DNA of 64,000 nucleotides from an uncultured Christensenella sp. (GCA_949284695.1 CASDWJ010000045.1:41871-105870), one strand, 5' to 3'. Positions 1-64,000 are shown, counted from the first letter of the stretch. Numbers and translations are program-made. Notes: generated by a model from the letters alone, not told the origin.

Positions 1-133
1 CGCTCAACCCGCAACTCAGCGACAGCGAGCGGGGCGTGTTGACCACTTTCCCCGTCACGCCGTAAGACGCGAGCCGCGTATTGAACGACAGGGCGTCGGC
101 ACGGGAGCGGAAGACGACTATTATATCGTTCAT
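1..133 (-). CDS. DUF3343-like small protein (putative S/Se carrier family); 5' part only, runs off the left edge
   Basis: ATG at 133 (complement of cat 131-133) follows an AAGGAGAAG RBS (complement of 136-144). Translation is MNDIIVVFRSRADALSFNTRLASYGVTGKVVNTPRSLSLSCGLS. This shows the short beta-alpha-beta start and the P-x-x-L-S-x-x-CG motif I associate with DUF3343. It is absent from the ORF track because it is truncated. Confidence 0.5.
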   Translation of the reverse strand, partial: MNDIIVVFRSRADALSFNTRLASYGVTGKVVNTPRSLSLSCGLS

Positions 134-212
134 GGGGCTTCTCCTTTGTAATAAAATGTACTCCGCTCCTAATACAATATATTGTCTTATCCGACTAAAG
201 GTGAGGTGGAAA

Positions 213-1355
213 ATGATATATCTCGACAACGCGGCAACAAGCAAGTTCAAACCCAAGTGTATGTTCGACGCCATGTTCTGTCAGCTCGGCGACAGCGCCA
301 ACCCGGGACGCGGCGGGCACAGCGACAGCATCGACTGCGCGATCAGGATAAACGATACACGCGCCGCGCTCAAGGCTCTGACGGGTGCGGACGACGACTA
401 CGGGCTCGTGTTCACGAGCGGCTGTACCGAAGCGCTCAACCTCGCGATTTTCGGCTGTCTCTCCGACAAGACGGGAGGCAACGTCGTGACGACCGTGTAC
501 GAGCACAACTCCGTGCTCCGTCCCTTGAACAGACTGTTGCAGACGGGCATAATTAGCGGGATACGCTACGTCTCCCCGTCCGACCCGTCTCAGAGCGTGA
601 CCGCGCAGGATATCGCCGCGGCGACCGACGGCGACACGAGACTCATCGCGGTAAACCACGTATCCAACGTCAACGGCGCGACCGCAGACGTAGAAAAAAT
701 AGGCTCGTTCGCAAAATCGAAGAATATCCCCTTTCTCGTAGACGGCGCGCAGTCTCTCGGACATCTCAGAGTCGATATGAAAAAATGCAATATCTCAATG
801 CTCGCCGGCGCGGGTCACAAGGCACTGCACGGCAGTCAGGGCACGGGATTTCTGATATTTGAAAAGGACATAAAACTTCATCCGATACGCTTCGGAGGCA
901 CGGGCACGGCGAGCAGCAGTCTGACGCAACCCGAGGACGTTCCCGAAGGACTGGAAAGCGGCACGATGAACACCGCGGGGATCATAGGACTTGGCGCGGC
1001 GGCAAAATGGACGTACGACAACTTCGACAGGATCAACCGCCACGTCGCCTATCTGTCGTCCAGTATGCTGTACGGGCTCAGCAAGATACCTCAGGTGGAA
1101 ATGTACACAAAAACGCTGTCGGACGTGATCTCTTTCAACGTGCGCGGAGCAGATTCCACAGACGTAGCCGACTACCTCAACGACAACGACGTTGCCGTCA
1201 GAAGCGGTCTGCATTGCGCGCCCCTCGCCCATAGATTTCTCGGCACCGAAGAACGCGGAACTGTCAGGATATCTGTGGGATACAACAACAATTCCTACCA
1301 CGTCTCCCGCACTCTCGAACTGATAGAAAAATTCTGTAAATTTTCCTGCCCGTGA
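213..1355 (+). CDS. Class V aminotransferase-fold cysteine desulfurase family protein
   Basis: N-terminus MIYLDNAATS, PLP-lysine region AGAGHKALHG and active-site loop RSGLHCAP. ATG 213 is preceded by a GGTGAGGTGGA RBS. The ORF-track start at 81 is an upstream TTG extension. Confidence 0.85.
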   Translation: MIYLDNAATSKFKPKCMFDAMFCQLGDSANPGRGGHSDSIDCAIRINDTRAALKALTGADDDYGLVFTSGCTEALNLAIFGCLSDKTGGNVVTTVYEHNSVLRPLNRLLQTGIISGIRYVSPSDPSQSVTAQDIAAATDGDTRLIAVNHVSNVNGATADVEKIGSFAKSKNIPFLVDGAQSLGHLRVDMKKCNISMLAGAGHKALHGSQGTGFLIFEKDIKLHPIRFGGTGTASSSLTQPEDVPEGLESGTMNTAGIIGLGAAAKWTYDNFDRINRHVAYLSSSMLYGLSKIPQVEMYTKTLSDVISFNVRGADSTDVADYLNDNDVAVRSGLHCAPLAHRFLGTEERGTVRISVGYNNNSYHVSRTLELIEKFCKFSCP

Positions 1356-1372
1356 TTGTTAAATCAACATTG

Positions 1373-1654
1373 TCAGGACTTCAGCGCACGCATCAGCACG
1401 TCGAGTTTTCTCAGTTGTGCGGGCGACAGAGACGACCTTACCGAATTGTAGAAAAGGTCGAGTTTTTTGTCGTCGAGCTCTCCTCTGCGCCTTGCCGCCG
1501 CGGCTTCTGCAAACAGTTCTTCGAGAAGCGCGTCCTCGCTCATACCGGAGTATGAATCCACCGTGCGGCGCACTTCGTCCGCATTCAAAGCGTCCTCGCC
1601 TCTGCTCCCGATATCGCCGCCGTTGCCGTAAAAACCGCCGTTCTTCTTTTTCAT
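1373..1654 (-). CDS. Hypothetical small protein (93 aa)
   Basis: Internal start MKKKNGGFYGNGG at 1654 has a GGGGAGG RBS (complement of 1661-1668). I recognise no family. Confidence 0.5.
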   Translation of the reverse strand: MKKKNGGFYGNGGDIGSRGEDALNADEVRRTVDSYSGMSEDALLEELFAEAAAARRRGELDDKKLDLFYNSVRSSLSPAQLRKLDVLMRALKS

Positions 1655-1758
1655 ATTCAGCCTCCCCGTTCTATATATGCAAATATGTCCGGAAGCGTTA
1701 ACGAAGATTTTTTTCACAACGCGTATCGCCCGCACGACAACGGGCATAATATGTAAAT

Positions 1759-1998
1759 ATGGATACGAGAGATCTTTTAAAAATCCTTACAGGCGGCACG
1801 ACGCAGGACAAGACGAATCTTTTTTCTGCGCTTGCAAGCGGAGACGCTTCTTCGCTCATTCCCTTCCTCATGAACGCGGGCAGAAAAACCGCGGACGGCG
1901 TAACGCGCGGCGAGACAACTGAGACAAAACTCCCCGACGACAGCGAGATCATATCCGCAATGCAAAAGCTGTCTGAAAGCGCAGATAAAAACGTATAA
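1759..1998 (+). CDS. Hypothetical small protein (79 aa)
   Basis: ORF MDTRDLLKILTGG..., divergent from 1373-1654. No recognisable motif. Confidence 0.4.
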   Translation: MDTRDLLKILTGGTTQDKTNLFSALASGDASSLIPFLMNAGRKTADGVTRGETTETKLPDDSEIISAMQKLSESADKNV

Positions 1999-2020
1999 AA
2001 AAAGCGCCCTTTACGGGCGC
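1996..2020 (-). terminator. Rho-independent terminator of the minus-strand ABC operon
   Basis: Stem gcgccc/gggcgc (2004-2009 and 2015-2020). The plus-strand A-run 1997-2003 gives a U-tract on the minus strand. Confidence 0.7.
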
Positions 2021-2033
2021 GTACCGCATTTGT

Positions 2034-2738
2034 TCAGGAGGCAATTATTGCCGCCTTTATTTTTTCCGCTTCGTTTGCGCAGAACGCAACGTCCCCCCTC
2101 CTCTCATCCCTTGAAAGAGGGATGACGGCATCGTACGTCACCCTGCAAGGAGAGCCGCCCAGCACGACGACTCTGTCGGCGAGGCGAACGCATTCTTCGA
2201 CGCTGTGAGAGACTATCACGACGCTCTTTCCCGAAGAATCGAACAGTTCGAGAAAATACCTCTCGAGCGCGTCTGCGGTCGCTATATCGAGTCCTTTGAA
2301 CGGCTCGTCGGCTATCAGAAGGCGCGACGGATAACAAAATGCCCTCGCAAGCGACACTCTCGCCGCCTGCCCTCCGCTCAGCGTATGCGGATATCTGTCC
2401 GCGCAGTCGCCGAGACCGACCTTTTCAAGCGCTTCCTTCGCTATATTTTCAGCTTCTTTTTTATCTTTATACAGATGAGAGATCGCGAACGTGATGTTAT
2501 TGAGCGCCGTAAGCGACGGCACGAGCCTGTCCTCCTGGAACATATACGAGACGCTGTCCGCGCCGTGAATTTCGCCCATATACGGCAACAGTCCCGCGAC
2601 GGCGTTGAGAAGGGTCGTCTTGCCGCAACCCGACTTGCCGAGCACGCAGAGTATCTCCCTGTCGGCAACGCAGAGCGAGAAGTCGTCGAAAACCGTTTTG
2701 TCTCCGTATCTTACGGTCAGATCGCGTATTTCAAGCAT
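2034..2738 (-). CDS. ABC transporter ATP-binding protein (nitrate/sulfonate/taurine, SsuB/TauB-like)
   Basis: Walker A GKSGCGKTT, signature LSGGQ, Walker B LLIADEPF and H-loop SHS. It overlaps the upstream permease by 8 nt. Confidence 0.9.
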   Translation of the reverse strand: MLEIRDLTVRYGDKTVFDDFSLCVADREILCVLGKSGCGKTTLLNAVAGLLPYMGEIHGADSVSYMFQEDRLVPSLTALNNITFAISHLYKDKKEAENIAKEALEKVGLGDCADRYPHTLSGGQAARVSLARAFCYPSRLLIADEPFKGLDIATADALERYFLELFDSSGKSVVIVSHSVEECVRLADRVVVLGGSPCRVTYDAVIPLSRDERRGDVAFCANEAEKIKAAIIAS

Positions 2739-3513
2739 TTTTCCACCTCATGCAAAGTTTTCCGAGACCGAACACGGCGAGCTCGAGCAACGCGCCGAGC
2801 ACGACGGCGATTATCGTCCAGGCGATAAGCGTCGGGGTCTCGAGATAGAGATTGGCTATCTGCATATCCACGCCGATGCTGTTCCTCGTCTGCGCGAGCA
2901 CCTCGGCGGCGATCGTCAGTTTCACGGTCAGCGAAAGCGTCGATCTTACCGCGGAAAACACTTCGGGAAGCGCGGACGGGATATACAACTTCATCAGCCT
3001 CGTCGCGAAAGGCACCTTGTAGACCTTCGCCATGTCGACGAGCTTTTTGTCTACGCCGGTCACAGCCGTATAAAACGACGTATAAAGCAGAGGAAAGATT
3101 ATCAGCACGGTGACGAGCACGGGTGTGGTCTGCGTCGAAGTCCACAGCAGACACAGCAGTATCACGCTCATCGTCGGCGTAGAACGCATCACAGCTATAA
3201 TCGGCGACAATATCCTCGCGAGAGTCCTGAAGAACGCCGAAGCGACGGCAAGGCCGAGCGCTACGGCGAAGCTGATGACAAATCCCCTTACGGCGCGCAG
3301 AAGGGTCGCCGCGATGTCAATATAAGTCTTTTTATCTGAGAGCAGAACGCCCGCCTGCGAAAAGGTCTCCCCTATCGACGGCAACAGCAGATCGCTGCCG
3401 ACGTACGCCGCCGTCGCCGCCCACAACGCGAGTATCAGGGCGAGCGAAAAAAGCGGATATACAAGCGACGTGATCGCGGTCTTTTTGTCGAAAGAGAGTT
3501 TTCCTTTGTTCAT
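2731..3513 (-). CDS. ABC transporter permease (SsuC/TauC-like)
   Basis: A 260-aa multi-TM protein lying between the binding protein and the ATPase. Confidence 0.85.
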   Translation of the reverse strand: MNKGKLSFDKKTAITSLVYPLFSLALILALWAATAAYVGSDLLLPSIGETFSQAGVLLSDKKTYIDIAATLLRAVRGFVISFAVALGLAVASAFFRTLARILSPIIAVMRSTPTMSVILLCLLWTSTQTTPVLVTVLIIFPLLYTSFYTAVTGVDKKLVDMAKVYKVPFATRLMKLYIPSALPEVFSAVRSTLSLTVKLTIAAEVLAQTRNSIGVDMQIANLYLETPTLIAWTIIAVVLGALLELAVFGLGKLCMRWKNA

Positions 3514-3529
3514 CGGGCAAATTCCGTCC

Positions 3530-4558
3530 TTATTCTGCGATATAATACAGACCGTCGTCGGGCAGTTTGCCGCCGATAGCCTGCGCGTTGATCGCCGCGA
3601 TCGCCTCGAGCATCGCGACGTAATCGTCCTTCGCGTCCGCAGTCTTTACCAGCTTGCAGTTGCAACGCTCGAGAGTCTCTTTGCGGAACGCGGTGTTGAG
3701 AGTGGTCGAGGGATACGCCTTGACGAGTATGTCGTCTACGCTGTCGCTGTTTTCGGTGATGAACGCGCCGTTTGCCGCCATTTTGTCAAGAAGAAGACTG
3801 ACGAAAGCGGGATCGCTCTCGACGACAGACGCCTTGCCGATGAGCACTGCCTGCGGATATCCGAGCGTCTCGCTGCCCGTGTATTGCTTCCAGAGCTGCT
3901 GAAGATCGAACAGTTCGACGGCTCCCGCGTTGGCGAACGCCTTGCTTGCGGCAGGCTCCGCGATGACTCCGATCGCCTCGTTGCCGTTCTTCTTTGCCGC
4001 GGCAAGCTGACTCATCACGCCGCTTCCGTCCTCGACGTAGGTGATGACGACCTTGCCCGCGACTGCTTCGTCGCCCTGTTCATAGACTATTCCCTCGTTT
4101 TTGAGAAGGGTCTGGAAGATATAGTCGGGCACGCTTCCCTGACCTATCGAGAACACTCTTTTGCCCACGAGATCGGAAAGTTCCTTGACCTCGCTGTTCA
4201 CGCCCAGCACGTAGAGGTTGCCCTGCGTTACCGTCGCAAGCAGTCTGATCGCCTGTCCCTTGTTGTAAAGGTTTGCGGCGAGGTTGGCGGGCACTACCGC
4301 GAAATCCGCTTCGAGAGCGCGCGTAGCGATAGCCGACGACTGGACGATCTCGACCTTGCCAAGCTCCGAGAAAGCGCCGTTCTTGTCGATCTCGTCGATG
4401 AGATTTACCGCAGCGAGCGCAGGTGCTCCGTCGGGTACGACCATCGTATAGCCGTCGTTTTGCTGTTCTTTGTCGGTACATGCGACAACGCCGACCGCAA
4501 GCGCCGCGACAAGCGCTATGACAAGCGCGGCAATTACTGCTTTTGAAGATCTTTTCAT
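3530..4558 (-). CDS. ABC transporter substrate-binding lipoprotein (NMT1/THI5/SsuA-like)
   Basis: Signal peptide with lipobox (LAVGVVAC) and periplasmic-binding-protein-like sequence. It is first in the SBP-permease-ATPase order. Confidence 0.8.
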   Translation of the reverse strand: MKRSSKAVIAALVIALVAALAVGVVACTDKEQQNDGYTMVVPDGAPALAAVNLIDEIDKNGAFSELGKVEIVQSSAIATRALEADFAVVPANLAANLYNKGQAIRLLATVTQGNLYVLGVNSEVKELSDLVGKRVFSIGQGSVPDYIFQTLLKNEGIVYEQGDEAVAGKVVITYVEDGSGVMSQLAAAKKNGNEAIGVIAEPAASKAFANAGAVELFDLQQLWKQYTGSETLGYPQAVLIGKASVVESDPAFVSLLLDKMAANGAFITENSDSVDDILVKAYPSTTLNTAFRKETLERCNCKLVKTADAKDDYVAMLEAIAAINAQAIGGKLPDDGLYYIAE

Positions 4559-4595
4559 ATATATGCTCCTTAAAAATTATTTTTCGTCCTGCGCG

Positions 4596-4850
4596 TCACT
4601 CGCCGTCCACGGTCATTACCGCAGACTTGACGTTTACGTCCTCTATCCTGCCCAGCTTGCCGCAGAGCGCGGAAATCTTCTCCGTGTCTCCGTTGACGAT
4701 GAGGCTTATCGTATTTATTCCCGTTGCCTTGTCGGGGATACCCATTCTGCCGACGATTATCTCGCCGTAATCGGACAAAAGGCTCTGCACCTTTTCCACT
4801 CTTTCTCTTCCCGCCTTGAGGACAATGCCGATGACACCGATTTTTTTCAT
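4596..4850 (-). CDS. TM1266-family ACT-like putative regulator (iron-only hydrogenase system regulator family)
   Basis: MKKIGVIGIVL...YGEIIVGRMGIP...ISLIV...ISALCGKLGRI matches my memory of TM1266/TIGR03959-type ~85-aa proteins. ATG 4850 is preceded by an AGGAG RBS. Confidence 0.6.
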   Translation of the reverse strand: MKKIGVIGIVLKAGRERVEKVQSLLSDYGEIIVGRMGIPDKATGINTISLIVNGDTEKISALCGKLGRIEDVNVKSAVMTVDGE

Positions 4851-5140
4851 ATATACTCCTTTTGCGCTTATGCCGCATTTTGGCTTGCGCATAACTGTTG
4901 ACTTTTCCGACCGCGCCGCATTTGCAACTGTCGCGCGTATTTCCTGCCCGCGCCGAATTTTGTCGTCATTATCCGACCCTGCGACCCGTGCCGACCGTTT
5001 TTTGCCTTTATCAGACCTTGTAACACTCTCCGCCCTTAATTGTCTTTATCAATAAGATTTTATATGGCACGTGCTGACAAAATCAACTCTCTTTTCCTCT
5101 CTGCACGCTGTCGGACGGTCGTCCGAGGAGAGCGAAAACA

Positions 5141-5178
5141 ACGTTAAAAATAAAAATTCCGCACGCGAAAACGTGCGG
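5141..5178 (-). terminator. Rho-independent terminator downstream of the S41 peptidase gene
   Basis: Stem ccgcacg/cgtgcgg (5159-5165 and 5172-5178), followed on the minus strand by aatttttattttt. Confidence 0.7.
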
Positions 5179-5333
5179 AGTAAAAACCTTTATCAGCCTT
5201 TCTCTTACTCTCAGAACGCGTCTTCGATGGGGATATGGGTATTTGTTCACGAGCCTTGGGCGAATAAATCCGTCTTTCGGGTCAATGCAATTTTATATTA
5301 TACGGTCGCCGTTGTCAACCGTTTTCTCTGAAT

Positions 5334-6713
5334 TCAGGCGGCTTCTCCCGACTGCGCGGACGAAAAATACTGCGTCGCCTGCAAAAAGCACGGGTCTTCT
5401 GCCATATAATAGCGTCCCGACGCATCCGTCTCTATATCGGGAGTAAGTCCCGAGCCGTGTATATTGACTTCAAACACTGTCTCGCCGTTCTTCTGCGTGG
5501 GGATATAATACTTGCCGTTGGTGATGTAAAGCTCGTATTTTCCGCCCATATACTCTATGACGATCTGCGCAACGCCCTTGCCGTAGGTCTTCTCGCCTAT
5601 CGACTTTATGCCGCAGTAATTGGCAAGCGTCGCTGTCAGGAGCTCGGACGAAGAAGCCGAAGAACCGTTGACGAGTACTACACACTCGAAGCCTTCGACC
5701 TCGTCGTACAGATTGACAGACTTGAGCTGAGTACCGTCGAGGTCGCTCGAATAGGAAGTCTGCGTATAGAAATAGGTCTCCGCCATGTCGCCGCCGCCCT
5801 CGTTGTAGACGTACTTCGCCATCGGAATGCCGTCCGACGTGCCGTCCTGACTGACGAAATAGGACGCTATAAAACCGCATATCATCGTTGAGCCGCCGCC
5901 GTTTCCTCTGAGGTCAAGCACGAGTTTGTCGGGTTTGTCCTCGTCTGCGAGGAACGCGCTGACCGCAGTCGCAAAGTCGTCGGGAGCGGTATCGCCGAAC
6001 TCCTTGAGCTTGATATAACCCACGTCGGAAGGAAGCCCGGTGACCTCGCTGTCGAGGTAGTACGCTACGGGCGAATGGTACATCTCTTTTTGTATCACAA
6101 AAGTATAAGTCGGCTGTATTTCGCTCGCAGAATTAGGACGGGTCACGACAAGTTCTATCGTGTCTCCTACGTTGGAAAGTATCTGCGAAAACGCGTTGTA
6201 ATTGAGGTGTTGCACCTTTTGCCCGTTGATCGAGATCACTTCGTCGCCAACCATAAGGCTCTGACTGCCCTCATAACCGCCCGACAGCACGTTTTTAGCC
6301 TTGGACGCGGGCGATCCCGGCGCGACCTCTGTGATAAAGTAATTGCAGTAGTCGTTGTATGTGAACGTCACTCCTGCCGACATCGTTCTCATCCCCGTGG
6401 GAGAGGACGCGACCAAACCCGTATAGGGATCGACGCTGCCCGCGATCGCCGCCGCGACCGTGTACTGGAACTGCTCCCAGTCTATATCGTCGATATAATA
6501 TTTGTTGAGCGCTTCGAGCACCGTCTTGACCATGGGCATTTCGCTGTCGACCGTTTTGCTTCTGCCGTAAGCAACGCCGCCGAAAAACGCAAGCCCCGCG
6601 ACCACCGCGACGATGAGCACGACGACGATCGCAAAAGTGAGCGTCTTTTTCTTTGACGGTTTTTTCTCTGAGGGATACTCTGTGTAAATATCCTTTTCTT
6701 CAAACATATCCAT
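5334..6713 (-). CDS. S41 family carboxyl-terminal processing peptidase with PDZ domain, N-terminally membrane anchored
   Basis: N-terminal TM helix, a PDZ-like segment (GDEVISINGQKV), and the S41 motifs DLRGNGGGS and GEKTYGKG. Confidence 0.85.
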   Translation of the reverse strand: MDMFEEKDIYTEYPSEKKPSKKKTLTFAIVVVLIVAVVAGLAFFGGVAYGRSKTVDSEMPMVKTVLEALNKYYIDDIDWEQFQYTVAAAIAGSVDPYTGLVASSPTGMRTMSAGVTFTYNDYCNYFITEVAPGSPASKAKNVLSGGYEGSQSLMVGDEVISINGQKVQHLNYNAFSQILSNVGDTIELVVTRPNSASEIQPTYTFVIQKEMYHSPVAYYLDSEVTGLPSDVGYIKLKEFGDTAPDDFATAVSAFLADEDKPDKLVLDLRGNGGGSTMICGFIASYFVSQDGTSDGIPMAKYVYNEGGGDMAETYFYTQTSYSSDLDGTQLKSVNLYDEVEGFECVVLVNGSSASSSELLTATLANYCGIKSIGEKTYGKGVAQIVIEYMGGKYELYITNGKYYIPTQKNGETVFEVNIHGSGLTPDIETDASGRYYMAEDPCFLQATQYFSSAQSGEAA

Positions 6714-6813
6714 AAAGATAGTCTCCTTGAGCGGCGTTTCCGCCCGACTGTAATATTGTGCCCTTAACAGACGACTTTATTATAGCCCCGACAATATTAA
6801 ACGGACGTTAAAG

Positions 6814-7977
6814 TCAGATCCTGTTGACTTTGTCAGCTCTCGCCTGTTCGTAGACGGCTTTTGCGACCGCCGCTCCGACTCTTTCGTCAAACGCCTTGGG
6901 CAGGATGTAATCTGCGGTGAGTTCTTCGTCCGATACGAGACCTGCGAGCGCTTTGACAGCGGCGAGCTTCATATTCTCGGTTATCGCGCTTGCTCTCGCG
7001 TCGAGCGCCCCGCGGAATATGCCCGGGAAAGCGAGCACGTTGTTGATCTGGTTGGGATAATCCGACCTGCCCGTTCCGACGACCGCCGCGCCGCCCTTCT
7101 TCGCCTCGTCGGGATAGATCTCGGGGACAGGGTTGGACATCGCGAACACGATCGGCTTGTCTGCCATACCTTTCACCATATCCGCGGTCACGGTATTCGG
7201 TCCCGAAACGCCGATCAGCACGTCGCTGCCTTCGAGCGCCTCTTTTGCGCCGCCCTTCCTGCCCGACTTGTTGGTCAGTTCCGCAAGCTGAGTCTTGGAC
7301 CAGTCCATACCCTCTCTGCCTTTGTAAAGGATACCCTTTCTGTCAACGAGCACGAGGTCTTTGATGCCTGCCGCAAGAAGAAGTCTCGCTATCGCGCCGC
7401 CCGCCGCACCGGTACCGAGTATAGTTGCGGTGATGTCGCAGAGTTTTTTGCCGACGATCCTGAGCGCGTTGGTAAGAGCCGCGAGCACGACTATCGCCGT
7501 ACCGTGCTGGTCGTCGTGGAAAACGGGAATGTCGAGTTTTTTCTTGAGCGCGTCCTCTATCTCAAAGCACCTCGGCGCGGAAATGTCCTCAAGATTGATA
7601 CCGCCGAAAGTCGGAGCGATCGCGACGCACGCGTCGATGATCCCCTGAGTATCCTGCGTGGAAAGGCATATCGGGAAAGCGTCGACGCCGCCGAACTTCT
7701 TGAACAGACAGCACTTGCCTTCCATTACCGGCATACCCGCAAGCCCGCCGATGTTGCCGAGTCCGAGCACCGCGCTGCCGTCGGTGACGACCGCGACGAG
7801 GTTGTGCTTGCCCGTATAGGTGTACGCGAGGGTCGGATCTTTTGCGATCTCGATGCAAGGCTCCGCAACGCCCGGGGTGTACGCGACAGAAAGGTCGTGC
7901 GCGTTCTGAACGGGCGCTTTGCTTATTACTTCAAGTTTACCGTGCCACTTTTTGTGCATATCCAATGCTTCGCTCAT
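6814..7977 (-). CDS. NAD(P)-dependent malic enzyme (short form)
   Basis: Motifs [26 protein letters not shown] and GTGAAG Rossmann, at a typical 387-aa length. Confidence 0.9.
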
Positions 7978-8037
7978 ATTGTATCTCCGTAATTATAAAT
8001 TAGTATTTTTGTGTATTATCAATTATTTTTGCAATTT

Positions 8038-9126
8038 TTACAGTTGTCTATTTTTATCGGCATTGATCTTTCTTTCGCTTAGCTTATCGAAATAGTTACC
8101 CACGCAGTCAATTGTCACGTCCGCCAAGTCGCCTTTGGACAAGTCTCCTGCAGGAGCGTACAGCATATTTTCTTCGCGCTTCAAAAGTGCGAGGTTGCCG
8201 TCGCGGGTACTTACTATCGCTATCGTGCGCCACTTTCCCGACTCCGATTTTTTCGCCTTAGCGTCCCCGGGATATACGCATGCGCTTATCAGTTTATTTT
8301 CATAATTGTCCGCGATCGGCGGCACGCACGCGCAGACTTCCTCTCCGTCGTAAAGTTTGACGTAGTATCCGCCGTCCTTTTTCTTCAGATACCCCGACAC
8401 AAAACCGAGATTTTCGTCAAGGCCTCTGACTACGGCAAGGCTTTGCGGGTTTTTGTACAGATTGAAATAGTTGTCGATCTGCTCCACTTTGCCGCCGTGG
8501 ATCACGGCAATCCTGTCACCGAGCGTGCTCGCCTCGATGATCCTGTCCGTCGCATATATGACAACCGCTTTGCTGTCGTACACCGCGCTGTACAACAGAC
8601 CGAACAACACGCGTCGCACGCTGTAATCGATTTTTCCGAATATATTGTCAAGAAGATAGATCTCGCTTTCTCTTATGAAAATACGAGCGAGAAGCACCCT
8701 GCAAAGCTGAACTTCGGTCAGCTCTTTAACTTTGACGTTGAGTAAATCTCCGACTCCGAACAACTCGGACACGTAAGCGAGTCGCGTAGCGATGTAAGCG
8801 TCGTCCGCGTCTCTCAACACAAGCGGTCTGACGATATTCTTGAGCACGCTGACGCGCGGCATAAGACTGCTTTCGTCAAAGCTGTACGTGACGTTCCTTT
8901 GCTCGGGCGGTATTTCCTTCAGCTCTCTGCCGTTGAGCAGAATACTGCCGGAATATTCCTCGAGACCGGCAAGCGCGCGCATAAGCGAAGTTTTGCCCTG
9001 ATTCTGACCGCCGAACACGCAAAGTCTCTCTCCCTGTCTCAGATCGAAGCTGACGTCGCTTACGCCGTCATACCCGCCGTAATACGTCAACGAAAGATCC
9101 TTTACCTTCAAAACTGTGTTTTCCAT
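8038..9126 (-). CDS. MalK/UgpC-like ABC ATPase homologue with degenerate catalytic motifs plus a C-terminal regulatory-like domain
   Basis: Collinear with the MalK fold, but each motif is altered: Walker A GGQNQGKTS, signature LTEVQ (normally LSGGQ), Walker B IYLLDNI (catalytic E is N) and H-loop ATD. No permease or binding protein lies adjacent. Confidence 0.7.
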   Translation of the reverse strand: MENTVLKVKDLSLTYYGGYDGVSDVSFDLRQGERLCVFGGQNQGKTSLMRALAGLEEYSGSILLNGRELKEIPPEQRNVTYSFDESSLMPRVSVLKNIVRPLVLRDADDAYIATRLAYVSELFGVGDLLNVKVKELTEVQLCRVLLARIFIRESEIYLLDNIFGKIDYSVRRVLFGLLYSAVYDSKAVVIYATDRIIEASTLGDRIAVIHGGKVEQIDNYFNLYKNPQSLAVVRGLDENLGFVSGYLKKKDGGYYVKLYDGEEVCACVPPIADNYENKLISACVYPGDAKAKKSESGKWRTIAIVSTRDGNLALLKREENMLYAPAGDLSKGDLADVTIDCVGNYFDKLSERKINADKNRQL

Positions 9127-10053
9127 ATCTGTAATATTATAAAATATTTATCCCCCATATGCAACAAAATAAAAAAGTTTGTGCGCGCATATTTATTTCG
9201 CATATAATTCCTGCACGCTTTTGGCTGTCGCTCCTCAAGAAAATCAAGGCGGTCGAAAATTTTTATCCGGTCACGACTGCGCCTTGAAATATGTTGATAC
9301 TAAATAATAATTGATAATAATTGATACTAATTGATTATATTTTACAAATTACGTCATTTTATTTACATTTTCACCGCTTTGCCGTTCAGTTCAACCGTCT
9401 TGTCAAATGCGGATGCTTCGGCAAAACAGCTTACGTTCATACTTTAAAAGCCAAGCAATAGATCCGCTGAGAGCGACACAGAACACACAGAACAAGCAAG
9501 CTGCGAGCAAGAACCTGCTCAAGCTGCACCTGCGCCGTAAAACGGTGTGCGAGCCGCTAAAAGACCGTCTCTGCCAAGCCATAATTTATGCACAAACAAC
9601 GGTGAATCGGGCGAGCAACCCACAATGCAAGCTACTTGCAAAGAGAACCTCTCAGACCGCATCCCCCACAATACAACAATGCGTAAACCGAGCACAGAGC
9701 GTCTCGGTGAAGCGCAAATAATCGCATGTCACGTATTATCAGGCGCGCAACCCAAAACCAAGCGACCTGCAAGCATGAGACCCGAGTAAAAAACAATAAC
9801 ACACCCCGCATACGAGAGTCACACAAAGAGAGTCGGATAAAACAGCATGGCAAAGCGATGAGCTCACAATACAAAGCAAGAGATTTCGAAGCCGCTAAAT
9901 AACCCGCAGAACAATATTGACCCGCAAAAATTACCGCTTTCTATAAGTTTATTATTCTGTATAATCATATACCCGCGCCCTTGACGCGTTGCTCGCGGTC
10001 TACGCTTTTTAGTGCAAAAATTTTACCGTTTTGTCAATATGTATGCCGTGCGT

Positions 10054-10083
10054 TTGCATTACGCGCGCAACGTGTGTTATACT
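10054..10083 (+). promoter_or_regulatory. Candidate sigma-A promoter for the GPH transporter
   Basis: -35 TTGCAT (10054-10059), an 18-nt spacer and an extended -10 TGTTATACT (10075-10083). Confidence 0.4.
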
Positions 10084-10155
10084 GTTATCGGCGCATCGCG
10101 GATACGCGATAAGATCAACGCTCCGACAGCGCCGTCGGTTGCAAAGAGGAAAAAT

Positions 10156-11709
10156 ATGGCTTCAAACAAAAAACTCTCTCTAGAAGAACGCGCAGCAAAA
10201 GAAAACTGCGACGTCAAAGACTACGTTTCCACCAAAGAGTGCATCCTGTACGGTGCGGCAGATCTTTTCGGCGGCGGTCAAGCGGCTTTTCTTTCCGTCA
10301 TACTGCTCGCGTTTTTCACCAACATTATAGGCATCGAAGCTGCGATTGCCAGCACGATCATCATGGTGTCAAAGATCTGGGACGCCGTCTCCGATCCCGC
10401 TATGGGTCTTATATCTGAAAATTCGCGCTTTAAACTCGGCAGAAGAAAACCGTTTATGATACTCGGCGGCATTCTGATACCATTCGGTCTCGCCTTCCTG
10501 TTTGCTCCGATACAGGAAATGGAGGAGCCTTCGCAGATCACGTGGATGGTTTTCGCTTACATCATTTACTGCACCATATCCACCATCTCGCAGGTGCCGT
10601 ATATGTCGATGAGCTCCGATATCTCGATGGATTACCGTCAGCGCAACAAAGCCAATACCTGGAAGCTGATCTTCGACATAATCGCGGCGGGACTTCTGTA
10701 TCTCATCCCCAGCCTTATGTGGAACAAGGTCGTCGGCGAAAACGCAACCATTTCCTACACGACGTTTTACTATATCATAGTTTTCGGTTTCGGTCTGCTG
10801 TTCGCGATACCGCTTATCGTTGCGGGTCTTACAGTCAAAGAACGTACCCCGTACAGCAACGAGAAAAAACAGAAATTCAATATCAAAGAATACTTCAAAG
10901 GGCTGACCGTAAAATCCTATATATGGCATATCCTGATGTACGTGACGGCTTTCCTGACAATGGACCTCGTCAGCGCAGTCGCGATATATTACACCGACTA
11001 TATCGGCGGCACGATCAACGGAGTGCAGGTCGACCTCGGCTTTATGAAAATGGATATGGGATCGATCATGATCATTGCGCCCATGATGGTATGCGCGGCA
11101 ATAGGTATCGTGATAGCATACGTCATCAAGGCGAAATATTCCAAACAGGCGGCATTCCGCGCAGGACTTCCGCTGTACATTATCGGAGCGATACTCCTTG
11201 CGTGCTATCAGCCTGACTGGAACCCGATCCTGATCCCCGTATTTGCGGCGATAATGGGTCTCGGCTTCGCCGGCGCACAGTCCATGCCGTGGCTCGTATT
11301 TGCCGATACTGTCGACGTGGCAGAACTCAAACTCGGTTACCGTCCCACGGCTAACATGTCGGGCGTAATGACGTTTACGCGCAAAGTCGCGACCGCACTC
11401 GGCACGGGCATGGTCGGCTGGGTACTCTCCGCCGCACACTACGTAAAACCCGTATACGACAGCGAAACAGGCAAAAGCATACTTCAGCAGCAGCCCGACA
11501 GCGTGCTCCTCGCAATAAGGCTTTTCATCGCGATATCGGTCACACTGCTTTTGTCGATAGGCTTCATCGCCTCGGTAAAATACAAGGTAACCAACAAGCG
11601 CCTCGACAGAATAAGGTATTTTGTGGAGAAACGCAAGCAAAGCGGCGAAGAAAGTTTCACCGAAGAAGAAATGACGGAGTATCTGGAACTGAAAAAGAAG
11701 CTCTGCTGA
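10156..11709 (+). CDS. Glycoside-pentoside-hexuronide (GPH):cation symporter / MFS transporter
   Basis: GPH signature WDAVSDPAMGLISENSRFKLGRRKPF and 12-TM-like hydrophobicity. ATG 10156 has an AGAGGA RBS. The ORF-track start 10012 is an upstream extension. Confidence 0.85.
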   Translation: MASNKKLSLEERAAKENCDVKDYVSTKECILYGAADLFGGGQAAFLSVILLAFFTNIIGIEAAIASTIIMVSKIWDAVSDPAMGLISENSRFKLGRRKPFMILGGILIPFGLAFLFAPIQEMEEPSQITWMVFAYIIYCTISTISQVPYMSMSSDISMDYRQRNKANTWKLIFDIIAAGLLYLIPSLMWNKVVGENATISYTTFYYIIVFGFGLLFAIPLIVAGLTVKERTPYSNEKKQKFNIKEYFKGLTVKSYIWHILMYVTAFLTMDLVSAVAIYYTDYIGGTINGVQVDLGFMKMDMGSIMIIAPMMVCAAIGIVIAYVIKAKYSKQAAFRAGLPLYIIGAILLACYQPDWNPILIPVFAAIMGLGFAGAQSMPWLVFADTVDVAELKLGYRPTANMSGVMTFTRKVATALGTGMVGWVLSAAHYVKPVYDSETGKSILQQQPDSVLLAIRLFIAISVTLLLSIGFIASVKYKVTNKRLDRIRYFVEKRKQSGEESFTEEEMTEYLELKKKLC

Positions 11710-11734
11710 TCTCTGACAGTTTGCCGAATATTCA

Positions 11735-11767
11735 AAAAATCCGCGGTTTTTCCGCGGATTTTCTTTT
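11735..11767 (+). terminator. Rho-independent terminator of the GPH transporter gene
   Basis: Stem atccgcgg/ccgcggat (11739-11746 and 11752-11759), followed by a T-run. Confidence 0.85.
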
Positions 11768-12025
11768 CCCTGTCGACTTGTGGTTTTTTGTTCAAATAAT
11801 TTATATTCTTTCAGCAATCGTCGAAAAGGTCTTTTATATTTGTCTCGTCTGCCCGTTTTTGCCGTCCTTATCGACGTACACTGCCGCACAGACAATCAAA
11901 ACGCCACGCAAAACAGGCACATCTGCTGTCATCTCGCATTATTTGTCGGCAAGCGCACACAACTTAGCACGTTGCAATGCGATAAGCAAATCGTTAAGAT
12001 AAAACTGTATCTAAGAATTTCGGAC

Positions 12026-12056
12026 AAAAAAAGCGGACTGAAGTCCGCAAATTTTT
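12026..12056. terminator. Bidirectional terminator hairpin (serves ruvC on the minus strand)
   Basis: Stem gcggac/gtccgc (12033-12038 and 12043-12048), flanked by an A-run upstream and a T-run downstream. Confidence 0.75.
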
Positions 12057-12076
12057 AATTTATCAAAAAGTGTCTT

Positions 12077-12568
12077 TCAGATCGAGAACAATCCCCCGAG
12101 CCTTGCCGCCTGCGCGTGCGTGAGAGCTACGGCAAGCGCGTCAGCCGCGTCGTCGGGTCTGGGAACGGATTTCAGCCTCAGCATACGCGTGACCATATAC
12201 TGCATCTGCTTTTTGTCCGCCTTGCCATAACCCGTTATCGCCTGCTTTATCTGCATCGGAGTGTACTCGTAAAGTCTGCCGCACCTGTCGGAACACGCGA
12301 GAAGGATCACGCCTCTCGCCTGCGCGACGTTGATGCCCGTCGTGATGTTCTTGGTAAAAAACAGTTCTTCGAGCGCAACGCAGTCGGGATTGTATTTGTC
12401 GAAAAGCGCGTTGATGCCGTCGTATATCATGTGAAGCCGCGCAGGCACTTTCTCTGTTTTGGGCGTTTCTATCACGCCGTAATCGACGGCTGTCACGTTG
12501 CCCTTTTCGCTGTTCACGATCCCGTAACCTACGATAGCAAGCCCCGGGTCGATGCCCATGATTATCAT
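12077..12568 (-). CDS. ruvC: Crossover junction endodeoxyribonuclease RuvC
   Basis: MIIMGIDPGLAIVGYG... is a typical RuvC N-terminus. The start at 12568 forms an ATGA overlap with the proA stop. The ORF-track start 12733 is a spurious extension. Confidence 0.9.
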   Translation of the reverse strand: MIIMGIDPGLAIVGYGIVNSEKGNVTAVDYGVIETPKTEKVPARLHMIYDGINALFDKYNPDCVALEELFFTKNITTGINVAQARGVILLACSDRCGRLYEYTPMQIKQAITGYGKADKKQMQYMVTRMLRLKSVPRPDDAADALAVALTHAQAARLGGLFSI

Positions 12569-13809
12569 TTGCGGACCTGTCCGTTGCCGCGCACGACGTA
12601 TTTTTCGCTGGTGAGCTGTTTGAGACCGAGAGGACCTCTGGCGTGCAGTTTCTGCGTGGAAATGCCTATCTCCGCGCCGAAGCCGAACTCGAAGCCGTCG
12701 GTAAATCTCGTGCTTGCGTTGATATAAACGCACGCGCTGTCGACTTTTGCCGCAAAGTATTCTGCCGCTTTGTCGTCTTTCGTCAGTATGCCGTCGCTGT
12801 GGCAGGTGCTGTGAGAATTGACTCTTTCGACCGCCTCCTCTACGCCGTCGACGATATATACCGTCAGCACCTTATCGCCGTGTTCTTTAAAATATTCGTC
12901 CTCGTCGCAAGGCACGATATAATCGCAATAAGAACGAGCTTCTTCGCTGCCGTTGACAATGCACCCCTCACGCTTGAGTATATCGCAAACGAGCGGTAAA
13001 AACTCCTTTGCGACGCTTCTGTCGACGAGAAGCTGTTCCAGCGCGTTGCAGGTCGAAGGACGGCTGAGTTTCGCGTTGGCGACCACAGCCGCGGACGTTG
13101 CGAGATCGGCGGTCTTTTCGACGTAAAGGTGACAATTGCCGCCCGCGCTCGCTATAACCGGCATAAGAGCGTTTTCAAGCACGAACTTCTTGAGTCCGTC
13201 GCCGCCGCGCGGAATGACCACGTCGATATATTTGCTCTGCTTGAGCATCGCAAGCGAGCCGTCTCTCGTCACGTCGTCGACAAAGGCGACGATATCGCGG
13301 CTTATCACGCCGCTCTTTTCTATCGCGTCGGCAATAATTCGCGCGAGTATGCGGTTGCTGTTGATCGCCTCTTTGCCGCCTCTGAGTACCACGCAGTTGC
13401 CAGACTTTATGCAGAGCGCCGCAACGTCCGCCGTAACATTGGGGCGGGACTCATAGATCACGCCGATAACGCCGAGAGGCACGCGCACTTTGCTTATTTC
13501 AAGACCGTTGGGTCTCGTCCAGGTCTCTGTGACTTCGCCCACGGGATCGTCGAGTTTCGCCACGTCCCTGACTCCTTCGCAAATAGCCGCGATACGCGCG
13601 TCGTTGAGCCTGAGCCTGTCTTTCATCGCCTCGCTGAGAGCGCTCGCCGCGGCGATATCCTTTGCGTTTTCTTCGAGAATTTGCGCCTTCTTTGCCTCTA
13701 TCTCGTCCGCAATTGCAAGAAGTATGCGGTTTTTATCGTCCGCAGACAGAGTCGCAAGCTCGTAGCTCGCCTTTTTTGCAAGCGCACATATTTTTTCGAT
13801 GTCGACCAT
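12565..13809 (-). CDS. proA: Glutamate-5-semialdehyde dehydrogenase (gamma-glutamyl phosphate reductase)
   Basis: A 414-aa aldehyde-dehydrogenase-fold protein with ProA-type sequence (VIYESRPNVT, CNALEQLLV). Confidence 0.9.
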   Translation of the reverse strand: MVDIEKICALAKKASYELATLSADDKNRILLAIADEIEAKKAQILEENAKDIAAASALSEAMKDRLRLNDARIAAICEGVRDVAKLDDPVGEVTETWTRPNGLEISKVRVPLGVIGVIYESRPNVTADVAALCIKSGNCVVLRGGKEAINSNRILARIIADAIEKSGVISRDIVAFVDDVTRDGSLAMLKQSKYIDVVIPRGGDGLKKFVLENALMPVIASAGGNCHLYVEKTADLATSAAVVANAKLSRPSTCNALEQLLVDRSVAKEFLPLVCDILKREGCIVNGSEEARSYCDYIVPCDEDEYFKEHGDKVLTVYIVDGVEEAVERVNSHSTCHSDGILTKDDKAAEYFAAKVDSACVYINASTRFTDGFEFGFGAEIGISTQKLHARGPLGLKQLTSEKYVVRGNGQVRK

Positions 13810-13853
13810 GATACACCTCCGATATCAGCGTAAAACCGCAATATCTTTTATTA

Positions 13854-14597
13854 TTATTCTTCTTCCTCTTCTTCGGTGAGTTCTGCGTTGTGATAGACGT
13901 CCTGAACGTCGTCGTTCTCCTCGAGCATATCGAGAAGTCTCCTGACCTTGACTTCGGTCTCTGCGTCGACCTTGACCGTATTGGACGGGATCATGGTCAG
14001 CTCCGCAGAAAGTACGACGAGAGACTTGTTGCCCTCGATCGCCTGCTTAACGCTCTCAAAATCCGCGACCTGAGTGTATATCTCGTATACGTCCTCGTCG
14101 GTCACGACGTCGTCAGCACCCGCTTCGAGCGCGATCTCCATCATACTGTCCTCGTCCACGTCTCCCTTTTCAACGACGATGACTCCCTTCTTGTCGAACA
14201 TATAGCTGACGCAACCGGTCGTGCCGAGGTTGCCGCCGCACTTGTCGAAGTGATGACGCACGTCGCTTGCGGTGCGGTTCTTGTTGTCGGTAAGCGTTCT
14301 GACGATGACCGCTACGCCGCCCGCCGCGTATCCTTCGTAGGTGATCTCCTCATAATTGACCGCATTGAGGTCGCCGCTCGCCTTTTTGATGCCTCTGACG
14401 ATGTTGTCGTTGGGCATATTGTTTGCCTTAGCCTTTGCGATGACGTCGCGCAGTTTTGAGTTGATATTGGGATCGGGACCGCCGGCTTTTACCGCGACCG
14501 CGATCTCCCTGCCTATCTTAGTAAACACGTTGGCACGCTTAGCGTCCGCCGCACCTTTTTTATTCTTGATATTTGCCCATTTGCTGTGACCGGACAT
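13854..14597 (-). CDS. yebC: YebC/PmpR family DNA-binding transcriptional regulator
   Basis: [21 protein letters not shown] is the family's hallmark N-terminus. ATG 14597 has a GGAGG RBS. Confidence 0.9.
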
Positions 14598-15018
14598 AGG
14601 AATACCTCCGAAAACTGTAATTAACTCTATTATTTTATACCAAAATGCGCGCAAAAGCAAGGAAGCGCGCGCAATTATTGTATTTTATGAGCGCCGCCGC
14701 GACGAAGCCCCGCTAAAAAGCGGATCCGTCCTTCGTTGACGACGCGCGACCCGCCGTAAACCGACAAAAGAAAGCGGCGCAGCACCGCAAGACGTAAGCT
14801 GTAGTAATTCTTGCATAGCAACGCCATTCTTGTCATACGATACGTCCTTATCCGCTAAAATACCTCGGCGGTTATAACAAAGAGACATATCTTATAGTGA
14901 TATATTAGCACCGTTTGCGACGTTTGTCAATACCCGACGGTAAAATCTGTGCAGAATTCCGCAGATTTGTACGGAATATTCCGTTATCGCGTTCTGCGGC
15001 AGCGGCATGCCAAAAGTT

Positions 15019-15786
15019 TTATTTCTGAAACACGAACGTATACAACGCTATACTCGTCGCTACTGCGGCGTTGAGCGACTCCATGCCCTCTTTCATCGGG
15101 AGAGCGAGTATCTTGTCCGCTCTTTGTCTGAAGAACTGCGAAACGCCGTGAGCCTCGTTACCGGTGACGAGCGCGAAAGGTTTTGCCTTGTCTATCACGG
15201 CTTCGTAAACGTTCTCGCCGCCCATATCGAGCGCATACACGTTGTGATCGGCAAGCAGAGCGCCCGCCTCGTCACCGCCCGCGACCGTCACGATATTGAC
15301 AGAAAACACGCCGCCCATAGAGCCGCGCACCACCTTGCCCGCAGTCCAGTCAGTGCAATTTACCGCAAGTATCTGAGTTATGCCGCAAGCAACGCATGTC
15401 CTGACAATAGTGCCGAAATTGCCGGGATCTGAAATACCGTCGAGCACGACTACGTCCTCTTTTGACACTCGTCTGTCGGGCGGCATGGCGACGACGGCAA
15501 CTATCCCCGCGGGGGTCGTGGTGTCGCTTATCTGTTGCATGCATTTGTCGGACACCTCGTAGACCTTAGTACGCGTGCCCTCGAATCTCGTCAGAATATC
15601 TGAAAATTGCCTCGCCTTGTCCTGCGACACGATTATGCTCTCAACTATTACGTCTTCAGGCAGATCGCGGACGATGTTCGCGCCCTCGGCAAGCAGTTTG
15701 CCCTCTTTATAGCGTGCTTCTTTATCTTTAAGCGATCTGAAATATTTGATTTTCGCGTTCGCAACGCTCGTGATCGTCTCTCTCAT
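15019..15786 (-). CDS. TrmH/SpoU family RNA 2'-O-methyltransferase
   Basis: SpoU motifs are present (DGISDPGNFGTIVRT, GNEAHGVS, LPMKEGMESLNAAVA). Confidence 0.85.
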   Translation of the reverse strand: MRETITSVANAKIKYFRSLKDKEARYKEGKLLAEGANIVRDLPEDVIVESIIVSQDKARQFSDILTRFEGTRTKVYEVSDKCMQQISDTTTPAGIVAVVAMPPDRRVSKEDVVVLDGISDPGNFGTIVRTCVACGITQILAVNCTDWTAGKVVRGSMGGVFSVNIVTVAGGDEAGALLADHNVYALDMGGENVYEAVIDKAKPFALVTGNEAHGVSQFFRQRADKILALPMKEGMESLNAAVATSIALYTFVFQK

Positions 15787-15888
15787 AACTTCATTTTAAC
15801 ATAATGCCAACGGATTTTCAATAAGCAATTACACAAACCCGCACTTTTACGCAGAGCCGCGTTTTCGCGGGATCCTGCCCGTTGTGCG

Positions 15889-15919
15889 CAAAAAATATCC
15901 GCCCCGTTTTCGGGACGGA
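15889..15919 (-). terminator. Rho-independent terminator after rplT
   Basis: Minus strand reads tccgtcccg-aaaa-cggggcgga followed by atatttttt. Confidence 0.7.
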
Positions 15920-15940
15920 CGTGTTGTCGTTATACGGCGA

Positions 15941-16285
15941 TTAAGCCTTTGCCTTTTCGCAGAGTGCGGTGAAAGCCGCGCTGTCGTTTACCGCGATATC
16001 CGCGAGCACCTTTCTGTTGAGGTTGATGCCCTGCTTCTTGAGACCGCTCATGAATCTGCTGTAAGAAAGACCGTTCATTCTCGCCGCCGCGTTGATACGT
16101 GCGATCCACAGCTGACGGAACTGTCTCTTCTTGTTCTTTCTGCCGACGTACGCATAGTTCTGCGACTTCATTACGGCTTCGCGAGCGATTCTATAGAGTT
16201 TGGACTTAGCGCCCCAGTAACCCTTTGCTGCCTTCAATATCTTTCTGCGTTTCTTTACTGCGTTTACGCCTCTTTTGATTCTCAT
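15941..16285 (-). CDS. rplT: 50S ribosomal protein L20
   Basis: [25 protein letters not shown]... is canonical L20. Confidence 0.97.
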
Positions 16286-16301
16286 ATTCTTATACCTCCG
16301 A

Positions 16302-16490
16302 TTAGATCATGCCCTTTATCGTTTTCGCCTGGGTCTGGTCGACGAACGCCGCCTTTCTCAGACCGCGCTTTCTCTTGGGCGATTTTTTGCTAAGAATATG
16401 TCTGCGGTTCATCTTAGCTCTTTTGATTTTGCCGCTACCGGTCAGCGAAAAACGCTTTTTCGCGCCGCTATGTGATTTTTGTTTTGGCAT
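16302..16490 (-). CDS. rpmI: 50S ribosomal protein L35
   Basis: [24 protein letters not shown]... is canonical L35. ATG 16490 has a GGAGG RBS. Confidence 0.95.
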
Positions 16491-16517
16491 TTTCCTGTCC
16501 TCCAAAAATTATTTCGA

Positions 16518-17030
16518 TTATTTTTTCGCGATGGGTATGAGCAGCATTGCGACCACTCTGCCTTCCGTTGTCGGGGGCTTATCCATCTGTGCGTTTTCTT
16601 TGACAAGCTCAAAGAAATCGGTCATTACTTTGAGCGCAAGTTCGGGCCTCGCCTGCTGTCTGCCTTTGAGTCTGATCGACGCTCTGACTCTGTTGCCTTC
16701 GCTTAAGAACTTGTTTGCCTGCTTTGCCTTGGTGTTGAGGTCTCCGACGTCGATCGTCGCGCTCAGCCAAACCTCTTTGACTTCGACGATCTTCTGATTT
16801 TTTCTGTTCTCTTTCTCGCGCTTGGTCGTTTCGTAACGGTATTTGCCGTAGTCCATGATCTTGCATACGGGCGGTTTCGCCGTCGGCGAAATGAGTACGA
16901 GATCGAGATTGCGCTGGTCGGCTATCGCGTTCGCCTCTCTCGACGACATGATGCCGAGCTGAGTGCCGTCCGTGTCGAGAAGCCTGACCTCTCTTTCTCT
17001 GATGTCGGAATTGATAAGCAGTTCTTTGAT
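16518..17030 (-). CDS. infC: Translation initiation factor IF-3, probable non-AUG (ATC) start
   Basis: The ORF track begins at an internal Met. Extending the frame upstream gives IKELLINSDIREREVRLLDTDGTQLGIMSS, a typical IF-3 N-terminus. An AGGAGG RBS lies 8 nt before ATC at 17030. No in-frame ATG, GTG or TTG is available there. Confidence 0.8.
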   Translation of the reverse strand: MKELLINSDIREREVRLLDTDGTQLGIMSSREANAIADQRNLDLVLISPTAKPPVCKIMDYGKYRYETTKREKENRKNQKIVEVKEVWLSATIDVGDLNTKAKQANKFLSEGNRVRASIRLKGRQQARPELALKVMTDFFELVKENAQMDKPPTTEGRVVAMLLIPIAKK

Positions 17031-17045
17031 AAGCGTGCCCTCCTG

Positions 17046-17083
17046 AAAAAAATAGTGGGTAACAAAACATAGTCGTTACCCAC
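17046..17083 (-). terminator. Intrinsic terminator hairpin immediately upstream of the infC RBS (thiT terminator and/or L20-leader-type attenuator)
   Basis: Minus strand reads gtgggtaac-(11 nt loop)-gttacccac followed by tattttttt, then cAGGAGG. Confidence 0.6.
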
Positions 17084-17267
17084 AATAAAACTGCAATCAA
17101 TTTTATTAACCGCGTCTGACCAAAGGCGACGGGTGAGAACAAGTCTGCTTTGTTACGGTAATATATTACCTTAAACGCCCGACGATGTCAACGGTTTTTC
17201 AGCGGTTTTTATTAAATTTTTCGCTTTTGCGGCATATTTACGTCGCCGCATCCTTTCGGCTTTGACG

Positions 17268-18257
17268 TCAGGCGTTGTCGGTCGCCGCGTCGTTATCGGA
17301 TTTTGCGCTTGCCTTCTTCACTCCCGCCTCGTACGCGTTGATAACGCCGTATATCTGCTTGCGGAAATATGCGCTCATCATTATCAGGAACGCGCCGACC
17401 ACGCTGATCGCTCCGTCCGGGAACACGTACAGCGCGTTGTAGGTGAAAGAATAAGTCCAGGCATTGCCGAAGCCGTAATCAGCCGCGTACTCTCCGAAGA
17501 ATACCGCGCCCGAGATCACATGGCAGAAGTATCTGAAACAAATACCCGCGAGAATGCCGAGAGAAAGCGCAACTCCGTCTCTGAACCTGTCGGGAATAGC
17601 GGAAATCTTTGCAAACAACTTTCTGAACAGACCGCCGCAAAGTCCCACCATCGCAAACGCGAGCGGATAATCGAGTATGTACTGCACGGGGTGAACGATC
17701 CAAGGATCCTGCACGGATTGCAGCAGACCGTAGATAAAACCGCACATAACGCCTTTTCTTATGCCGAACATATAGGAATAAAGAGCTATCGGAAGAAGCG
17801 AAAAGAGGGTTATCGACCCGCCGTAAGGCGCCTTGAACAGTCTGATATAAGAGAGTCCGAAAGCGAGCGCTATGCAGACCGCCGCATATACGATAGAGGT
17901 CGTATGCGCTCTGCCCGTGTGCTTCCTGGTATCGATCATCATAAACACGACGAAAAGTCCGATAACGAATATCGCAAACAGCGCAATCAGCAATATCTGA
18001 TACTTTTCGGTGTACGTCTCGCCCGATTTGAAATCGAGCACGACGTTGACGATCGCCACCACAACCGCATAGAGAAGCGCAACGCCTGTGCAGACGAGCG
18101 AAGCGATCTTCATCTTGTCGCGCTTGAGGAAAAACGTCAGCGCAAGCGCAACGATGATGACGCCCAGCAGGATAAGACCCACGCAGAGCGACGTGCCGCG
18201 GAAATCGTTGAAATTGAAATAATTTTCGTAATCCGCGCTCAACAGATAATTGAACAT
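17268..18257 (-). CDS. thiT: ECF-type thiamine transporter S-component ThiT with a ~125-aa N-terminal membrane extension
   Basis: The C-terminal ~200 aa are ThiT-like (PYGGSITL, GIRKG, HPVQYILDYPLAFAMVG). A TPP riboswitch lies directly upstream. Confidence 0.75.
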   Translation of the reverse strand: MFNYLLSADYENYFNFNDFRGTSLCVGLILLGVIIVALALTFFLKRDKMKIASLVCTGVALLYAVVVAIVNVVLDFKSGETYTEKYQILLIALFAIFVIGLFVVFMMIDTRKHTGRAHTTSIVYAAVCIALAFGLSYIRLFKAPYGGSITLFSLLPIALYSYMFGIRKGVMCGFIYGLLQSVQDPWIVHPVQYILDYPLAFAMVGLCGGLFRKLFAKISAIPDRFRDGVALSLGILAGICFRYFCHVISGAVFFGEYAADYGFGNAWTYSFTYNALYVFPDGAISVVGAFLIMMSAYFRKQIYGVINAYEAGVKKASAKSDNDAATDNA

Positions 18258-18299
18258 AAAAAAACTCCTTAAGCTAAGGAGAACTCGAAAATACCTGAA

Positions 18300-18383
18300 A
18301 GATTTTTGCTTCCTTTCGCAAGTATTAACTTGACCAAGTTCAAAGGGTATTTCTCAGCCGATCTTATCAGCACCCCTAGCTTT
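18300..18383 (-). promoter_or_regulatory. TPP (THI-box) riboswitch
   Basis: Minus strand reads CUAGGGGUGCUGAUAAGAUCGGCUGAGAAAUACCCUUUGAACUUGGUCAAGUUAAUACUUGCGAAAGGAAGC, matching the conserved GGGGUGC...CUGAGA...ACCCUUUGAAC...UAAUAC...GGAA core. The downstream hairpin CUCCUUA-GCU-UAAGGAG (18266-18282) sequesters the thiT SD. Confidence 0.9.
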
Positions 18384-18389
18384 GACTTT

Positions 18390-18418
18390 ATTATAGTCAC
18401 GCGCGCGCAGATTGTCAA
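18390..18418 (-). promoter_or_regulatory. Consensus sigma-A promoter for riboswitch-thiT
   Basis: -35 TTGACA (18418-18413), a 17-nt spacer and -10 TATAAT (18395-18390), about 10 nt before the riboswitch. Confidence 0.75.
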
Positions 18419-18487
18419 TTGTTTGGCAACGCAAAAATCGACATTTTGCGCCGCCGTATATGTTCCGCTGTTTTAACCCCTTGCAAG

Positions 18488-21289
18488 TCAACTGCGCTCC
18501 CATTTGTAGTGCACATATTCGTCACATAACAAATATGCCGCTTGAGCGGGGTATGACAAGTCATCAGTAAATATCTCAGCATCATCCACTTTCCAACCGT
18601 TCACATGTGCAAAATATACTTTTTTAAGTGAAATGCATCCTTTAAATGCCCAATTGCCGATACTCTTTACTCCCTCGCATATTGTGACTTCTTTAAGCGA
18701 ACTGCATCCATCAAATGCACACTCCCCGATACTTATTACCCCTTTCGGTATCGTTACCTTTTCAAGAGACGTGCAGTTATAAAATGCATATTCTCCTATA
18801 TCTGTCAGGCTGTCCGGCATTTTTATTTCTTTAAGCGAACTGCATCCATCAAATGCCCAATTGCCGATACTCTTTACTCCCTCGCATATTGTGACTTCTT
18901 TTAGCAAACTGCATCCATCAAATGCCCAATTGCCGATACTCTTTACTCCCTCGCATATTGTGACTTCTTTAAGTGAATTGCATCCGACAAATGCCCCCTT
19001 CCCGATACTTATTACCCCTTTCGGTATCGTTACCTTTTCAAGAGACGTGCAGTTATAAAAAGCATCTTTTCCTATATCTGTCAGGCTGTCCGGCATTTTT
19101 ATTTCTTTAAGCGAACTGCATCCATCAAATGCCCATCCCCCGATACTCTCAACTCCCTCGCATATTGTGACTTCTTTAAGCGAACTGCATCCATCAAATG
19201 CCCAATTGCCGATACTTATTACCCCTTTCGGTATCGTTACCTTTTCAAGAGACGTGCAGTTATAAAAAGCATCTTCTCCTATATCTGTAAGGCTGTCCGG
19301 CATTTTTATCTCTACAAGCGAACTGCATCCTTTAAATGCCCCCTTCCCGATACTTTTTACCCCTTTGGGTATCGTTACCTTTTCAAGAGACGTGCAGTTA
19401 TAAAAAGCATCTTTTCCTATATCTGTCAAGCTGTCCGGCATTTTTATCTCTTTTAGCAAACTACATCCGCTAAATGCCCACTCTCCGATACTTTTTACAC
19501 CTTCAGGAATTACGATATTTTTTACACCTGATTTTCTGATAAAAATTTTAATGATCAACGACCAATGCTCATCCCCACAATGAGAAAGCAGTTCGTCAAG
19601 TTTATCACGATCTGCGACGTCACCGAACTCGTCCAAGACTTTGTCACAGAAATATCTTGCCGTAAGATATTCTCCGTAACTTTCGTGGAAGAACTTGTTT
19701 TCCCGAAAGTTGTAGAACTCTCTGAAAACGATATACTCCGTCAATTCTTCGCCCGTTATCCTTTCCTCCGTCTTTCCATTTTCTTTTTTGAGAAGTTTGT
19801 CAAAGAATTTTTTTGCAATTTCTCTCGTCACTATTTTGCCTTTACCGACTGCAATATGCCTGTAATATGCAAACTCAGACAGCATTTTGACTATATTTGC
19901 TGACATTGCTTCCCCGAACTTCAGACTCTCGCTTTTGAACATAACGTCCGTTATATCGTCAAACATTCCGATCTCAGAATCGCTGATCTTACCTGTCATA
20001 GCATACAGAGATACGATCTGCGTCAGCATAAACGGGTTGCGTTTTATATCGTCGCCAAGACGATTGACCTGGTCTTTCAGATCATCTGAAACGTCATTTA
20101 ATTTTTTGTTCGTCAGACCTCTTTCCTCAAGCTCTCCAAACAGCTTATCGCAATATTCGCTGACATTGTCGTCGTTGAATTCTTGCAGTTCACAAACGCA
20201 AGCGCCGTAAAACATCTTTGCCGCCGTCTGTCCTCTGTCCGTAACGATTATTTTGACTTTGTTGCCGCAAAATTTCTGCAATTCTTCAATGTGTCCGACA
20301 AATGCCCGCGTGTTGTTCTGCAACGCTATTTCGTCCATAGCGTCCAATGCAATAACGACGTCGTTGCCTCTTTTTATTCTGTCATCAATGAGCGTCGCGA
20401 AATTTTCCATCGTATAGAAGGACTCGCCTATCTCGCATGTTTCGATGAATTTTTTGAAAAGATACTGCAACAGCACGGGGTATTTCTCGTTTTGAGACAC
20501 GTTAGCAATGCAATATTTAGCCGCGGCGGTACAAGTAGCCGTAAGCACCAACGCTCCGTCTATATTCTTGTATTCGTTGATGATCTGTCCGATAAAACAG
20601 CTTTTGCCGCTTCCCGCCTTGGCTGTGATAAACAATACGTGGTTATTCGTTTTATCGGCAAGATCTTTTACTCTGTCGTAAATCTCGTCTTTGTATTTAA
20701 GAGACCTCGGGATATATATTTTATCGAAATCGACCTTGGTTTTTTCGGTGTCGAGCAGATCTACGCCGAGAAGCCGCGTTATATCAATACCTCTGCCCGA
20801 AGCGGATTTGTCTGCATAGATACGGCTCATTCTGTTGACTATTAGGTCTTTGACTTTATTGAATAAACACGAAAGGTCTCCTTCGCATAATTTGTCCGGA
20901 TTGCAAAACAAACAATTTGTTTTCAATATCTCATCGACTTTTATCTCTTTAAATGCTTCTATATATTTTTTGCCCGGACAAACTATAACGGTACGGTTGG
21001 CAAAATTATTCCCGACCTTCTCTCTCCACGACCTGATCTCATTTATAACATAACTATTATCTTTTGTGAGCAGATTATCAGTCAATAACAGCAAAAACAC
21101 TCCACCCTTTTTTGCCGCTTCTTCGCTCCATTGTTCAAAATAACCGGAACAATGATCTTCTGAAAAACAAACCGTGATACCTTTTTTATTGAGAAAACGT
21201 ACTATTTGTTTTGCAGGCTTATCATCTACACCCGTCCAGCTTATAAAAACGTTTTTTTTGATAATATCTTCACGTGATTCTTCACTCAT
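18488..21289 (-). CDS. TIR-NACHT(STAND NTPase)-LRR protein; candidate bacterial NLR-like anti-phage defence protein
   Basis: aa 13-~140 are TIR-like (VFISWTG, GITVCFSED, GGVFLLLLT, SYVINEIRSW with Glu84). The NTPase has Walker A AKAGSGKS (223-230), NACHT-style Walker B VVIALDAMDE (311-320) and RNPFML (417-422). aa ~592-890 hold 13 x 23-aa BspA/LRR_5-type repeats. There is no signal peptide or TM segment. The gene is much more AT-rich than its neighbours. Confidence 0.8.
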   Translation of the reverse strand: MSEESREDIIKKNVFISWTGVDDKPAKQIVRFLNKKGITVCFSEDHCSGYFEQWSEEAAKKGGVFLLLLTDNLLTKDNSYVINEIRSWREKVGNNFANRTVIVCPGKKYIEAFKEIKVDEILKTNCLFCNPDKLCEGDLSCLFNKVKDLIVNRMSRIYADKSASGRGIDITRLLGVDLLDTEKTKVDFDKIYIPRSLKYKDEIYDRVKDLADKTNNHVLFITAKAGSGKSCFIGQIINEYKNIDGALVLTATCTAAAKYCIANVSQNEKYPVLLQYLFKKFIETCEIGESFYTMENFATLIDDRIKRGNDVVIALDAMDEIALQNNTRAFVGHIEELQKFCGNKVKIIVTDRGQTAAKMFYGACVCELQEFNDDNVSEYCDKLFGELEERGLTNKKLNDVSDDLKDQVNRLGDDIKRNPFMLTQIVSLYAMTGKISDSEIGMFDDITDVMFKSESLKFGEAMSANIVKMLSEFAYYRHIAVGKGKIVTREIAKKFFDKLLKKENGKTEERITGEELTEYIVFREFYNFRENKFFHESYGEYLTARYFCDKVLDEFGDVADRDKLDELLSHCGDEHWSLIIKIFIRKSGVKNIVIPEGVKSIGEWAFSGCSLLKEIKMPDSLTDIGKDAFYNCTSLEKVTIPKGVKSIGKGAFKGCSSLVEIKMPDSLTDIGEDAFYNCTSLEKVTIPKGVISIGNWAFDGCSSLKEVTICEGVESIGGWAFDGCSSLKEIKMPDSLTDIGKDAFYNCTSLEKVTIPKGVISIGKGAFVGCNSLKEVTICEGVKSIGNWAFDGCSLLKEVTICEGVKSIGNWAFDGCSSLKEIKMPDSLTDIGEYAFYNCTSLEKVTIPKGVISIGECAFDGCSSLKEVTICEGVKSIGNWAFKGCISLKKVYFAHVNGWKVDDAEIFTDDLSYPAQAAYLLCDEYVHYKWERS
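18620..19516 (-). repeat. Array of 13 tandem 69-nt units encoding 23-aa leucine-rich repeats, arranged in higher-order near-identical blocks
   Basis: The unit consensus is V-T-I-(P/C)-x-G-V-x-S-I-G-x-x-A-F-x-G-C-S-S-L-K-E, alternating with IKMPDSLTDIGxDAFYNCTSLEK. Units 18831-18899 and 18900-18968 differ at 2 of 69 nt. Confidence 0.9.
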
Positions 21290-21607
21290 AACACGGCTTC
21301 CTCAAACAGTTTATTATCAACAATTATATAATACCTTTATTGATATATTTTGTCAATTCAAAAGCAAAATTTAATTTCAAAGCTCGTTTTTTAATATATC
21401 CCGAAAATTAAACCAAAGCACTAAAATAAGCGCGAAAACTACTGCAAAATTGCCAAAATCTGCGTTGATTCAAGCAAAAACGCGCGTTTTGCGAAAAGAC
21501 AAAAAAAGACTCGCAAAAAACTGAATGTCACAAAAATTGCCGAAGCGACCGACGAAAACACGTTGCGAAGCGTTTTGAGCGAGAGGATTTGCGGGTAAAC
21601 GCGAAGA

Positions 21608-21646
21608 GCCTCGGGGGTAATACTCTTGCGGTATTACCGTCGAGGC
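21608..21646 (-). terminator. Strong hairpin downstream of pgi (probable terminator with a weak U-tract)
   Basis: gcctcg...ggtaatac-tcttgc-gtattacc...cgaggc, about 14 bp of pairing. It lies between the pgi stop and the upstream region of the TIR-NACHT-LRR gene. Confidence 0.45.
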
Positions 21647-21713
21647 TCGACAATGTTTAATCGTAAATCAGCCGTTCAAAACCGTGTTTGAGTCGGTCGC
21701 TTCGGCAGAAAAA

Positions 21714-23129
21714 TTAAATAATATACTTATTCAACTTCTGCGGAGCGTTGGCGAGTTCTGCCCTCTTTTCGTCGTAACCGGGACGACCGAGGAGCGCGTA
21801 GGTCGCGTTCTTGCCTTCTTCGACGCCGGGCTGGTTGAAGGTATCGATACCCATCAGCGCGCCTGCGTAAGCGGTCTTAAGCATGAAGAACATCAGGAGT
21901 TCGCCGAGCGTGAACTCGTTGAGCACGGGGAGCATGATGGTATGATTGAGTTTGCCCGCCTTGGTCAACGCGTATTCGGTCGCCTTTCTTTCTGCGGTGA
22001 TGAGTTCGCTCATCGTATGACCGCAGAGGAAGTTGACGTTGGGGAAATCCTCGCAACCGTCGGGGATCTTCACTTCTGCGCGGTAATTGTCGACGCCGAT
22101 AAAGGTGATGACCTTGTCGAACGGACCTTCTGCATACAACTGCACCTGACTGTGCTGATCTGTAACGCCGAGCGACTTGACGGGGGTCTGACCCTTATTG
22201 CAAGCGGTGCCGTCGAGGTTCTTGTTCTTGCCGAGGCTTTCCGCCCACAGCTGAGCGTACCAGTCTGCGACGAACTTGAGACCGTCTGCATACGGCATCA
22301 TGACGGAAATGTTCTTGCCTCTCTTCATCGCCATATACTGCATAAGCGCGGCGAGGAGCGCGGGGTTTTTCTTGACGTTGGGGTTGCTACACTGCTCGTC
22401 CATATAACGCGCGCCCTGCAAGAGACCCTTGATGTCGATATTGACGACCGCCGCGGGGAGCAGACCGACGGGGCAAAGCTCGCTGAATCTGCCGCCGACG
22501 CCGTCGGGGATAAAGAAGGTCTTGTAGCCCTCTTTCTGCGCGATCTTGATGAGGTTGCCGCTGTTGGCGGACGTGGTGGCTATGATGTGATCTTTAGCCT
22601 TGTCGCCCAGCTTCTTTTTGAGAATATCGTTGATGATGAGGTACTGGGTCATCGTCTCGGAAGTGCTGCCCGACTTGGTGATGACGTTGAACATGGTCTT
22701 TTCGACGTCGATGACGTCAAAGAGCGCCTGCATTCTTTCGGGGTCTACGTTGTCCTCGACGTAGAACTTGGGACCCTTGCGCTTGCGCTTGGGCAGGTCG
22801 TTGTAATGCAGGTGGCAGATAGCCTGGAACGCGGCGATGGGGCCGAGCGCACTGCCGCCGATGCCGAGCACTACGAAATATTCGAAGTTCTTGCGGATCT
22901 GCTTGGCGGTGGCGAGGATATCTTCGACGACATCGTCCTGATTGTACGGAAGCTCCGTCCAACCCATCATGCCCTTACCTCTGCCGGCGGTGACAGCCGC
23001 GAAAGCCGCCTCTACTTCTTCTACGTAAGAAGCGATCTGTCTCTCGGAAAATCCTTCGTGACCGACGGACTTACTCATCATATTGTTGAAATCCACGCGT
23101 AGTCTGAGTTCTTTTTTGTTGTAACGCAT
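21714..23129 (-). CDS. pgi: Glucose-6-phosphate isomerase
   Basis: A 471-aa Firmicute-type PGI (VVLGIGGSALGP, ITKSGSTSET, and the GVTDQHSQVQLY region). Confidence 0.92.
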   Translation of the reverse strand: MRYNKKELRLRVDFNNMMSKSVGHEGFSERQIASYVEEVEAAFAAVTAGRGKGMMGWTELPYNQDDVVEDILATAKQIRKNFEYFVVLGIGGSALGPIAAFQAICHLHYNDLPKRKRKGPKFYVEDNVDPERMQALFDVIDVEKTMFNVITKSGSTSETMTQYLIINDILKKKLGDKAKDHIIATTSANSGNLIKIAQKEGYKTFFIPDGVGGRFSELCPVGLLPAAVVNIDIKGLLQGARYMDEQCSNPNVKKNPALLAALMQYMAMKRGKNISVMMPYADGLKFVADWYAQLWAESLGKNKNLDGTACNKGQTPVKSLGVTDQHSQVQLYAEGPFDKVITFIGVDNYRAEVKIPDGCEDFPNVNFLCGHTMSELITAERKATEYALTKAGKLNHTIMLPVLNEFTLGELLMFFMLKTAYAGALMGIDTFNQPGVEEGKNATYALLGRPGYDEKRAELANAPQKLNKYII

Positions 23130-23288
23130 AAAAATCTCCTTTTGCGCAAAACGCGCACGTCATATTGTTACGGGTACGGTGACGAAATATATCTCAAAAC
23201 GTCGCAAAAACGAACGGGAAGCGGAAAAAAATCCGTTTTATATCCGTTTACGCACCAGCATTTATATTATACTAAGACAGAGCAAAAG

Positions 23289-24098
23289 TCAACGGGTTGA
23301 GGCTTTGATTTCGCACTCTTTTAAATATTCGAACGCGGCTTTCAGCTCGTTTTCGTCTTTGTAACTCCTGGTGTAGACCTCCATCAGGCAAGATCCGTCG
23401 AATCCCGCTTCGGCAAGCGCGCGGTAGAGAGAAACGAAGTCGAAAGTTCCCTTTCCCGGCAGACACAGATTGCCGTTGTCGTCGTAGTCGCAAAGGTGCA
23501 CCGTCTTGAGTCTTCCCTTCATCACGTCAAGGTAATCGCGCCAGCTTATCTCCGACTGCATCGCCTGTTTTATGTCGAGCGTCGCGCCGAGCTTCGGGCA
23601 GCGGTCTTTGATCGCCGAAAAGAAAGCGGGGTTGCAGAAGTACGCCCAGTGCACGTTTTCGTAACACAGCGTTACTCCGTATTTTTCCGCAAGGTCGCAG
23701 AGAATATTCACCCTTTGGGATATCAGATCGTAATTGAAGCTGTAACGCACGGCTTTTTTGAGCATCGTCGCGCCGTGGAAAGTGTAATTTTTCGCGCCGA
23801 TCTTATGCGCCACTCTGCAGACCGACTCGAAAGTCGCGATCGCGTCGCCGTACGCTCTGTCGTTGAGGCTGTAAAGTTCGGGCTCAAACTGATTGGTCAG
23901 TGCATGAACGGAGTGCACGCGCATACCGTCTGCGCGGGCAAGCCTTTCGGTAAGAACGTCGCCGAACGCGTCGGTATACTCGCATCGCGAAGCGAAAAAC
24001 ACTTCCGACACTTTTGCCCCGATAGAAGCTATCTCCGTCAGCGCGTCCTCGGTGTAAAGACGCGGAAAAAACGAAGCCGTAGAGATTCCTGTTTCCAT
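23289..24098 (-). CDS. Sugar phosphate isomerase/epimerase (xylose-isomerase-like TIM barrel family)
   Basis: A 269-aa protein with family-typical YENVHW and HLCDYD metal-ligand regions. Confidence 0.7.
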   Translation of the reverse strand: METGISTASFFPRLYTEDALTEIASIGAKVSEVFFASRCEYTDAFGDVLTERLARADGMRVHSVHALTNQFEPELYSLNDRAYGDAIATFESVCRVAHKIGAKNYTFHGATMLKKAVRYSFNYDLISQRVNILCDLAEKYGVTLCYENVHWAYFCNPAFFSAIKDRCPKLGATLDIKQAMQSEISWRDYLDVMKGRLKTVHLCDYDDNGNLCLPGKGTFDFVSLYRALAEAGFDGSCLMEVYTRSYKDENELKAAFEYLKECEIKASTR

Positions 24099-24253
24099 AT
24101 TATTTATTATATCATTATTAAACGTCGATGCAACAAAATTTTTTGATAAGTATCGGGTTTTGCCGCAATTTCGAGATAAATCTCTACGTTGTAACTATCA
24201 CTGTGTTTACAAAAATTTGACAATACAGTTGTAAAAATTAACTTATTCAACGA

Positions 24254-24282
24254 TTGAGTATTTTGCGCGGGTGTGCTATATT
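24254..24282 (+). promoter_or_regulatory. Candidate promoter for the MMPL transporter
   Basis: -35 TTGAGT (24254-24259), a 17-nt spacer and -10 TATATT (24277-24282). Confidence 0.4.
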
Positions 24283-24313
24283 ATATGTGTTAAAGTTTAT
24301 TGAAGGAGAGATT

Positions 24314-26977
24314 ATGGCTAAGTTTACCAGATGGCTGCTTAAATACAGATATGTCGTATTGGGCGTACTTATTCTGTTGCTTGCTCTTTCCGTTGTCGGA
24401 AGCATGCTGGTACAGAAAGAAAGCGACGTATTGTCGTATCTGGACAAAGACAGCGACACCGTCAAAGGCAAAGAAATACTCAATCAGGAATTTTCCATCG
24501 TAGGCGACTGCACGATAGGACTTTCATTCCTGACTAAAGACGAAGTTGCTGAAATCGTCGCCAAGTTTGAAGAAAACGAAAGTATAGGAAAAAAGTACAT
24601 TGATGAAAACGGCAAAAGTGTTCCTCTGCTCAGCAAGATGGTCTGGATCGGCACGTTCGACGACTTGTATGAGCTTGGCGCAGGCGGTCTTAACGTCCTC
24701 GACGTAGAGCCGATGATGCAGCTGCTCCGCAATAAATTTCAGGTCACTACGGACGGTATCGATACTTTCGTCGTAAGTCTTTATTTTGTACGTTCGGGCT
24801 CTGACAACGCCGTCATCACCGCTCTTGACGAAGCAGAAAACATTATAAGAGACACCTACGAAAAGAAAATCAACGCAGGAGAACTCAATACTACGGTTGA
24901 CAACTGCTATTATATAGGCGGTATGGCGCAGAACGCGCGCGTCCTCGTCGACAGCTCTGTCAACGATATGCCCAAATTCGTAGCGGCAGCGGTCGTCTGC
25001 GTATTCATCATACTCTTCATCTCGACCAACAGTTATCTTGAACCTGTCATCTTCCTCGCGACGCTTGGCATATCGATACTGCTCAACATGGGCACCAACC
25101 TGATCGCGGGCAACCCGATGGGTACGATCTCGACGATCACTTCGTCGTGCTCGTCAATACTTCAGCTGGCGATCTCGATGGACTACTCGATCTTCCTGAT
25201 GCACACATATTATGAAGAAAGACGCACGGGCAAAGATCCCAAAGAAGCGTTGATCGCGGCTATGCCCAAGTCACTCAAGTCGGTCATGGCGAGCGCACTG
25301 ACCACGGTGGGCGGCTTCGTTGCGCTGTTCTTCATGACTTACGGCATGGGTTACGACCTCGGATTCGTGCTTGCGAAGGGCGTGTTGCTCTCTCTGCTTG
25401 CCGTCGTATTCGTACAGCCGATTCTCATCCTGTTCTGCAAAAAGCTCATCGACAAGACGCACCACGACTGGATCGTCACCCCGAGACTCAACTTCGTCGG
25501 CAAGACGATCACCAACAAAGTTTTGTCGGTATGCGTTCTCGTGCTCTGCATAGGAATAGCGATCCCGTCGGCGATATATCAGAGCAAAGCTCCGCTCAAC
25601 TACATCACGATGACCGAAGAAACGCCGCTCGAGGAAATGAGTCTGCCTCAGCGCGAGATCACACAGCTCAACAACCAGATAATAATGTGCGTGCCAGTTG
25701 AGTACGAAAACACTACCGACGGCAATATCCTGGCAGGATCGTCATTGTCTGCGGCATACAATATAAATCTCGACAAGCAGTACGAGTTTATAGAGCGCAT
25801 ACGACTCGTAGGAACGACCACCGACTCTGAAGGCAATATCGTTGCTGACGAAAGTTACTCGCAAGTGACCGACATCTTCTCTCTCGGCACGATGATAGAC
25901 AGCGAAACGCTTGCCACTCTCAAATCCAGCAGATATTGGTCGGCTGTCTGCAATGCGCTCGAAAATCAGTTGTTCGGCAGTTTTATTTCCAACATATCCG
26001 ACAAGTCGCCCGAATCTTCGCACTATATGCTCTACACGATCAACCTCACGGGCGCGCCAGAGGACGTAGAAAGCTATGCGTCTTTGCTTAAGATAAGAGA
26101 GATCGCGACCGAAGAATTCGGATCAGGCATATATATCACGGGTCTCGTGCAGGGCGCATACGAACTTTACTCGGTCACTCCCGACGACTTCACGCTCGTC
26201 AACGTTCTCAGCGCGGTCATAGTGTTCGTGGTACTGCTCCTGACCTTCCGCAAGCCGATAATGAGCGTTATACTCCTGCTCGTCATCGAGACGGGTATCT
26301 GGGCTAACCTCACTCTCGTATATCTGATAGGAAGCAAGATCAACTTCATAGCATACCTGATAGTCAGTGCGATACAGCTGGGCGCGACGGTCGACTACGC
26401 GATCCTGTTCACGAGCAAATATTATGAAGAAAAAGAACGCTCTACCGGCATCGTCGCAATAAAGAACGCGATACACAGAGCCGCTCCCAGCGTAATAACC
26501 TCGGCGGCGATACTCATCTTCGCCTGCGTATCCGTCAACACTCTCACCTCCAACGTGATAGTCGCGCAGATAACGAGACTTATCGCGATCGGTACGGTGT
26601 TCAGCCTGATACTCGTGTTCACCCTGCTTCCCTCGATACTTTCGATCAAGGAACGCCTGACGCGCAAGATCTATATCAGACGCGGCAAGGGCGACCCGGA
26701 CGAAGGCAAGGACGACGTGCCGATATACGACAAAAAGGCGCTTGCAAAAGGTCTTTCCAAAGCGGCTAAGATCGGTCTGAAAGGCATTATAATCAGCGGA
26801 AAGCCTTGCGATAACGAGCCTGAACCTGCTACCGCAACAGCGGGAGAAGGCGCTGACGTGCAGAGCGCGGGCAACTCCTACGACGCGACATTCGGCGTAA
26901 AAGACGACGACAGCGCAAAGCCGCTCGATCCCGACAACGCTATAGACGCGAAGTTCGGAAAGGACAAAAATAAATAA
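24314..26977 (+). CDS. MMPL/RND-superfamily membrane transporter
   Basis: Two 6-TM bundles each follow a large soluble loop, which is the typical MMPL/SSD layout. ATG 24314 has a GAAGGAGAG RBS. The C-terminus is a hydrophilic tail. Confidence 0.75.
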   Translation: MAKFTRWLLKYRYVVLGVLILLLALSVVGSMLVQKESDVLSYLDKDSDTVKGKEILNQEFSIVGDCTIGLSFLTKDEVAEIVAKFEENESIGKKYIDENGKSVPLLSKMVWIGTFDDLYELGAGGLNVLDVEPMMQLLRNKFQVTTDGIDTFVVSLYFVRSGSDNAVITALDEAENIIRDTYEKKINAGELNTTVDNCYYIGGMAQNARVLVDSSVNDMPKFVAAAVVCVFIILFISTNSYLEPVIFLATLGISILLNMGTNLIAGNPMGTISTITSSCSSILQLAISMDYSIFLMHTYYEERRTGKDPKEALIAAMPKSLKSVMASALTTVGGFVALFFMTYGMGYDLGFVLAKGVLLSLLAVVFVQPILILFCKKLIDKTHHDWIVTPRLNFVGKTITNKVLSVCVLVLCIGIAIPSAIYQSKAPLNYITMTEETPLEEMSLPQREITQLNNQIIMCVPVEYENTTDGNILAGSSLSAAYNINLDKQYEFIERIRLVGTTTDSEGNIVADESYSQVTDIFSLGTMIDSETLATLKSSRYWSAVCNALENQLFGSFISNISDKSPESSHYMLYTINLTGAPEDVESYASLLKIREIATEEFGSGIYITGLVQGAYELYSVTPDDFTLVNVLSAVIVFVVLLLTFRKPIMSVILLLVIETGIWANLTLVYLIGSKINFIAYLIVSAIQLGATVDYAILFTSKYYEEKERSTGIVAIKNAIHRAAPSVITSAAILIFACVSVNTLTSNVIVAQITRLIAIGTVFSLILVFTLLPSILSIKERLTRKIYIRRGKGDPDEGKDDVPIYDKKALAKGLSKAAKIGLKGIIISGKPCDNEPEPATATAGEGADVQSAGNSYDATFGVKDDDSAKPLDPDNAIDAKFGKDKNK

Positions 26978-26999
26978 TACGTCTCGTCAAGAAATGACA

Positions 27000-27027
27000 A
27001 GCCGCTCCCCTCCGGAGCGGCTTTTTC
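27000..27027 (+). terminator. Rho-independent terminator of the MMPL gene
   Basis: Stem agccgctcc/ggagcggct followed by ttttt. Confidence 0.85.
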
Positions 27028-27532
27028 CTGCCCTTTTCGCTTGCTGAAGCGATAATTTATATCACCTTTTCAACCCGGTTGCTTTCCGCACTCTTTTCTC
27101 TCCGTATATCCTGTGATTTCAAACGCGCTTATCTGCACTTCTCGGCAGCATGCCGCACTTTGACGAGCGATTACTCCTCTCCGTATTTAATGCGCGCGCT
27201 GTCACTGGCGCATTTTCAGAGCCTTCTTGTGCGCTTCACGTTGCTCAGTCTCCTCACTTTCCTTATCTGACATGGCGGTTGTCTGTACTTCTTTTTTCTT
27301 GTCCGCATCAGCCTACCGACGCTTATTTGATCGTATCTTCTTGCTTTATATATTTTTTTATTTTGTAACTTTAAGAAAGCAACGGTATGTTCGTCGCTTA
27401 TCTGTATACTGTAAAACAAAACCCCTCTTTTGCGCCTTAAACAGCGTTGCCGAGGGGGAAGTGAACATGCTTTTGCCCCACCGCCTGTCACAGGCATCCT
27501 GAAAGCGGCGCAAAACATATATAAAAAGGCAT

Positions 27533-27577
27533 AAAAAATCCCCTCTCTATCCACATTTGAAGTCGGTAGAAAGGGGA
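27533..27577 (-). terminator. Possible terminator after ridA
   Basis: Imperfect stem tcccctctct/agaaagggga with a ~19-nt loop. The minus strand follows with tttttt. Confidence 0.35.
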
Positions 27578-27583
27578 AAATTA

Positions 27584-27955
27584 TCAGAGCTCCGTGACCG
27601 TATCTATTTCTACGAGCACGTTTTTTGGCAACGTCTTTACCGCAACGCAGGAACGCGCGGGCTTGGACACGAAGTGTTTCGCATACACCGCGTTGAACGC
27701 CGCGAAGTCGTTCATATCGGCAAGGAAGCAAACCGTTTTGACTACCTTGGATATATCGGTACCCGCCGCTTTGAGAAGGTTTTCGACGTTGGTGCAGACG
27801 AGTTCGGTCTGTTCTTCGATCGTTGCGCCCGCTATATTGCCGGTTGCGGGGTCTATAGCTATCTGACCCGAAGTGTAGACCATTCCTCCGCTTATCACAG
27901 CCTGAGAATAAGGTCCTATCGCCTGGGGTGCTTTGTCTGTGCTTACGTATTTCAT
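27584..27955 (-). CDS. ridA: RidA family reactive enamine/imine deaminase (YjgF/UK114)
   Basis: MKYVSTDKAPQAIGPYSQAV...GQI...ARSCVAV...LPKNVLVEID is canonical RidA. Confidence 0.92.
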   Translation of the reverse strand: MKYVSTDKAPQAIGPYSQAVISGGMVYTSGQIAIDPATGNIAGATIEEQTELVCTNVENLLKAAGTDISKVVKTVCFLADMNDFAAFNAVYAKHFVSKPARSCVAVKTLPKNVLVEIDTVTEL

Positions 27956-27973
27956 TTTATGCCTCCGTGTTGA

Positions 27974-29167
27974 TTATACGAGTTTAAATCCTCTTTCCGT
28001 CAGCGTCTTTCTTATCTCTGCGATATGATCGAAATTCTTCGTCTCGACCTGTATGCGCAGGAAACATCCGTTGACGTCGCTGCCCTCGTTGGCTCTCTCG
28101 TGATGTACCGAAATGACGTTGCCGCCGAGATCTGCTATTATCGTCGCGACGTCTTTGAGCTGACCGGGCTTGTCGAGAAGTTCTATCATCAGCATGGTAT
28201 TTCTGCCCGACATCAGCAGACCTCTCTTGATGACCCTCGAGAGGATCGTCACGTCGATGTTACCGCCCGAAAGCAGACAGCACACCTTCTTACCCTCAAC
28301 GGGTATTTTGTTGAAAAGTACAGCCGCGACCGAAACCGCACCCGCGCCCTCGGTGACCAGCTTCTGCTGTTCGATAAGGCTGAGGATTGCCGCAGATATC
28401 TCGTCATCGCTAACGCTTACGATGTCGTCGACGTACTTGCTGCAGAACTCGAAAGTATTCGCGCCCGGCTCTTTGACCGCGATGCCGTCAGCGATCGTAG
28501 AGACGCTGTCCAGTTTCTCTATCTTGTGATCGTGCACGCTGTTGAGCATACTGGGAGCGCCGCTCGCCTGCACGCCGTACACTTTTACGCTCGGCTTGAG
28601 GCACTTGATAGCGTAAGCAACGCCGCTGATGAGTCCGCCTCCGCCGATGGGCACGACTACCGCGTCCACGTTGGGGAGCTGATCGAGGATCTCGAGGCCG
28701 ATCGTACCCTGACCCGCTATGACGTCGATGTCGTCAAACGGGTGTATAAACGTATATCCGCACTCCTCTTTGAGTTGCAGAGCCTTGTTGTAAGCGTCGT
28801 CGTAAACGCCCTTTACGAGGCATATCTCCGCGCCGAGACGTCTTGTGGCTTCGACCTTGGAGATAGGCGCGCCGTCGGGCAGGCAGATCAGAGATTTGAT
28901 GCCGTTTTTGGTTGCCGCGAGCGCGACGCCCTGCGCGTGGTTGCCCGCCGAGCAAGCGATAACTCCTTTTTGCTTTTCTTCGTCGCTGAGTTGCGAGATC
29001 TTGTAATATGCGCCTCTTACCTTGAACGATCCTGTGACCTGAAGGTTTTCCGCCTTGAGGTACACCTCGCATTTTTTGCTGATGTTAGGCGCGTAGATCA
29101 TATCCGTCGGGCGGATCGCCTCTTTGAGGACGAACGCCGCGTGGTATATTTTGTCCAATGTCAACAT
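27974..29167 (-). CDS. ilvA: Threonine ammonia-lyase (threonine dehydratase), single-ACT form
   Basis: PLP lysine motif SFKVRGA, glycine loop GGGGLISG and a C-terminal ACT-like domain. Confidence 0.9.
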   Translation of the reverse strand: MLTLDKIYHAAFVLKEAIRPTDMIYAPNISKKCEVYLKAENLQVTGSFKVRGAYYKISQLSDEEKQKGVIACSAGNHAQGVALAATKNGIKSLICLPDGAPISKVEATRRLGAEICLVKGVYDDAYNKALQLKEECGYTFIHPFDDIDVIAGQGTIGLEILDQLPNVDAVVVPIGGGGLISGVAYAIKCLKPSVKVYGVQASGAPSMLNSVHDHKIEKLDSVSTIADGIAVKEPGANTFEFCSKYVDDIVSVSDDEISAAILSLIEQQKLVTEGAGAVSVAAVLFNKIPVEGKKVCCLLSGGNIDVTILSRVIKRGLLMSGRNTMLMIELLDKPGQLKDVATIIADLGGNVISVHHERANEGSDVNGCFLRIQVETKNFDHIAEIRKTLTERGFKLV

Positions 29168-29177
29168 ATCTTACCTC

Positions 29178-30842
29178 TTATTTGAGCACCGCGCCCTTGT
29201 CCGCACTGGTGACGAGTCTGTAATAACGACTGAGCCAACCCGTCTTGAATCTGGGCTCGGGCATTACCTGAGTTTTTCTTCTTTCTGCGAACTCCTCGTC
29301 GGAAACGTCCGCGCTTATCTTGTGAGCGGGGATATCTATGGTTATCATATCCCCTTCTTTGATAAGACCTATTTCGCCGCCGACCGCCGCCTCGGGACAA
29401 ACGTGTCCGATAGAAGCTCCTCTCGACGCGCCGCTGAACCTGCCGTCCGTGATCAGCGCGACGCTCTTGTCGAGTTTCATTCCTGCGAGCGCGGAGGTGG
29501 GATTGAGCATCTCTCTCATACCGGGACCGCCCTTGGGACCTTCGTATCTGATGACGACGACGTCGCCGTCCTTTATCTTCTTGCCGTATATCGCCTCTAT
29601 TGCCTGATCTTCACCGTCGAATACTCTCGCGGGACCCGTATGCACGAGCATTTCGGGAGCAACCGCACTGCGCTTAACGACGCAACCGTCCTTGGCGATA
29701 TTGCCCCACAGGATAGCGAGTCCGCCCGTGGAAGAATAGGGATTGTCGAGGCTTCTTATCACGTTGTAGTCGAGGACCTTGACGTTTTTGATGTTTTCCG
29801 CAACCGTCTTGCCCGTTACCGTCATGGCTTCGCCGTGGATATATCCGCCCTTGTTCAGCTCGCTGAGCACCGCCTGAACGCCGCCCGCCGCATACAGATC
29901 CTGCATGTGCGTCGGACCTGCGGGAGCGAGGTGGCAGAGGTTGGGCACTTTGTCGCTGTACTCGTTGAAGATGTTCAGATCGAGTTCTACGCCCGCCTCG
30001 TTCGCGATCGCGAGAAGATGCAACACGCTGTTGCTCGAGCAACCGAGAGCCATATCGCAGGTCAGCGCGTTCTGTATCGAAGTCATATTGATGATGTCGC
30101 GCGCCTTGATGCCCTTCTCTATCATGTTCATGATAGCCATACCCGCGTGTTTTGCAAGCACGGTGCGCTCGCTCATAACTGCGGGAATCGTGCCGTTGCC
30201 GGGGAGCGCTATGCCGATCGCCTCGCAGAGGCAGTTCATGCTGTTTGCCGTATACATACCGCTACAGGAGCCGCAAGTCGGGCAAACTTTTTTCTCAAAC
30301 TCGGTCAGACCGTCGTCATCGATGATGCCCGCCTTGTAAGCGCCGACGGCTTCAAACATCTTGGAGAGCGAAACCTCGCATTTGTCGACAATGCCCGCCA
30401 TCATCGGACCACCGCTGACGACGACCGCCGGGATATTCATTCTGACCGCCGCCATGACCATGCCCGGTACGATCTTGTCGCAGTTGGGCACGAGCACTAC
30501 GCCGTCGAGGCAATGCGCGTTGACCATGGTTTCCACGCTGTCGGCGATAAGCTCTCTCGAAGCGAGCGAATAGTGCATACCCGCGTGACCCATCGCGATA
30601 CCGTCGCAAACGCCGATCGAAGGGATCATGATCGGGGTGCCGCCCGCCATTCTGATACCCGCCTTTACGGCTTCGGTCAGCTTGTCGAGATGAATGTGTC
30701 CGGGTACTATGTCGCTATGCGCGGAAACGACTCCGACGAGAGGTCTCTCGAGTTCCTCTTTGGAAAAACCGCACGCATAAAGAAGCGACCTTTGAGGAGC
30801 GGTGTTTGCGCCGCTCGTAAGATATTTACTGCGAAGTTCCAT
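29178..30842 (-). CDS. ilvD: Dihydroxy-acid dehydratase
   Basis: A 554-aa IlvD with [23 protein letters not shown] and TDGRFSG motifs. Confidence 0.95.
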
Positions 30843-30914
30843 ATTTGTCTCCTTAAACTAAGTCGCTCTGCAAAGGCAAAGCGACTTAAAAATGTGTATC
30901 GGTTGTCTTGCCTC

Positions 30915-31967
<1,053 letters not shown>

Positions 31968-33626
31968 TTACATGACGATGTCGTCGATAGAGCCGCCGGG
32001 CGGTATCATCGGGAGAACTTTTTCGTCTCTGTCGATGACCGCGTCGATTATGCAGGGTCTGCCGCTTGCGAGCGCCTGCTTGAGCGCCGCGTCAAGTTCC
32101 TCAACCGTCGTGGCTCTGAAGCCGAGCGCGCCGAACGCCTCTGCGAGTTTGACGTAATCGGTCTTTCTGTCGAGCGTCGTGCAGGAATATCTCTTGCCGT
32201 AGAACTGCGTCTGCCACTGTCTGACCATGCCGAGCACGTGGTTGTTGACGACCACCGTGATTATGGGCAGATTGTAAGAGACCGCGGTGCACATCTCGTT
32301 CATATTCATATGGAACGAGCCGTCGCCCGTGATCATCACTACTCTGCGGTCGGGTCTCGCTACCTGCGCGCCTATCGATGCGCCGTAACCGAAACCCATC
32401 GTGCCGAGGCCGCCCGAAGTGACGAAATGGCGGGGCTTTGTGCGCCTTGCGTACTGCGCCGCCCACATCTGGTGCTGACCTACGTCGGTCGTAACGATAT
32501 CGTCCTCCGTGATGTTGTCCGCAACGCATCCGATGATCTGGTGCGGACGGAGAACTCCCGCCACGTCCTTGGGCTTGTAATCCTTGCTTCTCCAGTCGTC
32601 GATCTTTGCGATCCAGTCCTTATGCTCCGTCTTTCTGACGAGCGGGAGAAGTTTCTGCAGCACGTCCTTGACGTCGCCGACAACGCTGAGGTTGCACGGG
32701 ATATTCTTGTTTATCTCTGCGGCGTCTATATCGATATGAATGATCGCCGCCTTGGTAGCGAATCTGTTCTTGTCCGTCGCGACACGGTCGGAAAAACGCG
32801 TGCCGACCGCGATCAGCACGTCGCTGTCAGCGCACATCCTGCCCGCGCTCATGCTGCCGTGCATACCCACGAGACCGAGGTTGAGAGGATCGTTGCAATC
32901 GAGCACGCCAGCCGCCATAAGCGTGTGGCAACCGGGGATATCAGCCTTGTGCATAAGTTCCGTCAGTTCGTCCTGCGCGCCGCTCGTCTGAACGCCGCCG
33001 CCGAAAAGAACGGCGGGCTTCTTCGCGTTGTTGATGAGTTCCGCCACCTTGGCGATCTCCTCGTCCGTGACTTCGGGTACGGGAGCCGCAAGCACAGCGG
33101 GCTTCTTCTCGTACTCGCACTCCGCGCTCGTGACGTCCTTGGTGATGTCGACGAGAACGGGGCCTGGTCTGCCGCTCTTGGCGATCTTGAAAGCAAGACG
33201 GATCGTATCTGCAAGATCTTCTACTTTGCGCACTACGAAATTGTGCTTGGTGATGGGCATCGTGATGCCCGCGATGTACACTTCCTGAAAACTGTCGAGA
33301 CCGATAAGGTTGTTGGAGACGTTGCCGGTAATGGCTACGACGGGAACGCTGTCCATAAACGCGGTCGCGATACCCGTGATGAGGTTGGTCGCTCCCGGTC
33401 CCGAAGTCGCAAGCACCACGCCGGTCTTGCCGGTAACGCGCGCATAGCCGTCGGCGGCGTGCGCCGCGCCCTGCTCGTGAGCCGTGATGATGTGCCTTAT
33501 CCTGTCCTGATTCTTGTACAAAGCGTCGTAGATGTTGAGCACCGCTCCGCCCGGATAGCCGAATATGGTGTCCACGCCCTGTTCAAGAAGAGTTTCAACT
33601 AAAATTTGAGAACCGTTCAACTTCAT
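31968..33626 (-). CDS. ilvB: Acetolactate synthase large (catalytic) subunit, biosynthetic type
   Basis: MKLNGSQILVETLLEQGVDTIFGYPGG and ThDP motif GDGSFHMNMNE...NN. ATG 33626 is preferred over the ORF-track start 33656. Confidence 0.92.
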   Translation of the reverse strand: MKLNGSQILVETLLEQGVDTIFGYPGGAVLNIYDALYKNQDRIRHIITAHEQGAAHAADGYARVTGKTGVVLATSGPGATNLITGIATAFMDSVPVVAITGNVSNNLIGLDSFQEVYIAGITMPITKHNFVVRKVEDLADTIRLAFKIAKSGRPGPVLVDITKDVTSAECEYEKKPAVLAAPVPEVTDEEIAKVAELINNAKKPAVLFGGGVQTSGAQDELTELMHKADIPGCHTLMAAGVLDCNDPLNLGLVGMHGSMSAGRMCADSDVLIAVGTRFSDRVATDKNRFATKAAIIHIDIDAAEINKNIPCNLSVVGDVKDVLQKLLPLVRKTEHKDWIAKIDDWRSKDYKPKDVAGVLRPHQIIGCVADNITEDDIVTTDVGQHQMWAAQYARRTKPRHFVTSGGLGTMGFGYGASIGAQVARPDRRVVMITGDGSFHMNMNEMCTAVSYNLPIITVVVNNHVLGMVRQWQTQFYGKRYSCTTLDRKTDYVKLAEAFGALGFRATTVEELDAALKQALASGRPCIIDAVIDRDEKVLPMIPPGGSIDDIVM

Positions 33627-33704
33627 AATCCCTCGCAATTCACACTTCCGCGCCACGCACCGCCATTCCGGCGATCCCGCACGCGGTAATTCAGATTAAC
33701 TAAT

Positions 33705-33733
33705 ATAATATTATAAAAGCCCTTCAAAGTCAA
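33705..33733 (-). promoter_or_regulatory. Candidate sigma-A promoter of the ilv cluster
   Basis: -35 TTGACT (33733-33728), a 17-nt spacer and -10 TATTAT (33710-33705), about 80 nt upstream of the ilvB ATG. Confidence 0.45.
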
Positions 33734-33978
33734 GTGTATTCTTGTTTTTTTTACTCGTTGCGACGCTTTTCGCGCGTATTTTCGCATAGCGTGCGCGCCC
33801 GTATAACGTTTGATTTATTTTATGCGGATACGGTGAATATTTATTAAATATGACCGCGCCGTTGCGGACGTACAAAATACGTCTTTTTCCCTGCGCAAAA
33901 GAAAATGCGTTTTGCTTTTCGCGCAGTCGCCGACACGCGATCTCTCCTGCCGCATCAAAGTTTCTGCCCGCCTTGCAC

Positions 33979-34004
33979 AAAAAAGCGGAGCCTTACGGCC
34001 CCGC
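33979..34004 (-). terminator. Rho-independent terminator after icd
   Basis: Minus strand reads gcggggcc-gtaa-ggctccgc followed by tttttt. Confidence 0.85.
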
Positions 34005-34025
34005 GCGATTTATCTGATTGTTGCG

Positions 34026-35228
34026 TCAGGCAAGTTTTTCTGCGATCTTTCTGAGGAAATCCTCGGTCTGAAGGGTAACGGGTTCTCTGTCTCCTTTGAA
34101 AAGCGCCGCGAGGTCTCCCGTCATATAGCCTTCCTCTATCGTGGATATGGTCGCCTTTTCGAGCTTTTCGGCAAACGCGCTGAGTTCTTCGTTGCCGTCC
34201 ATCTGCGCGCGTTTTGCAAGCGCTCCGCTCCATGCAAAAATGGTAGCCACGGGATTGGTGGAGGTGGGCTTGCCTTCGCGGTACTTGTAATAGTGACGGG
34301 TGACGGTGCCGTGCGCCGCCTCGTATTCGTAATTGCCGTCGGGCGAAACGAGCACCGAGGTCATCATCGCGAGCGAGCCGAACGCGGTCGCGACCATATC
34401 GCTCATGACGTCGCCGTCGTAGTTCTTGCACGCCCAGATCATACCGCCGTTACTGCGGACGACCCTCGCAACAGCGTCGTCGATAAGCGTGTAGAAATAG
34501 GTTATGCCCGCCTCCTCGAATCTGCTCTTATACTCCTTGTCGTATATCTGCCGGAAGATGTCCTTGAACCTGTGGTCGTAGGTCTTGGATATGGTATCTT
34601 TGGTGGAAAACCAGAGATCCTGCCTGGTGTCGAGCGCATAATTGAAACAGCTTCTCGCAAAACTGGTTATGCTGTTGTCGGTATTGTGCATGCCGAGCAC
34701 CACGCCGCCCGTCTTTGAGAAATCGAATATCTCGATGATCCTCTCGTTGTCGGAGCCGTTGACGACAAGCTTCGCGCTCTCGCCCTTTTTGACGTAAGCC
34801 TCGACGTCCTTGTACACGTCGCCGTAAGCGTGTCTCGCGATCGTTATCGGAGCCGTCCATGTGGGAATGTACGGATTGATGCCCTTGACGAGTATCGGCG
34901 CGCGGAAAACGGTGCCGTCGAGTATCGCCCTTATCGTGCCGTTGGGGCTTTTCCACATCTGCGAGAGGTTGTATTCGGTCACTCTCTGCGCGTTGGGAGT
35001 GATCGTGGCGCACTTTACTCCTACGCCGTAAGTCTTGATCGCGTTGGCGGCGTCGTGGGTGACCTTGTCGCCCGTGCGCTCGCGGTTGACGAGCCCGAGG
35101 TCGTAATACTCGGTGCGCAGATTGACGTAGGGTTTGATGAGAATATCCTTGATCCAACCCCAGATGATTCTTGTCATTTCGTCTCCGTCCATCTCGACGA
35201 TGGGCGTAGTCATTTTGATTTTATCCAT
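34026..35228 (-). CDS. icd: NADP-dependent isocitrate dehydrogenase (subfamily II, eukaryote-like ~400 aa)
   Basis: PIVEMDGDEMTRIIW and KCATITPN are typical of IDH1-like enzymes. Confidence 0.9.
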   Translation of the reverse strand: MDKIKMTTPIVEMDGDEMTRIIWGWIKDILIKPYVNLRTEYYDLGLVNRERTGDKVTHDAANAIKTYGVGVKCATITPNAQRVTEYNLSQMWKSPNGTIRAILDGTVFRAPILVKGINPYIPTWTAPITIARHAYGDVYKDVEAYVKKGESAKLVVNGSDNERIIEIFDFSKTGGVVLGMHNTDNSITSFARSCFNYALDTRQDLWFSTKDTISKTYDHRFKDIFRQIYDKEYKSRFEEAGITYFYTLIDDAVARVVRSNGGMIWACKNYDGDVMSDMVATAFGSLAMMTSVLVSPDGNYEYEAAHGTVTRHYYKYREGKPTSTNPVATIFAWSGALAKRAQMDGNEELSAFAEKLEKATISTIEEGYMTGDLAALFKGDREPVTLQTEDFLRKIAEKLA

Positions 35229-35276
35229 CGGTAACTCCGTTCGGCAAAAGCCGCAAAAAATTTTCTTTTGAAATGA

Positions 35277-36419
35277 TTATAATATTTTACCGTGCATTTT
35301 GCAAGCGTTTGCCGAACTTTTGCCGTACACGCACAACACTTTTGAGTCAAATTTTGCCTTTTTTGCGCTTTTCGCCCGTGCGAGCGCGTCGTCCACCGCG
35401 CATCCGACCACGTCGGCATACCCCATTCCGTTTTCCGCGAACAGATATGTAGCAAGGCTTCCAGGCACGGTGTTCGCCTCGTTGATATATATCTTTCCGT
35501 CCGTGTTGTCGAGAAGGAAGTCTATCCTGACCACTCCTTTCGCGCCGATACCCTTATATGCCGCGACCGCCGCGTCCCTGACCTCGGAGCGCACGCGCGG
35601 AGGCACTTTTGCGGGATACACCCTGCCGCCGCCCGACAACTTCCCGCCGCCGTCGAGATATTTTTCCTCAAAGGACAGGAACTGCTCCCAGCTGAGCGGC
35701 TGTTCGAGTTCGGAAGCGAGCGTCACCCCGTCTTTTACGAGCACGGCGCAGTTGAGTTCCGTGAAATCCGTCAGCGCCTTTTCGCATATCGCGCGGTCGT
35801 CGAACGCGAGCGCGGTCTCTATCGCCGCCGCAAGCTCGAGCGCGTCTTTCGCGACGGCAATGCCTATGGACGAGCCCTGCGCGACGGGCTTTACGATAAC
35901 GGGATATCCGAGACTGCTTTCCGCGAGCCGCACGCTCTCCTCCGACGCGTCCCGGACTGTGACGTACGGGGTCACGTTGAGACCGAGCGAAGCGAAAAGG
36001 GTCTTGGACAATGCCTTGTCCATACCTATCGCGCTCGCCGCCACTCCCGCCGAAGTATACGGCAGTCCTATCACGTCGAGGTAACCCTGCAGCGCGCCGT
36101 TTTCACCGTTGCCGCCGTGCGTACAGACGAGACAGCAATCGGGACGTATCAGCAACTTTCTGCGCGCAAATCCGTCGATATATACGCCGTCTCTTTCGAG
36201 ATAAGCGCGCTTTTTCTTGCTCTTTTTTCCGATATAACTCTTTATGTTGTCCGCACCCGAGACTATGTAGAACGCGCCGTTCTCGATCAGGAGCGGACAG
36301 ATCGCATAGTTGCGTGACAGCGACTTCATCGCCTGCACCGCGGTGATCACCGATATGTCGCGTTCGGTGGAATCGCCGCCGTAGATCAACGCGAGCGCGC
36401 ATTTTTGTCTGTTTTCCAT
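35277..36419 (-). CDS. ddl: D-alanine--D-alanine ligase
   Basis: IYGGDSTERDISV, VIVKPVAQGSSIG and an ATP-grasp C-terminus (INEANTVPG). ATG 36419 has a GGAGGGA RBS. Confidence 0.9.
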   Translation of the reverse strand: MENRQKCALALIYGGDSTERDISVITAVQAMKSLSRNYAICPLLIENGAFYIVSGADNIKSYIGKKSKKKRAYLERDGVYIDGFARRKLLIRPDCCLVCTHGGNGENGALQGYLDVIGLPYTSAGVAASAIGMDKALSKTLFASLGLNVTPYVTVRDASEESVRLAESSLGYPVIVKPVAQGSSIGIAVAKDALELAAAIETALAFDDRAICEKALTDFTELNCAVLVKDGVTLASELEQPLSWEQFLSFEEKYLDGGGKLSGGGRVYPAKVPPRVRSEVRDAAVAAYKGIGAKGVVRIDFLLDNTDGKIYINEANTVPGSLATYLFAENGMGYADVVGCAVDDALARAKSAKKAKFDSKVLCVYGKSSANACKMHGKIL

Positions 36420-36430
36420 AATATCCCTCC

Positions 36431-38008
36431 TCAATACCCGTCGGGCAGGTCGTTTTCTATCAGGAGCACGTCTCCGCGCCTGAGTATATGAGAAAACAGT
36501 TCCTGCGCGGCGGCAAGATTGCTTTTGACGAATACGTCTGTTTCCTTCATTCCCGCAGACAGAGCGCCCTGTCTCATATCGTCCGCATTGGGACCGATAA
36601 GCACGGCGATATCGGCGGCGAAAGCTATCTCTCTGCCGAGCGCGAAGTTGGCGTCTCTGCCGCTCTTGCCCATCTCGACGAGTCCCTGACAGGCGACTAT
36701 CCTGCGCCCGTCGAACGATTTCAACACCTGAAGCGCCGCTCTCGCGCCCTGTTCGTTTGAGTTGTACCCGTCGTCTATCACAGTCACGCCGTTGTCTGTC
36801 GGCACGAGCTCGAGTCTGTGCGGTACGGGTTTGAGCCTGCCTGCGGCAGCGGCTATCCTTTCAGGCGACACTCCCATACCGTAAGCCACCGCGGCGGCAA
36901 GCGTTATATTGCTGACGTTGTGCGCGCCGAGAAGCGGAGTGCGGCACACGACCTTTTCGCCGCCCGAGAACACGAGCGTGAACTCGCTGCCGTCCTTGCC
37001 CGTCCTGATATGCGAAGCGAAGCACTCCCCGCCCGCTCCGACGCGGTATTTTTCGCCCGCGTTTTCTCTGTACATCAGTTTGCAGTAGTCGTTGTCCGTA
37101 TTGAAATAGCTTTTGCCTCCTCTCTCCGCGACGTAGTCAGAAAGCTCGGACTTGGCGGCGATAATATTCTCCAGAGAGCCGAAGGTTGCGAGGTGCTGGG
37201 CGGCTATGCCCGTTATCACCGCGATCGCGGGCTTCACGATATCGCAAAGCAGGCTGACGTCTCCCTTTCGTTTCGCGCCCATTTCCGCGACGAACACCTG
37301 CGTGTCGTCGGGCATATCGCGCACGCTGATACAGATACCCATCGGGGTATTGTAGCTTGCGGGAGTGGCGTATACCCTGTACTTTTCGCAAAGAAAAGCG
37401 GCGAGTATGTTCTTCACGCCCGTCTTGCCGTAGCTTCCCGTGACGCCTATTCTGACCAAGTCCGTTTTTGCGTCCAGCGCCTTTTTGCAACCTTCGGTAT
37501 ATATTCGGGCAACGGCTTGTTCTATCGGATGAGAAATTGCCGCGCACAGCGCGAAAAGCGCGGGCGACAGAATATACGCGAGCGGCAGGAACGCGAAGTC
37601 AAACCGCACGCCGTTTACTACGACGAGTCTTCCCGCCGCGCAGAGCGCAACGCACGACGCCGTCGCAAGAACAAAGAATACAAGGCAGAACCGCACGCAT
37701 CTTTTTGTGAACTTCAGCGGCGTCCTCGCCCATCTATCCTTGTGCGCGAAGTAAAACCACACCGCGCCGAGAATACAAAAAAGTACATAAAAATGTCCGC
37801 CGTATTTCAACCCGCCCGCCGCGCTTACGAAATAGGTGACGTAAGCCGCCAAGGCATTTACCGCGCCGTATGCAGACATGGACAACGCGAGCCTTTTGAT
37901 CTTTTTCGACCCGTCCGCTCTGTAGCCTCCGAGCTGATAGAAATTGAGAAGTCTCACCGAGACGAGACACAAAAGCGCGCCGTTGAGCGCCGCCTCAAAC
38001 CACTCCAT
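36431..38008 (-). CDS. murF: UDP-MurNAc-tripeptide--D-alanyl-D-alanine ligase with an atypical multi-TM N-terminal region
   Basis: Mur ligase P-loop GVTGSYGKTG sits at about residue 190, and the central and C-terminal Mur domains follow. The first ~170 aa are hydrophobic helices instead of the usual soluble domain 1. Confidence 0.8.
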   Translation of the reverse strand: MEWFEAALNGALLCLVSVRLLNFYQLGGYRADGSKKIKRLALSMSAYGAVNALAAYVTYFVSAAGGLKYGGHFYVLFCILGAVWFYFAHKDRWARTPLKFTKRCVRFCLVFFVLATASCVALCAAGRLVVVNGVRFDFAFLPLAYILSPALFALCAAISHPIEQAVARIYTEGCKKALDAKTDLVRIGVTGSYGKTGVKNILAAFLCEKYRVYATPASYNTPMGICISVRDMPDDTQVFVAEMGAKRKGDVSLLCDIVKPAIAVITGIAAQHLATFGSLENIIAAKSELSDYVAERGGKSYFNTDNDYCKLMYRENAGEKYRVGAGGECFASHIRTGKDGSEFTLVFSGGEKVVCRTPLLGAHNVSNITLAAAVAYGMGVSPERIAAAAGRLKPVPHRLELVPTDNGVTVIDDGYNSNEQGARAALQVLKSFDGRRIVACQGLVEMGKSGRDANFALGREIAFAADIAVLIGPNADDMRQGALSAGMKETDVFVKSNLAAAQELFSHILRRGDVLLIENDLPDGY

Positions 38009-38732
38009 ACCACACCCCCTCGACAAAACTGCGCACTACCGCGGTATAGACGGCAAGGTTTTGTATATAACAGAAATGCCCGCCGTCAAGCGTGACGATC
38101 TCGCAGTCTCTTATCAACCTTTTGAAGCGTTTTGCCATATAAAAAGGCGTATCTGCGTCATCTTTTCCCCATACGGTCAACGTCGGGCACGCTATCTTCG
38201 CGCACTCTTTTTCGGTATATCTGTTGACTACGTTGACAAAGGTCTTTTTCATCACGCCTTCGAGTGCCCTGTAATCTTCGGAGCCTGCGCCCGAGACGTC
38301 AAACCCGAGTTTTCTTCTGAGTTTGAAAAGGAATATCTTCAGATAATAGCTTATACCGCGCCGAGGTCTGAGACCCGCGCCGTCCGTGATAACAAAACCG
38401 ACGACTCTCTCGGGGTGATAAGCGGCGATGCACGCGCCCACTCTGCATCCGAAAGAATGACCGACCAATACGGCTTTTTCCATTCCGATTTCGTCCATAA
38501 GCGCGAGCACGTCGTCGCAATAGTCCTCAAGAGTCCTTACCCTGTCTGCGGGCGACGCACCGAAGCCCGCGAAATCGAGAAGCAGTCTGTCTGTTCCGCC
38601 GAGTTGTTCTGCGACGGGCAAAAAAGAAAGGACGCCGCCTCCCCAGCCGTGCAAAAACACGATGGCGGGCGCGCCGTCCTTGTCGCTCTTTATGTATTCG
38701 TAATTGATGTTATCCGCGCTTAAAATCGTCAT
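37995..38732 (-). CDS. Alpha/beta-fold hydrolase
   Basis: HGWGG oxyanion region, nucleophile elbow GHSFG and a C-terminal His region (GGHFC). Confidence 0.75.
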   Translation of the reverse strand: MTILSADNINYEYIKSDKDGAPAIVFLHGWGGGVLSFLPVAEQLGGTDRLLLDFAGFGASPADRVRTLEDYCDDVLALMDEIGMEKAVLVGHSFGCRVGACIAAYHPERVVGFVITDGAGLRPRRGISYYLKIFLFKLRRKLGFDVSGAGSEDYRALEGVMKKTFVNVVNRYTEKECAKIACPTLTVWGKDDADTPFYMAKRFKRLIRDCEIVTLDGGHFCYIQNLAVYTAVVRSFVEGVWYGVV

Positions 38733-39171
38733 TACCTCCGACGTTCAACCAATAGATTATAGCGTCTTCGGTATTCTGATAAAAATTCTTCCTTATTCCG
38801 CCGACCTTGAAGCCGAAGGATTCGTAAAGTTTTCTCGCGATCACGTTGGAACTTCTCACTTCCAAGGTCAGTCCTTCGAGCCCCGCGAGGGAAGCCGTAT
38901 AGACCATATCGCGCATAAGTTCTTTGCCTATTCCCCTGCCGCGCGCGTCCTCTCTCACCGCCACGTTGTTGACGTATCCGTCGCCGCATACGCAGTTGTA
39001 GCTGTAATATCCCGCGACCCTGCCGTCCTCGAGATACACTCTCGCGACGACGCCGTATCTGCCGCAGATCTCCTCGATCTGTCTTTCGCTCCACGGCTCG
39101 GCGAACGTGGCTTTTTCTATCGCGGCGACCTCTTTTGCGTGCGCCGCAAGCATATCTGTCACGTTAGTCAC
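38710..39171 (-). CDS. rimI: Ribosomal-protein-alanine N-acetyltransferase (GNAT)
   Basis: GNAT motif VREDARGRGIGKELM, positioned after tsaB as is typical for rimI. Confidence 0.8.
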   Translation of the reverse strand: MTNVTDMLAAHAKEVAAIEKATFAEPWSERQIEEICGRYGVVARVYLEDGRVAGYYSYNCVCGDGYVNNVAVREDARGRGIGKELMRDMVYTASLAGLEGLTLEVRSSNVIARKLYESFGFKVGGIRKNFYQNTEDAIIYWLNVGGNDDFKRG

Positions 39172-39748
39172 CGTCTTTCATCCTCTCTGCCTGTGATTTT
39201 TTCAGGTACACGGGCGAAAGATTGGTTTCAAACAAGCCTTTCTCCGCGCGGCTTCCTGCGATGGCGATGAGGTTTCTGCCGCTCACGGGCAGGCTCTGGT
39301 AAGTCACGCTGACATTATATGAAAGCATTTCGGTTTTGGTTACGCTCTTTTCCCACTCGACGTTCTGCCAGCCGTCCGAGAACATAGCCGCATAATAATT
39401 GTCGTTTCTCGCGTCGATAGCGGTGAGAAATCTGCCCGTCCGTCCGTATCCGATGAGCGCGAGCGCGTCGATCGCCACCACGGGTTTGCCGAGCGCGAGA
39501 GAAAACGCCTTGACCGTGCTTACTCCCACTCTTATGCCCATAAACGACCCCGGACCTGCGGTTGCCGCAAAGACGTCGACGTCTCCGAGCCGCGCGCCGA
39601 GCTGAGCAAGCACTTCGTCAACGTACGGTATAATCAGCGCATTGTGCTTTTTGAGGCAGTCGTCGCTTATCTTTTCTGCGTAATTTCCGTCTATTTCGGC
39701 GCAGACGACAAGTCTGTCCGTCGTACTGTCAATTGCCAATATATTCAT
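39164..39748 (-). CDS. tsaB: tRNA t6A37 threonylcarbamoyl-transfer protein TsaB
   Basis: MNILAIDSTTD... and GPGSFMGIRVG motifs. Confidence 0.85.
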   Translation of the reverse strand: MNILAIDSTTDRLVVCAEIDGNYAEKISDDCLKKHNALIIPYVDEVLAQLGARLGDVDVFAATAGPGSFMGIRVGVSTVKAFSLALGKPVVAIDALALIGYGRTGRFLTAIDARNDNYYAAMFSDGWQNVEWEKSVTKTEMLSYNVSVTYQSLPVSGRNLIAIAGSRAEKGLFETNLSPVYLKKSQAERMKDGD

Positions 39749-40145
39749 CGCTTATTTCAAACTCCCTGAGATCGTCGCCGAGCGACCTGACGTTTATCGC
39801 GATCGGGTCTTTTACGTCGTCGAACTTATTCCACTCGACGACCACCACGCCTCCGCGGTAAAAATACTCCTCGAGACCGAGTTCGTACACCTCGTCCGCG
39901 TCCGCTACCCTGTACATATCGAAATGAAAGAGCGGCAGTCTGCCTTCGTATTCCTTGACATAGGTGAACGTGGGCGACGTCACCGTCTCCTTTACGCCGA
40001 GAGCAAGCGCGAGACCCTTTGTGAAAGTGGTCTTGCCTGCGCCCAGATCGCCGCTGAGAAGTATGACCTCGCCGCCCTTGAGCCTGTCCGCTACCCGCTT
40101 CGCGAAAGCGTAAGTATCCATTACCGACCGTGACAAAAATTTCAT
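39729..40145 (-). CDS. tsaE: tRNA t6A37 biosynthesis ATPase TsaE
   Basis: P-loop GDLGAGKTTFTKG followed by SPTFT. Confidence 0.88.
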   Translation of the reverse strand: MKFLSRSVMDTYAFAKRVADRLKGGEVILLSGDLGAGKTTFTKGLALALGVKETVTSPTFTYVKEYEGRLPLFHFDMYRVADADEVYELGLEEYFYRGGVVVVEWNKFDDVKDPIAINVRSLGDDLREFEISDEYIGN

Positions 40146-40163
40146 ATTTTGATTATATACCGC

Positions 40164-40192
40164 TTGACAACATTTTGCAATCGTTTCATAAT
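40164..40192 (+). promoter_or_regulatory. Candidate promoter for FMN riboswitch-ribU
   Basis: -35 TTGACA (40164-40169), a 17-nt spacer and -10 CATAAT (40187-40192). Confidence 0.55.
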
Positions 40193-40199
40193 GTTATAG

Positions 40200-40325
40200 A
40201 ACACTTTGAGGGCGGGTGCAATTCCCCACCGGCGGTGAAAGTCCGCAAACGCTGCAAATAACTCAATATGCGGCGCCGAAAGGGTGAAAATCCCTTACCG
40301 ACGGTACAGTCCGGATAGGAAAGGA
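40200..40325 (+). promoter_or_regulatory. FMN riboswitch (RFN element)
   Basis: GAGGGCGGGUGCAAUUCCCCACCGGCGGUGAAAGUCCGC...GGUGAAAAUCCCUUACCGACGGUACAGUCCGGAUAGGAAAGGA matches the RFN core. Its 3' strand overlaps the ribU SD. Confidence 0.9.
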
Positions 40326-40332
40326 TGTTTTT

Positions 40333-41106
40333 ATGACCAATAAGTTTCACTATTCGCGAGCGCGTTATATCGCGTTTACCGCAATTTTCGCAGCACTGTC
40401 CACGGCACTTATGTTTCTGAGCTTCGGCGTACCCTTTATGCCGTCTTTTCTCAAACTCGACTTCTCTGAAGTACCCGCGCTTATAGCTTCATTTTCGCTC
40501 GGTCCCGTTGCGGGAATGATAGTCTGTCTCGTCAAGAACCTGATCAATATGACGGCGAGCACCACGGGTTGCATCGGCGAGATCTCCAACTTCCTGCTCG
40601 GCTGTATGTTCGTCGTGCCCGCAGGTCTTATCTACAAATACAAGCGCAACCGCATAGGCGCGCTGATAGGCTCGCTCGTCGGCGCTGTGGTCATGGGACT
40701 CGGCAGTCTGCTGACCAATTATTATATCGTGTATCCTATATATTACAACTTCATGCCTTATGAAGTAATACTCGGCATGTATCAGGCTCTCTATCCCAAA
40801 GTGTACGACCTGTGGGATTGTCTGTTCGTATTCAATCTGCCCTTCACCGTGCTCAAGGGTCTGATGTGCGCGGTCGTGACGTTTGTGATATACAAGCCGA
40901 TCAGCATTGTGATGAAATCCGTTGAAGGCAGATTCGTGACGATAAAGCGCAAAAAAGAATATCAGCTCAACAAGATACGCGTTGCGGCTGTGATCATACC
41001 GTCGGAAAACGCGCCCGCACAGGATAGCGCGCCCGACCGGGCAACACAAGAGACGGCAACAGACGCGACAAGCGCGGTCGCGACGGAAAATCTCACGCGA
41101 TCCTGA
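40333..41106 (+). CDS. ribU: ECF-type riboflavin transporter S-component (RibU/FmnP) with a hydrophilic C-terminal tail
   Basis: A membrane protein directly behind the FMN riboswitch, with the FLKLDFSEVPALIASF motif typical of RibU. Confidence 0.8.
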   Translation: MTNKFHYSRARYIAFTAIFAALSTALMFLSFGVPFMPSFLKLDFSEVPALIASFSLGPVAGMIVCLVKNLINMTASTTGCIGEISNFLLGCMFVVPAGLIYKYKRNRIGALIGSLVGAVVMGLGSLLTNYYIVYPIYYNFMPYEVILGMYQALYPKVYDLWDCLFVFNLPFTVLKGLMCAVVTFVIYKPISIVMKSVEGRFVTIKRKKEYQLNKIRVAAVIIPSENAPAQDSAPDRATQETATDATSAVATENLTRS

Positions 41107-41149
41107 TTAGACAAAAAATAAATATTTATAAAAATTATGTCAATCATTA

Positions 41150-41178
41150 TTGACAAAAGCCGATTATTTTAGTAAAAT
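41150..41178 (+). promoter_or_regulatory. Candidate promoter for the tRNA genes
   Basis: -35 TTGACA (41150-41155), a 17-nt spacer and -10 TAAAAT (41173-41178), about 15 nt before tRNA-Thr. Confidence 0.5.
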
Positions 41179-41193
41179 GAATTAGCTTGATAA

Positions 41194-41269
41194 GCTGATG
41201 TGGCTCAGTCGGTAGAGCAATTCACTCGTAATGAATAGGTCGGCGGTTCGATTCCGCCCATCAGCTCCA
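41194..41269 (+). tRNA. tRNA-Thr (anticodon CGU), CCA encoded
   Basis: Manual cloverleaf: acceptor GCTGATG/CATCAGC, D arm GCTC...GAGC, anticodon stem ATTCA/TGAAT with loop CT-CGT-AA, and T arm GGCGG-TTCGATT-CCGCC. Confidence 0.9.
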
Positions 41270-41271
41270 GA

Positions 41272-41300
41272 AAACTTACGCTTGCCGTAAGTTTTTATTT
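41272..41300 (+). terminator. Terminator-like hairpin between the two tRNA genes
   Basis: Stem acttacg/cgtaagt with loop cttgc, followed by ttttattt and abutting the first base of tRNA-Pro. Confidence 0.55.
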
Positions 41301-41377
41301 CGAGGTGTAGCGCAGTTTGGTAGCGCGCTTGGTTCGGGACCAAGAGGCCGCTGGTTCAAATCCAGTCACCTCGACCA
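41301..41377 (+). tRNA. tRNA-Pro (anticodon CGG), CCA encoded
   Basis: Acceptor CGAGGTG/CACCTCG, anticodon stem CTTGG/CCAAG with loop TT-CGG-GA, and T arm GCTGG-TTCAAAT-CCAGT. Confidence 0.9.
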
Positions 41378-41400
41378 CGCGACAGCTCAGCGTAACGAGC

Positions 41401-41445
41401 AAAAAAAAGAAGATATGCAAAACCGCATATCTTCTCTTTTTTTTG
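41401..41445 (+). terminator. Rho-independent terminator after tRNA-Pro
   Basis: Stem gaagatatgc/gcatatcttc (41409-41418 and 41425-41434), with an A-run before it and a T-run after it. Confidence 0.85.
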
Positions 41446-41467
41446 CATTTTTGCCTTCGCTATCTCG

Positions 41468-41494
41468 GTCGAGGTGACTTGTCCCGTTTGAATT
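41468..41494 (-). repeat. Inverted partial copy of the tRNA-Pro 3' end
   Basis: gtcgaggtgact (41468-41479) is the exact reverse complement of tRNA-Pro 41364-41375. A degenerate T-arm remnant (tttgaa) follows. Confidence 0.8.
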
Positions 41495-41541
41495 AGTGAC
41501 GCTCACTTCGTTCGCTATTCCGTCGCGCACATTAGTGCGTT

Positions 41542-41580
41542 CCTTACAAATCCAGTCACCTCTTGGTCTACTACCAAGCG
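41542..41580 (+). repeat. 39-nt direct repeat, copy 1 (contains 16 nt identical to the tRNA-Pro 3' end)
   Basis: Sequence ccttacaaatccagtcacctcttggtctactaccaagcg. The stretch caaatccagtcacctc equals tRNA-Pro 41357-41372. Confidence 0.85.
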
Positions 41581-41773
41581 TCGCTCTTAATTCAGGGCTC
41601 CTAAAAAGCTAAGCATAGCGTGCTTTTTGGGATTAAGGAGGCACGGAGCGCTAAGGTGAACATTGCTCCTGCAATGTGAACACAATGCCGACTGTGCCGA
41701 CGCGGCTTAGGACCAAGATGCCGCTGCTGACGCTTATATCATAATGATTTATAAATAATGTACTTCTGCTCCT

Positions 41774-41993
41774 CCCACTCGCAATATAATTGCTTCGCCG
41801 CTTTGGCTAAAAACGTGCCACCGGCACGTTTTCTTAACGCGTCGACCCCCGCTCGCAATATAATTGCTTCGCCGCTTTGGCTAAAAACGTGCCACCGGCA
41901 CGTTTTCTTAACGCGTCGATCCCCGCTCGCAATATAATTGCTTCGCCGCTTTGGCTAAAAACGTGCCACCGGCACGTTTTCTTAACGCGTCGC
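41774..41993 (+). repeat. Three tandem 74-nt direct repeats, each with a TATAAT box and a terminator-like hairpin
   Basis: Units start at 41778, 41852 and 41926. Units 1 and 2 differ at 1 of 74 nt. Each contains gcaaTATAATtgc and aaaacgtgcc-acc-ggcacgtttt. Confidence 0.9.
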
Positions 41994-41994
41994 G

Positions 41995-42033
41995 CCTTAC
42001 AAATCCGTTCACCTCTTGGTCTACTACCAAGCG
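41995..42033 (+). repeat. 39-nt direct repeat, copy 2
   Basis: Sequence ccttacaaatccgttcacctcttggtctactaccaagcg, with 2 mismatches to copy 1 located 453 nt upstream. Confidence 0.85.
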
Positions 42034-42280
42034 GCACCCTATCGCTTGACCCGATCTCTCCCGCTCAATTTAGCGTTACGTTTAATCGGAAGCTTTTCTA
42101 TCATCTACTTACTGTTATACAGAACAAATCCGTCTTGATTTCGTGTATTTTTCCTACGTTCAGACAATGTTATTATCTTTCACGGATACTCCATGTCTTC
42201 TTCGCTGACGTTGATTTGTCAGACAGATCGTAGTACCGTGATTTTTATCTGAAATAATCTGTTTTTTCAATTTTTTTCAA

Positions 42281-42314
42281 TTACAAACATAATATTATAG
42301 ATATTATTTGTAAA
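42281..42314. promoter_or_regulatory. AT-rich imperfect palindrome, candidate operator upstream of the XRE gene
   Basis: Arms ttacaaacataatat-tatag-atattatttgtaaa. Confidence 0.3.
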
Positions 42315-42461
42315 CAATCGGTTTTGTGATATATTTAAGAATACCGCAAAAACCTTATTTCACTTCAAACTTTTCTGCAGTCCGCGCCGCTAGACATTTT
42401 ATCTGGTAACAAATTATTGCCCGATGCATACTTTAAAATTTTTAAATGGCTGACGTGACAT

Positions 42462-42662
42462 ATGGACACAAGATTTTGCAACAATCTCAAAGCAGCGCGA
42501 AAAGCGTGTCATATGACCCAAAAACAAGTAGCCGATTGTCTCGGTGTCGTCGAAAGCTGCTATGCCAACTATGAGCAAGGCAGAACGGAACCGTGCATCG
42601 ACATACTGCGTCAGCTTGCACGCCTGTTTTCTGTTACGCTCGATGAACTTATAAACGACTGA
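42462..42662 (+). CDS. XRE-family helix-turn-helix transcriptional regulator (66 aa)
   Basis: NLKAARKACHMTQKQVADCLGVVESCYANYEQGRTEPCIDILRQLARLFSVTLDELI is a classic Cro/C1-type HTH. Confidence 0.85.
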   Translation: MDTRFCNNLKAARKACHMTQKQVADCLGVVESCYANYEQGRTEPCIDILRQLARLFSVTLDELIND

Positions 42663-42693
42663 ACCCTTATGGTGTGTCGTAAGGGGTCATTTT

Positions 42694-43185
42694 TTACTGT
42701 TTTATTGACGATACGCGCGCAAAATACAACGTATACTCCTCACCTACCGTCACGGTAAGTTCGCAAAGCTGCGGCACGTCGTATTCGTCATCGGCATCAG
42801 TATCAGACGGATAGACGTTGTTCGTTTTCGCAACGTACACAGCCGTACCGCTACTGCCGTCGTCGTATTTGACAGAATATCTTTCCGTACCGTCCGCGCC
42901 CGTTGACGCCTCCGTCAACTGCCCTTTCAGTGTTTTACCGCCGTCGGCGTATACTATGACGATCTCGCCTTCGCGAGAAACCGTACAGGTCACAGCAATT
43001 CTTTTAACGTTTGCTTCGTATGTATAATCCTCTCCGCACGCGATAACTTCTCCGTGTTCGTTAAGTGCTACAGCCATTTCCCATGTAGAATCGAGCAATG
43101 CGTCATTATCGCACGCCGTGAAAGCCGCAACGAATACGACTGCAACTATAACGAGCATAAATACCGCTATAAATCTTTTCTTCAC
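42694..43185 (-). CDS. Hypothetical lipoprotein
   Basis: GTG at 43185 lies 6 nt after a GGAGG RBS. The signal peptide is VKKRFIAVFMLVIVAVVFVAAFTAC with lipobox FTAC. I recognise no family. Confidence 0.6.
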   Translation of the reverse strand: MKKRFIAVFMLVIVAVVFVAAFTACDNDALLDSTWEMAVALNEHGEVIACGEDYTYEANVKRIAVTCTVSREGEIVIVYADGGKTLKGQLTEASTGADGTERYSVKYDDGSSGTAVYVAKTNNVYPSDTDADDEYDVPQLCELTVTVGEEYTLYFARVSSIKQ

Positions 43186-43362
43186 GATCGACCTCCGCCC
43201 TGCCTGTTGTATGTTTTTACTCAATGTTGTTGACCGCATTTCGTTTCTTCGGCAACAAGACGTTTTCCGCCTGAAATATAACACAGATATTCCCATTGGT
43301 CAATATGCAAAAACCGCCCTCTCTTTGAAGAAAGGACGGTTACTTTGTCAAATATACGTTTG

Positions 43363-44295
43363 TCAGATAGTTCTCTGTTTGATCGAAGGATCAACGACGT
43401 TGAGCACGTCGATATAATATCTCTTGCCGACCGTGCGGTAGTATATCACGAGATCGCAAGCCTGAGCGAGCGCGAGCGATACTGATATGGCAAAAAGAGT
43501 GCCGACGAAGAAGGTAAACACGCTGACCGCCACCGTCAGTCCGAGCCATGCAACATAATAAATCAGATACAGCCCGAACGCATAGGAAAATCTCTGCTTC
43601 AGCAGACTCATCGCCTTTTTGAGTCCGTCTACCACGCCGAGACCGTCCGCGACCATTGCCGGTATCCAGCCGAACAGAAGCGCGCGGCGAACAGCCATTG
43701 CAACTACGAATATCGCGACCGCGGAAGCGAGTCCGACAAGCGGCGCCACCTTGAAAAGCGTTGCAAAACTCAACCAGTACAGCAAAGCCACCACCGCCAT
43801 AAATCCGATCGTGATCGCCGTGTAAAGAAGCGAATATCTCATCGCCTTCCTGAAGTTGACGATCAGATTAGAACTGAAGCCGAATTTACTGTTGGAACTC
43901 ATATGGTGATTGATGACGTCAGACACGCAATACTGTCCCCACGAGAAAAACACGACGTAAAGCAGATAGATAAGGACGAGCCAGACGATAGACAGATTGA
44001 TCTGCAGGCTGTTGTTTCTGATTATCTCACCCGCCTGATCGAATTTGTCGGACAGCATCTCGTAAGCCATTGCCTGATTTTCCGGGTTGCCCTGCAAAGC
44101 CTCGTGCACGTATGCTCTGACCGCATTGCCGAGGTCGAGTTCGTTCATATTGCTACGCAGACCCGAAAGCGTCGGATAAATCGCGCAGACTGTCAGCACG
44201 CTGAACAGGAACGTGACCACGATGAGGAACACGAGCAGTTTGTAAACTATCGAAAATCTCGAAGTCAGTATACTAAGGGAATGTTTGAAAGACAT
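43363..44295 (-). CDS. Hypothetical polytopic membrane protein
   Basis: A 310-aa ORF with several hydrophobic helices, only 3 nt from the upstream gene. No recognised motif. Confidence 0.6.
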   Translation of the reverse strand: MSFKHSLSILTSRFSIVYKLLVFLIVVTFLFSVLTVCAIYPTLSGLRSNMNELDLGNAVRAYVHEALQGNPENQAMAYEMLSDKFDQAGEIIRNNSLQINLSIVWLVLIYLLYVVFFSWGQYCVSDVINHHMSSNSKFGFSSNLIVNFRKAMRYSLLYTAITIGFMAVVALLYWLSFATLFKVAPLVGLASAVAIFVVAMAVRRALLFGWIPAMVADGLGVVDGLKKAMSLLKQRFSYAFGLYLIYYVAWLGLTVAVSVFTFFVGTLFAISVSLALAQACDLVIYYRTVGKRYYIDVLNVVDPSIKQRTI

Positions 44296-44298
44296 ATG

Positions 44299-45126
44299 TC
44301 ACCCCCAATAATTATTTTCGTCGATATCCGCAACTTCAACGTCCTCGAGATCGCAGAAGATGACGTACATCAGCACGTGGTAATACATAAATGCGAACAG
44401 ATAGAACAAGATGTCCATTATCTGAGTCAGCACGTTGATATCGAATATGTTGACGACGACGAGCGGGACATAAGCCACAACGACGGGGATCGTGACCGCG
44501 GGTATGATCTTTTTTGCCTTGTTGACAGAAGTCGTCCAGCTGAGGTTGATCGACTTGAACAAGCCGAATCCTCTCATCGTCATATTCGGCACCGTCAGTA
44601 TAAGCATCGAACAGCAGAACAGGAACAGCCCGACGAAAACTATGACCGTGATCGTACAAAGCGTCATCGTCACCGCCTTGATCGCTATGACCTTGGACCA
44701 GAAAAACACGAACAGCGTCGTGACTATCCCGAGCACTTCGAGGAGCACCATAAGCGCGAGCATGCCTTTGGCTACAGGCAGAAAATTGCTGTTGACGAGT
44801 TTGAAGAAGTTGTGCGCGTTCAGCTTGTAAAAATGCCCGTAACGCATCTTATGCTGTACGCTGCCAACGCACGCCGCGGCAAAAAGCGCGTACACGATGA
44901 AAGCGAGGATCATCACGCCGAGTTTGTACGGCTTGTTAAGGTCTGTGCCCGTCAGAAACACTTCGGAAAAAGTGACCGACCTGTCCAGTTGCTGACTGAA
45001 AAGAAGTCTTATCAGCGACACGGGCGAAGATACGAGTCCCAGCAAGACGGCGGGAAGCACGCAGAAAGCGAACATCCTGACGAAATGCTCTTTCAGATAT
45101 CCGAAAGTGGTTTTGATATAAGACAT
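44299..45126 (-). CDS. Hypothetical polytopic membrane protein
   Basis: A 275-aa ORF with several hydrophobic helices, 3 nt after the HAD hydrolase gene. Confidence 0.6.
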   Translation of the reverse strand: MSYIKTTFGYLKEHFVRMFAFCVLPAVLLGLVSSPVSLIRLLFSQQLDRSVTFSEVFLTGTDLNKPYKLGVMILAFIVYALFAAACVGSVQHKMRYGHFYKLNAHNFFKLVNSNFLPVAKGMLALMVLLEVLGIVTTLFVFFWSKVIAIKAVTMTLCTITVIVFVGLFLFCCSMLILTVPNMTMRGFGLFKSINLSWTTSVNKAKKIIPAVTIPVVVAYVPLVVVNIFDINVLTQIMDILFYLFAFMYYHVLMYVIFCDLEDVEVADIDENNYWG

Positions 45127-45129
45127 AAG

Positions 45130-45768
45130 CTACTCCTTTGTCACGAAGTCGGCGACTTCGGAGGGTGTGGAAGCAAAGAACACGATGTTGCTCTGCTTCA
45201 TTGCGGCATAATCGCCGAAGCCCCATTTGCAGACGATACAGTCCATACCCACCGCGGCGGCGCCGTCGACGTCGAAGTCGGTATCGCCTATCATCACGCA
45301 TTCTTCGGGCTTCGCGCCGAGGTTTTCGAGCGCGTATTCAAGCACTTCTCTCTTGGTCTCTCTTACATTATAGCACAGACCCGAGGTAAACGTAACGCGA
45401 TCGTATATCCCGAACTTTTTGAGCAACGCTACCGCTTCTTCCTGCTTCTTGCAGGTAGCGACGCAAACCTTGAATCCCGCCGCGTCGAGAAAAGCGAATA
45501 TATCTGCTATGCCGTCGTAAAGTCTGGTCGTGCCAATATATTTCGAAGTATATATCGACCTGAACAGCGCGACCGCTTCGTACGCCTTGTCCTTATCCCT
45601 GAAATAGGAATAAAACGTATCCGAAAGCGGCGGACCTATATAACGCGGATAGAGCTTCTCGTCCACGTCGAGCCCGTAATGCGGAAACACTTCGCGGAAG
45701 GTCTTGTATATACCCTCAGAAGTGTCGCATATCGTGCCGTCGAAATCGAAAAACAAATACTTATACAT
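45130..45768 (-). CDS. HAD-superfamily hydrolase (phosphoglycolate-phosphatase-like)
   Basis: Motif I FFDFDGTICDT and a C-terminal GDTDFD motif. Confidence 0.85.
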   Translation of the reverse strand: MYKYLFFDFDGTICDTSEGIYKTFREVFPHYGLDVDEKLYPRYIGPPLSDTFYSYFRDKDKAYEAVALFRSIYTSKYIGTTRLYDGIADIFAFLDAAGFKVCVATCKKQEEAVALLKKFGIYDRVTFTSGLCYNVRETKREVLEYALENLGAKPEECVMIGDTDFDVDGAAAVGMDCIVCKWGFGDYAAMKQSNIVFFASTPSEVADFVTKE

Positions 45769-48392
45769 CAGTCCTTCATGCTGTCTATCTGAGATTGCAG
45801 TTTGAGCGCCTTCTCCCTGTTGGCCTGCAATTTCTGCTCTTCCTTTTCTATCAGAGCCTTGGGAGCCTTGGAAGTAAAGCCCGTATTGGCGAGCAATCCT
45901 TCGCTTCTCTTTATTTCGGAGAGCGTCTTTTCGAGATCCTGCTCAAGTCTCGCGATCTCCTTTCCGAAGTCGACGAGCTCTCCGAGCGGAACGACTATCT
46001 CACCGAAGCCGCCGAACAGCGAGACCGTCTTGCCCGTTATGCCCGACTTGTCCGCGCAGAAGTCTATATTTTCGACGCCCGCGAGCTTTTTGATATAGTC
46101 GGCTTCCTTCTCCTTGATCGGGCTTGCGACGAGGTGGATATTCACCTTTTTGGACGGCACGACGCCCTTTTCCGCTTTCATGTTGCGGATAGCGCGGATC
46201 GCGTCCATAACGTTTTCGAAATACGCCTTTTCCTTGGAATATCCGTATTTCTTCTCGTACTGCGGCCACGGCGCGAGCATTATCGTACCCTTGGTCGTGG
46301 GCAGGTTGCGGTATATCTCCTCCGTGATGAACGGCACGAACGGGTGCATCAGCTTAAGCACGTTTTCGAGCACGTACAGAAGCACGGTCACGGTGTTCGC
46401 CTTCTTGTCCGCGTCCTTGCCGTAAAGCGCCGTCTTGGACAGCTCGATGTACCAGTCGCAGAACTGAGACCATACGAAGTCGTAAAGTTTAGCGTTGGCG
46501 AGACCGAGTTCGTACTTGTTGAGTGCGGCGGTGACGTCCTTTATCGTGCGGTTGAGACCCGAAAGTATCCATTTGTCCGCTACGGTCAGTCTGAACGAGC
46601 CCATGGGTTTGACCTTGACTCCCTCCGCGTTCATAAGCACGAAACGCGACGCGTTCCACAGTTTATTCATAAAGTTGCGCGCGCTCTGCGTCTTTTCGTC
46701 GATATAGCGGGTGTCTCCGCCGGGAGAAATGCCCTGCGTCAGCGAGAATCTGAGGCTGTCTGCGCCATACTGCTTGATTACGTCGAGCGGGTCTACGCCG
46801 TTGCCGAGCGATTTGCTCATCTTCCTGCCGTACTGGTCGCGCACTATGCCGTGGATAAGCACTTCGGGGAACGGAATGTCTCCCATGTGCTCGAGACCCG
46901 AGAAAATCATTCTCGCGACCCAGAAGAATATGATGTCGTAGCCCGTTACCAAAAGGCTGTTGGGATAGAAATATTTCAGATCTTCCGTCTTGTCGGGATA
47001 ACCCAGCGTAGAGAACGGCCACAGCGCGCTCGAAAACCAGGTATCGAGCACGTCCTCGTCCTGTCTGAAATGCGTGCATCCGCATTTGGGGCAGACGGTC
47101 GGCTCCTCTTTCGCGACGACGGTCTCGCCGCACTGCTCGCAGTAATACGCGGGTATACGGTGACCCCACCAGAGCTGACGGGATACGCACCAGTCCTTTA
47201 TGTTCTCCATCCAGTTGAGGTAGACCTTGGAAAATCTGGACGGGATGAACTCCACCTTCTTTTTCCTGACTACGTCGATCGCGGGTTTTGCGAGCGCGTC
47301 CATTTTCACGAACCACTGCTTGGAGACGATCGGCTCCACGTTGCAACCGCAACGGTAGCACTGACCGACGTTGTGCTTGTAGTTCTCGATCCTGACCATA
47401 TAGCCGCCCTTCTCGAGATCTTCGACGATGACCTTTCTGCTCTCCTGTCTCGAAAGTCCGCAGTATTTGCCCGCGTTCTCGTTGAGGGAGCCGTCGTCGT
47501 TCATCACGCGGATAACCGGCAGATCGTGACGCTTGCCGACCTCAAAGTCGTTGGGGTCGTGAGCAGGGGTGATCTTGACAGCGCCGCTTCCGAAGTCCTT
47601 TTCTACGTAGTCGTCCGCAACGATCGGGATCTCTCTGCCTACAAGCGGCAGAATGAGCGTCTTGCCGACCATATCGGTATATCTCTCATCCTTGGGGTTG
47701 ACGGCTACCGCGGTGTCTCCGAGTATGGTCTCGGGACGGGTCGTCGCAACGACTATTTCGCCGCTGCCGTCGGCGAGCGGATACCTGATGTGCCAGAGGT
47801 GGGAATCCTGCTCGGTATACTCGACCTCTGCGTCGGACAGCGCAGTCTTACACGACGGGCACCAGTTGATTATCCTGTCTCCGCGGTATATCAGACCTTT
47901 GTTGTAGAGGTTGACGAACACTTCTTTGACAGCCTTGGAGCGCTGCTCGTCCATAGTGAACGCCATGCGCGACCAGTCGCATGAGGAACCGAGGAACCTC
48001 GTCTGCTTCTCTATCCTGTCGCCGTACTTTTCTTTCCATGCCCAGGCGCGCTTGAGAAAACCCTCTCTGCCTACGTCCTGTTTGGTCAGCCCCTCCTCCT
48101 CTTTCATGAGGTTGACTATCTTGACTTCGGTCGCGATAGACGCGTGGTCCACGCCGGGAAGCCACAGCGTGCAATAGCCGCACATACGCTTAAAGCGCGC
48201 GATGACGTCCTGCATCGTATGGTCGAGCGCGTGCCCGAGGTGCAGTTGTCCCGTTATATTGGGCGGCGGCATCATTATCGTAAACGGCTCTTTCTTCTTA
48301 TCGATGACCGCCTTGAAATAGCCTTTCTCCTCCCAATCCTTGTAGAGTCTGCTTTCAAACTCCTGAGGGTCGTAAGTCTTTGACATCTCCAT
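45768..48392 (-). CDS. valS: Valine--tRNA ligase
   Basis: PPPNITGQLHLGHAL (HIGH), KMSKSLGN and a C-terminal coiled coil; 874 aa. Confidence 0.97.
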   Translation of the reverse strand: MEMSKTYDPQEFESRLYKDWEEKGYFKAVIDKKKEPFTIMMPPPNITGQLHLGHALDHTMQDVIARFKRMCGYCTLWLPGVDHASIATEVKIVNLMKEEEGLTKQDVGREGFLKRAWAWKEKYGDRIEKQTRFLGSSCDWSRMAFTMDEQRSKAVKEVFVNLYNKGLIYRGDRIINWCPSCKTALSDAEVEYTEQDSHLWHIRYPLADGSGEIVVATTRPETILGDTAVAVNPKDERYTDMVGKTLILPLVGREIPIVADDYVEKDFGSGAVKITPAHDPNDFEVGKRHDLPVIRVMNDDGSLNENAGKYCGLSRQESRKVIVEDLEKGGYMVRIENYKHNVGQCYRCGCNVEPIVSKQWFVKMDALAKPAIDVVRKKKVEFIPSRFSKVYLNWMENIKDWCVSRQLWWGHRIPAYYCEQCGETVVAKEEPTVCPKCGCTHFRQDEDVLDTWFSSALWPFSTLGYPDKTEDLKYFYPNSLLVTGYDIIFFWVARMIFSGLEHMGDIPFPEVLIHGIVRDQYGRKMSKSLGNGVDPLDVIKQYGADSLRFSLTQGISPGGDTRYIDEKTQSARNFMNKLWNASRFVLMNAEGVKVKPMGSFRLTVADKWILSGLNRTIKDVTAALNKYELGLANAKLYDFVWSQFCDWYIELSKTALYGKDADKKANTVTVLLYVLENVLKLMHPFVPFITEEIYRNLPTTKGTIMLAPWPQYEKKYGYSKEKAYFENVMDAIRAIRNMKAEKGVVPSKKVNIHLVASPIKEKEADYIKKLAGVENIDFCADKSGITGKTVSLFGGFGEIVVPLGELVDFGKEIARLEQDLEKTLSEIKRSEGLLANTGFTSKAPKALIEKEEQKLQANREKALKLQSQIDSMKD

Positions 48393-48439
48393 TTTGTTTA
48401 CCTCTGTATATTTGTCACAAATTGTTATCTTTTAAACTG

Positions 48440-48673
48440 TTACGCGCACAATACCGCGGTTATCCCGCCCGCAAGAAGCAACACCGCGCCGACTATCCTG
48501 ACGACGTTGCGCACGAAATCAGGACTATCCTTCTTCACGGGGAACATATCCGCTATGACCCCGCTCCCGAGCACGGTTATAAGCCCGACGACCATGAGCA
48601 CGATACCGACGATGACGCCCGGCTCGAGAAGCCTGTCGGGACTGAACTCGAGTATTGCCGAAAGAAGCGTCAT
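48440..48673 (-). CDS. Small two-TM membrane protein (77 aa)
   Basis: Two hydrophobic helices. The ATGA start/stop overlap with pgsA suggests translational coupling. Confidence 0.5.
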   Translation of the reverse strand: MTLLSAILEFSPDRLLEPGVIVGIVLMVVGLITVLGSGVIADMFPVKKDSPDFVRNVVRIVGAVLLLAGGITAVLCA

Positions 48674-49458
48674 TCCTTGTCTCCGTCGGACGACCCGGTA
48701 TCTTCTCCCGCCGTCTCCTCTTTTTTCTCCTCGGCTTCCTGATCTTTGGCGACCACGTCGACCATGACGCTTTTATTGCGGTAATCCTTGAGACCGTACT
48801 CGGCTCTGACGACGGCGATATTCCTGCCGTCGAGCGGATTGCCGTTCTTGTCGAGGACCTCGAGTATCCCGCTCTTTCTGACCTGAGAGAGCTGTTTGCA
48901 GTATATCACGGTGTATTGCGTCGCCGCGGCAACGGCGAGCGCGCTTCCTATGCACAGGATCACGAGATCGGCGATCTCTATCACCTTACTGAAAGGCACG
49001 AGGAACGCGAAGAACAACCCGATGAACACGGTCAGCGCGGCGTATTTGCCCCACTTGTTCGCCATCTGCTCGACCTGACGCTTGCTCGCTCTCATGAAGT
49101 ATTTGCTCGTAACGCCGATGAATATCTCCTTGGCGACGATTATCACGACGAACGCCCAGTTCACGATGCCCGAAATGCCGAGCATGAGTATCGCAAAGCC
49201 TTGCAGAAGTTTGTCCGCGACGGGATCGAGCACTTTGCCGATGTCCGAGATCAGATTGAACCGTCTCGCGATATAGCCGTCCGCGATGTCAGTCGCGCTG
49301 GCGAACACGAACAGACCGAACGCCGCCCAGAGATACTCCGTCGCCGTCTTGTCCACGCAATAAGCGATCATCATTCCTATAAAAACGGGTACGCAGATAA
49401 GTCTGATATAAGTCAGGATATTGGGTACCGTGAAAAGGTCTTTTTTGGAAAACTGCAT
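48670..49458 (-). CDS. pgsA: CDP-diacylglycerol--glycerol-3-phosphate 3-phosphatidyltransferase with an acidic C-terminal extension
   Basis: CDP-alcohol phosphatidyltransferase motif DIADGYIARRFNLISDIGKVLDPVADKL. Confidence 0.85.
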   Translation of the reverse strand: MQFSKKDLFTVPNILTYIRLICVPVFIGMMIAYCVDKTATEYLWAAFGLFVFASATDIADGYIARRFNLISDIGKVLDPVADKLLQGFAILMLGISGIVNWAFVVIIVAKEIFIGVTSKYFMRASKRQVEQMANKWGKYAALTVFIGLFFAFLVPFSKVIEIADLVILCIGSALAVAAATQYTVIYCKQLSQVRKSGILEVLDKNGNPLDGRNIAVVRAEYGLKDYRNKSVMVDVVAKDQEAEEKKEETAGEDTGSSDGDKE

Positions 49459-49490
49459 ATAGCCTCGCTGTCGATGTGTTGTACTTTTGA

Positions 49491-49519
49491 ATTATAGCAC
49501 ATGCAATGCCCGTTATCAA
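49491..49519 (-). promoter_or_regulatory. Candidate sigma-A promoter for the pgsA-valS operon
   Basis: -35 TTGATA (49519-49514), a 17-nt spacer and -10 TATAAT (49496-49491). Confidence 0.55.
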
Positions 49520-49938
49520 CACTTTAATTATATATATTGCACAAAAATGTATGCGTTACGCGCGCGGGTTTTATGTGTTCGCGGCGCGCATGCGGGTCGC
49601 ACTCCCGCTCGTTTCCCCCCGTAGTTCGCGCTCTCCCGCCCGTAATCCCTGCCGGTAACGGCAAGAACTGCGGCAAACGATCATTTGAGTTTTCTCTCCG
49701 CGGTACGGTACCGTACAACTATATTGCGCCGTCAATAAGCAACGTACGACGTGCGCTTCCCTCGTCAGAGGCAGCAGACAGTCCTTGCCGATACCCCGAG
49801 TTCACCGTTATCAGCGCTTTGCCGTCAAAACAAACCGTTTCGTCCATAAATATTTTGTGATTCCCTCTCCCGCCGCGTACCAAATCGCTCTCTTTTGAAT
49901 ACTATGTATTATGTCTTTGAGACAACATAGGAGGCAAA

Positions 49939-50952
49939 ATGAAAAAGACTTTAACATTACTCCTGATCTGCTGTATGCTCGCCGTGGCGACGGTTTTCTG
50001 CTTCGCCGGCTGCAACACGGAACAGGACACGATCAGACTCATCGAAGTCACCCACTCGGTTTTCTACGCTCCCCTCTACGTCGCGATAGACGGCGGTTAC
50101 TTCGAGGAAGAAGGCGTACAGGTAGAGCTGTCCAACGGCGGCGGCGCGGACAAATGTATGACCGCGGTGCTGTCGGGTCAGGCGGACATAGGGTTTCACG
50201 GTCCCGAAGCGGTGATATACGTCGCGGGCGAGAAGGACGCGGATTTTCCGATAATGTTCGGGCAACTGACAGAAAAGGACGGCTCTTTCCTTATGTCGAG
50301 AGAACCTATCCCCGATTTTGAATGGAGCGATATGGCGGGCAAAGAAGTCATCGGCGGCAGGCGCGGCGGCGTACCCGCAATGGCGCTCGAGCACGCCATG
50401 CTCGTAAACGGGCTGACCGACGGGGTCAACGTGACGATCAACTACGACGTCCAGTACGACCTTATCGGCGCGGCGTTCATAAGCGGTACGGGCGATTTCT
50501 GCACGATGTTCGAACCCGCGGCGTCCGAAATGCAGGCGCAGAGCAACGGATATATCGTGGCTTCGGTCGGCGAAGCGGCGGGCGATATGCCGTTCACCGC
50601 TTTCAGCGCAAAACAGAGCTATATAGAAAAGAACCCCGACAAAATACAGGCTTTCTGCAACGCGATCGCCCGCGCCATAGAATACGTATACAACACCGAC
50701 AGCGAGGAGATCGCAAGGCTGATCTCGCCCTCTTTCGCAGGTACCGACATAGCCACGCTCGCGAACGCGATACAGGCTTATAAGGACATCGGCGCGTACA
50801 GCCCGACTCTCGTACCCGACGAGGAGGACTTCGACAGACTTCAGGACGTGATAATCGAAGCGGGAGTGCTTACCGAAAAGACGGATTTTGCAAAAATAGT
50901 CGATCTGTCCTTCGCCAAAAAAGCGACCGAATACGCAAGATCGCTCGCCTGA
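49939..50952 (+). CDS. ABC transporter substrate-binding lipoprotein (NMT1/SsuA-like), second copy in the window
   Basis: Signal peptide with lipobox FAGC, and a GGAGG RBS. Confidence 0.8.
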   Translation: MKKTLTLLLICCMLAVATVFCFAGCNTEQDTIRLIEVTHSVFYAPLYVAIDGGYFEEEGVQVELSNGGGADKCMTAVLSGQADIGFHGPEAVIYVAGEKDADFPIMFGQLTEKDGSFLMSREPIPDFEWSDMAGKEVIGGRRGGVPAMALEHAMLVNGLTDGVNVTINYDVQYDLIGAAFISGTGDFCTMFEPAASEMQAQSNGYIVASVGEAAGDMPFTAFSAKQSYIEKNPDKIQAFCNAIARAIEYVYNTDSEEIARLISPSFAGTDIATLANAIQAYKDIGAYSPTLVPDEEDFDRLQDVIIEAGVLTEKTDFAKIVDLSFAKKATEYARSLA

Positions 50953-50974
50953 TCGCGCTTCGGAGGTGAGAAAA

Positions 50975-51844
50975 ATGACGGAAAAAAAGTTTGCCGTCAG
51001 AGATACGACAGCTATCGGTACAACGGGTAAAAACGCGGGCGCGCCTCGTCCGCCGTCAGTTGAGGACGCTTGCGGCGACGCGCTCGTCAGTTTTAAAAAC
51101 GTATCGCTGACCTATCACGACAAGACGGGCGAGACTCTCGCTCTCGACGGGCTGAATTTTGATGTACGCCGCGGAGAACTTCTGGGCGTGGTGGGTCCGA
51201 GCGGTTGCGGCAAGACAACCGTTTTATCCATAATATCTTCGATAATAACCCCGTCGTCGGGAGAGGTCCTGATAGACGGCGCGCCGCCCGCGGAAAGACG
51301 GGACGAATGCGGATATATGCTTCAGCGCGACGAGCTGTTCCCGTGGCTGACCATATCTCAGAACGTACTGCTCGGCGCGAAGATAAAGAAGATGAAAGAC
51401 AGGCGCGAATACGCCTATGCGCTTCTCGACAAATACGGGCTCGGCGACTTCAGGGACCGCTACCCGTCTCAGCTTTCGGGAGGCATGCGGCAGAGAGTCG
51501 CGCTGATACGCACGCTCGCCACGTCGCCCGAACTGCTCCTGCTCGACGAGCCTTTCGGCGCGCTCGACTTTCAGACGCGTCTCAACGTCGTAGAGGACGT
51601 GCACTCGATAATAAAAAACGAGAAAAAGACGGCGGTATTCGTGACGCACGACATCTCCGAGGCGATATCGATGTGCGACAGGATAATCATTCTGTCCGCG
51701 CGTCCCTCAAAGGTGAAAAAGATCGTCGATCTCTCCCCGATAGGAGAGCTTTCTCCGCTCACGCGCAGAGAGTCTCCGCTCTTTCAGAAGTACTCGCACG
51801 ACATCTGGGAAAACCTTCAGAACAAAAAGGAAAAACGCTTATGA
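50975..51844 (+). CDS. ABC transporter ATP-binding protein (SsuB/TauB-like)
   Basis: GPSGCGKTT, LSGGMRQRV, LLLLDEPF and THD. ATG 50975 follows a GGAGGTGAG RBS. Confidence 0.9.
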   Translation: MTEKKFAVRDTTAIGTTGKNAGAPRPPSVEDACGDALVSFKNVSLTYHDKTGETLALDGLNFDVRRGELLGVVGPSGCGKTTVLSIISSIITPSSGEVLIDGAPPAERRDECGYMLQRDELFPWLTISQNVLLGAKIKKMKDRREYAYALLDKYGLGDFRDRYPSQLSGGMRQRVALIRTLATSPELLLLDEPFGALDFQTRLNVVEDVHSIIKNEKKTAVFVTHDISEAISMCDRIIILSARPSKVKKIVDLSPIGELSPLTRRESPLFQKYSHDIWENLQNKKEKRL

Positions 51845-52656
51845 AAAAGAACACGGACTACTCTCCCGAACACATAAAGTATCTCAACGGGCAGAAGCGC
51901 AGACGCGCGTTTATATCCGCAATGCGCTGGGGAGTGCTCGTCGTCGTGATAGCGCTGTGGGAATTGCTGGCGCGCGTAGGCGCGATAGACTCTTTCATCA
52001 CTTCGTCGCCGAGCAGGATATGGGATACTTTTCTGTCGCTGTGCAAAGACGGGTCACTTTTCACCCACGCGGGAGTCACGCTGTACGAGACGGTCGTCAG
52101 CTTCCTGCTCGCGACCGCGCTCGGCACGGTCATAGCGATAGCGCTCTGGTGGTGCGACACTTTGCGCAACGTGCTCGAGCCTCATCTCGTCGTACTCAAC
52201 GCGCTGCCCAAGATAGCGCTCGGACCGATAATAATAATATGGGTCGGCGCGGGCACGGGCGCGATAATAGTAATGGCGCTGATGATCTCGCTGATAATCA
52301 CGGTGCTGAGCACGCTCAACGGCTTTATGGAAGTCGACAAAGGCAAACTCACTCTGCTCGACACGATGAACGCGACAAAACTGCAAAAACTCGTATATCT
52401 TGTCCTGCCGTCAAATGTACCCACGATAATCTCGGCGCTCAAGATCAACGTCGGACTGTGCTGGGTCGGCACGATAATGGGAGAATATCTCGTATCGCGC
52501 GCGGGACTCGGATATCTGATAATATACGGCGGTCAGGTATTCAGACTCGACCTCGTTATGACGAGCACGGTGGTATTGTGCATACTCGCGGCGCTTATGT
52601 ACGCCTGCGTAGCACTCCTCGAGAAGCTCGCTTATAAAAAATTCGGGAAAAACTGA
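51841..52656 (+). CDS. ABC transporter permease (SsuC/TauC-like)
   Basis: MKKNTDYSPEH... begins with an ATGA overlap on the ATPase stop. The first 212 codons of the 483-aa track ORF lie inside the ATPase gene in another frame. Confidence 0.85.
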   Translation: MKKNTDYSPEHIKYLNGQKRRRAFISAMRWGVLVVVIALWELLARVGAIDSFITSSPSRIWDTFLSLCKDGSLFTHAGVTLYETVVSFLLATALGTVIAIALWWCDTLRNVLEPHLVVLNALPKIALGPIIIIWVGAGTGAIIVMALMISLIITVLSTLNGFMEVDKGKLTLLDTMNATKLQKLVYLVLPSNVPTIISALKINVGLCWVGTIMGEYLVSRAGLGYLIIYGGQVFRLDLVMTSTVVLCILAALMYACVALLEKLAYKKFGKN

Positions 52657-52725
52657 TACGGTCGGCGGCGCGTCGGAACGGTTTTGCGACGCGCCTGTCG
52701 GCTTTGAGCGCGGGAGCGCCCGCCT

Positions 52726-53748
52726 TTATACCCGCCCTGCAGAGTCAACTTCGTTCTTCTTACGCTTCAATGCCGCTCTCTTTATAAATGGATATGCCAT
52801 GCCCGCAACAAAAGCGACGGCAAAAACTCCGCTTGCAACTGCCGCGATGAACGGATAGAACAGATCGACGGCGGCAGAAAAATTCCAGCCGTAAGACGCA
52901 AGAGTCAGCAACAGAAGCACCGCCGTCACGCTGATCGGGGACGGCAGAACTCTGCTTAGCCCGTCTCCGAGACTTTTCGCCGCGCCTACGAGCGTGGTGA
53001 TTATCGCTATCCCCACTACCACCGCGCCCAAAAGTCCCGAGCCGTGAGCGGCGCAAAGAGAATATATCGGCATTTCCGACGTCGGATAATCGCTTGCGGC
53101 GCAGTAAACGAAAAAGGTCATCGCGCCGAGCACCGCCGCGCATACAGCGCCGATAACGACTATGTCCGTCGCGCCCGCTCTTTCCCCGTCCTTCACTGCG
53201 AGACAGCCGCCGAGAAGCATGTTCATCGAAAGATACTTGATGCAGGGCAGCGGATATATCGGCAATGCGCTGACCTCGCCCGAACTCTTGAACCAAAGCG
53301 CCGCGAGAAGCGCAAAGAGCAGAGGCACAAGCGCAATATTTATCCTGCCGACGGCTTTCGCGCCCACCGAACTCAAAGCGACGCAGACCGCCGCAAGCGC
53401 GAATCCGACGAATTTTCCTGCGCGGGTATCCGCAAACAAGCTCTGCAGACCGCCCGTCATGGTCGTCATCGTCAGAAGCATACAAATCTGTATCAGCACA
53501 AAAAGCGCCGCTTTGGCGACCTCGATTATTTTCCCGCCCGCAATCGCTTTTATATCAAAACCCGCAAAGACTTTTCCTATGCAGAGAAAGAGAGACGCGC
53601 ACGCACCCATCGCAATGCCCGTAAGAAGCGGAGCGAGCCAGCCGCAGTCGCCGAAAAACAGGACGATCTCCCTTCCCGTAGCGAATCCCGCGCCGACGAT
53701 CGCGCCCACGTAAACGCTCGCCGTCTTTAATCTCTCAGTCGCAGTCAC
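52726..53748 (-). CDS. YkvI-like polytopic membrane protein (start uncertain)
   Basis: VYVGAIVGAGFATGREIVLFF resembles the YkvI family N-terminus. I chose GTG at 53748, but there is no clear RBS. The ORF is open up to 53859. Confidence 0.5.
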   Translation of the reverse strand: MTATERLKTASVYVGAIVGAGFATGREIVLFFGDCGWLAPLLTGIAMGACASLFLCIGKVFAGFDIKAIAGGKIIEVAKAALFVLIQICMLLTMTTMTGGLQSLFADTRAGKFVGFALAAVCVALSSVGAKAVGRINIALVPLLFALLAALWFKSSGEVSALPIYPLPCIKYLSMNMLLGGCLAVKDGERAGATDIVVIGAVCAAVLGAMTFFVYCAASDYPTSEMPIYSLCAAHGSGLLGAVVVGIAIITTLVGAAKSLGDGLSRVLPSPISVTAVLLLLTLASYGWNFSAAVDLFYPFIAAVASGVFAVAFVAGMAYPFIKRAALKRKKNEVDSAGRV

Positions 53749-53993
53749 ACAAATAGATATGCCGTATTTCCCGCGCGTATGCACATGTGCAGAGAACGAG
53801 CGCACCTTGCGCCCGCGCCTACGAGTGCAAAAACCGCAATCATTCACGTCTTTACGCATAAATCACGATGATCCGACCCATGCGACAAACACATTGAGTA
53901 TATCCGAATAACAATAGTCAAAACCTACACGGGTGCGAAAATTTTATTATATTGCTCTGATCTGTCACATCGTTTACCCGTATAAAACGCGCA

Positions 53994-54021
53994 TGAAAAA
54001 ACGGAAGCAAAAAGCTTCCGT
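53994..54021 (-). terminator. Rho-independent terminator after yhbY
   Basis: Minus strand reads acggaagc-ttttt-gcttccgt followed by tttttt. Confidence 0.8.
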
Positions 54022-54046
54022 CCCGTTGCCTTCTTACTACGCAAAG

Positions 54047-54340
54047 TCACACTTCGAGCAGATGTTTTACGCCCTCTTTGGTCGACACCTTATAAAGCGT
54101 TATCTTGTTGCCGAGCACCTGCACGACTTCCGCGCCGACGCTCTCCGCCAGTTCGGGAGCAAGCGTCTTAGCCGAATAATCGCTGTTCTTAAGCACGTTG
54201 ATCTTGACGAGTTCGTGCGCCTGAAGCTGCTCCGAAAGCTGGATAGCGACTTCTTCGGTCACTCCGTTCTTGCCTATATGGGTGGTGGGTTGCATCGTCA
54301 TCGCGATGCTTCTCAGTTTTGCCCTTTCTTTCGTAGTCAT
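54047..54340 (-). CDS. yhbY: Ribosome assembly RNA-binding protein YhbY (CRM domain)
   Basis: LRSIAMTMQPTTHIGKNGVT...ELVKINVL is typical YhbY. Confidence 0.88.
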   Translation of the reverse strand: MTTKERAKLRSIAMTMQPTTHIGKNGVTEEVAIQLSEQLQAHELVKINVLKNSDYSAKTLAPELAESVGAEVVQVLGNKITLYKVSTKEGVKHLLEV

Positions 54341-54343
54341 ATA

Positions 54344-55597
54344 TTACTCCTGATATTCGAATTCTATGTCGAGGATACGCACGACGTCGCCGTCTTGTAT
54401 TCCCTTTTCTCTGAGCGCGTCGTAAACGCCGAGTTTCTGCAGTCTGCTCTGGAAGTACTGGAAAGACTCGTAATCGCTGAGCACTACCACGCGCGCGAGA
54501 TAATTGACGAGACCGCCCGACACGACGTATGCGCCGTCGTCCGCGATATCTATCTCGTAACCGCCCTTCTCGTCCTCCTCGACGAAAGTTGCCTCGAAAG
54601 GTGTCGTCTTGGGCAAAGTGGGAAGTATCCTCGCGATCTCGGCAAGCAGATCCTTGAGACCGCTGTTAGTCGCCGCGCTTATCCTTATCACCTTTTTGCC
54701 CGACTTTCTCTCAAACTCCTCTATATTGGAATCGTCTGTCAGAAGGTCGCATTTGTTGGCGCAGACGATCTGCGGAAGCGAGCCGAGCTTTGCGCTGTAC
54801 TGGCTGAGTTCGTTGTTTATCTTCAGATAATCGTCGTACGGATCTCTGCCCTCGCTGCCCGATATGTCTATCACGTGGACAATGAGTCGCACGCGCTCGA
54901 TATGTCGCAAGAATCTCGTCCCGAGACCCGCACCCTGCCATGCGCCCTCGATAAGTCCGGGGATATCCGCCACGACGAAGCGCTGATCGTAATATTCCGC
55001 GACTCCGAGGTTGGGATTGAGGGTCGTGAAGTGGTAGTTGGCTATCTTGGGTCTTGCGCCCGAGACCACGGAAAGTATCGTGGATTTACCCACGTTGGGG
55101 AAGCCTACGAGACCCACGTCGGCTATCGTCTTGAGTTCGAGAGTGAGTTCTCGCTCCTTGGTCGTGACGCCGCGGTGACTGAAATGGGGCGCTCTGCGCT
55201 GAGCGGTCGCGAATCTCGCGTTGCCTTTGCCGCCTTTGCCTCCCTTTTCGCAGACGAACTCGCTGCCCGGGTAGAACATATCCGCGAGAATCGTGTCCGT
55301 CTTTTTATCCTTTATTATAGTGCCGCACGGGACTTTGATTATCATGTCCTTGCCGCTCTTTCCCGTGCAGTTTTTCGCGCCGCCTTTAGCGCCGTCCTCC
55401 GCGCGGAAGTGCTTAGCGTAGCGGAAGTCGATAAGCGTGGCAGAAGTGTCCTCGGCGATGAAAATAACGTCGCCGCCTTTACCTCCGTCGCCGCCGTCGG
55501 GACCGCCGTTGGCTACGTACTTTTCGGTATGAAAGGATATCGCTCCGTCGCCGCCGTTGCCCGCTTTGACGAAAATGGTAGCTATATCGAGAAACAT
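54344..55597 (-). CDS. obg: GTPase Obg/CgtA
   Basis: Glycine-rich Obg fold GNGGDGAISFH...GGPDGGDGGKGGDVIF, G1 GFPNVGKST, and a C-terminal OCT-like domain. Confidence 0.95.
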   Translation of the reverse strand: MFLDIATIFVKAGNGGDGAISFHTEKYVANGGPDGGDGGKGGDVIFIAEDTSATLIDFRYAKHFRAEDGAKGGAKNCTGKSGKDMIIKVPCGTIIKDKKTDTILADMFYPGSEFVCEKGGKGGKGNARFATAQRRAPHFSHRGVTTKERELTLELKTIADVGLVGFPNVGKSTILSVVSGARPKIANYHFTTLNPNLGVAEYYDQRFVVADIPGLIEGAWQGAGLGTRFLRHIERVRLIVHVIDISGSEGRDPYDDYLKINNELSQYSAKLGSLPQIVCANKCDLLTDDSNIEEFERKSGKKVIRISAATNSGLKDLLAEIARILPTLPKTTPFEATFVEEDEKGGYEIDIADDGAYVVSGGLVNYLARVVVLSDYESFQYFQSRLQKLGVYDALREKGIQDGDVVRILDIEFEYQE

Positions 55598-55603
55598 AAA
55601 GGA

Positions 55604-56983
55604 TTATTCCACTCCGAGTTGTTCTGCTATTGCCTTTGCCGCCTTTCTGCCCGCGCCCATCGCGAGAATGACCGTAGCGGCGCCCGTCACGGCGTCTCCG
55701 CCCGCGTAAATTCCCTCGACGTTGGTCATCATGGTCTCCTCGTTGACGACTATGGTGCCCTTCTGAGAAAACTCTATATCCTTGCAGGATCTGCGTATCA
55801 GCGGGTTGGGGCTGGTGCCGAGAGAGACGATGACCTGATCGACGTCGATCACGTATTCGCTGCCCTCTACGGGTACGGGGCGACGTCTGCCCGAAGAGTC
55901 GGGTTCGCCCAGCTCCATTTTCACGCACCTGATGCCGGATACTCTGCCGTCCGCGCCGAGTATCTCGACGGGGTTGGTCAGCAGTCTGAACTCGATGCCT
56001 TCTTCCTCTGCGTGCATGATCTCCTCGCCTCTTGCGGGCATCTCCTCGCGGCCGCGGCGGTATATTATGTATACCTCGCCTCCGCCTATTCTCTTAGCCG
56101 TGCGCGCCGCGTCCATGGCGACGTTGCCCGCGCCTATGACGGCGACTTTCTTGCCGCAGTAAACGGGGGTGATCGCGTCCTCTCTGTACGCCTTCATCAG
56201 ATTGACTCTGGTCAGGAACTCGTTGGCGGAGCTTACGCCGTTGAGGTTCTCGCCGGGGATATTCATAAACTGAGGAAGTCCCGCGCCCGTGCCGATGAAT
56301 ATCGCGTCGTACTGCTCGCGCAGTTCGTCTATCGTGATCGTCTTGCCGACTACGGTATTGAGCTTTATCTCAACGCCGAGCGCGACGAGTTTGTCTATCT
56401 CCCTGGCGACGACGTCGTCCTTGGGAAGTCTGAATTCGGGGATACCGTAAACGAGCACGCCGCCCGCCTTGTGGAATGCCTCGAATATCGTGACCTGCAT
56501 GCCGCGCATAGCGCAGTCAGCCGCGCAGGTCAGACCGCTGGGTCCGCTGCCGATAACGGCGACTTTCTTGCCGTTGGCGGGTTTCTTTTCGGGCACGACT
56601 CCGCTCTTGAGCGCGTAGTCTCCGACGTATCTCTCGAGCGCGCCGATAGCGACGCTGCCGCCGAGTTTCGTCTTTCTGACGCAGAAGTTTTCGCACTGTT
56701 TTTCCTGCGGGCAAACTCTGCCGCATATCGCGGGAAGAAGGGTGTCCTTGCTTATCTGCGAGACCGCTCCGTCCATATCGTTCTCTTTGAGACGCGCGAT
56801 AAACGCGGGGATGTCTATCCCGACGGGGCAACCCTTTCTGCAGGGAGCCGCCTTACAACCGAGGCACCTGTCTGCCTCTGCGAGCATCAGCTTCTCGTCA
56901 AAGCCGAGGCTGACCTCGTTGAAATTGGTGATCCTGACCTTGGGATCCTGATGTATGGTCTTGTTTCTTTCGCTGTTGTTCAT
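55604..56983 (-). CDS. nfnB: NADPH-dependent glutamate-synthase-small-chain-like oxidoreductase (NfnB/SudA-type)
   Basis: N-terminal Cys clusters (CLGCKAAPCRKGCPV), and two Rossmann motifs VIGSGPSGL and VIGAGNVAMD. ATG 56983 has a GAGAGG RBS. Confidence 0.75.
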   Translation of the reverse strand: MNNSERNKTIHQDPKVRITNFNEVSLGFDEKLMLAEADRCLGCKAAPCRKGCPVGIDIPAFIARLKENDMDGAVSQISKDTLLPAICGRVCPQEKQCENFCVRKTKLGGSVAIGALERYVGDYALKSGVVPEKKPANGKKVAVIGSGPSGLTCAADCAMRGMQVTIFEAFHKAGGVLVYGIPEFRLPKDDVVAREIDKLVALGVEIKLNTVVGKTITIDELREQYDAIFIGTGAGLPQFMNIPGENLNGVSSANEFLTRVNLMKAYREDAITPVYCGKKVAVIGAGNVAMDAARTAKRIGGGEVYIIYRRGREEMPARGEEIMHAEEEGIEFRLLTNPVEILGADGRVSGIRCVKMELGEPDSSGRRRPVPVEGSEYVIDVDQVIVSLGTSPNPLIRRSCKDIEFSQKGTIVVNEETMMTNVEGIYAGGDAVTGAATVILAMGAGRKAAKAIAEQLGVE

Positions 56984-56985
56984 AG

Positions 56986-57801
56986 TCAACCTCTCAATTT
57001 GCACTTACCCTCATGCTCTCTGTAAAAGCCCGAGCGGTTCATCGCTTCCGCGAAATCGACCTTGTGACCGTCGAATTCAGGACCGTCAACGCAGGCATAC
57101 TTGGTCTTGCCGTCCACCGTCAGTCTGCAACCGCCGCACATACCCGTACCGTCGACCATGATGCTGTTCATGCTGACTATGGTGTGGATATTGTATTTGC
57201 GGGTCAGTTCGCTGACGTTTCTCATCATTATCATCGGACCTACGACGAATACGCAGTCTATCTTCTCGCCTCTGTCGATGAGTTCCTGAAGCACCGTGGT
57301 GACGAAGCCTTTAGTGCCGAGCGAGCCGTCGTCGGTCGCGATGAGCAGTTCTTTGCTGTTCTCTCTGAACTCGTCTATGCTGAACAGCAATTCCTTGGTG
57401 CGCGCGCCGATTATCGTCGTGCAGGGTTTGCCCTGCGCCATGCGCAGTTTAGCCTGCGGATAAATGACCGCGCAACCTATACCGCCGCCTACGAGCACGA
57501 CGTTTTCGTACTCCGACAGATCGGTCGCGTTGCCGAGAGGTCCGACCATATCGTGTATGAAGTCGCCCTCTTTGAGCTGTCCCATCTTGTGTGTGCTGTA
57601 TCCCACGTCCTGTACGAGAAGCGTGATCGTGCCCTTGCCGGCGTCGTAATCGCATATAGTGAAAGGCACGCGTTCGCCGTCCTCGTCCACGCGCAGAATG
57701 ATGAATTGTCCGGGCTTGCAATGCGTTGCTATGTCCTCGGCTTCTATAAGGTACTCTTTTACCCTCGGCGCAATGTCGACGATTCTGAGAATCTTATTCA
57801 T
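56986..57801 (-). CDS. nfnA: Ferredoxin-NADP+ reductase-like FAD/[2Fe-2S] subunit (NfnA/SudB-type)
   Basis: FNR-like module (RVPFTI, GPLGN, GGGIG) and a C-terminal cluster DGTGMCGGCR...C. It is paired with nfnB. Confidence 0.75.
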   Translation of the reverse strand: MNKILRIVDIAPRVKEYLIEAEDIATHCKPGQFIILRVDEDGERVPFTICDYDAGKGTITLLVQDVGYSTHKMGQLKEGDFIHDMVGPLGNATDLSEYENVVLVGGGIGCAVIYPQAKLRMAQGKPCTTIIGARTKELLFSIDEFRENSKELLIATDDGSLGTKGFVTTVLQELIDRGEKIDCVFVVGPMIMMRNVSELTRKYNIHTIVSMNSIMVDGTGMCGGCRLTVDGKTKYACVDGPEFDGHKVDFAEAMNRSGFYREHEGKCKLRG

Positions 57802-57876
57802 AACATCTGTCCTCCTGACTGTTCTGCATATTTCCGTTAAATTTTTATAATCAGATTATCCGCTTAACAAGCGTAT

Positions 57877-58527
57877 TTATTCTTGTTTCCCGCAAAGAGA
57901 AGCGTAATAGTCGCAATAAGCGCAGATCGTGCACTTGTCGCATTCGGGGTTCCTCGCCTTGCAGACGTAGCGCCCGTGATGTATAAGCAGGTGATGCGCT
58001 TCTGTCCATCTGCTCTCGGGGATAGCCGCGGTGAGCGCCTTTTCGACGACCTCGGGCTTGTCCGACCTTACGAACCCTATCCTGCCCGCGAGCCTGAGCA
58101 CGTGTGTGTCGACAGCCATCGCCTGACCGCCGAAAGCGACCGCGTAGACGACGTTTGCCGTCTTTCTGCCCACTCCGGCGAGCGTGGTGAGCTCGTCCAC
58201 CGTCGAAGGCACTTTGCCGCCGAAGCGCACGAGTATATCAGTCGAAGCCTTGATTATATTCGCCGCCTTGTTCTTGTAAAAACCGCACGAATATATCAGC
58301 CTTTCGAGCTCGTGCACGTCAATGTTCGCAAAGTCCTCGGGTGTGTTGTATTTCTCAAACAACGTCGCCGTGACCTCGTTGACGCGTTTATCCGTGCACT
58401 GCGCGCTGAGTATTACCGCAACGAGCAGTTCGAACGGCGTTCTGAAGTTGAGTTCGCACACGGGATCGGAGTGCATGAGGCGCAGTCCGTCCAGTATCTT
58501 TTCTGCGACTTCGCTTTTATCCGACAT
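57877..58527 (-). CDS. nth: Endonuclease III
   Basis: HhH-GPD (LTTLAGVGRKTANVV) and [4Fe-4S] motif CKARNPECDKCTICAYC. The start at 58527 overlaps the purA stop (TAATG). Confidence 0.9.
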   Translation of the reverse strand: MSDKSEVAEKILDGLRLMHSDPVCELNFRTPFELLVAVILSAQCTDKRVNEVTATLFEKYNTPEDFANIDVHELERLIYSCGFYKNKAANIIKASTDILVRFGGKVPSTVDELTTLAGVGRKTANVVYAVAFGGQAMAVDTHVLRLAGRIGFVRSDKPEVVEKALTAAIPESRWTEAHHLLIHHGRYVCKARNPECDKCTICAYCDYYASLCGKQE

Positions 58528-59801
58528 TATTTCATCACGACGTACTGTTCTCTTTCCGCGCCGACCGAAACGTAGGTTATCGGGCAGCCGACCGCCTTTT
58601 CGACGTACTTGATATAGTCGAGAGCCGCCTTGGGCAGATCGGACACCTTGCGGCAACCCGAAATGTCGCACTTCCAGCCTTCGAGATACTCTATGACCGG
58701 CTTAGCCTTGTCGAGGCGTTCTCCTCTCGGGAACTCGGTCGTCTTTTCGCCGTCTATGTCGTACGCGACGCAAACGGGTATCTTGTCGAGGTAAGAAAGC
58801 ACGTCCAGCTTGGTCAGAGCAAGTTCGTCCGCGCCTTGCATCTCCACGCCGTACCTGGAAGCTACTACGTCGAACGGACCGACCCTGCGGGGTCTGCCGG
58901 TAGCCGCGCCGTATTCCGCGCCCGCTTTGCGCAGTTCCTCGGCTTCGTCTCCGAACAGTTCGACGGTGAACGGACCTTCGCCCACGCAGGACGAATAAGC
59001 CTTCATAATGCCGAACACGTTGTCGAGCTTATACTTGGGAATGCCCGCGCCGATCGGAGCGTACGCCGCGATCGTGTTGGACGAGGACGTATACGGATTG
59101 ATGCCGAAGTCGATGTCCCTGAGCGCGCCCAGCTGAGCCTCAAAGACGATCTTCTTGCCCGCCTTGACGCACTCGTCGAGGTACTTGCCCGTATTGCATA
59201 CGAACGGCTTGAGCTGATCGCCGTAAGTCGTCAGCCAGTCCATGATCTCCTTTTCGGTGATCTTGTAACTGCCGTACGCTTTCTCAATGAACAGATTTTT
59301 CCACTCGATGATGGATCTTATCCTCTTTTTGAGCGTTTCGGGATAGAAAAGATCTCCCATCGTGATTATCTTCTTGAGATATTTGTCGCCGTAAACGGGA
59401 GCGATACCTCTCCTCGTGGAGCCGTACTTGGCGTCGCCCAGTCTGTCCTCCTCGAGGCAGTCCTGTCTGACGTGGTAAGGCATACAGATGACCGCTCTTT
59501 CGCTGATCCTGAGGTTTTCGGGAGTGATCTTTACGCCCGCGTCGGTCAGTCTCTTCATCTCGTCGACGAGGTGTTGCATGTCGATGACCATGCCGTTGCC
59601 CATCACGTTGACGACTTCGGGACGGAGTATGCCCGAAGGGATGAGGTTGAGAATGAATTTGCCGAGGTGGTTGACGACGGTATGACCCGCGTTGTTGCCG
59701 CCCTGATATCTGACGACTACGTCGTAATCGCTCGACACGAGGTCGACCATTCTGCCTTTGCCCTCGTCTCCCCAGTTGATACCTACGATAGCTGTTAACA
59801 T
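58527..59801 (-). CDS. purA: Adenylosuccinate synthase
   Basis: Contains GINWGDEGKGRMVD and QGGNNAGHTV. Confidence 0.95.
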   Translation of the reverse strand: MLTAIVGINWGDEGKGRMVDLVSSDYDVVVRYQGGNNAGHTVVNHLGKFILNLIPSGILRPEVVNVMGNGMVIDMQHLVDEMKRLTDAGVKITPENLRISERAVICMPYHVRQDCLEEDRLGDAKYGSTRRGIAPVYGDKYLKKIITMGDLFYPETLKKRIRSIIEWKNLFIEKAYGSYKITEKEIMDWLTTYGDQLKPFVCNTGKYLDECVKAGKKIVFEAQLGALRDIDFGINPYTSSSNTIAAYAPIGAGIPKYKLDNVFGIMKAYSSCVGEGPFTVELFGDEAEELRKAGAEYGAATGRPRRVGPFDVVASRYGVEMQGADELALTKLDVLSYLDKIPVCVAYDIDGEKTTEFPRGERLDKAKPVIEYLEGWKCDISGCRKVSDLPKAALDYIKYVEKAVGCPITYVSVGAEREQYVVMK

Positions 59802-59841
59802 ATTTTATCTCCTTTTGCTTAGCAAAATATTTCGTATTTTG

Positions 59842-62800
59842 TCAGGACTTTTTCGAGTCCTTCTTTTCCTCTTTTTTACCGCGAAGTTCCGCCCAGTATT
59901 CCTTGGTCTTGAGTCTGAATTCCTTCATCTCTTTCACAAGCCCGTTGAACGCGCCTATCTCCGCGCGCCAGAATATTATCATCGGGAAGACCGCGAGAAG
60001 CATAAACACTATGTTGATCGTCATCTCGGTGGTGAGTCCCGATATCGACAGTATGTTGCGTATGAAAGACGACGTTATCGCCGCGATATACAATACGAGA
60101 CACATTGCGATGAGGTACAGTCTCTCCTTCGTGTACGGTATGCACACCCACATCAGCACTATGAACGACGTAAGGCTCGTCACGTAGAATGACATCGTCG
60201 AGACCTGAGCCGAGACGTCTATGCCGACGTTCCTGTACATCCAGCATATTATCGTGACCATAGTCGCGACGGTGAATCCCGCAGGTAGCGCCTTTTTGAA
60301 CACCTTCCCGAGGAACGAGCCTCTGACCTTGGAGTCGTTGGGTTCTATCGCAAGGAAGAAGGACGGCAGTCCGACGAACAAGCCGCTTATCAGCGTAAGC
60401 TGTATCGGCTCGAACGGATAGTTCATTCTGAATATTATCAGAAGAAGGGTCAGCAGTATGCTGAACGAAGTCTTGACAAGGAACAAAGACGCCGCGCGTT
60501 CGATGTTGTTGATGACGCGTCTGCCCTCTCCGACCACGCTCGGAAGCGCGGCGAAGTCGCTGTCGAGAAGTACGAGCTGAGCGACGTTTCTGCTCGCTTC
60601 GCTGCCCGAAGCCATCGCGATCGAACAGTCGGCTTCCTTGAGCGCCATCACGTCGTTTACGCCGTCACCCGTCATACCGACCGTGTGCCCCTTCGACTTG
60701 AGCGCGGTCACGAGCACCTTTTTCTGTTTGGGCGTGACCCTGCCGAATATCGTATATTTGTCGCACGCGTCGTATATTTTCTCATCGGTATCGAGTTCTG
60801 TCGCGTCGATGAATTTGTCTGCATTTGCCAGTCCCGCGCGCTCCGCGACCTTGGACACGGTCAGCGGGTTGTCGCCCGAGATGACCTTGAGTTCAACGCC
60901 CTGCTTTGCGAAATATGCGAGCGTATCCTTGGCGTTTTCTCTTATCTTGTCCGAGAGCACTATAAGCGCGATCGGCTTGAGTTTTTCTCTGTCGAGATCG
61001 TCCTTGAGAGGTTGGGTAGTCCTGACCAGTACGAGCACGCGGAATCCCTGCGCGCTGTACTCTTTCACGTCGTTCTCAACGAGCGAATATTTCTCTTTGA
61101 GCACGAACTCGGGCGCGCCGACGATGAATTTGCCGTTGGCTCCGAAGTCCGCCGCGCTCCACTTCCTCGCCGACGAGAACGGGACAGTGCCGACCACTTC
61201 GTATTTTTCGTTGCTTCTGAAATACTGCGCGAAAGCCTCGAACGTCGAGCCCTGCGTGCCGAGCGCCGCGACCATATTGGTCATTATGTCGTCCACGTGA
61301 CCGAATTTGGTGGAATATATATGCGTCTTTTCCACCTGCATGCTTCCTTCTGTGATCGTGCCCGTCTTGTCGAGACAAAGCATATCAACGCGCGCAAGCG
61401 TCTCTATGCTGTAAAGATCCTGCACGAGCGTGCGCTTCCTCGCAAGTTTTATAACGCCGACCGCGAGCGCGATGGACGTGAGCATAACGAGACCTTCGGG
61501 TATCATGCCGACGACCGAAGCGACCGTGCCCGTGACCGCCTCGTTGATCGTCGAAGTGGTGATCCTGTTGGTGTAGAACATCAGTATGCCGAGCGGGAAG
61601 ATCGCGAGCGTGACTATCCTGATTATCCAGTTGATCGAACGCATAAGCTCCGACTTGGGCTTTTTGAACTTCTTGGCTTCGCTCATCAGCTTGGACGTGA
61701 AATTGTCCTCTCCGACCGCGCTGACGCGCGCCTTGCACTCGCCCGCTTGAACGAAACTGCCCGAATAGAGGAAGTCGCCGTTCTGCTTGTGCACGTCGTC
61801 CTGCTCGCCCGTGAGAAGCGACTCGTTGACCTCGCACTGTCCCTCCACGACTATGCTGTCAGACGGAATCTGCATACCCTGCCTTAGTATCATGATGTCG
61901 TCTATGACGATATCCGATATCTCGCTCTGCACGACCTTGCCGTCTCTGACGAGATCGACGTGCGGCGCGGCGATTAGAGACATCTTTTCAAGCACCTTTT
62001 TACTTCTTATCTCCTGCACGACGCCGACGACGATATTGATCGTGACGACGACGATGAAAAGCATATTCTTGAGTTCTCCGAACACGAAGATCAACGCGGC
62101 GAGCACGAAGTTGATGAAGTTGAACAGCGTGAGCACGTTGGACGCGAAAATGCCGAGATAAGACTTGGAAACGACGTTGGGCTGAACGTTGTTCATTCCT
62201 CTGCCGAATCTCTCCTTGACCTGCGCCGAAGTGAGACCTACGGACGGGTCGGGCTGGACCCTCTCGAGTTCTCCCGTATATCTGACCTTTTTATTCTTCT
62301 TTTTCTTGTCGGGAACGACGGCAGTCTCCGCCTTTTCCTCGGGCGAGCTCTCCACTGCGGGCACGGCCGCCGCCCCTTCTTCCAGGGATTGAGTCTCGCT
62401 TTCGGAAGGCTTCTCGTCTGCGACATTCTCCCCGACCGCCGCCTGAGCAGTTTCCTCTTTTACAGACGATACGACAGTCTCGTCGGGGATCGGCTTTTTG
62501 GCTCTGCGCTTCTTTGCGGGCGCTTTCTCCTGCACGGCTTCTGCGCCGTTTTCCTGCGCGGGTGCCGTCTTTGCCTCGTCTGTCGCGACGTTTACGGCAA
62601 CTGTCTCTGCGACAACTTTTGATTTTGCTGATTTATTGGCGGCCTTTGCGCTCTTTGCCGCCTTTTCGACCTCTGAGCCTTCTTTGTCAGTCTCTTTTGT
62701 TTGCGATGCGTCCTCTTTCTTTTCTTGTACGGCTCTTGCGCCGCCGGACGAAGACGCGGGGACTCCCTTTTCTCTGAACTGTCTCGGAGCGCCGCTCGCA

Positions 62801-62973
62801 GACGCAGACCTGCGCGTCTTGTTCGCGCGCGTAGCAGAAGATGCCGCGAGTGCTTTTTCTTCGCTCGTGACGTTTTCAGACGTCGTATTTTCAGAAGCGT
62901 CGGACCTGATCTTCTCCTCGTCCGTTACCGCTTTTGCGGCTTTCGCGCCGTTTGTCTTTTTAGAAGTCGCCAT
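59842..62973 (-). CDS. Cation-transporting P-type ATPase (type II-like) with a ~230-aa low-complexity N-terminal extension
   Basis: DKTGTITEG, TGDGVNDVMALKEAD and 10-TM-type topology. The N-terminus is rich in K, A, E, S and T and is not predicted to fold. Confidence 0.85.
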   Translation of the reverse strand: MATSKKTNGAKAAKAVTDEEKIRSDASENTTSENVTSEEKALAASSATRANKTRRSASASGAPRQFREKGVPASSSGGARAVQEKKEDASQTKETDKEGSEVEKAAKSAKAANKSAKSKVVAETVAVNVATDEAKTAPAQENGAEAVQEKAPAKKRRAKKPIPDETVVSSVKEETAQAAVGENVADEKPSESETQSLEEGAAAVPAVESSPEEKAETAVVPDKKKKNKKVRYTGELERVQPDPSVGLTSAQVKERFGRGMNNVQPNVVSKSYLGIFASNVLTLFNFINFVLAALIFVFGELKNMLFIVVVTINIVVGVVQEIRSKKVLEKMSLIAAPHVDLVRDGKVVQSEISDIVIDDIMILRQGMQIPSDSIVVEGQCEVNESLLTGEQDDVHKQNGDFLYSGSFVQAGECKARVSAVGEDNFTSKLMSEAKKFKKPKSELMRSINWIIRIVTLAIFPLGILMFYTNRITTSTINEAVTGTVASVVGMIPEGLVMLTSIALAVGVIKLARKRTLVQDLYSIETLARVDMLCLDKTGTITEGSMQVEKTHIYSTKFGHVDDIMTNMVAALGTQGSTFEAFAQYFRSNEKYEVVGTVPFSSARKWSAADFGANGKFIVGAPEFVLKEKYSLVENDVKEYSAQGFRVLVLVRTTQPLKDDLDREKLKPIALIVLSDKIRENAKDTLAYFAKQGVELKVISGDNPLTVSKVAERAGLANADKFIDATELDTDEKIYDACDKYTIFGRVTPKQKKVLVTALKSKGHTVGMTGDGVNDVMALKEADCSIAMASGSEASRNVAQLVLLDSDFAALPSVVGEGRRVINNIERAASLFLVKTSFSILLTLLLIIFRMNYPFEPIQLTLISGLFVGLPSFFLAIEPNDSKVRGSFLGKVFKKALPAGFTVATMVTIICWMYRNVGIDVSAQVSTMSFYVTSLTSFIVLMWVCIPYTKERLYLIAMCLVLYIAAITSSFIRNILSISGLTTEMTINIVFMLLAVFPMIIFWRAEIGAFNGLVKEMKEFRLKTKEYWAELRGKKEEKKDSKKS

Positions 62974-63210
62974 ACATTAAATAATATAACATTTTTAAAA
63001 TGTTAAGTCAATAAATTATTGCCTGTGTCGCGCCGTTTACACCCTTATGCGAACGTCACGAGACCTGTTTCGCGGCGAATCTTGCAATCTTACAAAAAAA
63101 TCCCGCCGACAGCCCGCCGACGGAATTTTGTATATTGACCTGAAATTATGCGAAAAGCACCGCCTTATCGCTTCTTTTTTTTGCGGCACGTCGCCTGAGC
63201 GGACGCGATG

Positions 63211-64000
63211 TCAAAGCTCTTTGTTGAACTCCGTTCTCCGCTTCGTCGCCTTGACGAACTCGTCCTCGAGAGCCTGTTTGTCGCCCTTCTCGAGCGCGGT
63301 TTTTATCACGTCGAGATACTTCTCGAACTCGTGTATCGACCTGAGCAGATTGTCTCTGTTGCCGAGAAAGAGTTCCGACCACAGCTTTTCGTTGATATTA
63401 GCTATCCTCGTAAGATCGCGGTAACTGTCGCCCACGAAGCGCGGAGTATCGAACTGCCTGTCGTCGCTGTTGACGAGCGCGACGGCTATCGCGTGCGGGA
63501 GCTGAGATACGAAAGATATGATCTTGTCGTGTTCTTCGGGAGTCAGTCTCATCACGTTCTTGAATCCCATTTCGCGAGCAAGCGCTTCTATCCTCTCGAC
63601 CGATCCCGCCTTGTTGTCTGCGGACGGCGTGACGATGAAGTTCGCGCCTCTGAAAACGCCGTCGTCCGCGTAATCTATCCCCTTTTTCTCTCTGCCCGCC
63701 ATCGGGTGCGCGCACACGAAATCCACGTCCTCGGGCAAAAGACTACGTATCTTCTCGCTGAAATGCGACTTTATGCCTGCAACGTCGGTGACTATCGCCC
63801 CCTTTTTGAGAAGGTGCGCTATCCTCGCGAGTTCTCCCTCCACCTGCTTGGGATAAAGCGCGATGACGACTATGTCGGATACCGGCACAAATGCGTCGGC
63901 GACCGTCGCCGCGTCGTCTGCGAGACCGCGCGCTTTCGCCTTGGCAACGGTAGCTTCGTCGCAGTCCGCGCCGTAAACCGTATATCCGAGTTTCTTGAGC
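63211..64000 (-). CDS. tyrA: Prephenate dehydrogenase; N-terminus lies beyond the right edge
   Basis: HPMAGREKKG and the C-terminal helical domain. I checked the frame codon by codon and it stays open from 63888 to 64000 (..LKKLGYTVYGADCDEATVAKAKARGLADD..). Confidence 0.85.
   Translation of the reverse strand, partial: LKKLGYTVYGADCDEATVAKAKARGLADDAATVADAFVPVSDIVVIALYPKQVEGELARIAHLLKKGAIVTDVAGIKSHFSEKIRSLLPEDVDFVCAHPMAGREKKGIDYADDGVFRGANFIVTPSADNKAGSVERIEALAREMGFKNVMRLTPEEHDKIISFVSQLPHAIAVALVNSDDRQFDTPRFVGDSYRDLTRIANINEKLWSELFLGNRDNLLRSIHEFEKYLDVIKTALEKGDKQALEDEFVKATKRRTEFNKEL

What the first reader, a model, noticed from the sequence alone, without database searches (positions are those of the whole stretch)
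18488..21289. Cytoplasmic TIR-NACHT-LRR protein: a plant-TNL-like architecture in a bacterium and candidate single-gene NLR-type defence system
The sequence shows a 933-aa ORF made of three modules.
(1) aa ~13-140 carry TIR landmarks: VFISWTG at the first strand, GITVCFSED, GGVFLLLLT, and SYVINEIRSW. Glu84 sits where NADase-active TIR domains carry their catalytic Glu.
(2) The central STAND NTPase has Walker A AKAGSGKS (Lys229). Its Walker B, VVIALDAMDE (311-320), has the hhhhD-x-x-DE form typical of NACHT rather than NB-ARC. An RNPFML motif follows at 417-422.
(3) The C-terminus has 13 tandem 23-aa repeats fitting the BspA-type LRR (Pfam LRR_5-like) pattern IP.GV.SIG..AF.GC.SL.
There is no signal peptide or TM helix, so this normally surface-associated LRR type is placed in the cytoplasm.
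From established knowledge, bacterial STAND/NACHT proteins (Avs, bNACHT) defend against phage by sensor-triggered oligomerisation of an N-terminal effector, and TIR effectors deplete NAD+ or make signalling nucleotides.
I infer that this gene combines a TIR effector, a NACHT switch and an LRR sensor. That is the same logic as plant TNL receptors. As far as I know, characterised bacterial NLR-like proteins mostly use TPR, WD40 or bespoke sensors. I cannot verify here whether this exact fusion has been described.
Basis: partly seen in the sequence, partly recalled or inferred. Interest (0 to 1): 0.88.

Follow-up and report, generated by a model that had tools for sequence, protein, structure and literature searches.

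The report
Bacterial TIR–NACHT–LRR immune-receptor-like gene
A gut Christensenellaceae bacterium carries a 933-residue cytoplasmic protein built, like a plant or animal innate-immune receptor, from a TIR enzyme, a NACHT switch and leucine-rich repeats; it belongs to an unnamed, untested family and is probably a single-gene anti-phage system.

Summary
Window 18488..21289 (minus strand) encodes a 933-aa protein with an N-terminal TIR domain, a NACHT-type STAND NTPase, 13 BspA-type (LRR_5) repeats and a small cap. It has no signal peptide or TM helix.

Fold searches recover TIR domains and full-length NLRs. The invariant Glu84 aligns with the catalytic Glu position of the plant RPS4 TIR. The Walker B D-A-M-D-E fits the published NACHT signature D[GAS]hDE.

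This is not a one-off fusion. About 50-60 clusters (50% identity) share the architecture, and all placed members come from gut Clostridia.

In the window's clade the gene is a ~3-kb low-GC cassette with its own promoter, in a fixed slot between pgi and the TPP-riboswitch/thiT. Alleles are 37-71% identical while pgi is 96-99% identical. LRR copy number varies, and the TIR segment has about 10x the synonymous divergence of the flanks.

A defence role (LRR sensing, NACHT oligomerisation, TIR NAD+ consumption) is the best inference but is untested. No defence island, phage, plasmid or PADLOC link was found.

LRR sensors and TIR effectors are both already catalogued among bacterial NACHT proteins. 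I therefore rate it a new variant of a known kind, with moderate interest.

The parts
18488..21289 (-). 933-aa ORF encoding the TIR-NACHT-LRR_5 protein; the stop codon is at 18488-18490
   Evidence: ORF listing. Identical protein P0001 recovered in the homologue search. Pfam domain hits.
21328..21356 (-). Sigma-70-like promoter (TTGACA, 17-nt spacer, TATTAT; 11 of 12 consensus matches) about 40 nt upstream of the ATG
   Evidence: Consensus scan. A consensus match alone is not proof of function.
21297..21303 (-). Ribosome-binding site GAGGAAG, 7 nt before the ATG
   Evidence: Read directly from the sequence.
20795..21289 (-). TIR domain, aa 1-165. Family-invariant residues are F15, S17, W18, T19, C47, G49, W54 and E84.
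   Evidence: TIR_2 27.0 bits; 34 of 35 family members hit TIR_2. The TIR-only AF2 model has pLDDT 90.8. Its top ~30 Foldseek hits are all TIR domains. The best PDB profile hit is the RPS4 TIR.
21038..21040 (-). Codon of Glu84, the putative catalytic glutamate of the TIR NADase site
   Evidence: Invariant in 35 divergent members. Aligns with the first Glu of RPS4 'CVRELEKI'.
19526..20794 (-). Linker plus NACHT-type NOD, aa 166-588 (NBD, helical domain and winged-helix domain)
   Evidence: NPHP3_N is above its gathering score. NACHT hits 31 of 35 members. The best PDB sequence hits are NOD2 (5irl) and NLRP1. The full-length fold matches RPP1, NRC, NLRP and NLRC4.
20600..20623 (-). Walker A motif AKAGSGKS, aa 223-230, containing Lys229
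   Evidence: Read from the sequence. G226, G228 and K229 are invariant.
20330..20359 (-). Walker B motif VVIALDAMDE, aa 311-320. D316-A-M-D-E320 fits the NACHT signature D[GAS]hDE.
   Evidence: Read from the sequence. D316, D319 and E320 are invariant. The signature definition comes from Kibby et al..
20234..20242 (-). T350-D-R352, a sensor-1-like 'TxR' motif after strand beta4
   Evidence: T350 and R352 are invariant in 35 members. The sensor-1 assignment rests on my own knowledge of NACHT motifs.
19655..19696 (-). Winged-helix motif FFHESYGEYLTARY, aa 532-545, with invariant His535
   Evidence: H535, E540 and A544 are invariant. The motif aligns with NLRP1 'SFAHLCLQEFFAAMSY'.
18629..19525 (-). 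Thirteen 23-aa BspA-type LRR_5 repeats, aa 589-887. At DNA level the period is 69 bp, with higher-order units of 138, 207 and 276 bp at 88-92% identity.
   Evidence: LRR_5 E=1.9e-117. Tandem repeat finder. Repeat register and per-position entropy. Model pLDDT above 90. Structural match to 4fs7 at 38% identity.
18491..18628 (-). C-terminal cap, aa 888-933: a degenerate repeat followed by a helix ('...DLSYPAQAAYLLCDEYVHYKWERS'), conserved among the close alleles
   Evidence: Alignment A1. Secondary structure of the AF2 model.
18439..18456 (-). Hairpin followed by a T-run just after the stop codon; terminator-like
   Evidence: Consensus scan.
18452..21444 (.). Approximate extent of the variable cassette. 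DNA outside it stays 76-92% identical to the syntenic loci. Inside it, identity is 74-80% in L001/L004, and in L003/L005 only ~300 bp of the TIR region aligns, at 66%.
   Evidence: blastn of the window region against L001, L003, L004 and L005. Gene GC 0.407 against flank GC 0.508.
21714..23129 (-). pgi, the upstream flank of the slot and not part of the system; 96-99% identical across loci
   Evidence: Pfam PGI. tblastn synteny table.
17268..18387 (-). TPP riboswitch (18294-18387) and thiT (17268-18257), the downstream flank of the slot and not part of the system
   Evidence: Rfam RF00059 at 71.1 bits. Pfam Thia_YuaJ.

Best explanation
The gene encodes a cytoplasmic, self-contained NLR-like receptor of the bacterial NACHT (bNACHT) kind.

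Proposed mechanism:
- At rest, the protein is a nucleotide-bound, auto-inhibited monomer.
- The C-terminal solenoid of 13 BspA-type LRR_5 repeats acts as the ligand-binding surface. The ligand is most likely a protein of an infecting phage or other mobile element, or a host protein that such an element modifies.
- Ligand binding releases the NACHT module (Walker A Lys229, Walker B D316/D319/E320, WHD His535), which then oligomerises.
- Oligomerisation brings the N-terminal TIR domains together, forming active sites around Glu84 that consume NAD+. Because no partner effector gene is linked, the likeliest output is NAD+ depletion with growth arrest or abortive infection.

Population behaviour:
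- In this Christensenellaceae lineage the gene is a ~3-kb horizontally exchanged cassette with its own promoter, held in one chromosomal slot between pgi and thiT.
- Its alleles diversify by recombination (a mosaic TIR segment) and by expansion and contraction of the near-identical LRR repeat units.

Shown versus inferred:
- Shown here: domain identities, invariant catalytic residues, the absence of export signals, family-wide conservation of the architecture, and the hypervariable cassette behaviour.
- Inferred: the ligand, the oligomerisation, NADase activity and the immune role.
For: Architecture:
- Pfam hits on the protein and the 35-member census: TIR_2 34, NACHT 31, LRR_5 33.
- The full-length AF2 model (pLDDT 76.5; LRR above 90) matches full-length NLRs, including the TIR-NLRs RPP1 (7crc) and WRR4A (9qlv), NRC resistosomes, NLRP7/9/14 and NAIP/NLRC4. 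It also matches the BspA-type LRR crystal structure 4fs7 at 38% identity.

TIR domain:
- The TIR-only model has pLDDT 90.8.
- Its top ~30 Foldseek hits are all TIR domains: RPP1, RUN1, SARM1/TIR-1, TIR-STING, MyD88, and AbTir at TM 0.65/0.78 with rmsd 2.9 A.
- The TIR-only profile's best PDB hit is the RPS4 TIR (E=1.2e-3), and the invariant Glu84 aligns with the Glu of 'CVRELEKI'.

NACHT module:
- D316-A-M-D-E320 matches the D[GAS]hDE signature.
- The best PDB sequence hits are NOD2 (E=1.7e-5) and NLRP1, and the WHD His motif aligns.
- The only plasmid hits are annotated NACHT proteins.

Cytoplasmic location:
- No hydrophobic segment in the protein.
- The TIR strand betaA starts at about aa 10-17 in 33 of 35 members.

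Conflict-gene behaviour:
- The same slot holds alleles 37-71% identical while pgi is 96-99% identical.
- The cassette has sharp borders.
- Gene GC is 0.37-0.43 against 0.49-0.51 in the flanks for the four Christensenellaceae loci.
- LRR copy number varies among alleles, and the DNA repeat units are 88-92% identical.
- Repeat positions 8, 11, 15, 16, 19 and 22 are variable against an invariant L/IG/AF/C scaffold.
- dS is about 1.6-2.0 in TIR, 0.35 in the NBD and 0.17 in pgi. Omega is 0.2-0.45 against 0.03 for pgi.
- A sister family keeps the TIR-NACHT core but swaps the sensor for N-terminal Sel1 repeats.

Independent transcription unit: own promoter and terminator-like hairpin.

Precedent: bacterial NACHT proteins with this tripartite logic protect against phage (Kibby et al.).
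Against: - There is no experimental evidence for any step.
- No known defence gene lies next to the gene in any of the five contexts examined: the window/L001-L005 slot, L006, L084, L085 and L086.
- No PADLOC model matches.
- No relative was found in IMG/VR viral contigs or in annotated phages.
- Among close relatives I found no 'empty' pgi-thiT site, so presence/absence polymorphism is not shown.
- Outside Christensenellaceae the gene's GC is close to that of its flanks.
- On the window protein alone, TIR_2 and NACHT score below Pfam's gathering thresholds.
- Omega is below 1 in every domain, so positive selection is not demonstrated.
- The inter-domain geometry of the model is unreliable (pTM 0.51).
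Confidence: 0.6

Rival explanations
1. The receptor logic is the same, but the TIR domain makes a signalling nucleotide (a cADPR isomer or similar, as in Thoeris or plant TIRs). That signal would activate an unlinked effector elsewhere in the genome instead of depleting NAD+.
For: The TIR fold matches both NAD+-depleting and signal-producing TIRs equally well: RUN1, RPP1, AbTir, TIR-STING and SARM1. There is a weak ThsB-like PADLOC hit at E=0.022.
Against: No ThsA/SLOG/SAVED-type partner or any conserved neighbour exists in five independent contexts. The cassette moves as a single gene.
Confidence: 0.15
2. It is a non-immune STAND regulator: a cytoplasmic signalling ATPase that senses an endogenous cue such as a metabolite, cell-envelope state or developmental signal. 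It would control growth or programmed cell death without reference to phages.
For: The gene always lies among housekeeping or metabolic genes. It sits at a conserved position in its clade. It has no defence-island, phage or plasmid association. Omega is below 1 throughout.
Against: Alleles at the same slot are 37-71% identical while pgi is 96-99% identical. The gene is low in GC, its TIR segment is mosaic and its repeat number varies. These are features of conflict genes, not of conserved regulators. The gene is absent downstream of pgi in all relatives with PGI at 85% identity or less. A TIR with an intact catalytic Glu is an unusual output for a housekeeping regulator.
Confidence: 0.15
3. 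It is an exported BspA-like surface or secreted protein whose TIR domain modulates the animal host's TLR signalling, as the Tcp/Btp family of bacterial TIR proteins does.
For: LRR_5 repeats are typical of surface proteins. The top LRR structural matches are 'cell surface' proteins of gut bacteria (4fs7, 4gt6, 4fdw). NCBIfam gives partial adhesin hits (HupY/LrrG). The host organism is a gut commensal. The TcpB/BtpA TIR appears among the fold hits.
Against: There is no signal peptide, TM helix, lipobox or sorting signal in the protein or in 35 family members, and the TIR begins about 10 residues from the N-terminus. An ATP-driven NACHT switch with intact Walker motifs makes little sense outside the cell. 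The adhesin model scores are far below their cut-offs (168 against 1250 bits).
Confidence: 0.04

Closest known systems
Bacterial NACHT (bNACHT) NLR-related anti-phage proteins, especially the LRR-bearing bNACHT16 of Vibrio campbellii (Kibby et al., bioRxiv 10.1101/2022.07.19.500537; published in Cell 2023)
   Same: Both have the tripartite layout of N-terminal effector, central NACHT and C-terminal repeat sensor. Both carry the D[GAS]hDE Walker B and the WHD histidine. Both are single-gene systems. LRR is a listed sensor type and TIR a listed effector type.
   Different: I found no entry combining TIR+NACHT+LRR, and none with LRR_5, in the held part of their Table S1; the table may have been cut when stored. 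The sensor here is a BspA-type LRR_5. The family is confined, as far as seen, to gut Clostridia. None of its members has been tested. No PADLOC model matches.
Plant TIR-NLRs (TNLs) such as RPP1, ROQ1, WRR4A and RPS4
   Same: The domain order is the same: TIR, NOD, LRR. The full-length fold matches RPP1 (7crc) and WRR4A (9qlv). The TIR fold and the catalytic Glu position match RPS4, RPP1 and RUN1. Both form allelic series with variable LRRs.
   Different: The NOD is NACHT, not NB-ARC. NB-ARC scores 17.3 bits, below its 23.5 cut-off, and the Walker B is DxxDE. The LRR is the 23-aa BspA type, not the plant type. There is no C-JID/post-LRR domain. The resemblance is convergent or combinatorial, not orthology.
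Sel1-repeat-TIR-NACHT proteins (unnamed; P0073, P0077, P0087, P0088, P0090, P0105)
   Same: They are the nearest out-group recovered by the exhaustive profile search and share a homologous TIR-NACHT core.
   Different: Their repeat array is of the Sel1 type and lies N-terminal to the TIR. They have no LRR_5.
TIR_2+NACHT+FGE-sulfatase proteins (for example GAK60834.1, Candidatus Vecturithrix granuli) listed in Kibby et al. Table S1
   Same: N-terminal TIR_2, central NACHT and a C-terminal antigen-receptor-type sensor.
   Different: The sensor is a single FGS domain instead of an LRR solenoid, and the phylum is different.
BspA-like LRR_5 surface proteins of gut bacteria (for example BACOVA_04585, PDB 4fs7; FAEPRAA2165_01021, 4gt6)
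   Same: The same 23-aa repeat type. 4fs7 is 38% identical over 315 columns with rmsd 3.1 A. LRR_5 scores E=1.9e-117.
   Different: Those proteins are exported or surface-located and have no TIR or NTPase. Here the repeats follow a cytoplasmic TIR-NACHT and there is no export signal.
Avs (antiviral STAND) proteins
   Same: STAND NTPase with an N-terminal effector and a C-terminal sensor, and abortive-infection logic (established knowledge; Avs papers listed).
   Different: No PADLOC Avs model matches. The NTPase is of the NACHT clade. The sensor is an LRR, not the TPR-like domain of Avs.

Membership tests
NACHT clade of STAND NTPases (bNACHT sensu Kibby et al.) | Walker A P-loop GxxxxGK[ST] | tested here: met
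   The sequence reads A-K-A-G226-S-G-K229-S230. G226, G228 and K229 are invariant in 35 members.
NACHT clade of STAND NTPases (bNACHT sensu Kibby et al.) | Walker B signature D[GAS]hDE, which separates NACHT from other STAND NTPases | tested here: met
   The sequence reads D316-A317-M318-D319-E320. D316, D319 and E320 are invariant. The definition is quoted from the paper.
NACHT clade of STAND NTPases (bNACHT sensu Kibby et al.) | Profile match to NACHT-type models above the curated threshold | tested here: met
   For the window protein, NPHP3_N scores 33.3 bits against a 24.8 cut-off, while PF05729 NACHT scores only 17.3 against 26.7. At family level, 31 of 35 members hit NACHT, best 3.4e-11. 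The best PDB sequence hits are NOD2 and NLRP1.
NACHT clade of STAND NTPases (bNACHT sensu Kibby et al.) | Winged-helix extension carrying the conserved His motif (FxHxxxxE[FY]xxA; the NLRC4 H443 equivalent) | tested here: met
   The motif is F-F-H535-E-S-Y-G-E540-Y-L-T-A544. H535, E540 and A544 are invariant. It aligns with NLRP1 'SFAHLCLQEFFAA'.
NACHT clade of STAND NTPases (bNACHT sensu Kibby et al.) | Protects bacteria against phage | not testable with these tools
   This needs expression of the gene and phage challenge.
TIR domain (NAD+-consuming type) | TIR fold: flavodoxin-like, with strands betaA-betaE and helices alphaA-alphaE | tested here: met
   The TIR-only AF2 model has pLDDT 90.8 and pTM 0.87. 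Its top ~30 Foldseek PDB hits are all TIR domains.
TIR domain (NAD+-consuming type) | Pfam TIR/TIR_2 match above the gathering score | tested here: inconclusive
   The window protein scores 27.0 bits against a 28 cut-off. At family level 34 of 35 members match, best 5.9e-12. The sister family scores 37-50 bits.
TIR domain (NAD+-consuming type) | Catalytic glutamate at the position of RPS4 E88 / SARM1 E642 | tested here: met
   Glu84 is invariant and aligns with the Glu of RPS4 'CVRELEKI'. That this RPS4 residue is the catalytic Glu is established knowledge, not something tested here.
TIR domain (NAD+-consuming type) | NADase activity | not testable with these tools
   This needs a biochemical assay.
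BspA-type LRR (Pfam LRR_5) proteins | Tandem ~23-aa repeats matching LRR_5 and forming a solenoid | tested here: met
   E=1.9e-117. There are 13 in-register repeats. Model pLDDT is above 90. 4fs7 matches at 38% identity.
BspA-type LRR (Pfam LRR_5) proteins | Export or surface anchoring: a signal peptide, lipobox or sorting signal | tested here: not met
   The N-terminus has no hydrophobic segment and the maximum KD19 is 1.34. The same holds across 35 members. The test was hydropathy only; no dedicated signal-peptide predictor was available.
Plant TNL (TIR-NB-ARC-LRR) | NB-ARC-type NOD | tested here: not met
   NB-ARC scores 17.3 bits against a 23.5 cut-off. The Walker B is the NACHT-type DxxDE. 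The best sequence matches are NOD2 and NLRP1.
Plant TNL (TIR-NB-ARC-LRR) | Plant-type LRR and a C-JID/post-LRR domain | tested here: not met
   The repeats are LRR_5. No C-JID hit appears in the Pfam scan. The C-terminus is a 46-aa cap.
Avs / other catalogued defence systems (PADLOC-DB v2) | Significant match to a defence-system protein model | tested here: not met
   The best hits are E=6.6e-4 (a RecD P-loop over 50 residues) and E=0.022 (ThsB over 35 residues). Neither is meaningful.
Thoeris (ThsB TIR + ThsA) | A ThsA-type effector encoded adjacently | tested here: not met
   Neighbours in all contexts are housekeeping or metabolic genes.

The most novel reading that the evidence does not exclude
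This is the first recognised family of bacterial 'TNL-like' immune receptors, in which BspA-type LRR_5 solenoids serve as hypervariable intracellular pathogen sensors; until now these repeats were regarded as extracellular adhesin modules. In Christensenellaceae the receptor would be kept as an allelic series of exchangeable cassettes at one chromosomal slot. Alleles would diversify by LRR unit expansion and contraction and by TIR-segment recombination. That would be a bacterial counterpart of plant R-gene loci.
Probability: 0.4. Interest if true: 0.7.

Novelty: new variant of a known kind. Interest (0 to 1): 0.55.

Why it matters
If the function is confirmed, four things follow.

- The complete TIR-NOD-LRR receptor logic, best known from plant TNLs, would be shown to have been assembled in bacteria on a NACHT chassis.
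- BspA-type LRR_5 repeats, which are very abundant in gut microbes and usually read as surface adhesins, would be shown to work also as cytoplasmic recognition modules.
- The family would be a tractable single-gene system for studying how LRR solenoids recognise phage proteins, and how repeat-number variation and domain-level recombination create receptor diversity.
- It would flag a defence gene class that current tools miss in health-associated gut Clostridia (Christensenellaceae). PADLOC does not detect it, and NCBI names a family member only 'leucine-rich repeat protein'.

Tried and rejected
- **PADLOC-DB scan:** no meaningful hit.
- **NCBIfam scan:** only partial LRR adhesin matches, far below their cut-offs.
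- **Close-allele TIR+NOD profile (A2) against PDB sequences:** only P-loop noise. The more divergent profiles A4 and A5 were needed.
- **GTDB genome scan:** limited by its search patterns. It found only four loci, so it cannot be used to count carrier species.
- **Exact-sequence look-up of the window's PGI:** not on record.
- **Metagenome scan with PGI, looking for an empty pgi-thiT site:** only relatives with PGI at 85% identity or less had usable downstream flank. In those, synteny ends at pgi, so presence/absence among close relatives stays untested.
- **Viral contigs and annotated phages:** no relatives.
- **Plasmids:** only distant annotated NACHT proteins.
- **Second indexed protein search with a divergent profile:** the candidate cap meant it added only three new family members.
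- **Literature searches** for TIR-NACHT-LRR in bacteria, NACHT with BspA/LRR_5, and TIR-NACHT/TIR-STAND: nothing specific.
- **Diversity-generating retroelement:** considered and rejected. No reverse transcriptase or template repeat lies nearby, and the neighbours are housekeeping genes.
- **Adhesin reading:** considered and rejected for lack of any export signal.
- **Membership in plant TNLs:** considered and rejected because the NOD is NACHT, not NB-ARC.

Full report
**1. Observation**

The window holds a 933-codon ORF on the minus strand at 18488..21289. The C-terminus consists of exactly 13 in-register 23-aa repeats (aa 589-887) followed by a 46-aa cap. No 19-residue window exceeds a Kyte-Doolittle mean of 1.34, and the N-terminus is charged, so there is no signal peptide or TM helix. 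The gene's GC is 0.407 against 0.508 in the 10-kb flanks.

The gene looks like an independent transcription unit:
- A near-consensus promoter (TTGACA-17-TATTAT) at 21356..21328.
- A GAGGAAG ribosome-binding site 7 nt before the ATG.
- A hairpin with a T-run just after the stop codon.

**2. Domain identities**

Pfam on the protein gives the following:
- LRR_5 at E=1.9e-117.
- NPHP3_N at 33.3 bits (cut-off 24.8).
- TIR_2 at 27.0 bits (cut-off 28).
- NACHT at 17.3 bits (cut-off 26.7).
- NB-ARC at 17.3 bits (cut-off 23.5).

The two sub-threshold calls were settled at family level. An exhaustive HMMER search with a TIR+NOD profile found 738 proteins at E<=1e-3 and 60 at E<=1e-30. About 50 cluster representatives match the whole module at the N-terminus of proteins 1000-1900 aa long. 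Of 35 such members, 34 hit TIR_2 (best 5.9e-12), 31 hit NACHT (best 3.4e-11) and 33 hit LRR_5.

Residues invariant across these 25-53%-identical members include:
- In the TIR: F15, S17, W18, T19, C47, G49, W54 and E84.
- In the NOD: G226, G228, K229, D316, D319, E320, T350, R352, H535, E540 and A544.

**3. Fold tests**

The full-length AF2 model has pLDDT 76.5 overall and above 90 in the LRR, with pTM 0.51. It matches BspA-type LRR crystal structures, with 4fs7 at 38% identity. It also matches full-length NLRs over ~950-1100 columns: RPP1 (7crc) and WRR4A (both TIR-NLRs), NRC2/3/4, a wheat resistosome, NLRP7/9/14 and NAIP/NLRC4.

A TIR-only model built on 23 divergent sequences has pLDDT 90.8 and pTM 0.87. 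Its top ~30 PDB matches are all TIR domains: RPP1, RUN1, SARM1/TIR-1, TIR-STING, MyD88, TLR1, and AbTir at TM 0.65/0.78 with rmsd 2.9 A.

At sequence level, the TIR-only profile's best PDB hit is the RPS4 TIR (E=1.2e-3). The invariant Glu84 aligns with the first Glu of 'WCVRELEKI'. From established knowledge, that is the catalytic Glu position of plant TIR NADases.

**4. NACHT rather than NB-ARC**

Kibby et al. define NACHT by the Walker-B signature D[GAS]hDE. The protein has D316-A-M-D-E320.

The divergent TIR+NOD profile's best PDB sequence hits are rabbit NOD2 (5irl, E=1.7e-5, aligned from the P-loop to 'DGFDE') and NLRP1. NLRP1's 'SFAHLCLQEFFAA' aligns with the family's 'eFyHklflEYftA', which places His535 at the NLRC4 H443-type position. 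The only plasmid-borne matches are annotated NACHT proteins.

The protein resembles a plant TNL in layout but is not one.

**5. Organism and context**

Related loci come from Christensenellaceae and Christensenella MAGs (L004, L005), a 'Clostridiales bacterium' (L006) and Candidatus Limadaptatus stercoripullorum (L007). All are gut Clostridia.

In the window and in L001-L005 the gene occupies one slot, in the order MMPL, AP-endonuclease-like, pgi, [gene], TPP riboswitch-thiT, infC-rpmI-rplT. Across these loci PGI is 96-99% identical and IF3 94-99%. The gene's N-terminal 588 aa are only 37-71% identical.

DNA conservation of the flanks (76-92%) stops at about 21445-21616 upstream and resumes at 18451 downstream, which delimits a ~3-kb cassette. 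Relatives with PGI at 85% identity or less have neither the gene nor thiT after pgi. I did not find an empty site among close relatives.

More divergent family members are likewise lone genes among housekeeping or metabolic genes:
- L006 lies between uppP and a DegV-like gene.
- L084 lies next to an AraC/fucose operon.
- L085 lies between mnmE/birA-like genes and rplJ-rplL, with an integrase about 1.5 kb further on.
- L086 lies next to an epimerase.

No known defence genes are adjacent in any of these contexts. No relatives were found in IMG/VR or annotated phages, and no PADLOC model matches.

**6. Evolutionary behaviour**

- LRR copy number differs widely among close alleles. Across the family the LRR core motif is counted 0 to 25 times per protein, and the versions in L005 and L006 are 1975 and 1896 aa long.
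- The repeat DNA forms higher-order 138/207/276-bp units that are 88-92% identical, a substrate for unequal recombination.
- Within the 13 repeats, positions 1, 13, 14, 17, 18 and 21 (L, I, G, A, F, C) are invariant. Positions 8, 11, 15, 16, 19 and 22 are the most variable.
- The TIR occurs as two allele classes about 50% identical, while the adjoining NBD is 83-86% identical.
- Against L001 and L004, dS is 1.6-2.0 in the TIR, 0.35 in the NBD and 0.16-0.17 in pgi, so the gene is a recombinational mosaic.
- Omega is 0.22-0.45 across domains against 0.03 for pgi. This indicates purifying but much relaxed selection, and positive selection is not demonstrated.
- The GC deficit is 6-13 points in the Christensenellaceae alleles but only 1-2 points elsewhere. 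That suggests import into this lineage from lower-GC Clostridia.
- The nearest out-group keeps the TIR-NACHT core but carries N-terminal Sel1-repeat arrays. This is the sensor swapping expected of NLR-like proteins.

**7. Mechanism (inference)**

The most likely mechanism is an auto-inhibited cytoplasmic receptor. Its LRR_5 solenoid binds a phage or mobile-element-derived ligand, or a modified host ligand. The NACHT module then oligomerises, and the clustered TIR domains hydrolyse NAD+ through Glu84.

No partner gene is linked in any context, so NAD+ depletion with abortive infection is more likely than production of a signal for a separate effector.

I put about 0.95 on the structural identity and about 0.55-0.6 on the immune mechanism. 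The rivals are a signalling TIR with an unlinked effector, a non-immune STAND regulator, and an exported adhesin or immunomodulator. They are listed with their tests.

**8. Comparison with known systems and novelty**

Bacterial NACHT proteins are an established anti-phage family. Kibby et al. list LRR, TPR and HEAT repeats as 'antigen-receptor-type' sensors and TIR and SIR2 as NAD+-targeting effectors, and they tested the LRR-bearing bNACHT16.

The held part of their Table S1 contains TIR_2+NACHT+FGE-sulfatase and NACHT+LRR_8. It contains no TIR+NACHT+LRR string and no LRR_5; the file may have been cut when stored. Full-text searches found no paper describing TIR-NACHT-LRR in bacteria or NACHT fused to BspA-type repeats. 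NCBI names one family member only 'leucine-rich repeat protein, partial'.

I therefore classify this as a new variant of a known kind. It is a distinct, uncharacterised bNACHT family with a TNL-like domain order and an unusual cytoplasmic use of LRR_5. It is not a categorically new system.

Interest is moderate at 0.55. A specialist would find it noteworthy and easy to test, but not very surprising given the published combinatorial catalogue.

Noticed in passing
window 17268..18387 (-); L003 13120-14136; L005 16039-17133: The gene downstream of the cassette is thiT behind a TPP riboswitch (RF00059, 71.1 bits). ThiT is only 52-55% identical in L003/L005, although PGI (96%) and IF3 (94%) on either side are conserved. 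thiT is therefore a second divergence outlier at this locus. One possibility is a surface-exposed transporter under phage-receptor pressure, or co-replacement together with the cassette.
   Followed up: partly
window 21445..21636; L001 ~5510-6077; L004 ~9300-9903: A ~190-bp intergenic element between pgi and the cassette promoter is single-copy in the window. In L001 and L004 it is present three times in tandem, at 85-92% identity.
   Followed up: no
proteins P0073, P0077, P0087, P0088, P0090, P0096, P0105 (no locus fetched): A sister architecture: long N-terminal Sel1-repeat arrays (4-19 copies) followed by TIR_2 and NACHT. P0096 matched only Sel1 and TIR_2 in the Pfam scan. The same TIR-NACHT core carries a different repeat sensor on the opposite side.
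   Followed up: partly
L005 9992..15919 (+); L006 9998..15688 (+): Giant versions of the same architecture, 1975 and 1896 aa. They carry very long LRR_5 arrays and, in the broader family, an extra conserved helical region between the NOD and the LRR.
   Followed up: partly
window 40199..40330 (+): An FMN riboswitch (RF00050, 87.6 bits) lies directly upstream of the ORF at 40333..41106.
   Followed up: no
window 41194..41377 (+) and 41000..44000: tRNA-Thr(CGU) and tRNA-Pro(CGG) are followed by a low-GC patch (~0.455-0.459 against ~0.54). It could be another acquired segment. Further low-GC patches lie at ~8-11 kb and ~23-26 kb.
   Followed up: no
protein P0019 (NCBI nr): A family member is named only 'MAG: leucine-rich repeat protein, partial [Clostridiales bacterium]' in NCBI. 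The TIR and NACHT modules of this family go unnoticed in routine annotation.
   Followed up: no
L085 16172..17732 (+): In one divergent member's locus, a phage-type integrase and a TnpV gene lie ~1.7 kb downstream, beyond rplJ-rplL. This is the only mobile-element gene seen near any family member.
   Followed up: no
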